Notes under the pieces: generated by a model
Told to the model about the DNA's origin: nothing
Databases searched by the model: none
The model's input: the letters and a program-made list of their open reading frames with translations, nothing else
Assembly: GCF_030028105.1 (NCBI RefSeq)
Contig: NC_092386.1
Span: forward strand, 42,462,347-42,526,346
DNA: 64,000 bases
Origin: Mobula birostris
Taxonomy: Eukaryota
Reading direction: 5' to 3'
In this document: piece after piece, positions 1 through 64,000 of the stretch
How the letters are laid out: each line of letters begins with the position of its first letter
Numbering within the stretch: the first letter of the stretch is position 1
Translations under genes and position numbers: made by a program

Positions 1-283
1 TACTTACCCTGATGTCTGGAAACAGCCAGACATAAGCTTACCCCTCAGAGCTTCCCACCCTTGAAACAGGCATTCCTTATAATGCTTATCTAGCAAGTGC
101 TAGGTTTCTTACAGCAGTTAATCAAACAATGGTACAAGCTGTTCTTAAGCAAGGACTGAAGTTACATGGGTCGCATACCAAGAATAATATTACCCGCTCA
201 GCTTATCTTGTGAGAAACACTTGTGCTTTTATGCTTTTTGTCAAAGTCTTAGCCACTATGACCCTTACAAAATAGCCAGGGTC

Positions 284-406
284 ACAAGAGGCCTGCGAGA
301 TGCTAACTTCTTGACATTACATTACAAGAGGCCTGCGAGATGCTAACTTCTTAACATTACATTACAAGAGGCCTGCGAGATGCTAACTTCTTAACATTAC
401 ATTACA
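284..406. repeat. Tandem repeat, 3 x 40 bp (acaagaggcctgcgagatgctaacttctt[g/a]acattacatt)
   Basis: Units start at 284, 324 and 364, with one mismatch among copies. Confidence 0.95.
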
Positions 407-519
407 CCCTGAACTGAAGCAATTGAACTATTAATTGAAATCCATTTCTCTCACATCAATCTTTCTCCTAACAAGGCATATTTCCATCTGGCTGAGGTAA
501 AATCCCAAGAGCATTAACT

Positions 520-776
520 CCCTGGGCCTCCTGTCCCATGATCCTCTCATATCCCCTTTGTCAATCACCTGTCCAGCTCTTGGCTCCATTCCTCCCCCTC
601 CTGTCTTCTCCTATCATTTTGGATCTCCCCCTCCCCCTCCCACTTTCAAATCTCTTACTAACTCTTCCTTCAGTTAGTCCTGATGAAGGGTCTCGGCCTG
701 AAACGTCGACTGTACCTCTTCCTAGAGATGCTGCCTGGCCTGCTGCGTTCACCAGCAACTTTGATGTGTGTTGCAA
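520..776 (+). mobile_element. Penelope-like element terminal (pseudo-LTR) fragment containing a minimal hammerhead motif
   Basis: Closely matches the reverse complement of 32699-32940, which adjoins Penelope GIY-YIG remnants. Confidence 0.75.
676..711 (+). ncRNA. Minimal type I hammerhead ribozyme motif (Penelope-associated, predicted dimer-dependent)
   Basis: AGTC-CTGATGA-A-GGGT(CTCG)GCCT-GAAA-CGTC-GACT: intact core, stem I AGUC/GACU, short stem II, palindromic ACGU in place of stem III. Confidence 0.65.
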
Positions 777-1249
777 GGGTATTAACTTTATGGTTCTACT
801 ATTAATCTGATATTCTTTCAGCAGATCCCTTTTCTTTCTCCTATCCAGATCATTGGCTTCAGTGAGGATGACACTGGAGTGAGATCTCCAGTGAGATTTT
901 CCTCTGCCATACCGTTTCTGACCAGACCTAAAGAGACTTCTTTAACTCTGGGAGGCAACATAGCCTTTAGGTCACATGCCCGCAGATCCACAGAACAGTA
1001 CCCAGTTTCTTAGCTAGTCACTTGAACATTCCCTTCCATTCCCAATATTTGAAGGACACTTGTACACAATTGTGTGTTCAGTTTATTCATGCGCTCTTGG
1101 ACAGGTCCCAGCTCTAAGGCACCTACAACCTTATCTTCTATAAAGGAACAGTCGACATTTCAGGAACCCCTGCATCAGAACTCAAATCCATGTTGTGCGA
1201 TTCTAAATCCAGAACAAACTATGAAACTCCCGATACTCTAGCCTCGATC

Positions 1250-2150
1250 TCTGCAGCAGAGCGGCGATAATCTCCCAACTGTTGCCGACACCAGGAACGT
1301 TTCTGGAATTACTGGACCGAGCCTCGGGGCTGCGGTCACTCACTGTCAAGTAGCCACTGGCGGCTCTTTACCGAAATGCTTCGGCCGGAGCCTCTCGTTT
1401 CGCTTTATCGTTGAGTTGCAGCTGACACATTTCGCTTATTTATTCGCCAAGGATTTGCTCCTTGCCCTGGGCTTACCTGCCACCCGACTTCTCCCTGACT
1501 CCATTTACTCTGCCTCTGCCGCCAGCTTTCTGTTTACCGTTGTCGCCTAGCAACGTGGCTCGAGCTCCGCGCGGCCGCCCGCTCCGCGGTGAGAGCGGTG
1601 CGCGGACCGGAAGCGGCGATTCGTGCTCAGCGCGTGCTGCCGAGGGACACTCGCGCGCATGCGCGCGGGCCCGCCTTGTTGGCGCTGACTGCGAGCTGGG
1701 GCGGTCGGGGTGGTGAACCGTAACGTTGTAAGTTGGCCTGCGAGTTGTGGGTGCCTCGGTTACAGTTAGTAGGAGAGACTGCGATAGCACGCTTTCTTAT
1801 CTTTGAGCAAAGCCAGCTGCAACGAACGTGTAGATTATTTGTTGTTTTCGGGAAGAGAAGCTGCATCTCCAGGAAATCCCTCATCGCCGCAGTTCCCAGT
1901 GTGGTTCCGGAGTGCACAGCCCGGGCTTTCAGCGGACGTTTGCATCAATCATAAGTGCATCTCAGGGATGTATGTGGTGAAATATACGTGCTTTGATCAT
2001 AAATTAACTTTGAACTTTGAAATCGCTCTTTGGCACCTGGGCACAGTGGTTGCAGTTCCCAGTGTAGTTCAGTTCTGCATAACTCGGGTTTTCGGCGGAT
2101 TATAGCATCAGCCTTAAATTTGTATCTTCGACTTTCAAAATGTGCTTTGA
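1250..2150. promoter_or_regulatory. CpG island; probable bidirectional promoter of QNG1 and a divergent minus-strand gene
   Basis: High CpG density; NRF1-type palindrome cgcgcgcatgcgcgcg 1652-1667; ETS/GABP CCGGAAG 1607-1613; RFX X-box GTCGCCTAGCAAC 1542-1554; plus-strand donor GTAAGT at 1728; minus-strand donor CAG|GTAAGC at 1477/1476. Confidence 0.8.
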
Positions 2151-2711
2151 TGACATATTTACAAAAATAAAATAATGTTTAGCTATATACTATGTTTAGT
2201 AACCTGAAATAAAATCAAAATAAATGCTGAAACCGCTCAGCACGAGAGCCTAAGGAAAGAGAGTTTTGGATCAAGGCCTTCTAACAGTTATTATTTTGAT
2301 TCTTTTAGCAATACTGCTGCATTCTTCTGGATATTTTAATTGTGGTTGATGAATCTTAAGTGAAGCCTGAGAGGGAATTGTCTTAGGGCAATCCTGAGTT
2401 GATCTGTACTAGTTTGAAATGAGTATTGCCTAAAATAATCTTTAAATAACCACACGCTGAATTATTCTCGTTTGTTTGCAGAAATGCAAGTCTCAGATGA
2501 ACTATTCCCAAAACAGAATTTGCAGTTCTTATTTTCGATCATCCAATTAATATATAACCGTTTCTAGATGGCGACGTCTAGGCAGTTATATAATAAAATG
2601 TTTACTAAATATGCTGAAATATCTAAATGGCTGTCTCCCAAAGCTACTGTTCCGATTTTTGTATAAATTGGATGTTCACTAAAGTGAGTGGTACAGTATG
2701 CGAGAAATATA

Positions 2712-2905
2712 ACACCCAAAATGCTGGAGGAACTCCGCAGGCAGCATCTATGGAAAAGAGTAAACTGTCGAGGTTTCGGGCCTGATGAAGGGTCTTGGCC
2801 CGAAAGGTCACCTGTACTTCTTTCCATAGATGCTGACTAGCCTGCTGAATTCCATCAGCATTTTGAGTGTGTTGCTTGGGTTGACGGCATCTATAGATTT
2901 TCTCT
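2712..2905. mobile_element. Palindromic (fold-back) Penelope-derived mini-element with a hammerhead core
   Basis: Arms aaaatgctggaggaact..gcatctatggaaa and tttccatagatgc..gaattccatcagcatttt are inverted; CTGATGA at 2782. Confidence 0.7.
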
Positions 2906-3388
2906 TGTTTGTGAGAAATACAGTTCTGATTTTGCAATTGTTGCAGAGCTTTTTGCATATTTTGTGTTGATTGACGACGCAACACCAATTTATTATTTAT
3001 GTACGCCTCTCTCAGAATATAATGCTTTTGAGATTGAGACCTATGTGCTTTCCCTGGCTTAGGTTTATAGTGTATGTGCGATAGCCGAGCCTCAAAGGTG
3101 GGAGGTTGAACGAGTGCTTTCCTTCAGATTGCAACTATGGTTCAGTTTTTTCCCCTTGTTAGTTACGATGATAGGACAGTTGCAGTTGCATAGCGGACTG
3201 TTCCAGGAGGTGAGGTTAATGTTTAACAAGACTCAAGTCAAAGTGCTTACTATTAGTTAATGGTTATGTATGTAGGATATGAATATTAAATCTGTCTGGT
3301 TTTGTTGTAACATGTTTTAATGGTTGCCAAAGATTTGTTTGGTTATTTCAATTCATTTCCCACTTTCCCCTCAAGATTTAATAAAGAA

Positions 3389-3725
3389 ATGGAGTCGAAA
3401 CTGCTGCCTAAGGAAGCTGGAAAATTTATAGCTGGAAACACTAAAGATGTCTATATTGTAGAAGATGGAGTCAAAAAGGTTGCAGAAATGCTCTTGGAAA
3501 AGTGGAATGCAAAGGAACTTGATCCAACCGGATGGAAGGTGCTTCATGATCTGAATCCACAAACAATGAACGAGGAGTCCGTTAACTGGGTATTTGTTAC
3601 AGACACCCTCAATTTTTCATTTTGGTCTGAAAATGATGATAACAAGTGTTTGGTTAAGTACAAAGGCAAACTGCATAGTGGCTTTTGGTCACTTTGTGCT
3701 GCTATTAACAGAGCATTAGATGAAG
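3389..3725 (+). CDS. QNG1: QNG1 coding exon 1
   Basis: MESKLLPKE...RALDE; acceptor caag at 3375; donor G|gttagt. Confidence 0.93.
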
Positions 3726-6700
3726 GTTAGTTCCATGTCAGATTAATTCTTTTATCTTTTTTGTGGCAGATTAAGAGACTGTTTCAGAGTCCACCATTTC
3801 TTCTAAGAGATCCAGTCATAACATTTATGACACTACTGCTGATGTAGATCTTAAAGTGCAGATGGGGAAATTAAATATTAACACAATTGATTTTTAAATT
3901 TCCTGTCATTTATTGTCAAAATAATTAAAGAATGAGAGAATTTCCATTATACAATGCTTTCACAATCTTGGTGTCTAAAATCACATTATAGTAATTGAAA
4001 TATTTTGTATCTTTAACTTAGAAGCTACTGCAGCTATCTTTACAGGTATGTTTCAGTGATATTTAAGGAATAAATTCTACCGGAATAACATCCAGTAATA
4101 CTTGTAGAGCCAATATTTTTTCAGTCTAGTAACAAAGCATGCATGTGAAATTAATTTTCTTTTGTGTGGAAAATGTAAGTAAGGGGATAGAAAATGAGAG
4201 AATATCATTAAGCTGGATATAGATTTTATATTGTGAGCTGTATGTTCCATTCTAAATCAATGGGTGGACTAGAAACTCCGGCTAATTTACAGTCTCAATC
4301 ACTCTAATTTTGCCGGTGGTTGGTCTGACATTAAGAGTTGTTATAAGTAAAGTTCATCCTGGTAGATTCTCAACATTGATGACTGGATAACCATGAAAGG
4401 CTATACAGTGAATAAAAACCAAACTCTGCAGATGTTGGGATCTGAAATAAAAATAGAAAATGCTGGAAACATTTAACAGGCCTAGCAGCATCTGTGGGAA
4501 GAGAAACAAAATTAACTTTTCAGGTCAAAGCCCCTTCATCAAAACAGTCCTAAAATTTATTTTGACCTGGAATATCGACTCTTCTCTTTCCATAGACACT
4601 GCCTAACCTTCAAAGTGTTTCAGCATTTTCTCTGTTACATGCTTATAATTAGTGTGCACTTTGAATTATGCAGCAGATTTAACTGATAATTTTTGTTGGT
4701 GTCTTTTTATTCTATATCAAGCAATTCCGATCACCAGTGCATCATATTTTGCTAACATAACCCTTCAGCAACTGAAGTATGTGTTGCGTTCAGATACTGA
4801 TATACCAATGCCAATGATTGAAGAACGTCTCAGAGTGCTTAAGGAAGCTGGAAACATTTTGCTGGAGAAGTTTGATGGTTCCTTCCTTAACTGCATTAAG
4901 AAGAGTGAGAATAATGCCCAGAAGCTGCTACAGCTTGTGGTGGAGAACTTTCCTTCATACAGAGATGAGGCCATGTTTCAGGTGAGTCTTTTGTGGCTGA
5001 TCCATCTTTTGTCAATAACTTCACTTTAGCCAAGATATTGAAGAATGCTATCGCAAAGACATAAACGGAGTTAAAATTATAGCTGTTTAAGAACATGGAC
5101 CCTATATCATAATGGGGAGCAATAAAATCTTTGGGAATTTGTGCAGCAACCGTTTTGCATCATAACATTCCCAGTGTCAGAAATGTGTTGCTTGTTATGA
5201 CTATTTGGAATTTGGTTTGGCAACAACATCTCCACAATCTCCATCAGCATAGGTGCACCACAAGGCTGTGTGCTTAACCCCCTGTTCAACACTCTTTACG
5301 CTTATGACAACTCATGCCATATTTAAGTTTGTTGATGACACTACTGTCACAGGCCAAATCAAAGGTGGTAATGAATCAGCAGATTAGATTAGATTATGAG
5401 GACACTCAATCCTTGTTTATTGTCATTTAGAAATGCATGCATTAAAAAATGATACAGTGTTCCTCCAGAATGATATCACAAGAAACACAGGACAAACCAA
5501 GACTAAAACTGACAAAACCACATAATTATAACATACAGTTACAACAGTGCAAAGCAGTACTGTAATTTGATAAAGAGCAGACCATGGGCACGGTAAAAAA
5601 AATACAGGAGGGAGATTGAAAATCAGACTGAGTGGTGCCATAACAACAACCTCTTACTCAATGTCAGCAAGAACAGGGAACTCGTTATTGACTTCAGGAG
5701 GGGAAACTGGAGGTCCATGAGCCAGTCCTCATCAGGGGATCGGAGGTGGAGAGGGTCAGCAACTTCATTGGTGTTATCATTTCAGAGTTTCTGTCTTGGG
5801 CCCTGCGCATAAGTAAAATTACAAAGAAAGCATGGTGGTACATCTTAGTTCCTTAGGAGTTTGTGAAGCAGCGGCATATGACATCTAAAAACTTTGACAA
5901 ACTTCTAGAGATGGATGGTGGAGAGTATATTGACTGGCTGCATCACAGACTGGTATGGAAATGTAAATGCCCTTGAAAGGAAAATCCTACAAAAAGTCCC
6001 TCCCGCCATTGAGCACATCTACAAGGAGCATTCTCACAGGAAAGCAACATGCATCGTGCATCATCAAGGACCCCACCACCAAGGCCATGCTCTTGTTGCT
6101 ACAATCAGGAACAAGGTACAGGAGCCTTAGGATTCTCACCATCAGGTTCAGGAACATTTATTACCCTTCAAACATCAGGCTCTTGAACTAAAAGGGATAA
6201 CTTCACTCAACTTCACTTGCCCAATACTGAGCTGTTCCTACAACCTATGGACTAAGTTTCAAGGACTTCATCTTATGCTCTCGGTACTTATTGCTTATTT
6301 ATTATTGTTACTTCTTTTTCTAAGACCGATTAGGGTCAAAGAGCACTGGCATCGAGGCTCATGGTCATTGAGGCAGGTAGAATAAATAGATACATGGGTG
6401 TAAGGCATTTTTCTGAGAGAGCGATGGTGGGGAGAAAGAGTAAGGTGATGGTCCAAAGCCCAGAGGGGCATTGGCCAAAGCTAGAATGGAATTTCTGTGA
6501 TGATTGTGGGCCAATGGGTGGTGATGAAGTTCAGGTTAGGTACAGTGCTTGTAAAAAGTATTCACCCCCGCCTTGGAAGTTTTCAGGTTTTATAGTTTTA
6601 CATTTTTTGACACTGAACATCAGAAAAAGACTCTTTCATGTCAAAGTGAAAACAGTTCTCTACAAAGTGATCAAAATTAATTACAAATATAAAACATAAA

Positions 6701-9700
6701 ATTATTGATTGCAGAAGTATTCACCCCTTCAAGTCAGTATTTAGTAGATGCATCTTTGGCAGCAACTTGAGTCTGTGTAGATAGGTCTCTATCACGTTTG
6801 TACATCTGGACACCAGTTTTTCCCCCATTCTTCTTTACAAAACTGCTCAAGCTTTGTCAGATTGCTTGGGGATCATGAGTGAACAACCCTTTTCAAGTTC
6901 AGCCACAAATTCTCAATTGGATTGAGGTCTGGACTCTGACTTGGCCACTCTAGGACATTAACTTTGTTGTTTTTAAGCCATTCCTCTGTAGCTTTGGCTT
7001 TATGCTTGGGGTCATTGTCTTGTTAGAAAACAAATCTTCTCCCAAGATGCAGTTTCTTTGCAGACTGCAGCAGGTTTTCCTCCAGGATTTCCCTGTATTT
7101 TGCTGCATTCATTTTACCCTTTTGTTTCACAAGTCTTACAGGGCCTACTGCAATGAAGCATCCCCACAGCATGATGCAGCTACCACCATGCTTCACGATA
7201 GGGATGGTGCGTTTTTGATGATGTACATAGTGTTTAGTCTGATGGCAAAGGCCTTAATTTTGATTTCTTCAGACAATAGAACCTTCTAGCTGACTTCAGA
7301 GTCTCCTACATGCCTTCTGACAAACTCCAGCCGAGATTTCATGTGAGTGTTTTCAATAGTGGCTTCCTCTATACCATTCTCCCATAAAGCTGCAGCTAGT
7401 GAAGCACCCAGGCAACAGTTGTATGCGCGGTTTCTCCTATCTCAACCACTGAAGCTTGTAACTCCTCCAGGGTTGTCATAGGTCTCTTGGTAGCCTCCCT
7501 CACTCATCCCTTTCTTGCATGGTCACTCTGTTTTTGAGGACTGCCTGTTCTAGGCAGGTTTACAGCTGTGCCATATTCTTTACATTTCTTGATGATGGAC
7601 TTAACTGTACTCTATGGGATATTCAGTGACTTGGACATTTTCTTGTATCCACCTTCTGACTTGGAGTTGCTTGGAGTGCTCTTTTGTCTTCATGATGTAA
7701 TTTTTGCCAGGGTACTGACTAACCAGCAGTTGGACCATCCAGATATAGGTGTATTTTTACCACAGCCAGTTGAAACACCTTGACTGCACAGAGGTGTCCA
7801 AAAACAGATCTCCATTTAACTAATTAATGGCAAGATTCTTAACAGTATGAATTAACAGGGGTCTAAGTACATAGATCCCTCAAAGTTACTGTGCTAGTTG
7901 ATGCAGTGGTTAAGAAAGCATATGGTGTTTTGGCCTTCATTAATCAGGGGATTGAGTTTAAGAGCCATGAGGTAATGTTGCAGCTCTATAAAACTGGTTA
8001 GACCACACTTGGAGTATTGTGTTCAGTTCTGGTCGCTTGTATTAGGAAGAGTGTGGAAGCTTTAGAGAGGGTGGAGAGGAGATTTATGAGGAAGCTGCCT
8101 GGATTAGAGAACCAATCTTATGCGGAAAGTTGAGCAAACTCTTTGAAGTGAAGGAGGATAAGAGGTGACTTGACAGCGGTTTATAGGTTATCAGAGGCGT
8201 AGATAGAGTGTCAATGGCCTATACCAGAGGACATTCTTTTAAGTTGAGATGTCAGAGGTAGTTTTTTTATACAGAGAGTTCTAAGTACCTGAAATGCACT
8301 GCCGGGGCAGTGGTTAAGGCTGATACGTTAGGAACATACTGCGTAATAGACTTTTAGATAAGCACATAGATAAAAGAAAAAAAAAATGGAAGGTTATGGA
8401 ATACTTTAGAGGGAGGGGTTAGATTGATCATGGAGTAGTTTTATGTATAGTAGGTCAACACAAGATTGTGGGCTGAAGGAGTCAAAGTGTGCTGTACAAT
8501 TTGTAGCTAATGGAATGTTGCACACACAACTTTGAAGTGTAAGAGTGAAATGTGACCAGAAGCACTTGATGGAATTTCTGACCAAGCATTAAACTGATTT
8601 TAAAAAATTGTAGCTTCTATTTTGTGATGCATTGATCCATAATGACTCCTTTGTGCCGAAAAATTGCCATCACATGATCTGGTATTGAGTTTTGTGTAGT
8701 AGTAAAATGAAATGGAAACATACTGCAGATTTGTTAGAAATTTTGAAGGACAAGTTTTCAATTTTTACTTATAATGATGTCAGCATATCACATCAGTAGG
8801 ATTTTTTTCCTGAAATTTTTATTTTTTGTTACCAGGACCAAGTACAAGCAATTTATAATTTTTTTTTTTCAGAGCTCCATTGGGATAAAGCCATTAGTTC
8901 AGTTTTGTTTGTGCTGAAATGTAATGAAATCTTGAAATAGCATTCAACATTGCAGACCATTTCAGATACTGGTCGTGTTTCATTTTAAGATTTTTTTTCT
9001 TGCATGAAGTAATCAGGATTAACTGTATAATAATCTGGATTTCACAATCTAAACTTTTGCTCTTAAGCTTGATGTAATTCCATCATGTTGACACTTCATT
9101 GTAGGGTATGTCTGCTGCTACTTCTAACATATTCTGTGGTCCTCGTTGGATTGGGTTAGTTGGCTAGTTTATAACAAACATAGATTGCGTGACATAGTGA
9201 GCACTGAGAACGTGCAAGATCAGGCTTTCACTTATTGTCCAATATATGGTGGACTACCTCCCATCCCTCAAGTAACGAGGAGGCTAAAGTATTTTATTTA
9301 GAGATATAGCGCGGAACAAGCTCTTCTGATCCATTGAGTCGCGCTGCCTAGCAGCTCATGGACTTTGCCTGAGCCTAGTCACAGGGCAACATCTTTGGAC
9401 TGTAGGAGGAAGCTGGAGTACCCAGAGGAAACCCACATGCACACAAAAAGATCATACAAATTTTCTTACAGAGTATGCCGGAATTGTGTTCGAGCTCCGA
9501 CACCTCAAGCTATAATAGCATTGCACTACCCTCTCTGCTGCCATGGAATAGAATGCAGAAGCAACTGAAAGGCTTGTTCAGATGCAGATGTACTGTAGGT
9601 TCCAGCACCAGGAGGAAATGTGTTTTGTTTATATAGAATGATACAGCACAGAAAGCTTTTGCTGGCTCTTTGATTGAGAATCAATCAGTCTTTTCTTTGT

Positions 9701-12700
9701 ATATTGTATTTCACATCCTATTTCTTAGATACCTACATTCCTTTTTCGCAGAACTTAATAAGTCAGATGGTAGACTGCTTTTTCTTCTAAAACTGACCTT
9801 TAATCTGCTTTTTCCTCAGTAATATGCTGCAGCCTGTGGCTCTTGTTTGTGAACTGTATTTTGATCACACCAACTTCATTTACAGCAGAGTATGGCACAG
9901 AGTTAAGGTTTTATAATGTACCTAGAAATAATTTTGTTTTACTGTCACAGGGAAGGTAGAATTTTCTAAATTTTACTAGAAATGGGGATTATTCATTAAG
10001 ATTGATCTTACTAAGTGTAACAAATATCTTGGTATCATAACAAATATTTTGTATCTTAACTATTTTCCTTCATCACTTAGGGGAAAAAAGTTGCCTTTTA
10101 TAAAAGAGCACAGATCCTCGTAGCAGACATCTGGGGTCTTCTAGAAGGAAAGGGGTATGGTTTATTTCATGACATTGCCAGTTTGTCAATGTTTGCAGAC
10201 TACCGAATCCCTCAGGCACTTGTCTATTTTGGAGCAATGAAGTATTCACAAGAACTCATGGAAAAACTCAAACAAGGTTTGTAATCAATTTAGTACCAAT
10301 GGTGAATAATTGCGAGAAGGGAGTAACACTGTGCATTTGATCACAGAAGTCATGGATGAACAAGAAATTTATTCACTTTTTGAGATGTTATGTATGACAC
10401 CTGCAAAGTCTGTGGACAAAATTAATCAGCTAATGCCCAGTGATCAGTGTTGATTTATTTACGATATCTGGCTGGAACATGTTAAGATATATCAAGGTGT
10501 ACTGAGGAGTCCATATAAATGCAATGTTCACTGCTTGACAAATTAGTATTTTATGTAAACAAAGGCGCCTAGCAAACATTAAGAAGCAGAATTTGCTAGA
10601 GAAATAATTTATTGTAATCACTTCGAAAAGTAAATTTCATTTTTGACTTAATCTTGAAAGTACCTTAGCTAAAATTTAAGACCCTGCAATAAAATATACT
10701 GTACTGAATAGAATAGAGTAGTTTATTTTTTTTAAATCCAGACAATGTAAGTTCAGTTGATTTGGGGTCTGTGGTATCAATGTCAGCCTATCAGGATCTG
10801 ATATGAGCCCGTTTAGATTATTGCCTAGATATTCTCTGAAATTACTTAGCTGTATAGAATAACCTGTGTGTAAGGATGGATGACTTCAAATATCTTTACT
10901 TGATCTCCCACTGCAATGAGATGGGGAAAAGATAGAGTTGGTGCTCTTGATACATTCCTCTCGTTTCATTGTAATAAGACAGAAATAGGCCATTTGGCCC
11001 ATAGAGTCCACTCTGCCATTTCATCCTGGTTGATTTATTATCCCTCTCAATCCCATTCTCCTACCTTCTCCCCGTAAACTTTGACACCTTGACTAAACAG
11101 TATATCTCACTATACATACTACTTATTACAAATTACTATAAATTGCACATTATACATTCAGACGGAGATGTAACATAAAGATTTTTATTCCTCACATAAG
11201 TGAAGGATGTTAGAAATAAAGTCCAATTCAACCTATCTACCTCCATTTAAAATACACTCAATGACTTGGGCTCCCTTCTGAGAATGCTGTGGACCCAATC
11301 TTAGACATCCCTGACGCTGGCACCTGGGAGGCAAAATACCATCTGGGTGTTTTTTTTCACATCTACAGAATCTCCTGTCTGCTGCTCTCTAACTATGGAA
11401 TCGCCTATCACTACTGCACTCCTCTCCCCCCTGCTTCCCTTCTGAGCCACAGAGCCCGAGTAAGTGCCGGAGAACCAGTCACTGTAGTTTCCCCCGGTAT
11501 GTTGTGCCCTTCAACAGAATTCAAAGCTGTATACTGTACTTATTATTGAGGGGACTGATCACAGGGGTACCCTGCACTGGCTGCCTATTCCCTTTCCTGA
11601 CAGTCACTCAGGTACTTGCCTTCTGCTACCTTGGAGTGACTACCTTCCTGTAGCTCCCATCTATCACCTCCTCGTTCTCCCATATGAGCTGAAGGTCATT
11701 GAGCTGCAGCTCCAGTTCCTTAACACGGTCTTGTAAGAAGCTGCAGCTTCATGTACTTCATGCAGATGTAGTTATCAGGGAGACTGGAATTCTCCCAGAG
11801 TTCTCACATCTTTCACAAGGAACAGACCACTAACTCTGGACTCATTCTCTGCGCACTGTATGTACTAATAGACTAAGAAAGAGAAAATAAAACTTACTAA
11901 AATCTTTCTTGGAACCCCTGCCTGTTCTCGCACAAGCCTCCCACTCCAGCAATGGCGCTGTGCTTGTACCTCACTTTCTGTTACTGTCTCAAATAAACCT
12001 CACTCCCGACAAGACTTGTTCTGTACAAATGGTAAAAGTAATAAAGCCACTATCACATACTGTATGATGTGTTTTTTTTTGACAAAGAAGATTGAAGACT
12101 TGACATAATAATACGAGCAAAAGGTTTTAAATAGAATGGAAGAATGCATCTCCCAGTATGTAACATGAATGGAGTGACCAAAAATAATTGGTCTGGTAGT
12201 GATATGAATCTCATCCTGCTGTTCTAGTTAATTGAGTGCTTACCCTTTGTTGGTGGACATTATAACTACTTCCTACTTACCTTTTTTTTTAAATCTGTCT
12301 CATTCACTATTCCCCTCTGCATGTACACTTTCATCTCTCCTGTTGGCAGTTCTGTTTATATAGTGATCAGTTGATACCACCTTCTACTACTAATTGTTCT
12401 TTCACTAAACTGTGGAATAAGAAAACATAACTACGTTATGGGGTAATGTCAGGAAAATAACAATGAACTCTAGTACCTGTGAGTTCAATATGGGAATAGA
12501 AATATAAATTGGGATGGTTTGGGTTAAAATTTATCGAACATTTCCAGAACATGTATTCAGAAATTTTCCAAGTTAATTGAATGTCCATCTTGATTATTGC
12601 TAACTTAGTTTTGTTACCTAACCCTTTTATTTTGCTTTCTTCTCATTTTTCTTTACATTCTTCATTGAGAAAAAAGGGATCTTCTAGAAAAAAGGGCAAT

Positions 12701-13496
12701 TTGTTAGATATATAATACAAATCACAGGTTTTTAGCTACCCTGAAAATATGTTTTCTGTAGGTAGAGGAAAGGTTACATTCTGATTAGAATGGAAACAAC
12801 TAATTATTTTATCCATTAACAAAATCTGACATTGGTGATAACATATGGCAAACATCTGGCTAATCCTCATAAAATGGGTAACTCTGTTTTGGTAATTCTA
12901 AGTACATGGATGGGAAGGATACATAGGGCTATATCCAAGTGTGGGTCAATGGGACTAGGCAGAATAATAGTTTGGCATGGACTAGATGGGCCAAGGAACT
13001 TGTTTCTGTGCTTTTGCACTCTTATCAGCAGGTTAAAACGGAAAATGATTTTGTAAAATTTGATTTGTGCCTTATTATCTAATAGGAAGAAAATCCATCT
13101 TGATATTTATTGTTTCATTTCTCAAATATTGCAGACTTGAGAATGTAAATTGAAATGTCATTATTTGATATTTTACTCGGAATCTGTTTATTTTGTTCCA
13201 ATTGTTTTATCACTAGTCTAACCAAATTTACTGAAATTAAAAATGCCTTTTCAATTTGTCTCCTAGGTGTGCTCTTCCACTCCGGGGACAGAGAGGAGGT
13301 AGAAATCAGAGGTTGCTCCATTTGGTGCATTGAGTTAATAATGCATCACATCCAAGAACTTGGAGCACAAAAGAAATGTGTGAATAAAGAGATCAATTCT
13401 GTTCTGGTTGATTACTACCTGTGGGATTATGCAAGAGATCACCGAAAAGATATGGCAGATATTCCTATCCATCGTGTCCGATGCATCTACTACTAA
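3389..13496 (+). CDS. QNG1: Queuosine salvage protein (Q-nucleotide N-glycosylase 1, C9orf64/DUF2419), 340 aa, 4 coding exons
   Basis: Exons 3389-3725, 4722-4981, 10081-10276 and 13267-13496 join in frame via GT-AG introns (1023 nt). Motifs [44 protein letters not shown] and C-terminal HRVRCIYY. Confidence 0.95.
4424..4640. mobile_element. Older palindromic Penelope-derived element
   Basis: Inverted arms gaaaatgctggaaaca and tgtttcagcattttc; decayed hammerhead core on the minus strand (cccttcatca). Confidence 0.6.
4722..4981 (+). CDS. QNG1: QNG1 coding exon 2
   Basis: IPITSASYF...[11 protein letters not shown]; donor CAG|gtgagt. Confidence 0.93.
5210..6320 (+). mobile_element. Degenerate Rex1/Babar LINE 3' part, interrupted by a minus-strand short element (~5382-5605)
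   Basis: RT-like remnant ([11 protein letters not shown]) and C-terminal [15 protein letters not shown]; frameshifted. Confidence 0.7.
6543..7830 (-). mobile_element. Tc1-family DNA transposon, decayed, right end lost
   Basis: TA then TIR cagtgcttgtaaaaagtattcacccc; same family as 56708-58129; transposase remnants on the minus strand. Confidence 0.85.
7830..8500 (+). mobile_element. CR1 LINE 3' fragment
   Basis: [12 protein letters not shown]-type coding remnant. Confidence 0.8.
9290..9545 (-). mobile_element. SINE fragment (L2-tail/V-SINE-like); a related copy lies at ~34580-34820
   Basis: Shared tctttggactgt..ggaaacccac core. Confidence 0.55.
10081..10276 (+). CDS. QNG1: QNG1 coding exon 3
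   Basis: [16 protein letters not shown]...[13 protein letters not shown]...KLKQ; ttag| acceptor and G|gtttgt donor. Confidence 0.93.
10970..11960 (-). mobile_element. CR1 fragments (3' tail and 5'/ORF1 region) with a small inserted repeat
   Basis: Recognisable CR1-type tail and ORF1-like decayed sequence. Confidence 0.5.
13267..13496 (+). CDS. QNG1: QNG1 coding exon 4
   Basis: [15 protein letters not shown]...HRVRCIYY*; candidate polyA signal ATTAAA at 13571. Confidence 0.93.
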
Positions 13497-13679
13497 TTAG
13501 ATTCTACACAATTTCCGCAAAGCATAGGAACATTTTGTTATGGGGTGATATGATTGAATTGCTCATTTATATTAAATTTGCCAACATTTAACTATTTTTG
13601 TACACCTCCAAAGTTGTGATTTTAAAATTATGGTATTTTATAAAATTGTTAGAGTAGGTAATATGGGTTTAAAAAAAAA

Positions 13680-15240
13680 ACTGTGGAGGAACTCAGCAGG
13701 TCAAGTAGCACCTATGGAGGTGCAGAGATGGTGAACATTTTGGGCTAAGATCCTCCATCGCGCCTGAAAATGTAGAGGAAAGATAGCCATGGGAGGGAGG
13801 GATGGTAGGTGATATATGAAATCAGGTGAGGTGGAGGATAATGGGCAGATGAAGCCAGGTAAGGGAGAGGGATGGGAACATTTGGACAGGGTGGGTGGGG
13901 GGGGTGTGGTCTGCTGGGCAGATGGAGCCGGATGAGAGAAGGAGGAAGATGGAGGCTGGAGGGTGATGGGATAGGAGCAATGATGGGCAGATGGAACCAG
14001 GTGGGGACAGCTAGGAAATCCAGGTGGCTAGATGTGTAGATGATGAGCAGATAGAACCAGGTGGGCAGGTTAAGAGATCTAGGTAATGGGTGGGGGTGGG
14101 GGAGGAAGAAAAACTTGTTTAAGTGGGAAAGCAAAACAGGTGTGAGTTACCTGAAATTGGAAAATTCATTGTATTGTAATCTACTGTGTGGAATGTACAG
14201 TGTTGTTTTTCTAGTTTGTGTTTGACCTCCCCATTGAAGAAAGTGGTAGACAGACAGATTGGTGTGGGAATGGGAAGGGGAGTTGGAAATGATACAGCTG
14301 GAAGCTCAACGTGACTGTTGCAGGCAGTGCACAGAATCTTAGCAAAATCTTTGTTTGGTTTTGTCAAAGTAAAGGAAGTTATGCCACGAACACTGGATGT
14401 TATAGACAAAGGGCAGAAAAATGTATGTGAATCTTTGCCTCAACTGAGTGTTTAGGTCCCTGAACAGTGGTGGGGTTGGAGGGGTGGGGGGGAAGAAAAG
14501 ATGCAGGGACAAATGAGAGGCATCAGAAATGGACCAAATGAATTTCAGGGCAGGGTGGAAGTTGGAAGCAAAGTTGATGAAATTGACAAGTTCAGCCTGG
14601 GTGCATGAAGCAGCACCAATGTAGCACAGGAAGAGCGGGGGAGCAGTTCTAGAAAAAGTTTTAATGTAGCCAACAAAAAGGCAGGGACACATGGCTACCT
14701 CTAGGATTTGGAGAAGGTGGGAGGAGCGGAAGGAGAAATTGTTGAAGGTGAGGACCAGGTGAAGGAGGGTGGTGGTGGAGGGAAACTGGTTGGGTCTGTT
14801 ACTGAGAAAGAAGCAGAGAGCGGAGCGCTGTAAGAACTTCTGATGGGGATAGAAGTGTATGTGGCATTGGACATTCATGGTAAAAATGAGGTGTTCAGGG
14901 CTGGAGAATTGAGTGTTCGGATCGAGAGCAAGTGAAATGTCATGGATGTAGATGTGAAGGGACTGAACCAAGGGGGATTGAATGGAGTTGAACTATGCGG
15001 ACACAATTTCAGTGGGGTAGGAGCAAGCAGAGGAAGTGGGCCTACCTGAACAGTCGGTTTTGTGGATCTTGGGTAGGAAGTAGAAATGATCAGTGCAAGG
15101 TAGGGTATTATGAAGTTGGTGGCAGTGGATGGGACATCTCCAGAGTTGATGAAGTTAGTGATGCTGGGCAAGATAGTGGCCTGGTGGTGCAGAGGTCCTT
15201 TGTAAAGGGGTCCTTTACAAGGGGTCAGTAAGAGGAGGGG
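13680..15240 (-). mobile_element. Penelope-like retroelement, degenerate (RT and GIY-YIG remnants plus terminal repeat)
   Basis: LVLTFNNFSF, CLFVGY and FINFASNFHPALKF motifs in ORF 14339-14971. Confidence 0.8.
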
Positions 15241-15470
15241 TATGTCAGATGTGAGAGAAGGGGGGCAAATTGAAAGACACTTGGGTTCTCTAAGGAATTT
15301 ACTTAAAATGACTGCTTAAGAGGGGTTTTCAAGATGGTGCAGTGAAAGGTCTGTTTTACAGAGCTCAGCATTGCAACACTGATAATTTTGCATATAAACC
15401 TATCCGTTTCAGCTTCTTTTTTTAAATGCCCAAGTGTCAGATTTAATAACATGAACATTGAGTATTTTTT

Positions 15471-16292
15471 TTGAGCTGCTTCACCGTGACATCGAAAAGT
15501 ACTAGAAAGGCGGCTAAGATGGACTACACAGAGTGCTTGCCTGGGGTTGAGGAGCTAGCTGCTGCTAGCTATGCTAACACGTTGGACCCTGCTTTTTGTC
15601 AAGTAATTCTGGAAGTTACAGAGAACATATCCAAAATGATGGACAAGAAGCTGTGTCCACTCTCTCTAACACTCTGGTACCAGATGTTGGAGCTTAAAAA
15701 TCTTGATACAAGAACGACCGAGGCCAAGACTGTAGCTGATCAAGCCCAAAGCCGCATCCGGGCACTAGAAAAGCAAGTTCAAAGCCTGTCTGACCATATC
15801 AATGAGCTTGAGAATAGAAGTAGGAGGAAGAACATACGGATCATTGGTTTACCTGAAGGTACAGAAGGCAGCCAGCCAGCGAAGTTTTTTGAGGGCTGGC
15901 TGCCTAATTTACTTGATTTGGAAACCAAGGCTGGATGCATTAAAGTGGGAAGAGATCGTACGCTGGCTCCAAAACTGGGCTCAGACCAACGCCCTCGACC
16001 TGTCCTCGTGCGCTTCCATAATTTTGGTGATAAGCAAAGAGTGATGGAGGCTTTGAGACGCCATGGGACTGATGCCCAGGCTTTAATATATGAGGGATCC
16101 AGGCTTATGTTTTTTCAAGATTTTTCAGCAGCCGTTATTCGGAAGTGCAAGGAATTCAACCAGGTAAAGAAGCGGCTGAAAGAATCTGGAATCCAGTACT
16201 TTATGCTGTACCCAGTGGAGCTAAAAATCACCTACACCAAGATATTTGATTCTCCTGACAAAGCTAAAACTTTTGTAGACACATTGGGCTAA
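15471..16292 (+). CDS. L1 ORF1p (coiled-coil, RRM, CTD); likely ATG at 15519
   Basis: ENRSRRKNIRIIGLPE, PRPVLVRF and FFQDFS motifs. Confidence 0.8.
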   Translation: MSCFTVTSKSTRKAAKMDYTECLPGVEELAAASYANTLDPAFCQVILEVTENISKMMDKKLCPLSLTLWYQMLELKNLDTRTTEAKTVADQAQSRIRALEKQVQSLSDHINELENRSRRKNIRIIGLPEGTEGSQPAKFFEGWLPNLLDLETKAGCIKVGRDRTLAPKLGSDQRPRPVLVRFHNFGDKQRVMEALRRHGTDAQALIYEGSRLMFFQDFSAAVIRKCKEFNQVKKRLKESGIQYFMLYPVELKITYTKIFDSPDKAKTFVDTLG

Positions 16293-16731
16293 AGAATGTA
16301 TATATATTGTGTAGCTCTGGTTATGGACAATAACATGCTCAATGGTGGCTTTATTTTACCTTTTCATTACTCGACGGCAAGATGTAGGATGGGTAACTTG
16401 TTTGTTTTGATTAATACAGTTTCATTATTTGTTTAAATTAGCGGTGCTGCTCCAGCCTGAAGGCGCTTAAACATGATGGTAACAAATTGGTGGATTGATA
16501 AATTATGTCTTGTTTTCATTTTTGACTATATTAAATGCCATATTGGCAGTGGGACAGAATATGGGGTGCTAGAAAGTTCAGATATCCCCTTTAAGTGTGG
16601 GTTTATCCTCTTGTTCAGCGCTGTTGGCGCTTTGTTTTTTTTGTGTGTTTTTTTTATTCACTTCTTGCTGCTCAGCTGATCTTAAGTCAGGTTTCTTCTC
16701 CTTCGGAGTCACATGATTGTTATAAAGGGTT

Positions 16732-19700
16732 ATGATCAGTAACATATAAAAATTGTGCACTTGGAACATTAAGAGGAGTCATTCACCAATCAAGAGAAAG
16801 AAAATCCTATTAAACCTGAAAAAGGAAAGGGTAGACATAGCCTTGCTGCAGGAGACACATTTAAATGATAAAGAACATCTAAAGCTGCAACAGAGTGGAT
16901 TTGATTGTCTATTTTTCATCTTTTAATACCAGGAGTAGGGGGGTGGCCATTTTAATAAGGAAGAACCTAGCTTTTAAGTTATTAGACTGCTTTAAGGATA
17001 AGTATGGGAGATTTGTGATTGTTAAGACTTCAATATATGGAGAGGATTATGGTATTCTCAATGTTTACTGCCCTCCAGCTCATCCTCTCAAATTCCTAAT
17101 AGATGCTTTTTCCAAACTTACAAGCTTTTCAATACAAAACATTATTGTAGGTGGGGATTTTAATTGTCTCATGGACCCATTGATGGACAGAGTGCCTAGT
17201 GGTCCCCCATTGCTCTCACAGTCCAAACAAATCATGGGCTTATGTGGAGATCTAGGACTTGTGGATAGCTGGAGGTTGTTATATCCCTCAGACAAAGACT
17301 TCATATTTTTTTCTAATCCACACAAGTGTTACACCAGAATAGACTTTTTTCTAAACCCCAAAACGCTCCTAGATTTAGTTGTATCCTTTACAATTGGAAA
17401 TATCGCTCTTCCTGACCATGCAGCAGTATATTTAAATATTAAGCCGAAAGATAATGCAGCACGATCTAGACATTAGAGGCTGAATCCTTTTATTCTAAAG
17501 GATAATATATAGACTACTTCCGAATTCAAAACTTCCCTATCTATTAATTCCAAATCAGCTAGTAGTCCATCGATGCTCTAGGAAACCGCTAAGGCCTATG
17601 CAAGAAGATTAATTATCTCCTACTCTGCTAGTGAAAAGCGACGTTGTGGAACAGCAGCGCCTAGTGGAAGCAAGGCTTGCGGCAGCTAGGAAGGATTATA
17701 TTAATAAGCCTTCTGCAGCCATGTTACAGAATATCACAGCCCTATTCTGTACTCTTTACTTACATAAGCAGCCAAAAGAAAATTGACGTTTACTAAATGA
17801 TTGTTTGAACATGGTGAAAAACCAGAAAGAAAAATGCCTCTCAGATTATTGCTTCAATTAGGGATGGGACAGGAGCCCTCACTAGTAATTCTAAAATGAT
17901 TAATGTTGTGTTTAAGAATTTTTATTGTAAATTGTATCAATCTCAGCAATGTAATGATAGACAATCTAGGATGGAGTCCTTTTTCAGAAATTTAGATCTC
18001 CTAGACATTTCTTCTGAACAAGAGTCCCTCCTCAATGCTCCCTTATCTATACATGAGATACAGGAAGCTGTGAGACAGCTCCAAGGTGGGAAGGCCCCTG
18101 GTCCTGATGGACTCACTAGTGAATTCTATAGAGTTCAAAGGGTTATTATCAGAGCCTATGCTAGACGTGTTCAATCATGCATTTAATTGTGGTCTTCTCC
18201 CACCATCATTGAGAGAAGCTGTAATTCTTAAGAAAGGAAAGAGCCCTGAAGATTGTGCCTCCTACAGGCCTATTTCATTGTTAAATGTTGACTTTAAAAT
18301 CTTAACTAAAACCTTAGTGTTGCGATTAGAAACTGTTACGTTTTATCATGAAAGAGGATCAAATGGGTTTTGTAAAAGGCCGTAGATCATCTAACAATAT
18401 CAGAAGATTACGTAATGTGATTCAGGCATGTCAGCAACGGGCAGTGGATGGCTTGGTGGTTTCCTTAGATGCACAAAAGGCCTTTGATCATGTCGAATGG
18501 TCATATCTTTTTCTCACTTTAGAACGAGTTGGTTTGGGCAATAATTTTATTAATTGGGTAGAGGTTCTTTATAAATACCCTTTGGCTGTGATTCTCACTA
18601 ATGGTATTGGTCGGATAATTTTAGTATTCTGAGGGGCAGCAGGCAGGGCTGCCCTTTATCACCACTACTTTTTACACTAGCGATCGAACCATTGGCTGAG
18701 GCTGTTCGGCGAGACCGCAAAGTATCTGCTCCAGGCATAGGACTCAAGTCACATAAAATTACATTGTATGCGGATGACGTTCTAATTTTCTTATCAAACC
18801 CTGCTATATCAGTGCACCACCTTATACAATGCATCAATTCATTTAGCACCTTTTCAGGTTATAAAATCAACTTTACTAAATCAAAGGCTATGCCTCTGGG
18901 GAAGGTGTAGCAGGTACCTGACACTCAGGGTGTTTTCCCCTTTAAATGGTAGCAGACAAGTTTTGTTTACTTAGGCATATTTATCACACCTACGTTTGAT
19001 CAATTGTTCAAAGCCAACTTTACAGTTATTTGACAAAATCAAACAGGATCTTGAGCAATGGAGCACTCCTCCCATTTCTTGGCTTGGCCGAACATCCTTG
19101 CTCAAAATGAACATTCCTCCTCGTCTGCTCTACCCAGTACGAATGATTCCAGTCATTTTTACCCAACAAATACTTTAAAAAAAAATAAATGACTGGTTTG
19201 TTTCTTTCATCTGGAACAAAAAAAAAAGACCCTGCATTAAAATGTCTAAGTTACAGCCTCCCAGTAGTCTAGGGGGTCCGGATTTTCCAGACATCAAAAA
19301 ATATCATTATTTTATCTTATGTGGTTGACTGGGTTTGCAGGGACCCCTCCTCAATTTGGCTAGACATTAAAGCTTCACAAGCAAAATGACCTCTTATTAA
19401 TTTGCTTTTCCTCAATAAGATGAAACTAGTTAAGTAATATTGTCACAATCCAATAACAATTAATACAGTCAGGGCTTGGAGGTCAGTGCGACAAATTGAG
19501 GGCAACACAGTGAAAATATCACCCTTCACTCCAATAACTGGCAGTCCAGATTTTCAGCCTGGCATAATGGATTCTAGATTTAAACTTTGAATTTCTAAGG
19601 GTATTTTCCATCTTGGAGATTTGTTTGATGAAGGAATGATGATGTCGTTTAGTCAAATAGTACAGAAATTTAACATTCCCAACAAGGATCTTCTTTGTTT

Positions 19701-20404
19701 CTTTCAGATAAGAGATTATATACAGAAAAAAACATCATTGTTAACTGATTTCTATAGTTCTGACATAGAAAAGAGAGTGTTTTGTTCTAAGGGTGAAGTC
19801 TCCATCAGTACTTTTTACAGCATCCTGAGGGAATGTTCTTGTGGAGAGGCTGAGTAGCTGGGAAGGGTCTGGCAGGAAGAGCTGGGAGTAGAAATTGCAG
19901 CTGAAACATGGGAAGACATCTGTGATAATGCAAAGAAAACTTCAGTTTGTAATAGAACTAAAGCACTGCAACTCAAAATTCTGCATAGAGCCAATCTGAC
20001 TCCAAGTCATCTCTTGAAAATTAAGACTGGTTTCTCCAATGTGTTCTAAATGTAAAGTAAATACTGGAACTTTCACCCACTATTTTTGGACTTGTCCCAA
20101 ACTTCAGGCATACTGGAGTGATATTTTGGGTCAAATAGAATTGATTCTGAAGATGGAGCTTGAACTGGACCCAGTGTCTTTTCTCTTAGGCTTACCCAAC
20201 AGTCGTATTATTAATGCACATCAGAAAAAACTTTTTAACATCCTAATTTTTTTTTGTGCAAGGAAGAACATTTTACTTTGTTGGATATCCGATAAGGCCC
20301 CTGGACTTTTTGGTTGGCATCAATTAATCATGGAATACATTCCTTTGGACTTTTTGACATGTATGATACACTCAAAAACAAATAGTTTTCATAAAACAAG
20401 GTGA
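16732..20404 (+). pseudogene. L1 ORF2 (endonuclease/reverse transcriptase), multiple stops and frameshifts
   Basis: Consecutive fragments in different frames (GGDFN, RIDFF, KAPGPDG, YRPISLLNVD, LDAQKAFD, LYADD). Confidence 0.9.
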
Positions 20405-21174
20405 CCTTTTCTGCAGTATGTAGATGTAAACCTGTCTGCTATACTAATAAGGGCTTTTGTATAGGATGTTGGGGTGATGTCTATAGTTTGATGGAAGTTT
20501 TCTGATTGTTGATATCTGTGAGGGGAAGAAATGTAAATGTATCTGTAAATTGAAAGTTTTGTTATGCTGAGCAAAAAAAAAATTTAAAAACTACATTTTA
20601 ACGCTACAAAATACATCTCGAGATAAAAAACTTAACTCTTGACATTGTTGATGTTATTGAAGGAGGAATAAATACTGTTCAGACTTCAAAAAAAAAGACC
20701 GCTTAAAAAGGAGAGTGGGGTAAAGAGACAAGACTGAAGTAACTAAAACACCTAAAGGTGCATTCTACTTGCATTGACAGAACATCAGCCAGTTCAGCAA
20801 GAATACAGTTACATATTTTACTGTGTTTACTGTTATTTCATATGCTGTAGGCCTGTAGTTTGACTGTATTTGATCTCAAATTGGAAATAAGTCAGGAAGT
20901 GATAGTGTAGGCAATGCATCAAAACTGTTAAGAAATCAGATCACTTTCGATGTCAGTCTGCAGTAGCTGGATTGATGTGGGTATCTTCTGCTCCAGAGAA
21001 GTGCATTATGAAAGGAAATGGGTGGCAAGGCAGCTAACCCCAGCTGAGACTTTCAAAAATGGAAGAGTTGCTACATGGCCCACCTTCCTAGTTTGAGAAT
21101 TGATTTTTGTCAGCAAATATATTACAGTTATATTAATTATCATTGTATATTTGCAATTTAATAAATTGATCTCC

Positions 21175-21700
21175 ATTGATGGAGAATGGACGTGAAAGCA
21201 CAGAGGAACATCTGGAGAAATTTCTGAAATGCCCATTCGCTGTTGGCGTTACTGTGTGGTAGGGAATCTTTCGGAGGGTAGGCCTCAAAATCCCCGGCCT
21301 TGCCTGCTTTTGGCGACTGAGAAGGAGGTTGAATCGTTCGGACAGAGATGGCGCTCAGTACTCGGTGTTGGAGAGCTGATCAGAGCTCGAAGCTTTCGGA
21401 TGACTCAGAGTCGGACTGTGGTCGGCATGGCAGGGAGAGTTTTTCTTCCTTCTCCCGTCTGCGTGAGATGTGGGACATTTGAGAAACTTTGAACTTTACT
21501 GTGCTCACGGACTTCATCAAGTTATGGTATTGTTACACTGTTTGTAACTATATGTTATAATTATGTGGTTTTGTCAGTTTTTTCAGTCTTGGTTTGTCCT
21601 GTGTTTTGTGGTATCACATCGGAGGAAATAATGTATCATTTCTTAATGCATGCATTGTTAAATAACAATAAAAGAGGACTGCGTGTCTTCATAATCATAA
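21175..21700 (+). mobile_element. Non-coding retroposon; same family as 60746-61392 (-) and 5382-5605 (-)
   Basis: Shared tail atgcatgcat..aataaa..aggactg.gtgtc.tcataatc and shared internal sequence. Confidence 0.7.
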
Positions 21701-23249
21701 CATTGCAGCACCCCATGTTTACCTTCACTGAAGCACTCATTTACTGTTCATATGTACGATTATAATGCTGTCAGTAACAGAACTCCATTTAATTATAATG
21801 ACTCCTTTTAAGTTAATGCAATTAGGATTCTCATTCTTGGGAAAATATTGTGACTGCTCAGGCAACTGTACATTTGCTGAGGAAACCAAACAAAATTAAA
21901 CATCCTGCAATCATCAATAGTTATCCCCACTTTTGATCTTCTTAAAATGGAAGTGCTGTAGATTTATCACAACCTATTTTGGGATTGTTTCTGTGAATTC
22001 CAACAATGACTATAGAATATTAGAAATAATATCCAAGATAAGTCTCTTGGGAAATGGTTCCAAAGTGATCAGGATTGTTATTTTGATTCATTTTTATTGT
22101 TAATGGCCATTAGAAACACCTGTTACTGTTTGCCCTGGTGATTCTATTTTAAGGGTTTTAATATCAAGGTTATAATTCGCAACCTCTTCACGGGGTGGGG
22201 GAGTACAAATTGTCCATGTTTCACACTAATATCAGTGTTCTCCTGCAGAGTAAATGGTACAGAGGCACCTTTGGATTTTACAGCTTAGTTTACGATAATC
22301 CTTCAGCAAAATTAGTATTGTGGTGATGGATTAAAGAAACCTCAAAAATTTAAATTATAACAATTACTTCCCCAACCCCATCTAAATTTTACGCTCAAGA
22401 AGTCAATGGACATTTCTTTTACTGCTAAACTTCAATCTGTTAACACAAACATTATTTGACTTTCCTGTTCTTACAAAATTGTATCACTTCACATTTAGCA
22501 TTATTGAATTGAAATTCATTCGCCAATTGTGGACCCATATTTTCTAGTTTAATAATGTCTCCTGAATGTTATCAGTCCCCCTTTGTAATAATTACACCTC
22601 CCAATTTAGTGTCATCAAAGTTTGGAATAGTACTTGTGAATTTTGTATCCATATCAATCACATGAACAATACTGAACTCCCAACACTAATCACTTTTTCT
22701 CAGGCTTTGCCAGTCTCATCAATAGCTACTCTTAATTTGTATTGTGTTCTAATTTTTTTGCAGTGAGCTTGGTATCCATTCTGCTACTTATCCCCATTTC
22801 AGACACTTTGATCTTGTTAGTGGGGATCATTGGAACCAGGCACATTGCTTCAACCATTTTGTACAGTTGAGGAGTTTCTACTCTGAAATGGCTGTGACTC
22901 TTTGGAATTCTCCACTACAGAAAGTCATGGAATATATTCAAGGTGGAGATTGGCAGTCACTTGAAGTACAGGAATGTCAAGGGGCATTGAGGCCAAGATT
23001 GGAGATGCAGAAATTTGTGGGAGGAGATTTCAGGGACTTCTGCTACTCTTGTTTCTAATGCTGTTAGATGAGTATATAATTTGGTTATTTTGTAAGATAT
23101 TTTAAAAAATGCAAATAGATATTACAACTATTGTCTGCTCTTCCTGTAAGCCTAAGCTAATGAGAGAAGGTGGCATGTGCTATATATGTTGCAAAAGATG
23201 AGACTGGTTGAATGGTATTTATTATTTACAGAAAATTTTATGTAATTGT

Positions 23250-23800
23250 TATAAAATCAATAATTGGCTTTTATTGTCACATATGATAAGGTACAGTTAA
23301 AATAATCTTGTTTTACATGCCATCCATACAGATAATTTCAGTACATCAAGTAGTACAAGGGAAAAACAATAACAATGCAGAAAGTGGTGTTACAGTTGCA
23401 GAGAAAGTGCAGCACATTCAATAAGATGCATGCCATGACAAGGTAAATTGTAAAGTGAAGAGTTCATCTTATCATTTAAGAGCCGCATTCAGTATTCTTA
23501 TAACAGTCAAATAGAAGCTGTTCTTGAGCCTGGAGGTACATGCTTTCAGGCTTTTGTACATTCTGCCTGATAGAAGGGGGAAGAAAGAATCTCTGGGATT
23601 GTGTTGTCTGCTTTTCCAAGGCAGTGAGAAGTATACAGACTTTATGGAAGAAAAGTTGCACTTATTTGTGGTCTTGAGCAGAGTAGTTGGCAAATGAGGC
23701 CATAATGTATCTGGATAGGATGCTTTCTGTGGTAGATCTACAAAATTGGAGAGTGCCTATTTCCTTGGCCTCCTTAGGAAATAGAGGAAATGGTAATATA
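23250..23800 (-). mobile_element. Rex1/Babar LINE 3' fragment
   Basis: LLSGRMYKSLKACTSRLKNSFY C-terminal motif. Confidence 0.65.
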
Positions 23801-24529
23801 ATGGTATCAGTGGGTCTAGAACTGATCCTTGGGCAATGCCTGTTGTAACATTGTTCCAGTCTGGTAAGCAATCTTTCATTACTGCTAATGTGATTAATAG
23901 ACAATTCTACATTTTTCAATTTCCTTCTTCAAATGGAATTCATATTTCAAGAACACAATGCTGATTTTGAACTTTTGCTCATATGATGTGGTGTCATGTA
24001 TTCTTTCTCAATATCAGCATGTTGGAGTTCGTCCTAAATATAGATGCTACAGAATCTTTTTAAGCATTTAGTAATTGCCCAAGTAACAAATGTCCTTTGT
24101 TATATCTATTGTTTCGTCAGGATCTGGGCATTTCTTGCAAAGCACTTATGGCCCATTCTTAATTGTCTTTAAATGTGGTGAACTATTTTCTTGAGGCACA
24201 GTCCCTCTGGTAAAAAGCACTCACTGTTGCTGCTTCAGGGTTTAGCCCCTGGGACCATGAATGAGTGGTGTTGATATATTTCTAATTTTGGGGTGGTATA
24301 TGACTTAGAGGGGAAAATGCAGATGAGATGCTCTCTTGTCCTCCTTAGTAGTAGAACTTCCTGATTTGGGTGACCCTGCAGAAGCAGCCCAAGTACACAA
24401 CAGTAGTGCATATCTGTATGATATACACAGCAACAGCATTGATGGTGCTTGTCACCTCTTAGCCTTAATGTTCTCTTCCTGCATGCAGGTTTGGGCTTCA
24501 TTATGAACAAGGAATTGAACAATGTGCTA

Positions 24530-26880
24530 TCATAGAAACCATAGAAAAACTACAGCACAGAACCAGGCCTTTTGGCCCTTCTTGGCTGTGCCGAACCATT
24601 TTCTGCCTAGTCCCACTGACCTGCACACGGACCATATCCCTCCATACACCTCTCATCCATATATCTGTCCAATTCATTCTTAAACGTTAAAAAAGAACCC
24701 GCATTTACCACCTCGCCTGGCAGCTCATTCCACACTCCCATCACCCTCTGTGTGAAGAAGCCCCCCTAATGTTCCCTTTAAACTTTTCCCCCTTCACCCT
24801 TAACCCATGTCCTCTGGTTTTTTTTTTCTCCCCTTGCCTCAGTGGAAAAAGTCTGCTTGCATTCACTGTATCTATACCCATCATAATTTTATATACCTCT
24901 ATCAAATCTCCCCTCATTTTTCTACGCTCCAGGGAATAAAGTACTAACCTATCCAACCTTTCTCTGTAACTCACTTTCTCAAGTCCCGGCAACATCCTTG
25001 TAAACCTTCTCTGCACTCTTTCAACCTTACTTTTTTCCTTCCTGTAATTTGGTGACCAAAACTGAACACAATATTCCAGATTCGGCCTCACCAATGCCTT
25101 ATACAACCTCATCATAACATTCCAGCTCTTATACTCAGTACTTTGATTAATAAACGCCAATGTACCAAAAGCTCTCTTTATGACCCTATCTACCTGTGAT
25201 GCTACTTTTAGCGAATGTTGTATCTGTATTCGCAGATCCCTCTGTTCTACTGCACTCCTCAGTGCCTTACCAATTACCCTGTATGTTCAACCTTGGTTTG
25301 TCCTTCCAAAGTGCAATACCTCACACTTGTCTGTATTAAACTCTTTCTTTCTTTTTAAATCTTTTTATTAAATAAGTATACAAAAGGTAAACCATATAAG
25401 CACTAATACACTGTTAGAAATTACAGGAGATATTAATACAGAAAAAAATTGATACAAACAGTGCAGTTTAAATATAAAATAAGGTAAAATAATAGTATAC
25501 TAATTATATATATATATATATATATATATCAATAGAGAAAAGGGAAAAAAAAAACCCAAAAAAACCCCACCGTGCAACTAAACTAAAGGCAAAGCAAAGC
25601 AATGGGCTAACTTGGAAACAGGTAGAGTTAAAAAACTTAAAATCACGTCCTCAAACCCGACCTCCATTAAAAACAGTTAAAAAAAAAGAAAGAAGAGAAT
25701 ATAAATATGAAACAAAAGAGAAAAAAAATTACATTAAATGAAAATATTGAATAAAAGATCTCCAGGTCTGTTCAAATTTAAATGAGGAATCATAAAGATT
25801 ACTTCTAATTTTCTCCAAATTTAAGCATAATATCGTCTGGGAGAACCAAAAAAAGGTAGTTGGAGCATTAGGCTCTTTCCAATGTTGTAAGATACATCCT
25901 TTCGCCATTAAAGTAAGAAAAGCAATCATTCTACGCGCTGAAGGGGAAAGATTACTGGAAATTTTAGGTAATCCAAAGATAGCAGTAATAGGATGAGGAG
26001 AGATATCTATATTCAATACCTTTGAGATAATATTAGAAGTGTCTCTCCAAAAAGTTTCCAGAGTAGGACAAGACCAAAACATATGAGTTAAGGAAGCTAT
26101 CTGCCCCAGACATCTATCACAAAAAGGATTAATATGAGAATAAAAACGAGCTAATTTATCTCTGGACATATGTGCTCTATGAACAACTTTAAATTGAATT
26201 AGGGAATGTTTAGCACAGATAGAGGAAGTATTGACTAATTGTAAAATCTGCCCCCAGTCATCCACGGAAATAATAGAATCCAATTCTTGTTCCCAATCTG
26301 ACCTAATCTTATCAAGTGGAGCTTTCCTAAGTTTCATAATAATATTATAAATAATAGTCGTTGCACCTTTCTGACATGGATTAAGGTTAATTATAGTATC
26401 TAAAATATATGTAGGAGGAAGCATTGGAAAGGAAGAAAGTATAGTACTTAGGAAATTTCTAACTTGAAGATATCTAAAAAAATGTATTCTTGGTAAATTA
26501 TATTTATTAGATAATTGTTCAAAAGACATAAGGGAACCATCTAAAAATAAATCCAAAAACCGTGAAATACCTGTATTAAACTCCATCTGCCATTTTCCAG
26601 CCCATTTTTCCAGCTGGTCCAAATCCCTCTGCAAGCTTTGAAAACCTTCCTCACTGTCCACTACACCTCCAATCTTTGTATCATCAGCAAATTTGCTGAT
26701 CCAGTTTACCACATTATCATCCAGATCATTGATATAGATGACAAATAACAATGGACCCAGCACTGATCCCTGTGGCACACCACTAGTCACAGGCCTCCAC
26801 TCTGATAAGCAATCCTCTACTAACACTCTTTGGCATCTTCCATTGAGCCAATGTCTAATCCAATTTACCACCTCTCCACT
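24530..26880 (-). mobile_element. CR1 LINE 3' part interrupted by an L1 insertion
   Basis: VTSGVPQGSVLGP..FADDTK (26871 downward) and [13 protein letters not shown] (25160-24741); ctatg-type tail at ~24530. Confidence 0.9.
25344..26570 (-). mobile_element. 5'-truncated young L1 nested in CR1
   Basis: Perfect 13-bp TSD ctgtattaaactc at 25331-25343 and 26571-26583; open ORF2 C-terminus (CDRC..THMFWSC); A-rich tail. Confidence 0.9.
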
Positions 26881-28560
26881 CTCACCAATGGAAACAACTT
26901 TCCTACTTCTATCTTATCTATCCCTTTCAAAATTTTGTATGTTTCTATAAGAGCCCCTCTCATTCGTCTGAATTCCAGAGAGTATAGTACTTCATCCCTG
27001 GAATCAAGCCAGTATATCCTTCCTCAAGTATGGAGACCAGAACTGTACACAGTACTGGAGGTGTGGCCTCACCAGTACCCTGTATAGTTGCAGCATGACC
27101 TCCCTGCTCTTGAATTCAATCCCTCTAGCAATGAAGGCCAACATTCCATTTGCCTTCTTAATAACCTGTTGTACCTGCAAGCCAACTTTTTGTGATTCAT
27201 GAACAAGCACTCCCAAGTCCCTCTGCACAACAGCATGCTGCAATCTTTCACCATTTAAATTATAATCTTCTCTTCCATTCCTTCCAAAGTGGATGATCTT
27301 GCATTTACCAACGTTGTATTCCATCTGTCAGAGCTTGGCCCACTCACTTAACATATCTATATCCCTCTGCAGACTCTCCACATCCTCTGTACAATTTGCT
27401 TTTCCACTCATTTTAGTGTCATCAGCAAATTTTGCTATGCACTCAGTCTCCTCTTCCAAATCATCAATGTAAGTTGTGAACAGCTGTGGGCCCAGCACCG
27501 ACCTCTGCGGCACCCCACTCACCACTGACTGCCAATTGTAGAAACATCCATTTACACCAACACTCACAACACGCTGGAGGAACTCAGCAGGTCGGGCAAC
27601 ATCTGTGGAAATGATCAGTCAACGTTTCGGGCCGGAACATTGATCATTTCCATGGATGCTGAGTTCCTCCAGCATGTTGTGAGTGTTGCTTTGACCCCAG
27701 CATCTGCAGAGTATTTTGTGTTTACCCATTTATACCAACTTTCTGCCTTCTATTGGTTAACTATCCATGCCAACACAGTTCCTCTGACTCCATACATCTG
27801 TATTTTATTTATATGTCTCCTGTGCACCTTATCGAATGCCTTCTGGGAATTCAAGTATACGACATCCACCTGTTCCCCTCTATCCACTGCACTCATTATG
27901 TCCTCAAAGAACTCCAGTAAGTTTGTCAAACAGGACCTGCCCTTTCTGAATCACTGCTGTGTCTGTCTAACGGAACCACTCCTTTCTAAATGTTTCGCTA
28001 TTTCTTCCTTAATAACAACTTCAAGCATTTTCCCAACTACAGATGTTAAACTAACAGGCCTATAGTTGCCTGCCTTTTGCCTACATCCTTTTTTAAAAAG
28101 TGGCTTGACATTTACTGTCTTCCAATCCGCCGGGATCTGCCCAGAGTCTAGAGAGTTTTGATAAATGATTACCAATGCATCTACTATAACCTCCGCCAAT
28201 TTCTTCAGCACCCTGGGATGCACCCCATCAGGACCAGTGGATTTATCTACCTTCAGACCCTCTAGTTTGCTCATCACTATCTCTTTAGTGACAGTGAATT
28301 TATCGAGGCCCTCACCTCCCATTTCATCCATAACATCCTTCTTTGGCATATTAGATGTGTCCTCCACTGTGAAGACCGACACAAAACAGTCGTTCAATGC
28401 CTCAGCCATTTCCTTATCACCCAATATCAATCTCCCCTTCTCGTCTTCCAAGGGACCTACGTTGACTTTAGCCACCCTCTTGTGCTTTATATATTTATAA
28501 AAAAACTTTTGCTATCTGGTTTTATATTTTGTGCTAATTTGCTGAACTATTCCAATACCT
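26880..28560 (-). mobile_element. Second CR1 LINE (RT region)
   Basis: GPDGVHPRVLK, NYRPVSLTSV, FADDTK and RPHLQYCVQFW fragments. Confidence 0.88.
27562..27725. mobile_element. Fold-back Penelope-derived mini-element inserted in CR1
   Basis: Inverted arms; flanked by ccatttacaccaac 27548-27561 and ccatttataccaac 27726-27739. Confidence 0.7.
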
Positions 28561-29269
28561 TCTGCTTTTATTTCTGATTTACAACAACCTTTTGCTCCAA
28601 TCATACTTTAGCTTGTTCATCTTTTTTAAAATTTCCATTGTATGGTAGCTTTTGAGATGTGATGCAACCTTACAACCACATGGTGTCATCACCACATTAT
28701 CAAGTTATGTGTTGCTCAAGTTTGTTTATCGTTATCTGTCTGTACCTATATACAGTATAACCAAATGAAACGACATTCCTCCAGATCCACAATACATATA
28801 TCACTTACAGCACAAAAGAAAATATTACCACAAATAAGTAAATAAAATAAAATGCAAAATGCATGCAGTGTACCGCACAGGTAAACAGCAGACAGTAAAC
28901 AATAAATGAAGTGGATACACCAAAGATTAAATAATTTTAAATCAGAGTGTTGTGCCATCCTTGACACTGAGAAAAAAAAACAAACAATTCTAATTGCTTA
29001 AACTGCATTGTCTAAATTACAAGATTGCACTGATATTGGAATATGCAATACGGAATAATAACCAGATACACAAGCTGTTGAATGGTACCCATTTGTCTTG
29101 ATATTTATGGCTCATCTGAAATACTATAAACAGCCATCAGGTTAATTAAATAATCCATGAAAAACAATCAGTGAATCACCTACCAATCTATTGGTATTCT
29201 GACATATTTCCAAAAGTTATTTTTCTCTAAGTGGAATAAAGTCCCTACATTTACAATTAAAAAATAAAC

Positions 29270-30745
29270 AAAAATGTTGGGATATACAGCAGTTCAGGCA
29301 GCATCTGTGGAGGAGGAAAGAATTAATGTTTCAGGGTAAAAATCTTTTATAGGAAACTTAACAAAAGATCATGGATATGTAATGGACTAAGATGTAGCCA
29401 TGTGCATCCACATGAGACCCAATTATGCTAGCCTTTTTGTTGGCTATGTGAAACAGTTCATATTCCAAGCCTTCATTGGTAAAGCTCCCTTACTCTCTCT
29501 GTCCTACTTACTGCATGTTAAGTGTATTGTATGTAGGTTGCTTCATGAACATATGCTAAGCTCGGCAACTACATCATCTTTACCTCCAACTTCCACACTG
29601 CCTTTCAATTCACTTGGTTCATTTCTAATACCTCTCTCCCCTTCCTCAATCTCTGTCTCCAACTTGGGGAGGGGCCCAAACTCTATGAATTTCCTTTATA
29701 AACCTCCCGACTCCCAAAGCTATTTTTTCCCATTGTCTCCTGTAAAAATGCCATTTCTTTTTCTCAGTTCCATTGTCTCTGCAACATCTGTTCCCAAAAT
29801 GAGGCTTTCCTTTTCAGGACAGCAGCAATGTCTCCTTTAAAACTACAGGGTTTCCCTTCCTGCAACATTGATGCTGTCCTCACCCACATATCCATTTTCT
29901 GGACATCTGTCATCACCCCATCTTCTCATCCCCTTAACAGGCATAGAGTTCTTCTTGTCCTCACTTATCAGCCCATGAGCCTAGGCATCCAACACATCAT
30001 CCTCTGCAACTTCTACCATCTTCAATGGGATCCTACCCATGCCCCCGCCCCAACTCTCCAGTTACTTCAGGGATCACTACATCCGTGATTCTATTATCCA
30101 TTTGTTTCTCCTCAATAAAATCCCACCTGGAACTCAAATCCTAAAAGCAGAAGTGCTACATGTGCCCATCCACTTTCTCCCTCACTTCCATTCCAGGCCC
30201 TAGAACAGTCCTCCCAGGGAACCCAACATAAATTGGAGGACTGCTTTGTAGATTACCTTCACTCCATCCACAAGAAGCAGAGCTTCCCATTGGCCAACTA
30301 TTTTAATTCCTATCCCACTCCTGTTCTGACATATTGGTCCATGATCTCCCTATTGATGAGGCCACTCTCAGGTTGGAGGAGCAACACCTCATTTGTCTAG
30401 GTAGTCTCTAACCTGATGGCATGAATATTTCTCTAATATCCAGTAATTTTCACCTCCCCATTCCATACTCTGGCTCCCTTTTTACCACTTCTCTTCTCCT
30501 GACTTCTCACCCTCCTCCTCTTTCTCCCATGGTCCACTCTCCTCTTCTAACAGGTTCTTTCTTCAGCCCTTTATCTTTTCCACTCCCAGCTTCTCTCTTC
30601 ATCCTCTTCCCCCACCCACCCGATTTCACGTATCACATTCTTGCATGTACTTCTCCCCATCCCCTTTCCTTTCCAGTTGACTATTTATTTCTATTGATGC
30701 TGCCTGGTCAGCTTAATTCCTTCAGCATTTTGTATCTTATTCTAA
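29270..30745 (+). mobile_element. Penelope-like retroelement, degenerate
   Basis: PNYASLFVGY and YKP.DS motifs; GIY-YIG-like C-terminal remnant; terminal repeat remnants at both ends in inverted orientation. Confidence 0.75.
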
Positions 30746-31019
30746 TGTTTACACAAACTTTATTTCTAGTTTACCAGTGCATTTTTTTTTTGCTTACCGA
30801 CTTGGGCCTTATGCACAGCCAGTCTTTCACGATCTCCTACGCACTTTACACCCAATGACAATTATCATAAGGACACAAGAAATAGGATCATAGGATTCAG
30901 GACAAATCCAATCCAACTAATTTATCATTGACCCCACTTTCAATCATTAGCAAAGTAGAAATATGTTGAAATAACCTTTTCAGTGATGGCCATTATTGAG
31001 TAAGTATGTTAATGACCTT

Positions 31020-31650
31020 CTCACAGATATCCTTTTTGGGGCTTGACAACAGGAGGAAACCAGAGGTCCATGAGTCAGTCCACATCAGGGACTCAGAGGT
31101 AAAGAGGATCAACAATTTTAAATTCCTTGGCCTGATCATTTCAGAGGATCTGTTCTGGGTCCAGCGTACAAGTACTATTACAAAGAAAGCATGGCAGCAC
31201 CATGTGCAGTCTCAGCATGTCATCTAAAACTGATGAATTTCTATTGATGTGCGGCAGAGAGTATACTAACTGGTTGCATCATGACCTGCTGTGGAAACAG
31301 CCAATGCCACTGAACAGAAAAAAACCCACAAAAAATAGTGGATACTACTAATCCATCACAGTACATTCCTCCCCACCACTGAGCACATCTGTCACAGGTA
31401 AGCAGCATCCATCATCAAGGACCCCAAACATCCAGGCTGTGTTCTCTCCTCACTGCTACCATCAGGAAGGAGGTACAGGAGCCTCAAGACCAGTATTTTA
31501 AAATTTCATTTTCTATTTGCAACTTGCCTTTTACACAATGTTTATTTGGTGTGTGTTCTTTCATGGATTCTATTTTCTTTGTATTTACTGTAAATGCCTG
31601 CCAGAAAATGAACCTCAGGGTTGTATATGGTGATAAATAGGTACTTTGAA
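31020..31650 (+). mobile_element. Rex1/Babar LINE 3' fragment
   Basis: NNFKFLGLIISEDL motif; similar to 5600-6320. Confidence 0.7.
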
Positions 31651-32698
31651 CTTGGCTCCAGACCCCATTCATCAACCCTAATTTTGAGATGAATTCCAAA
31701 ATGAGATGGGAAAATTACCCTAGGCCCAACCATCTTCAGCTGCTTCATTATTTACCACTGGATCAAGTGAGAATGTTTACACGAGTTTAGATTAATACAG
31801 CATAGAGCTCAGGCACAATTCATCCTTGCAATCAGAGGTGCCCAAGTAGGCTGGTCTTATTTGTTTGCCTTGTTTGCCTTGGGTCCATAAACTTCACCCT
31901 GAACCTACTCACTTACACATACTCGTCTCTACTGCTTCCTCTGATAACTTCATACATACACATCACACTTTCCGTATAAAAGCTTTTCCCTATTACCTAA
32001 GGGATAAGGTGTCCCTCCACCTTATCTATTGCCCTTCATGATTGTATGAACCTCTCATCATCCTTCAGCCTTTTCTACTCCATTAAAACCAGTCCCACCC
32101 TATTCGGTCCATCGTAACTGAAGCCCCCCCAGACTTGGTGGCATTCTTTTGAATCTTCTCTACTCTAGCTTTATCACAAGTAGAGTTTTTCAACCAGAAC
32201 TGCATAGTATTCCAAGTATCATCTCACCCACCAATGAATTACATTAATTATGGTAATACTACATACACAAAATGCATTGCACTTGCTTACTCAGGTTGCA
32301 CTGACAAACATCTCAATTTTGTGATCTCTACCACTACAATGGAGCCATTATATAAGACACTCACTTTCAGATTCCTTGGAAATAAGACTGCCATTCCTTT
32401 GGTTTAAATCGACCTTCAGCAGGATTACAGTACATCAAAATGACTCAGCTGCACTTTTTTTTTATTAACAGTTAGATATAAAGTTTTAGCTATAACACCC
32501 CCACCATCTTTATTCTCACCACTGAAGGCGAGTTTATTAAACAGCTGAGTTCTGAATTATCTTCTTCTAAACAAGAGGTAAAATTGACCAGTGCTTTACA
32601 ATTTGATGTGAAAATTGGAAAAGTTAATTCTACCAGGAATTGTTATGAGAATTAGAGCTAAGACAGCTCAGTTGGTGGAACAGAAATAAACAGGGTAA

Positions 32699-33695
32699 GC
32701 AACACACATCAAAGTTGCTGGTGAACACAGCAGGCCAGGTAGTATCTCTAGGAAGAGGTACAGTCAATGCTTTGGGCAGAGACCCTTCATCAGGACTAAC
32801 TGAAAGAAGAGCTAGTAAGAGATTTGGAAGTGGGAGGGGAGATCCAAAATGATAGAAGACAAGAGGGGGAGGGATGGAGCCAAGCACTGGACAGTTGATT
32901 AGCAAAAGGGATATGAGAGGATCATGGGACAGGAGGCCCAGGCAGAAAGAAAAGGGGAAGGGGGGGGGGAAACCCAGAGGATGGGCAAGGGGTATAGTGA
33001 GAGGGACAGAGGGAGAAAAAGGAGGAAAAAAGTGTATATACCATATGGGGTACAAGGGGGAGGTGGGGCATTAGCAGAAGTTTGACAAGTCAATGTTCAT
33101 GCCGTCAGGTTAGAGGCTACCCAGACAGAATATAAGGTGTTGTTCCTCCAATCTGAGTGTGGTTTCATCTTTACAGTAGAGGAGGCCGTGGATAGACATA
33201 TCAGAATGGGAATGGGACGTGGAATTAAAATGTGTGGCCACTGGGAGATCCTGCTTTCTCTGGTAGACAGTGTGTAGGTGTTCAGCAAAACCATCTCCCA
33301 GTCTGCGTCAGGTCTCACCAATATAGACGACCACATCAGGAGCACCAGATGCAGTATATCACCCCAGCCAACTCACAGGTGAAGTGTCACCTCACCTGGA
33401 AGGACTGTCTGATGCCCTGAATGGTGGTAAGGGAAGATGGATAAGGGCATGTGTAGCACTTCTTCCGCTTACAAGGATAAATGCTAGAGGGAGATCGGTG
33501 GACGAATGGACAAGGGAGTCGTGTAGGGAGCAATCATTGTGGAAAGCTGGGGGCGGGGAAGATGTGCTTAGTGGTGGGATCCTGTTGGTGGCAGCAGAAG
33601 TTATGGAGAATATGTTGGACATGGAGGCTGGTGGGGTGGTAGGTGAAGAGAAGAGGATCCCTATTCCTAGTGGGGTAGCGGGAGTACAGGGTAAG
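32699..33695 (-). mobile_element. Penelope-like element 3' part (GIY-YIG endonuclease remnant plus terminal repeat with decayed hammerhead)
   Basis: Decayed endonuclease region; terminal part matches 520-776. Confidence 0.8.
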
Positions 33696-35356
33696 AATTG
33701 AAATAAAGCTGGGACAATGTATCCAGAATAGAGATACACCAGGAATAGAATTTAGTAAAATCAGGAAGCATGGGACTGAAGTAAATAGAATGTGACAATG
33801 AGCACAGCATGCTTACCTACATCTGCAAGGCACTGAGTATAAAAAGTCATATTGCAGCTGTATAAAATTTTGGTCAGGCCACATTGAGTATTGTATGCAG
33901 TTTTAGTTACACAGGTTCTGGAATGTTGAAGGGTGGATAAGTATCATGACACTCTGGTTACTTAAATGGTACATAATTTGGCTTGAGCACAAACTGGCTA
34001 CCTCAGATGGGTCAAACGTCTGGCTTGTACTGTACATTTTTATAGTTCCTATATGCTTGATAGCCATGTGGAGTGGTGATAAAAACACTACCAGTTTAAA
34101 ATTCTCCCGTTCTACTAGATCTAGTTACTGGTAGTGGATGGCAACTGTAAGTTATTAACTGCAACATTACACCCAGGTAGTAATTTGACCTCTAAACTAT
34201 TCAGCCCATTCCCTGTTCATTATGTAGCTTTAGCAATTTACTGGAGATTTAACATTTCCTTTGAAAAACAACTGGGTGTGGGAGGAAGGGTAAAAGAATG
34301 CTCAACTGTTCAAATTAGTCGCGCCTTTGTCACGTATCAAATCTACCAAAAAGACCACTGACCCAACAGGGGAACTCTTAGGTGGTGCTGAAAGGCCAAA
34401 TTTGCATTCAATCAGTGCACATCTCCATAACTGCTTAGACTCTACCTTATGTATTCAGTAATTCTATTCTCTAGTCTATCTTTCCAAATCCATTATGCAA
34501 CAGAGGACATGGTCTTCACAAATGCCCACTTAATTATTACTTTGGATAGCATGCTGGGTGAACAGCTACACTTAACAGACTCTTATTTAAAGATGCAGGC
34601 CTTTCCAGACCAATGAGCTGCACCACCCAGTAACACCAGCCTAATCACAGGACAAATTACAATAACCAATTTACCTACTCTAAGCAGGTCTTTGGACTGT
34701 GAGGAACAAAGCACTTGGGAAAACCCATGCACCCCTGGGGAATATGTTCTTAACAGACAGCACTGGAATTAAACTGCAAACTACAGAATGCCCTGAGCCA
34801 TAATTGTGCTACACTAACCCCATATATGAAGAGGAATTTAACAGTAGCCACTAGTTAGGATAACTTAAATTGCAAACACACTATAGCTTGTGGTGATCGG
34901 CCAATGGAAAATTGTTGACATCTAGGCCATGAATTCTGCAGTAAGAGCTGCAACCCTATCAATCACAACAGGATCTTACCTTTTAATGTAAATAGTTTAG
35001 CTTGCTGCACTGCAACTTCACTGTAGCATTTAATTATAAAACAGATTAGTCCAAGTATGTTAATACTCATATTGAGACATTTTATAAACCATTGGTTATA
35101 GTGATTAAAAGGACCTCAATGGTGACACCAGGTTCTTGAGCAAGCTAGCATAACATTTAATAATGAATCATTAGTGGAAGACAAATCTTGTGAGCAGAAG
35201 CAATTTTATATCATTCCAATTAAAAACAGCTAAACAGAGACAGATGTTTGTCTAGTTTAATTACTAACCAGTCAACTTTTGCTGTCAGTTTCTCATCTGG
35301 CAAAAGTATAAGGAATCTATCCTCAAGCAAAATATACACGAGTTTAGTTTACCTAG

Positions 35357-35362
35357 TTTATT
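35357..35362 (-). terminator. Candidate HNRNPK polyadenylation signal AATAAA
   Basis: tttatt on the plus strand, ~370 nt downstream of the stop codon. Confidence 0.4.
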
Positions 35363-35728
35363 TTAAAAACCATAAAATGTTCCTTACAAAACAAGATTGC
35401 ATTCTGCACATGTACTGAATGGATCTGGCACATTTAAACTACCAGTACTATTGTCCATAAACAGTGTACATCTTATGTTACCATAGATACAGGAAATACA
35501 ATAAACCACTGAAACATTTAGAACAAAACAAAGCCCAGAATCCACTCCACTTTTGGAAAATTCGAACTGTCTAAGCTGTAAGGTTCACTAATTAAAACAT
35601 TACAAATGATCAAAAGCTGAATATAATCATTGCTTCCAGTGTGATCTAAGTAAGCAGAGGAATGTTGGCTCTTCAAACAAAAGCAGTGACAAAAAAAGCA
35701 GCGATCCTTCAATCTTCTCCGCTTTGTT

Positions 35729-43976
<8,248 letters not shown>

Positions 43977-44118
43977 TTTAACTGGCAAGAAATGTGATGA
44001 ATATGCAAGAATGCAGCTAGCCTGTAAGACAAGATGTTTTCCTTCAAGTTATTTTGTAAAACCACAATCCTCATATCAACACCCCTTCACCATTAAGCTT
44101 TAAAATACCACAATTTTA

Positions 44119-44375
44119 TAAAAACTTCATGGATGGTCCCAAGCCCAGCTGTGAAAGGGGAGTTGGGCATGGGACTAGAAATCCCGTACCATAAAAACCC
44201 GCAGGCAAAGAAACGCCAACAGAAGCTTCAAAGACCTTATCTCTGGGAGAGGAAGGATCATCAAAAAGGGGGCTGCATCCAGGGACAATTTGAAAGACTA
44301 GCCCATGATAGACAACTCCAGTGAGCAGCTGTCAGTGGCCTACACCCCAGTGGGGTTGATGGTCTCTACTAAGCA
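44119..44375 (+). mobile_element. Short RTE-derived retroposon with a decayed twister-ribozyme-like 5' end
   Basis: tggtcccaagccca..gaaaggggagttgggc head and ggcctacaccccagtgggg tail, as in RTE-clade ends. Confidence 0.6.
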
Positions 44376-45649
44376 ATCTAAAAACTGCTTTTCCCAAAGT
44401 AGCAAACCCATGGAATTCTATGCCCTGGGAAGCAATAGAGGTATTTAAGATATTTTGCAGAACTGAGGAATTACGGAAAGATTTGTAGCGCCGAATCCAG
44501 TCAAATCAGTCATGACCTTATTGAAAAGAGCAGCAGGCTCAACAGGCCACATGGTCAATTTCCGCTCATTTCTTATGCTTTTTTAAATACATCAAATTGC
44601 TCAAAATTTTAGATTCAATTCAAAGAATGCTACAACCACCATGTGGAAAATAATTCTAAACATGCATTCAGAAAAGATGGCTAAATTCTTGAATTGAATG
44701 TATTAATGCGAAGACAAATCAGCTAACCCGACTACCTAATGTAGTATCTGCTGTTCAAACATACTATTTGTGGAACAGATTAAACACTCAAATAAGTAGC
44801 TGAACATAATAATATCCGCCTGATGCACAAAATAGCTGAGCAGCTTTACCAAGTTCATTTTTTTTTCACTACTGTGAATATTATCCAAAAAGAGAGGGCT
44901 GACAAATTAAAATATGCTCAGAATTACATGTCACTGTTACAAGGGACACTACAAAAATAAATTCACTACCAAATATTGGATACCGAACAATCCATAAAGC
45001 CACTTGGATTATGAGTGTGATTACAATGAATTTTTTAATTTATATGAAATCTAGTTTGCATTAAGGCACCCCCACTGTCATTTTAGTTATTTTCAGCTAA
45101 TTTGCTAATCGGGATGACAAGTAAGGACACTGCTCCACACCAAAAAAAATCTACTTGAGCTGGAAACCTCTCAAACTAATGAAGAAATGCGTCACTATAA
45201 ATTTGAGCACTGCAATCCCATTTAACAATAGGCAATGAAACCAGCGCATGATGCAAGTATATCCTTCCAATGTAAAGGTCGTTTGGGCTCTTTCGTTGAC
45301 GACCTGATAGGACATATTGCCCTAACACTGAGGTTAATCTTTTAGAACAAGGCCGTGGACTAAAGCTTGACATACAGCGTCAATAAGAACATTAGGAGGA
45401 CAGTCACTGACGTCATATGCCCAAATTATTCTCTATATTAGCGCTGTAACATCCATACAACCCTTAATCCTTCCCGAGCTGTCACGCATTTGTTTTAATG
45501 TCTGCACGGAATCCACTAGTGATATGAAACTTCTGCTAATGTACATAGGCCATCAATACGTTACTATTGCAATACCAAGGTAGAAAATGAAGATTAAAAA
45601 GACTACGGGATGCTTTGATATACTGCATGTTGAAATTTCCGAAAATCTG

Positions 45650-47220
45650 AAGGAGCACGTGCGCAAAACAAAACGCGACGGAGGCGCGGGTGACGGGTTA
45701 AATCAGGCCACTCCGAAGGGCAAGCGGCGTTATCTCAGAACCTGAAATACACTAGGGCCGTCGTTAGAGGCAAGCGACGAACGATCCTTCCGAGGGTGGG
45801 TTTTACCAAATGGACACGGGAGAAACAACTCTACACCTCGCTGAAGATTGCCGTGGGTCACGATGAAAACACACGCGCCATCTCCGGCCGCACCAGCCTC
45901 AACGTGTGTAACGTACCATCTTAAAATGGCGGCGACTATGAGACAGCGAAATGTGCCGAGCGAGGGATCACTTCCGGCCCGTAAAACTACCGCCACCTCG
46001 CCGTCAACCCACAGCCCAAACCAACCCTCTCCCCCCTGCCCCGGTCCCCTACAACCGCCCAACACCCCGAAGCGGCGAGGCTGCCAAACTCTCCGACCAC
46101 CCGAACAAGCGCCGCTTCTCAAAATGGCGGCCAGGCACTCACACCAGGAGGCTGGCAATCGATTGCCTTTGCCTTGCCCCAGGAGGGCCGATAAACACGC
46201 CTGTCGCCATTTACCCCGTGACTTGACAAAGAGGAAGAGTCTAGCAACGATGACGACGACAGGAGTTTTTTTTAAACCGAGGCCGTAGTCACCAGCCGCT
46301 CCAGGCCCGCAGTCCGGGGGACTCTATTGTTTCAAAAGGCTTAGAGTGGGGATTGGACAATTTCAAATTGGTCTTTTTTTAATCCGCACTTCCACCTTTC
46401 AAGATGTAGCGCAAGAGCTCGCTAAAACTAAAATGTCTGCCACACCGCCCCCAACTTCTGCATTACCGCTGAAGCGCGTGCCGTTCAGCAGAACTTGGCA
46501 TAAAATCGCTTTAAATTATAGCGCTGCTTATTTCGTTGAAAGCTTTAAAACGGATCTGTGAGGGGAAACAGCGGCGAACGATTAGAGTGCAGTACGCGGA
46601 TCGGTGCCCTTACTTACCAAAGCTAAACGCTGCGAAAGGAATCCGAGCTCAGCTTTAAACACAAGCGAAGCAAAATGGATCGCTTCGGTGTGGTGGCGAG
46701 CGTTTTACCCAGAAGCCCCGGCAGTCGCGCACTGATTGGTCCGGATACAAAGCTTTTTCTTAAACCGATGACGTAACTCGGGACATGGCTCGTTGTTATT
46801 CGTTTAGGCGCACGTCAATCAAAACCGTCATCGAGCCCGCACTCTCGTCTCTCTCCCTTTATGAAGTTATTATATAAAATACATGATGTGCGTGCTTTCT
46901 TCTATAATTCTTTACATCGTTTACTTCTAAAAAATGCTTATAACTACGGTCGTGTTAATAATTGTCTGATGTAAATTCTGTTTCGCATATTTTTGGGAAA
47001 GAGCGTACCGTGAAAGAGCTCACGGATGGTAAAGAAAGTAAAGCATCGCGATATTTGGCGGTGCCGCGCGTTTGGCGCGCAATTCGGGGCGTTGCGGTGT
47101 GATGGCGGGCGGTTAGTGCAGCCGGAGTGGGAAGCGGAGGACGTATTGTGGGCATTGGTTGGTAGCAACCTTTGTATCTGCTTTTTGCTGGTCATTATAG
47201 GAAATATCGCGCTAATGATT
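45650..47220. promoter_or_regulatory. CpG island; bidirectional HNRNPK/RMI1 promoter
   Basis: YY1 motifs AAAATGGCGGC at 45923 and 46121; ATTGG 46735; TGACGTAA 46769; E2F sites TTTGGCGG 47054 and TTTGGCGCGC 47071. Confidence 0.85.
46618..46690 (-). other. HNRNPK: HNRNPK non-coding exon 1 (5' boundary approximate)
   Basis: Strong donor TTG|gtaagt at 46618/46617 within the CpG island; CCATTTT near the presumed TSS. Confidence 0.65.
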
Positions 47221-48044
47221 TTATCTAAAGGCCCTTAATAAGTAACTTTGTTCCCATAGACTACATCACTGCTTTGGTTTAAATACAATAGCAATATTTC
47301 AAACTCAGCCTGTTAAGGTTTGGTATATTTTTTGTGCCCTGTGTCTTCAGCTGCTCCTGATTTTTAACGTTTCCGTATGAAGCAATATAAAAAATAACTT
47401 TTGGAAAGCAAACGGCAACGGGACGGAGTCAGTGGAGAGAGAAATTATTACATAAACAAAGTGTCAGGTCTTTGACCTTCTACCAGAACCATCGACCTGA
47501 AACTTTCCTACTCCAGAGACAATGTGACAGACCCGATGGTTTCCAGCGTATTTTGTCTTTATTGATACTGGAATGTTGAGTTAATGTTTATAATTGTGCA
47601 CTAGATGAAATAATGAATTTTCTTCAAAACAAGAGGGAAATGTATTGAAATGTCACTTGTCTGTAGCTAGAAAACATGATAATAATCAAATGGCAATATT
47701 AGTTATGGGGAAAGCTTTTGAGGGTCTTGCAGTACATATGGTTTGCATTGAATGCATCAGGGTAATCTAGGGCTAATCTTTGCATTTATTAAATCCACTG
47801 TATAGAAAGTTAATAAAAGATATTGAGGGTATGGTAGATCAATATAGAAACAACATCTTCGTGATGTGTTGGTAAGACCAACTAAAAGTCAGCTGTATTA
47901 GTATTACATTGGAGTAAAGAGAATTATAGAGGCATGAGGGAGGGGCTGGTTGAAGTTGTTTGCAAAGGGATGATGGCAGAATAGCAATGGCTGGTGTTTC
48001 TGGAAGCAGTTTGGAAGGCGTGAAATAGATACATCCCAAAACAG

Positions 48045-48150
48045 AAGTAGTCCTGCTGAAGGTTCTTGGCCTGAAACATTGACTGCTCTTTTCCATAGAT
48101 GCTACCTGGCCTTCTGAGTTCCTCCAGCATTTTGTGTGTGTTGCTTGAAG
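48045..48150 (+). mobile_element. Penelope terminal-repeat fragment with a mutated hammerhead core
   Basis: agtcctgctgaaggttcttggcctgaaacattgact. Confidence 0.6.
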
Positions 48151-48169
48151 TATTCTAAAGGCAGGATGT

Positions 48170-49550
48170 GGCTGACAAGGGAAGTCAAAGACAACATAAA
48201 AGCAAAAGAGAGAATATATGATTGAGCAAAAATTAATGGGATATTAGGGGATTAAAATGTTTTTAGACACCAACAGAAGGCAACTAAAAGAGCCATAAGG
48301 AGGGAGAAGATGAAAGATAAAGGCAAGCTAGCCAATAATATCAAAAACGATACCAAATATATGAAGAGTCAAAAAAAAAAGGTGACATATAAAGTGGCTG
48401 GAGAGGTAGCAACGGGGAAAAGGAAATGGAGGACGAACTGAATAAGTACTTTGCATCATTCTGCACGGTGGAAGACACTAGCAGTATACCGGAAGTTCAA
48501 GAGTGTCAGGGCAGAAGTGAGTGCAGTAGCTCTTGCTGTGGAATGGGTGCTTGGGAGGCCTGAAGGTAGATAAGTGACCTGGACCAGATGGACTACACCA
48601 CAGGGTTCTGAACAAGGCAGCTGAAGAGATTGTGGAGGCATTAATAATGATCTTCCAAGAATCACTAGATTCTGGTACAGTCTTGAGGACTGGAAAATTG
48701 CAAATATCACTCCACTTTTAAGGAAGGGAGGGAGGCTGAAGAGAAGAAATTATAGGCCAGTTAGCCTGACCTCAGTGGTTGAAAAGATGTTGGAATCAAT
48801 TGTTAAGTGTGAGGTCTTGGGGTACTTGGAGGCTCATGATAAAATGGGCCAAAGCCAGCATTGTTTCTTTGAGGGACTTAGTCCTTGTGTGGACTTCCCT
48901 AAAGGTTAACTTGCAAATTGAGTTGATGGTCAGGAAGGAAATATTAGCATTCATTTCAAGAGGACTAGAATGTAAAAGCAAGGATGTAGTGCTGAGGGTT
49001 TATAATGCATTGGCAAGCTTTCACTTGGAGTATCATGAGCAGTTTTGAGCCCTTTATCTAAGAAAGGATGTGCTGACACGGGAGAGGGTTCACAGGAGAA
49101 TGATTCCTGGAATGAAAGGGTTATCGTATGATGAGTGTTTGATGTTTTTGCGTCTGTACTCACTGGAATTTAGAAGAAGGAGTACCTCATTGAAATCTAG
49201 CGATTGTTGAAAGGTCTAGATGTGGAGAGGATGTTTCCTATAGTGGGGGAATCTAGGACCAGATGGTATAGCCTCAAAATAGAGGGACATCCATTTAGAA
49301 CGGAGAAGAGGAGGAATTTCTTTAGACAGATGGTGGTGAATCTGCACTTCATTGCCACAAGTGGCTTGGGGGCCAGGTTATTAGGTGTATTTAAAGTGGA
49401 AGTTGATAAGCTCTTGATTAGCAAAGGTGTGAAAGGTTATGGGGGGGAAGGCAGGAGAATGGGGTTGAAAGGGAAAGTGGATCAGCCATGATGAAATAGC
49501 AGAGCAGACGCAATGAGCCGAATGGCCTAATTCTGCTCTTATGTCATTTG
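48170..49550 (+). mobile_element. CR1 LINE, internally deleted
   Basis: Degenerate RT-region and 3' coding remnants plus CR1 tail. Confidence 0.8.
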
Positions 49551-50594
49551 ATGGTATTAAATGTAACGTTAAATTGATAGCTTTTCTGCACTGAATGTCA
49601 AAAAGGTTCTGTAAATAAACTGCCACTTTAGTGATGTTTATTTTTGTCCTGGCAATCACTAATCTACAAAGAAAATACATACACAGGTGATAACTGCGAT
49701 CTGCTTCATGAGGATAACTTGATTCTTCCCATAAATCCAGTTATCAAATGTGTTTGGAGTGAAGAGGGAGAGGATGTCATATTATGGCAATAAATTAATA
49801 AGAATATGAGAATAAGTTAAATATTCTAGCAGACACCAGGATGTTCCATTGCGCGACTCGAAAATGTTAATAGTGATCAGCGCACTAACAATTACCCCAC
49901 CTGTGGCAAAAGTCACCAAATGTTTTAGGAGAAATTGTAAACGAAATACAACTGAACAAAACAAAGGAAACTGCCAAGGATGGTGATAGAAATAATAACT
50001 TAAATTAACCAAAATGTCATAAACTTGGAAACAGTACAAAGATTGTGATGTTAATTGGAGATATTTAAGGAATTTAAATCTCTGCTGTATTTGTATAGCC
50101 AAAGTGAGGCCATCAGTATGGTGCTGGTGAGTAAGTATCTATTATAAGTTATACTTTCTTTAGGTGGGTGGGAGAAGAATTGGGAATACATCTGTGGGCA
50201 TATAAGAGAGTAGGCTGTAGGGAAGTTGATACAGGAATGGGATTGCGCTGCAATATGGAATGGACTAAAATAGCTACCTTCTATATAACAAGAATACAAT
50301 AAAAAGTTGGTATTTATTTAGTGTTTATTTTTAATTTCAGTGCTCCAAAACAATTTATAAAATACTTTTGAAATGCAATCTCTAATTCATTTTGAAAATA
50401 TTTCCACTTTGAACTGTCAAATGTTAATTTGTGTAATGTGCAACGTAATGAACATCAGTTTCAGAAACCACACTATATTGGTGACCCATTAAGCTATTAA
50501 AATGCAGCTACTAGTAGTAATATCAGTAAAGTTTTTTGTGATTCTTCAGGTCTCGTGGATTTTAAGAACATGAAGTTCAGGATAGAAAATTGAA

Positions 50595-52541
50595 ATGATT
50601 TCCGCAAGAGTAGAAACATGGCTGGAAGCAACATGGCATGTCAAAGTTCCTTCACATTGGCTTCAAGCATGCTTAGATTGGATTCAACAAGAGAACCAAG
50701 GTACTAATTTAACACAGGCTGTTATCAATAAACAAGTATTTGAGCAATGGCTTCTTACTGACCTCAGGGATCTGGACTACCAAATTTTGCCAGATGGAAT
50801 CTCAGAAATGCATAAAAGTGAGCTCAGTGGATTTTACTGTTTGCAAGTTGATTCATTGGTTGATGTCAGTCAACCTGCATACAGCCAGCTGCAAAAAGTT
50901 AGGGGTAAGGACATCACTAATGAACAAGTAACTTCAACAGAAATATCTCAGAGATCTTGGGAAGCCAAACCAACTCGAATGTTAATGTTGCAATTAACTG
51001 ATGGAGTCCAGGAGCTCCAAGCAATGGAATACCAACCTGTAACTGCTCTTCATTGCAACCTATCACCGGGCACAAAAATCTTGTTGCTGGGTAATATTGC
51101 TTGCCGATTAGGAGTCCTGCTGCTGAAACCTGAAAATGTGAGGGTCCTTGGGGGTGAAGTGGAGACCCTTGTGGAAGAAAATTCCCAAGAGAGAATACTT
51201 GCAAGGTTAATTGGAGAATCAGATGATGCTGCTGTAGCAAGAATGAATAGTAATGATCAACCTATTGTTGAAAGGACTAATGGGATGCCACTACTGCTGG
51301 AACCTTCCGATGATGAGCTATTAGCTGGCTTTGATGATGATGATCTGTTTTTGGACCCCAATTTGGATTCTGAAAGTGGATATGGTAGTAAGACAGGCAA
51401 TTTGAGCAGTGTCTCAGATAGTATACATCACCCAATCAGTGCTCTGGATGATCAAGGGCAACACAGGGAGTGCCAGTCATCACAAATGTCCAGAGAATTT
51501 CGAAGTGAAGATTTACAAGACAACGTTGATGAAGATTTTGATGAGTTTCCCTTGGATGAACTTGATGATGATTTGTTTACTGCGGAAATGGAGCCAACTG
51601 GAGAAATAAATAAATCCCCTAAATCTCACATATTGTTAGCAGGGGAATTGCAGAGAAGTAATAAAAGATGCATTGAATTTGTGGGAGAAAATAGCAAATC
51701 TAGCCTATGTCAAGAGCCAAGTGTAAAAGCTGTTGATATTTGTTCTAACCAGAGGTTACAAAGCCATCTTAAACATTTTACAAGCAGTAGATATACTGAT
51801 AATGCAGAGGAGTGTTCCATGCTAGGTAATTTAAATACTCAAAATTCACACTGTTTACTAAGAAAATCGGGCATTAACTCTGTGGATAGAAATATAAATA
51901 TTGCCACTATGGAACAAGAATATAAACAGCATGTGGTATGTGACCTCCCTGACAAGAGACTATTTCATGTCACTAATTCTGAAAATGTATATGTTACATC
52001 TGAATTAATTAGAAAATCTTCCAGCAGTGGAGATAGTAGTAAACAAACTTGTGAGCAGGTAGGCAACTCAAAAGGAACAAGATATCACAGTGGTTCAATA
52101 GAATTGAAATCTCCACCATTTACATATCTAAAAATTCTTTTGGATAAGAAGCCTGATGTAAAAACTGTGGTACAAATCAAAGGCTTCATTGTTACATTAC
52201 TTGACAAACTTACAAGTAATAATGGTCTTTGGAGCATCAGAGCTAAAATATCAGATGGTACTGCCTACATGGATGTGGAACTTGAGGATGACATTTTAAG
52301 AAATCTAATTGGTTTCTCAGTAGATGAAATGAGAGTCTCAATAAAATGCCCCAACAAACAGAAAGAAGTGACTGCAGGGTTGCAGAAATGCCAACAGGAG
52401 TTGGTGGACCTTTGTTGTCTGATGACCATTGAATTTAATCCAATTCTTACTGCTGCTAGAATTGTGACTCTCCATGAAGTAAGTGTAGATGATCTACAAG
52501 CATTGAAACATCGTGTACACAAAGAAAAGATTGTTAGATAG
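50595..52541 (+). CDS. RMI1: RecQ-mediated genome instability protein 1, 648 aa, single coding exon
   Basis: N-terminal WHVKVP..WLLTDLRDL; OB fold RMLMLQLTDG..LSPGTKILL; acidic linker; C-terminal OB fold PPFTYL..ISDGTAYMDV; acceptor ttcag at 50549; AATAAA at 52637. Confidence 0.97.
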   Translation: MISARVETWLEATWHVKVPSHWLQACLDWIQQENQGTNLTQAVINKQVFEQWLLTDLRDLDYQILPDGISEMHKSELSGFYCLQVDSLVDVSQPAYSQLQKVRGKDITNEQVTSTEISQRSWEAKPTRMLMLQLTDGVQELQAMEYQPVTALHCNLSPGTKILLLGNIACRLGVLLLKPENVRVLGGEVETLVEENSQERILARLIGESDDAAVARMNSNDQPIVERTNGMPLLLEPSDDELLAGFDDDDLFLDPNLDSESGYGSKTGNLSSVSDSIHHPISALDDQGQHRECQSSQMSREFRSEDLQDNVDEDFDEFPLDELDDDLFTAEMEPTGEINKSPKSHILLAGELQRSNKRCIEFVGENSKSSLCQEPSVKAVDICSNQRLQSHLKHFTSSRYTDNAEECSMLGNLNTQNSHCLLRKSGINSVDRNINIATMEQEYKQHVVCDLPDKRLFHVTNSENVYVTSELIRKSSSSGDSSKQTCEQVGNSKGTRYHSGSIELKSPPFTYLKILLDKKPDVKTVVQIKGFIVTLLDKLTSNNGLWSIRAKISDGTAYMDVELEDDILRNLIGFSVDEMRVSIKCPNKQKEVTAGLQKCQQELVDLCCLMTIEFNPILTAARIVTLHEVSVDDLQALKHRVHKEKIVR

Positions 52542-53077
52542 TTAACTAACTGGTGATATTGCCATATGTTCTCTCATGACGTGTTTAATCAAATGAAAAT
52601 TAAATGTTTTTGTTATTTGTGAAACTTACTATAAGGAATAAACTTTTCTAAAAATTATTTCAAACTTCTTCAGTTTTAAACTTCTAGCAGAATGAATTAT
52701 CTTTGTGTTTATTTGTAGTTTTTTGCCAAATGTAAGAAGACTAAAGTAATAGAAATTTTCAAATAATAGAAAGAAAATTCTGTTTGTTTTTGTCGTAGAG
52801 TAATAAAGCCGGGAAACAGGCTCTTTGGCCTACCTGATCCATGGTGACCACAGCTTCCTCCCTGGTAGTCCAAGTGGCCTGCATTCTGCCCGTAACCCTA
52901 CAAGCCCCTCCTTCTCCATATACATATACAAATGCCTCTTAAGTGTTGTAATTGTATCTGCTCAACCACTTCCTTTGGCATCTCATTTTGGTACTGTCTA
53001 TCCTCTGTGTAAAGATGTTACCTCTCAGGTTTCTTAAATCTTTCCCTTCTTGTTCCACTTAGTTTAGGATTTAGAAC

Positions 53078-54287
53078 TATGAAAATGGACAAGGGAGAGC
53101 CAGTGGATGTAGTGTACCTGGACTTTCAGAAAGCCTTTGATAAGGTCCCACGTAGGAGATTAGTGGGCAAAATTAGAGCACATGGTATTGGGGGTAGTGT
53201 ACTGACATGGATAGAAAATTGGTTGGCGGACAGGAAACAGAATAGGGATTAACGGGCCCCTTTCAGAATGGCAGGGGGTGACTAGTGGGGTACCGCAAGG
53301 CTCGGTGCTGGGACCGCAGCTATTTACAATATACATTAATAATTTAGATGAAGGGATTAAAAGTAACATTAGCAAATTTACAGATGACACAAAGCTGGGT
53401 GGCAGTGTGAAATGTGCGGAGGGTGTTGAGATAATGCAGGATGACTTGGACAGGTTGGGTGAGTGGGCAGATGCAGTTTAGTGTGGATAAATGTGAGGTT
53501 ATCCACTTTGGTGGCAAGAACAGGAAGGCAGATTACTAATTGAATGGTGTCAAGTTAGGAAAAGGGGAAGTACAACGAGATCTAGGTGTACATCAGTCAC
53601 TGAAAGCAAGCATGCAGGTAAAGCAGACATTGAAGAAAGCTAATGACATGTTGGTCTTCATAACAAGGGGAATTGAGTATAGGAGCAAAGAGGTCCTTCT
53701 GCAGTTGTACAGGGCCCTGGTGAGACCACACCTGGAGTATTGTGTACAGTTTTGCTCTCCAAATTTGAGGAAGGACATTCTTGCTATTGAGGGAGTGCAG
53801 CGTAGGTTCACGAGGTTAATTCCCGGGATGGCGGGACTGTCATATGTTGAAAGATTGGAGCGACTGGGCTTGTATACACTGGAATTTAGAAGGATGAGAG
53901 GGGATCTGATTGAAACATATAAGATTATTAAGGGATTGGACACGCTAGAGGCAGGAAACATGTTCCTGATGTTGGGGGAGTCCAGAGCCAGAGGCTGCAA
54001 TTTGAGAATAAGGGGTAGGCCATTTAGAACGGAGTTGAGGAAACACTTTTTCACCCAGGGAGTTGTGGATCCGTGGAATGCTCTGCCTTAGATGGCAGTG
54101 GAGGCCAATTCTCTGGATGCTTTCAAGAAAGAGTTACGATAGAGCTCTTAAAGATAGCGGAGTCAAGGGATATGGGGAGAAAGCAAGAACGGGGTACTGA
54201 TTGTGGATGATCAGCCATGATCACAGTGAATGGCAGTGCTGGTTTGAAAGGCCGAATGGCCTACTCCTGCACCTGTTGTCTATTGAT
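53078..54287 (+). mobile_element. Young 5'-truncated CR1 LINE
   Basis: YLDFQKAFDKV, VTSGVPQGSVLGP, and ORF 53540-54091 containing [10 protein letters not shown]. Confidence 0.9.
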
Positions 54288-54289
54288 TT

Positions 54290-54715
54290 CCCCGATTCTG
54301 GTGGAAAGAATATGACCACCTTATTGATATTCCTTATGATTACATAAACTTCTTAATGAGATCAACCCTCATTCTGCACGCCAGGAACTAAAGATCTAGT
54401 GTGGCCAACCTCCCCCTACAACTCAGACCCTCTAGTCCAGGGCACCATCCTCGTAAATCCCTTTTGCACCCTCTCCAGCTTGACAATGTCTTTACTATTA
54501 ATAGGGTGACCAAAACTGTACACAATCCCCAAGTGTGTCCTCACCAAAGGCTTTATAGCTGCAACAAAAGATCTCAGTCTTGAACTTGATGCCTTGACTG
54601 ATGAAGGCCAGCATACTAAATAATTTCTGACCTCTTCTGTGGCCACATTCAGTGAACTATATACTTGTACTACCAGGTACCTCTGTTCCATTACACTTGA
54701 CACTGCCCTGCCATT
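54290..54715 (-). mobile_element. Older CR1 fragment; continues at 52795-53070 and 61820-62400
   Basis: LVRTHL..KDIVKLERVQKGFTRM remnant. Confidence 0.7.
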
Positions 54716-54719
54716 TAAT

Positions 54720-54990
54720 CAGATGCCACTTTATTAGTTATACCTACTTGTTAATTCAATTATCTAATCAGACAATCACGTGGCATCAACTCAATGCATA
54801 TAAACATGCAGACATGGTTAAGAAGTTCAAATACCAGTCCAAATATTAGAATAGGGAAGAAGCGTGATCCAAGTGACTGACCATGGAAAGATTATTGGCG
54901 CTAGACGTGGTGGCTTGAGTATCTCAGAATCTGCTGATCTGGAATTTTCACGCACAATAGTCTCTTAGGAATTTACAGAAAAGGGTGTGA
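54720..54990. mobile_element. Left part of a Tc1-like element; right part at ~61585-61822
   Basis: Ends gccactttattag and cctaacaaagtggcc are inverted. Confidence 0.55.
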
Positions 54991-55119
54991 AAAACTATGC
55001 AGGAGGGGCAGGATATTGTTTTAGACATAATCGAGTGGGAGGGATTAAAGTGGGGGAGGGGTGGTGTTTCTAGTCAGGGAAACTAGCATGGTAGTGCTCA
55101 GATTGAAGAGCTCAGTCTG

Positions 55120-56705
55120 CTGGTAGTATATAATGCACGTTGGACTCCATGAGGAAGAGCATCATTATTCTCACCTACGGCTAGAAGGGCAAAAGAGGTG
55201 ACATCAGAGATTGGAGGCCCATTTCCCTGATGAATGTAGCTATAAGATCATGTCCAAAGCCATTGCCAGAAGGGTCGAGTCTGTTCTGGGAGAGGTGATC
55301 CACCCAGATCAAACCTGTGCTGTATCTGGTAGGAAGATCTTTGGCAGCCTCGTGCTGCTAGGGGACACCATCTCCTAAATGCAGGACAGGGGGGTGGATG
55401 CTTGCCTGGTCAGCTTGGACCCAGCAGAATTCTTTGTCAGGGTATCACACATGTATATGATGGTTGTGCTCTCCAAAATGGGCTTTTGGGAAGATGCTGG
55501 TGTCTGATTTAGAAGGGCTAAGGTGAGCCATTAAAATTGGCTGCAGCAGACAGGGAAGGCAAAACAGGAATTGGGATTATAGGGAGGGCACTCCCTATCG
55601 ATTACCGGGAAGAGCCTGGTCATCAGGTGTGATGTGCTCTCAGGACTGCTGTATGCGGTGCATCTTTAGCCCCCGCTCCTCTGGATTGGGAATCGCCTGA
55701 GCTGTCTTTAGGTTCATCTGGGGATCCAAGATGGAGCAGTTAGAGGGGCCACAATGCACAAGTCCCTGGAAAATGGGCAAAAACATACCCAATGTTGGCC
55801 TCACCCTGATAACTACCCCGCTGTGTGCCTGTATCAGGCTGTGCATACAGCCTAAATACTTGAGCTCCAAGTACCACTATGTTCCAAGGTTCTATCTGTC
55901 CCCGGTGCTGTAAAGGATGGGTCTGGCCCCATTGCTGTGCAATGTCCCAGTCAGCTGGACAATGCTGCACTACCTGTCTTTTATTGAAGAGACCAAGACC
56001 TTTGACTAAAAGTCCATCAGGCAGTGATCAGCAAGGAACATCCTGCCAACACTACAGGAGTAGGACTTGATAAACATAGTGGGTGGTTTCTTGAGCAGAG
56101 TGTCCAGACCATCTGGCAGAATGCCTCATTGCCAGGCCACACCAACAAGCACCAAGACCTTTCCTGGCTGGCAGTGAGAGGGGTTCTCCCAGTCATATCG
56201 TTCCCGCATATCTGGAGCAACATTCCCATAACGTACTGCCCGCAGGATGACTATGGTGGGGAAGGGACAGTCGCTCACCTCTGTAGACTGGATTTACGAA
56301 GAAGGTATGGTGAAAGGTGAAAGGGCCTGTGTCGCAGTTTATCCAGAGCAGCTGTGTGAAAGAGATTTACGGGTTGTTTTCATGGACACACAGAGAGACA
56401 AAACATAAAGTGTTGCTGGTTGATCATCAATTCGGTGAAGGACGCTCTTTGGTTTGCCCAAAACTTGTTGGTCTGCCAGCACGTTGAGACATCCGTGGAG
56501 AAATGCTTCGGACTGGCACATTCTAGGCTGCAGGTATACATATTGGGGTATGCATTGCACTTGGTTCAACCACTACAAGGCTTCGGTGGAGAAGGATCAC
56601 GGTCCTACTGGAGAGGGAGAGACCGGGTTGGGGGAGGAAACCTAATCATTATTGTAGCAGTGTACCACTGCAGAGTGCCACTCAAGTGGCAGCACTACGT
56701 TCGTG
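55120..56705 (+). mobile_element. Tx1/L1-clade LINE fragment, degenerate
   Basis: WRPISLMNV remnant and WQNASLPGHTNKHQDLSWLAVRGVLPV. Confidence 0.7.
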
Positions 56706-56707
56706 TA

Positions 56708-58129
56708 CATTGCCTATAGAAAGTACTCAACCCCCCCCCCCCGGAAGTTTTCATGTTTATTGTTTAACAATATTGAATCACAGTGGATTTAATTTGGCTT
56801 TTTTAACACTGATCAACAGAAAAAGGCTCTTGTGTCAAAGTGAAAATAGATCTCTATAAAGTGATATAAATTAATTACAAATATAAAACACAAAATAATT
56901 GATTGCAGGAGTATTCACCCCTTTCAAGTCAGTATTTAGTAGATGCGCCTTTGGCAGCAACTTCAGCCTTGAGTCCGTGTGGATAGGTCTCTATTAGCTT
57001 TGTACATCTGGACACTGCAATTTTTCCCCTGTTGTTCTTTACAAAACTGCTCAAGCTCTGTCAGATTGCATGGAGATAGTGAGTGAACAGCCCTTTTCAA
57101 GTCCAGCCACAAATTTTCAATTGGATTGAGGTCTGGACTCTGACTTGGCCACTCCAGGACATTAACTTTGTTGTTTTTAAGCCATTCCTGTGTAGGTTTG
57201 GCTTTATGCTTGGGGTCATTGTCTTGCTGGAAAACAAATCTTCTCTCAAGTTGCAGTTGCCTTGCAGACTGCATCAGATTTTCCTCCAGGATTTCCCTGT
57301 ATTTTGTGCATTTATTTTACCCTCTACCTTCAGAAGCCTTCCAGGGCCTGCTGCAGTGAAGCATCCCCACAGCATGATGCAGCCACCACCATGCTTCAAG
57401 GTAGGGATGATGTAATTTTGATGATGTGTGGTGTTTGGCATAGCATTTAGTCCGATGGCCAAAAAAGCTCAATTTTGTTTTCATCAGACCATAGAACCTT
57501 CTTCCAGCTGACTTCAAAGTCTCCCATATGCCTTCTGGCCTCTGTCACTAATCCCCTTCTTCACGGTCATTCAGTTTTTGAGGTCAGCCTGCTCTAAGCA
57601 GATTTAAGCCATATTCTTTCCATTTCTTGATGATTGACTTAACTGTACTCCAAGGGATATTCAGTGACCTGGAAATTTTCCTGACTTGTGCTTTACAATA
57701 ACTTTTTTTGCAGAGTTGCTTGGATGTTCTTTTGTCTTTGTGGTGTAGTTTTTGCCAGGATACTGACTCACCAGCAATTGGACCTTACAGATACAGGTGT
57801 ATTTTTACTACAGTCAATTGAAACACCTTGATTGCACATGGTGATCTCCATTTAACTAATTATGTGATATCTAAAACGATTTTGCTGCACCAGTGTTGAT
57901 TTGGTGTGTCATATTAAAGGGGGTGAATACTGATGCAATCAATTATTTTGTGTTTTACATTTGTAATTAATTTAGATCACGTTGTAGAGATCTGTTTTCA
58001 CTTTGATATGAAAGAGATTTTCTGTTGATCAGTGTAAAAAAAACAAATTAAATCCACTGTGATTCAATGTTGTAAAGCAATAAAATATGAAAACTTCCAA
58101 GGGGGGGTGAATACTTTTTATAGGCACTG
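56708..58129 (-). mobile_element. Tc1-family transposon with long IR/DR-type TIRs; defective transposase
   Basis: TA at both flanks; ~220-bp inverted ends with repeated gtattcacccc; FQQDNDPKH and [15 protein letters not shown] motifs. Confidence 0.92.
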
Positions 58130-58269
58130 TATATGAAAACAATAGAACAGTACAGAAAGCATTGACCACGTAAGTAAAGAATGAAATGTAATTGAGCAGT
58201 TTATTCTTGTAAATATTTTTAGTTATCAGTAAAGTTTGTTTTTATGAAAATATAGCTAGATACTACATC

Positions 58270-59330
58270 ACAAACATGAGAAATTCTGCAGATACTGGAA
58301 ATCCAAGGCAACACACACACACAAAGTGCTGGAGCATCTCAGCAGGTCAGGGAGCATCCACGGAAATGAACAAACAGTTGATATTTCAGGCTGAGACCAC
58401 CTTCAGGACTGGAAAGATGCCAGAATAGAAAGGTGGGGGGAGGGTAAGGAGGATGGGTAGGAAAGGTAAAGGCTGGTGAGGAAGGAATCTGATAGGAGAG
58501 GACAGTAGACCACAGGAGAAAGAGAAGGAGGAGCAGCGGGGGGAGGTGCTAGGCAGGTGAGAAGAGGTAAAAGACCAGAGTGGGGAATAGAAGAGGAGGG
58601 GAGGAGGAGGGATTTTGTTTTAAACTGGAAGGAGAAATTGATATTAATGCCATGAGGTTTGAGGCCACCCAAATGAAATTTAAGGTGTTGCTCTTCCGCC
58701 CTGAGGGTGGTCTCATCATGGCTCAAGAGGAGGCCGTGCTCTGACACGTTGGAATGGGAATTGGAATTAAAATGTTTGGCCACCAGGAAATTCCACTGTT
58801 AGCAGACAGAGCAGAGGTGCTTGATGAAACAGTCCCCCAATTTACGACGGGTCTCACCAAACTAGAGGAGGCCACATCAGGAGCACTGAACAATATAGAG
58901 GACCCCAGTAGATTTGCACGTGAAGTGTTGCCTCACCTGGAAAGACTGTTTGGAGCCCTGAATGGAGGTGAGAGATGAGGTATGGACAGGTGTAACACCT
59001 TGTCCACTTGTAGGGTAAATGCCAGGGGGGACATTAATGAGGAGGGATGAATGGATGAGGGGATCATGGAGGGGGTGATTCCTTGGGAAGTGGAGAGAGG
59101 GGTGGAGATAAATCTGTGTTTGGTGGTAGGATCCTTTTGGAGATGGCGGAGGTTGCGGCGAATGATGTGTTGGTTTTGTATGCTCATGGGCTGGTAGGTA
59201 ACGACAGAAACTATCACTGTTAAGGTGGTGGGTGAGTGTGGATGTTCAGGAAATGGAGGAGATGCAGGTGACGACAGCATCATTGACGGAGGAAAGGAAA
59301 CCTCGTTCTTTGAAGAAGGAAGATACTAAT
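58270..59330 (-). mobile_element. Penelope-like element 3' part
   Basis: AKHFNS..EEQHLKFHLG GIY-YIG C-terminus plus terminal repeat. Confidence 0.8.
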
Positions 59331-60245
59331 AGATAATAGATTTATTAGGGAATGAGACAGAGCAGGTGACAGAAGTTTGTGTAGGGGAAAACTTTGCATC
59401 TACTGATCATAATGACATTAAGTTCTTTATAACTATGGAGAAGGTTAGGTCTGCTCCTGTGGTTGAGATTCTAAGTTGAAGACAGGTCAATATTGATGGT
59501 ATCAGCAAGGATCTGGCAATTGTGTATTGGGATATGTTGTTTTCAGGCAAAGGTATGCTTGGTAAGTGGAAGGTCTTCAAAAGTGAAATTTTGAGAGTGC
59601 AGAGTTTGTATGTTCCTGTCAGAATAAAATCAAGGATAAAAGATATAGGGAATCTTGGCTTTCAAGAGATATTGAGGACCTGGTTAAAAAAGGAGAAGTT
59701 ACATTGCAGGAATAGACAGACTAGTGGTAAGTTATTGGAAGGTATCCTAAAGGACAGGTTATCTGAGTATTTGGATAGACTGATTAGGGATAGTCAACAT
59801 GGCTTTGTGCATGGTAGATCACGTCTAACCAATCTTATAGAATACTTTGAGGAAGTTATTAGGAAGGTTGATGAAGGCAAGGCAATGGATGTTGTCAAGA
59901 TGGACTTTAGCAGTGCCTTTGACAAGGTCCTGCGTGGGAGGTTGGTCAAGAAGCTTTGATCACCTGTCATTTGGAATGAGGTAGAACATTGGATTAGACA
60001 CATTGGTTTCATGGGAAAAGCCAGAGAGTGGTCATAGATGGTTGCCTCTCTGACTGGAGGTCTATGACAAGTGTGTGCTGCAGGGATCAGAGCTGGTTCT
60101 TTTGTTGTTTTTTCGTCTATATCAATGATCTGGACAATAATGCAGTGAACTGGATCAGCAAATTTGCAGATGAGACCAAGATTGGGGGAGGGTGTTATAT
60201 TGAAGTTATAAAAGATGTTGGTGAGCCCTAATCTGGAGTATTGTG

Positions 60246-60365
60246 CTGGTGGAACGCAGCAGGCCAGGCAGCATCTATAGGAAGAAGCACAGTTGACGTT
60301 TCGAGCCGAGACCCGAAGAGTGTGTGTGTTGATAGAATTTCCAGCATCTGCAGATTTTCTTGTGT
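60246..60365. mobile_element. Penelope-derived mini-element with a 12-bp TSD
   Basis: tggagtattgtg at 60234-60245 and tggagcattgtg at 60366-60377. Confidence 0.6.
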
Positions 60366-60745
60366 TGGAGCATTGTGTGCAGTTCTGGTCACCTATCTAC
60401 AGGAAGGATATTAATAAGATTGAAAGAGTGCAGAGAAAATTTACAAGGATGTTACCAGGACTTAAGGACCTCAGTTATAAGGAAAAGTTAAAGGATTAGA
60501 ACTTTATTCCCTGGAGCTTGGAGAATAAGGGGAGATTTGATAGAGGGATAGAAAATTATGAGGGGTATAGACAGGGTAAATACAAGTAGGTTTTTCCCAC
60601 TCAGGTTGGGTGAGACTAGAACTAGAGGTCACGGGTTAATGGTGAAATGTAAATTGTTTAAGGAGAACATGAGGGGGATCTCCTTTATTCAGAGGGTTGT
60701 GAGAGTATGGAATGAGCTGCCAGCAGAACTGGTGGATTTACATTT

Positions 60746-61392
60746 AGATTTAGATTATGAGGACATTCAGTCCTCGTCTATTGTCATTTAGAAATGCATG
60801 CATGAAAAAATGATACAACTTTCCTCCAGAATGATATCACAAGAAAACACAGGACAAACCGAGACTAAAACTGACAAAACCACATTAACAGCAGTGCAAA
60901 GCAATACCATAATTTGATAAAGAGCAGACCATGGGCACAGTAAAAAAAAAAGTCTCAAAAGTCTCGATAGCCTCATCATCTCACGCAGGCAGCAGAAGGG
61001 AGAAACTCTCCTTGCCATGAACCTCCATGCGCCTCAAACTTGCTGATGCAGAACCATTGGAAGCACCTGACCACAGCGGACTCTGAGTCTGTCTGAAAAC
61101 TTCGAGCCTCCGACCAGCCCCTCCGACACAGCCTCTCCAAGCACCATCCTCTGCCAAGTGCATTGACCCCGCCCCGGCTGCCGAGCAACAAGCGAAGCCG
61201 AGGACTTGAGGCCTTCCCCTCCGGAGAATCTGGGCCACACAGTAGCAGCAGCAGTGAAGCAGGCATTTCAGAAGTTTCACCAGATGTCCCTCCGTGCTCT
61301 CACATCCATCTCTATCAAATCAGGATTGTGCACGGCACCCTACTTGACAAATAACAGACATCACCACTGGAGTGGCCACTGCGAGCTGCGTC
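60746..61392 (-). mobile_element. Apparently full-length non-coding retroposon (~650 bp)
   Basis: 5' GGAGGAGAAGATGGCGG head and (tctaaa)n tail; tggattta at both flanks. Confidence 0.7.
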
Positions 61393-62779
61393 GCGCCGCC
61401 ATCTTCTCCTCCTGGATTTAGGTTTGATTTCAAAATTTAAGAGAAGTTTGGATAGATACGTGGATGGGAGGGGTAGGGAGATCTACGGACTAGGTGCAGG
61501 TCAATGAGTCGAGGCTGATTAATGGACTAGATGGGCCGAAGTGCCTGTTTCAGTGCAGTAGTGATCTAAGACTCCATGACTCCAAAACAAAAGGCATCCA
61601 GTGAGCAGCAGTTCCTTGGGTGAAAACGACGTGTTAATGTGAGAGGTCAGAGGGGAATGGCCGGACTGGTTCAAGATAACAGGAAGACAATAGTTACTCA
61701 GATAACCATGTATTACAACAGTGGTGCTCAGAAGAGTATCTCATACCTTGAAGTGTATGGGCTGCAGCAGGGGAAGACCACACTGGGTTCAGCTCATGTA
61801 CCTAACAAAGTGGCCATTGAGTTGAATTGCATTTGTCCTTACTCAGCCCATCCCCCTAACGGATCAGTGTCTCTTTGCAATTCATTGCAATCTGCTGCAC
61901 TGTCAACAGATCCCCCTAAACTGGTATCACTGGCAAACTTGCTAGTCATACATTCATAGCCAACATTTACCTAAACGATGAATGACAGAGGTCCGTGCAC
62001 TGAGACCTGGGCGACCCTCTAGTCACTGGCTTCCAGTCAAAGAATCCATCTTCAACCATTGCTCTGTGCTTTCTATAATCGAGCCAAGTCTGAATTCACC
62101 TCACAAGCTCCCCCAGAATCCCAAGCAACTATTTCAGAACAGCCTTCCAAATGAGACCTTGTCAAAGACCTTACTAGAGTCCATATTGACAATATCCACT
62201 GCCCTACCTTCATCTAACCCTCTTAGTTACCTGCTTGAAACACCCCAAAAGATTTGTCAAACATGTATAAACCCATGGCTGACTCTTCCTGGTCAGCCTT
62301 GACTATCTAAGATAGTAGATCTTGTCCCTCAGAACTCCCTCCAGTAACTTTGCTACTACTGAAGTAGAGCTCACTGGCCTATAGTTCCCTGGTCTTCCCA
62401 GCGGTCTGAATTACTGTTTTTAAGGGGATGAAGTGAGGTTATGTTGTAGGGGACTTGTTCCTACATGTCTCCCAAATAATCTCATGGAATTTGTACATTT
62501 AAGCATTTTAATTTGTGTCAACCTTAAGCAGTTGAGGGGGCAGAGTTCTGTGTCCTACTGCAGCACAGGTGGCTGTGCTTGTTAATTGTCATCTCACTTT
62601 AAAGCTTGTGCTCAATTGTATTGTGAAATAAACAATTCACATTTTAAATTCCCTCCTTTCTCTGGAAGGAATTTTTTTCTGACAAGTTGTAGATGTATAT
62701 CAAAGTTTTTCATTGTAAACTGGATCTTGCCATCATGCATTGTAGTCCTGATGTAATAGCAGTGGAGAACCGTAGGAGG

Positions 62780-63310
62780 TGGGAGAACTTTGTGCAACTC
62801 TGTTGAGCTCCACGGACGGGAACACCCACTTGGATTACATCAAATTGCTGCCTGAGTCACAAGAAGTTCCATCCGTTCCCTTAGGGCAAATCAATCTCTC
62901 CAAAGCAGTAGTTTACTGGCCAGGTTGTACCAGCTCCATGGGACCACATGTTCAGGAATTGTACAGCACTATAAGGAGAAGTATCATCACCATCATACCC
63001 AAGCAGAATGTAGCGAGCGAGGACAAGAGGAATTGGAGACCTACCTTGTTGTTGAATGTGGATTACATACAGTAATTCTCTCCAAGGCTGTCGCCAGTTG
63101 AGTCAAGTCTGTTCATGATACAGGTGATCCATTCAGACCAGGCTTGCAATGCGTCCAGCAGAACAACCTGCCACAACCAAATGCTGTTCCAGGATACCAT
63201 CACTTTTGTGTAGGACAATGGAGTACACGCGGAATTTGTCAGCTGGGATTAGGAAAAGGCTTTTGACAATATTACACCCATACACATGTACTGTATATTT
63301 TCCTCAAAGT
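62780..63310 (+). mobile_element. Tx1/L1-clade RT fragment
   Basis: NWRPTLLLNVDY remnant. Confidence 0.6.
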
Positions 63311-64000
63311 GCACATAGACAAGTTGAAGGTCAAATTTAATTGTCATTCAACCCACGTGAATATTCATGATATAGCTAAATGAAACAATGTTAATCTGGC
63401 ACCAAGGTGCAAAACAAAGTAGCAACAGTCACACACAGCACAGGACACATATAGCACCTATAAGATATCAGTAAAATACAGTCCACATGAAAAAATATAC
63501 AGGCAGGACCCTGAGTCCATGAATGTTGCTGCAGTTGAACACAATACAGCTTGTCTTCTGCCGAGCAAACACTGGGGGCAGCACTGACTCCAGCTTGGAC
63601 ACCGCACCACACCGCTTCCAGTGGAACACAACTCTGACACCACTCTCCCAGGCAGATCAAGGTGCAAGAGGAGTGACGATGCAGGAAATGGAGGCACTCA
63701 GGTCAAAGCATCCCTGTGCACAGACAATGTTCGATCTACAGATTGATCAAGTTCAAGCCTAATCATCATTCAACCATGCGTGAATATAACCAAATGAAAC
63801 AGCATTCCTCTGCAACTAAGGTGCAAAACACATTACCATCAGCACACTGCACAAATAGCACATATGGCTATGATTTCGTTAAAACATCCATTCACCAAAA
63901 AAAATATATATAAAGCTCAAATCCCTCAGCGCAATGACTTGATTATGGTAAGTTGGCCTGGTCTAGCTTCTTCTTTCACTGAGTGAACACTAGAGGGCAG

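What the first reader, a model, noticed from the sequence alone, without database searches (positions are those of the whole stretch)
676..711. Minimal hammerhead ribozyme with an intact core in a Penelope terminal repeat
Seen in sequence: stem I AGUC/GACU, CUGAUGA plus an extra A, stem II GGGU-CUCG-GCCU, GAAA, then CGUC with predicted cleavage after C707. Stem III is reduced to the palindrome ACGU, which can only pair between two copies. Established: Penelope-like retroelements carry minimal hammerheads that cleave as dimers. Decayed copies occur at 2782, ~1150-1180 (-), ~4520-4545 (-), 32761-32797 (-), 48049-48084 and ~58375-58412 (-). Inference: this is a high-copy ribozyme family, and this copy would lie antisense within the first intron of the divergent gene.
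Basis: partly seen in the sequence, partly recalled or inferred. Interest (0 to 1): 0.72.

Follow-up and report, generated by a model that had tools for sequence, protein, structure and literature searches.

The report
Relic Penelope hammerhead in kinesin intron
This is one of tens of thousands of copies of an already described tiny self-cutting RNA motif that sits at the end of a Penelope-type jumping gene; this copy is a lone fragment lying backwards in a gene's first intron and is most likely inert.

Summary
The motif at 676-711 is exactly as described and beyond chance (1 of 300 shuffles gave any such hit). It lies in a 256-bp 5'-truncated end (519-774, 14-bp target duplication) of a Penelope-like retroelement; a flank pattern matches 32,831 places in this genome. 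Long copies show repeat(hammerhead)-RT/GIY-YIG ORF-repeat(hammerhead), sense to the ORF, 3.5-3.7 kb apart. Distant relatives (33-46% protein identity in the 7 aligned) keep the core, the bulged A and a palindromic stem III while the stems covary, so it is the published minimal PLE hammerhead. Spliced contigs put this copy antisense in intron 1 of a kinesin gene; no intact partner was found among nine other copies in 84 kb. Genomic copies decay at the core (G12 changed in 12 of 39 older copies). One extra: 33 of 34 hammerheads in loci of long-ORF copies have U, none C, at 11.1, departing from the conserved G10.1-C11.1 pair. Cleavage was not tested. The scan had already reported this family on other pieces of this genome. 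Ordinary: new member of a known kind.

The parts
676..711 (+). Minimal type I hammerhead motif, all 11 core letters intact; predicted cut after C707
703..706 (+). 4-nt palindrome that would form stem III between two copies
   Evidence: sequence; kept or covarying in distant relatives
519..774 (+). 5'-truncated Penelope-like element end (3' UTR, hammerhead, tail), 95% identical to the repeat of long copy L108
506..519 (+). Left copy of target-site duplication (12 of 14 letters match the right copy)
774..787 (+). Right copy of target-site duplication
1477..1620 (-). First (non-coding) exon of the divergent kinesin gene; intron 1 runs from about 1476 to about 1,370 bases before the window start
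1150..1182 (-). Old decayed copy, sense to the kinesin pre-mRNA; A9 changed, stem II shortened
2781..2875 (+). Older-subfamily copy inside a palindromic insertion; palindrome and stem I broken
4477..4545 (-). Old decayed copy
27580..27646 (-).
32697..33684 (-). Longer truncated copy reaching into the ORF end; hammerhead at 32762-32797 with G12 and A15.1 changed
48049..48084 (+). Decayed copy; A6 changed, palindrome broken
58376..58410 (-). Decayed copy; A9 changed, palindrome broken
60244..60314 (-).

Best explanation
The motif is the minimal hammerhead of a very abundant Penelope-like retroelement, and this copy is a lone, 5'-truncated insertion lying antisense in intron 1 of a kinesin gene, where it is most likely inert. 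In the element, a partial tandem puts one hammerhead upstream and one about 290 nt downstream of the ORF on the same strand (shown). In a transcript the two would pair through their palindromes and swapped stem I arms into a double hammerhead and cut after C17, probably slowly and probably needing the element's protein (inferred from published work on other PLEs and from folding energies). Reverse transcription from two preferred points about 94 and 130 nt past the core start, with early stops, would scatter solo ends like this one (two 3' end clusters shown; mechanism inferred). After insertion the copies decay neutrally (consistent with the counts). The intact core here reflects youth, not function.
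For: Element anatomy in L106, L108, L109; RVT_1 and GIY-YIG matches in that order; 32,831 matches, reversed control 0; target duplication; window copy differs from the family majority at 2 of 175 positions; 47 of 100 flank-chosen copies are as intact as this one; rare alleles hit the core about as often as the flank (7 of 900 against 40 of 3289, p 0.37); G12 changed in 12 of 39 C11.1 copies; same architecture with covarying stems in distant PLEs; host transcript is on the opposite strand; nine other copies in 84 kb, none intact; monomer predicted to fold with its core paired to the cut-site strand.
Against: No cleavage assay. Both Pfam matches are below the curated cut-offs. Non-CpG core sites are somewhat better kept than composition-matched flanks (0.78% against 1.67%, 3.2% of site draws as low); the deficit lies in alleles shared by three or more copies, which fits selection on source elements, but it is not significant by site (0 of 9 against 15 of 91, p 0.35). 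The descriptor found a hammerhead after the ORF in only 5 of 52 eligible distant loci. Contigs cannot show strand, so a + strand transcript over 676-711 is not excluded.
Confidence: 0.88

Rival explanations
1. In the youngest lineage the hammerhead is weakened or vestigial: it carries G10.1-U11.1, and the element multiplies without cutting its RNA.
For: 33 of 34 hammerheads in loci chosen for ORF length have U11.1 and none C; U11.1 copies are younger (1.8% against 3.3% divergence) and form 56 of 100; Cervera and De la Pena call G10.1-C11.1 highly conserved (PMC4209133); HHR mutants still insert in vitro in the anole element (PMC11167929); the double hammerhead is predicted about 7-10 kcal/mol less stable than two folded monomers.
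Against: G-U keeps the pair; one distant relative (L232) also has G-U there; no allele shared by three or more copies falls on the nine non-CpG core sites; nearest-neighbour energies ignore Mg2+ and tertiary contacts; the 20 long-ORF loci were picked from hits to one query and may be one subfamily.
Confidence: 0.25
2. This copy has been co-opted to regulate the kinesin or the neighbouring queuosine-salvage gene, by cutting an antisense or upstream RNA from the shared promoter.
For: Intact core; about 750 bp from a bidirectional promoter region.
Against: Antisense to the only spliced transcript seen over it; upstream of the + strand gene's first transcribed pieces; no intact partner among nine nearby copies; 47 of 100 copies are equally intact.
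Confidence: 0.04
3. The short copies form a separate non-autonomous retrozyme or SINE-like family that moves as a ribozyme-cut circular RNA.
For: Many short and palindromic copies; animal retrozymes derive from pLTRs (bioRxiv 10.64898/2026.07.22.740005).
Against: This copy is colinear with the autonomous element's 3' UTR; 5' ends are scattered and 3' ends fall at the element's two tail points; no tandem of the unit here; of 48 copies starting within 60 nt before the core or later, none starts exactly at the cut (biased sample).
Confidence: 0.06
4. The match is chance.
For: No Rfam hit; folding z-score -0.09.
Against: 1 of 300 shuffles; same architecture with different paired stems in distant PLEs.
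Confidence: 0.01

Closest known systems
Minimal hammerheads (min-HHR) in pLTRs of metazoan Penelope-like elements (Cervera and De la Pena 2014, PMC4209133; parts 1-2 of 4 read)
   Same: Type I layout, short stem I, one letter between 9 and 10.1, palindromic 15.2-16.2 with no loop 3, place in the pLTR, mostly solo copies from truncated elements, also pairs on opposite strands.
   Different: Stem II is 4 bp (7-8 bp in the Schistosoma families); pair 10.1-11.1 is G-U in the young lineage rather than G-C; the count is higher than the 4,000-9,000 quoted there for coelacanth and Xenopus (counted differently); the parts read do not mention cartilaginous fish.
Canonical EN+ PLEs of the Neptune/Nematis type (Craig et al. 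2021, PMC8557442; passages read)
   Same: Single ORF with RT then GIY-YIG, Cys-rich linker fitting CX2-5CxxC, partial tandems forming pLTRs, inverted 5'-truncated copies, tail.
   Different: Neptune versus Nematis not resolved here; no tree with named references was built.
Anole Poseidon element PAc (Frangieh et al. 2024, PMC11167929; passages read)
   Same: Hammerhead at the pLTR-ORF junction region; copies end at two preferred points past the hammerhead.
   Different: In PAc the ORF starts at stem II; here the first in-frame Met lies about 170 nt past the motif start. PAc was assayed (protein-assisted cleavage, not needed for insertion); this element was not.
Non-LTR retrozymes (bioRxiv 10.64898/2026.07.22.740005; abstract, introduction, part of methods, three passages and discussion read)
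   Same: Type I hammerhead of pLTR origin; reported in the one chondrichthyan sampled.
   Different: Retrozymes are defined there as tandem units each with a hammerhead; this is a solo truncated element end.

Membership tests
PLE min-HHR | Core boxes C3-A9 and G12-A14, A15.1, U16.1, H17 | tested here: met
   invariant in 9 of 9 aligned
PLE min-HHR | Stems I and II form and covary | tested here: met
   89.9% of 99 cells paired, 9 of 11 pairs with change on both sides, slid controls 21-43%; partly by construction, since the descriptor demands stems
PLE min-HHR | Unpaired letter between 9 and 10.1 | tested here: met
   A687; 101 of 102 alignments; 11 of 13 distant hits though optional in the descriptor
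PLE min-HHR | Palindromic 15.2-16.2, no loop 3 | tested here: met
   704-705; one relative swaps both letters and keeps the palindrome (L185)
PLE min-HHR | G10.1-C11.1 pair (highly conserved consensus feature, not in the published descriptor) | tested here: not met
   G-U here and in 56 of 100 copies; G-C in 39 of 100; still a pair
PLE min-HHR | Located in pLTR, sense to the ORF | tested here: met
PLE min-HHR | Cleaves as dimer, not as monomer | not testable with these tools
   energies only
EN+ Penelope-like element | Single ORF with RT and C-terminal GIY-YIG | tested here: met
   ORFs of 1042 and 1047 codons; RVT_1 E 0.0028 and 1.2e-5, GIY-YIG E 0.00097 and 0.0074, all below Pfam cut-off; homolog P0017 passes the GIY-YIG cut-off; motifs aligned
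EN+ Penelope-like element | Partial tandem pLTRs and inverted truncated copies | tested here: met
   direct repeats of 756-1033 bp at 95-96% in L106, L108, L109; inverted copies
Neptune/Nematis clades | Cys-rich linker between RT and EN | tested here: met
   three Cys invariant in 30 of 30 aligned proteins
Neptune/Nematis clades | Placement in an RT tree with named references | not tested
   no named reference sequences were in hand
Non-LTR retrozyme | Two or more tandem units each with a complete hammerhead | tested here: not met
   solo copy with target duplication
Rfam hammerhead families | Score against the covariance models | tested here: not met
   no hammerhead family among 9 matches at E up to 10

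The most novel reading that the evidence does not exclude
The most recently active lineage of this element replaced the conserved G10.1-C11.1 pair by G-U and still made the majority of tens of thousands of copies, while its monomer is predicted to lock its own core in a hairpin. If that change cripples cleavage, the genome holds a natural experiment showing that a vertebrate Penelope element can thrive with a weakened or protein-gated ribozyme, a direct handle on the open question of what PLE hammerheads are for.
Probability: 0.2. Interest if true: 0.5.

Novelty: new member of a known kind. Interest (0 to 1): 0.17.

Why it matters
For this locus, little: it is one solo relic among tens of thousands. 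For the family, the role of PLE hammerheads is stated to be unclear (PMC8557442) and they were dispensable in vitro in one element (PMC11167929). A family with near-intact autonomous copies, two natural variants at 11.1 and a very large fossil record is good material for testing that.

Tried and rejected
Rfam scan: no hammerhead match, expected for a motif with no stem III. Folding z-scores of 36-136 nt pieces: -0.09 to -1.42, uninformative. A genome-wide count of core-intact against control-intact copies was not obtained; the comparison rests on 100 copies from the first 9 Mb of contig C1. One search counted 102 alignments because overlapping loci doubled two copies; searches use the 100 unique ones. 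Core against flank conservation: Fisher p 0.016 unmatched, 3.2% of draws when matched for base type, p 0.37 for rare alleles, p 0.35 by site for shared alleles: suggestive at best. Alternative register with A687-U699 as 10.1-11.1: predicted less stable (-1.1 against -2.3 kcal/mol). I first guessed the 52-nt second exon at window 8-59; the contig's loose end maps instead to L031 8599-8627. Cleavage fossils: of 48 copies starting at offset -60 or later, 13 start at -4 to 0 (front of the motif), 0 exactly at the cut, 5 within 4 nt of it; the sample is biased toward copies holding the motif, and a 6-nt palindrome (705-710) centred on the cut gives a second cause for fold-backs there (L108 2999-3165), so no conclusion. 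Expression: no RNA holder is on record; contigs give no strand or ends. Lunse et al. 2017 (PMC5785218) is not held; only its title was seen in a reference list. Searches for print on this family: 'Penelope, hammerhead, shark' and 'Penelope, Neptune, chondrichthyan, genome' listed no paper on it; Repbase and Dfam were not searchable, and unseen supplements of PMC4209133 and of the bioRxiv paper may list it.

Full report
Observation. A descriptor for a minimal type I hammerhead, with stems I and II of at least 4 bp, finds only this site in the window, with a 5-bp stem I, a bulged A and a 2-nt spacer; 1 of 300 shuffles gave any hit. Rfam has no match.

The carrier. Bases 519-774 are 95% identical to the terminal repeat of locus L108 and are framed by a 14-bp duplication with two mismatches. 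A pattern made of the two flanks of the motif matches 32,831 places in the 4.0-Gb genome, the reversed control none. A protein search with one RT piece gave 27,299 candidates, 150 scored; I fetched 20 of these with long open frames. Three of the 20 (L106, L108, L109) show a direct repeat of 756-1033 bp on each side of a 1005-1112-codon frame, each repeat holding the motif on the ORF's strand, 3.5-3.7 kb apart. Both motifs have an intact core in L106 and L109; the downstream one in L108 is broken. Two ORFs scanned match RVT_1 and then GIY-YIG, weakly and below Pfam's cut-offs. 689 relatives were found, the best a bamboo shark protein at 71%, so the host is probably a cartilaginous fish (inference). 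Three Cys in the RT-EN linker are invariant in 30 of 30 aligned proteins, fitting the CX2-5CxxC linker of Neptune/Nematis elements (PMC8557442, passages). The upstream repeat in L108 is a truncated copy holding the ORF end, the partial tandem typical of PLEs.

Is it a selected RNA structure? In 80 metagenome loci of related elements, a relaxed descriptor hit 5 of 52 eligible loci on the sense strand within 800 nt after the ORF and 0 of 52 on the other strand; over whole loci it gave 13 hits, 11 with the bulged A and 10 with the 2-nt spacer, neither of which was required. A core-only look found the motif, decayed, 92-109 nt after the ORF in 4 of 10 further close relatives. I aligned 2 copies from this genome with 7 of the 13 hits (left out: three on the opposite strand, two of other build, one with a longer palindrome); three of the seven are one family. 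The core is invariant; 89.9% of 99 cells pair, 9 of 11 pairs change on both sides, and slid structures give 21-43%. Pairing is partly by construction, but position, strand, bulge and palindrome are not. This matches the min-HHR of Cervera and De la Pena (PMC4209133, parts 1-2 of 4).

Copies in this genome. Among 100 unique copies chosen by flanks only, 76 keep the core, 64 also the palindrome, 47 also both stems. The window copy differs from the majority at 2 of 175 positions, one being C7 to U. CpG sites inside the core decay: G8 in 6 of 100, G12 in 12 of the 39 copies where it is a CpG. At non-CpG sites the core shows 7 changes in 900 cells against a matched flank mean of 1.67% (3.2% of draws as low). 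Rare alleles are about equally frequent (p 0.37); alleles shared by three or more copies are absent from the core, but 0 of 9 sites against 15 of 91 is not significant. The simplest reading is selection on source elements and none on inserted copies; it is suggested, not shown.

A lineage-level departure. Position 11.1 is U in 56, C in 39 of 100. U copies are younger (1.8% against 3.3%), and 33 of 34 motifs in the long-ORF loci have U, none C, so U is inherited, not only CpG decay. The published consensus calls G10.1-C11.1 highly conserved. The effect on cleavage is unknown; one distant relative also has G-U.

Mechanism. With no loop, stem III can form only between two copies. The monomer is predicted to pair its first core box with the cut-site strand (-9.2 kcal/mol here, -11.0 with C7), and the double hammerhead (-11.5) is less stable than two such monomers (-18.4, -22.0) by nearest-neighbour rules that ignore Mg2+ and tertiary contacts. 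This agrees with reports of no monomer activity and low dimer activity for a Schistosoma min-HHR (review PMC6765202, passages) and of protein-assisted cleavage that is not needed for insertion in the anole element (PMC11167929, passages). 3' ends of 150 copies cluster at 91-97 (51 copies) and 128-135 nt (44 copies) past C3; the window copy ends at 94, like the two internal start points described for that element.

This locus. The + strand gene matches Pfam Q_salvage. The divergent gene has a kinesin exon about 7 kb before the window (Pfam Kinesin; best solved relative KIF7; the name KIF27 is recalled from synteny). A contig of run X4 joins window 1477-1601 to that exon, and one of run X5 joins 1477 to L031 8599-8627; both runs are one study and are only guessed to be RNA, but the joins skip an intron. 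The copy is thus antisense in intron 1, and the pre-mRNA holds the reverse complement, which has no hammerhead. Of nine other copies found in the window and 20 kb upstream, none is intact. A role here is unlikely.

Novelty. Known kind. The scan has 42 notes matching this family on other pieces of the genome (8 shown), none near this place; they agree and are not independent support. Two paper searches found nothing on this family in sharks or rays; repeat databases were not searchable. Interest 0.17.

Noticed in passing
window 36484-36573 (-): mir-7 precursor, 85 bits, above the Rfam cut-off. That mir-7-1 sits in an hnRNPK intron is recalled, not checked.
   Followed up: no
window 284-406: Tandem repeat, 40-bp unit, 3.1 copies, 98% alike, in the kinesin intron 1.
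   Followed up: no
window 2700-2885; L004, L014, L020, L108 2999-3165: Short palindromic insertions made of two head-to-head element ends; in L108 the fold-back is centred on the 6-nt palindrome that spans the predicted cut.
   Followed up: partly
window 14517-15186, 29389-30459, 58632-59323: Older ORF-bearing fragments of related elements at 64-72% identity to L108.
   Followed up: no
G000 C1 4372768/4373926 and 4927049/4927410 (listing): Inverted pairs of one insertion share the same changes, in the first pair a G12 change; either a core-dead template was copied or the arms were homogenised later.
   Followed up: no
window 4-221: Several short contigs of run X1 cover this stretch, which has two donor-like sites on the - strand near 7 and 41; possibly alternative 5' UTR exons.
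   Followed up: no
L053, L107, L121, window 27556-27660: A third subfamily with a different loop 2 and downstream flank but the same core and stems.
   Followed up: partly
L223 708-753: Distant relative with a longer, 6-nt palindromic stem III and a longer stem II loop.
   Followed up: no
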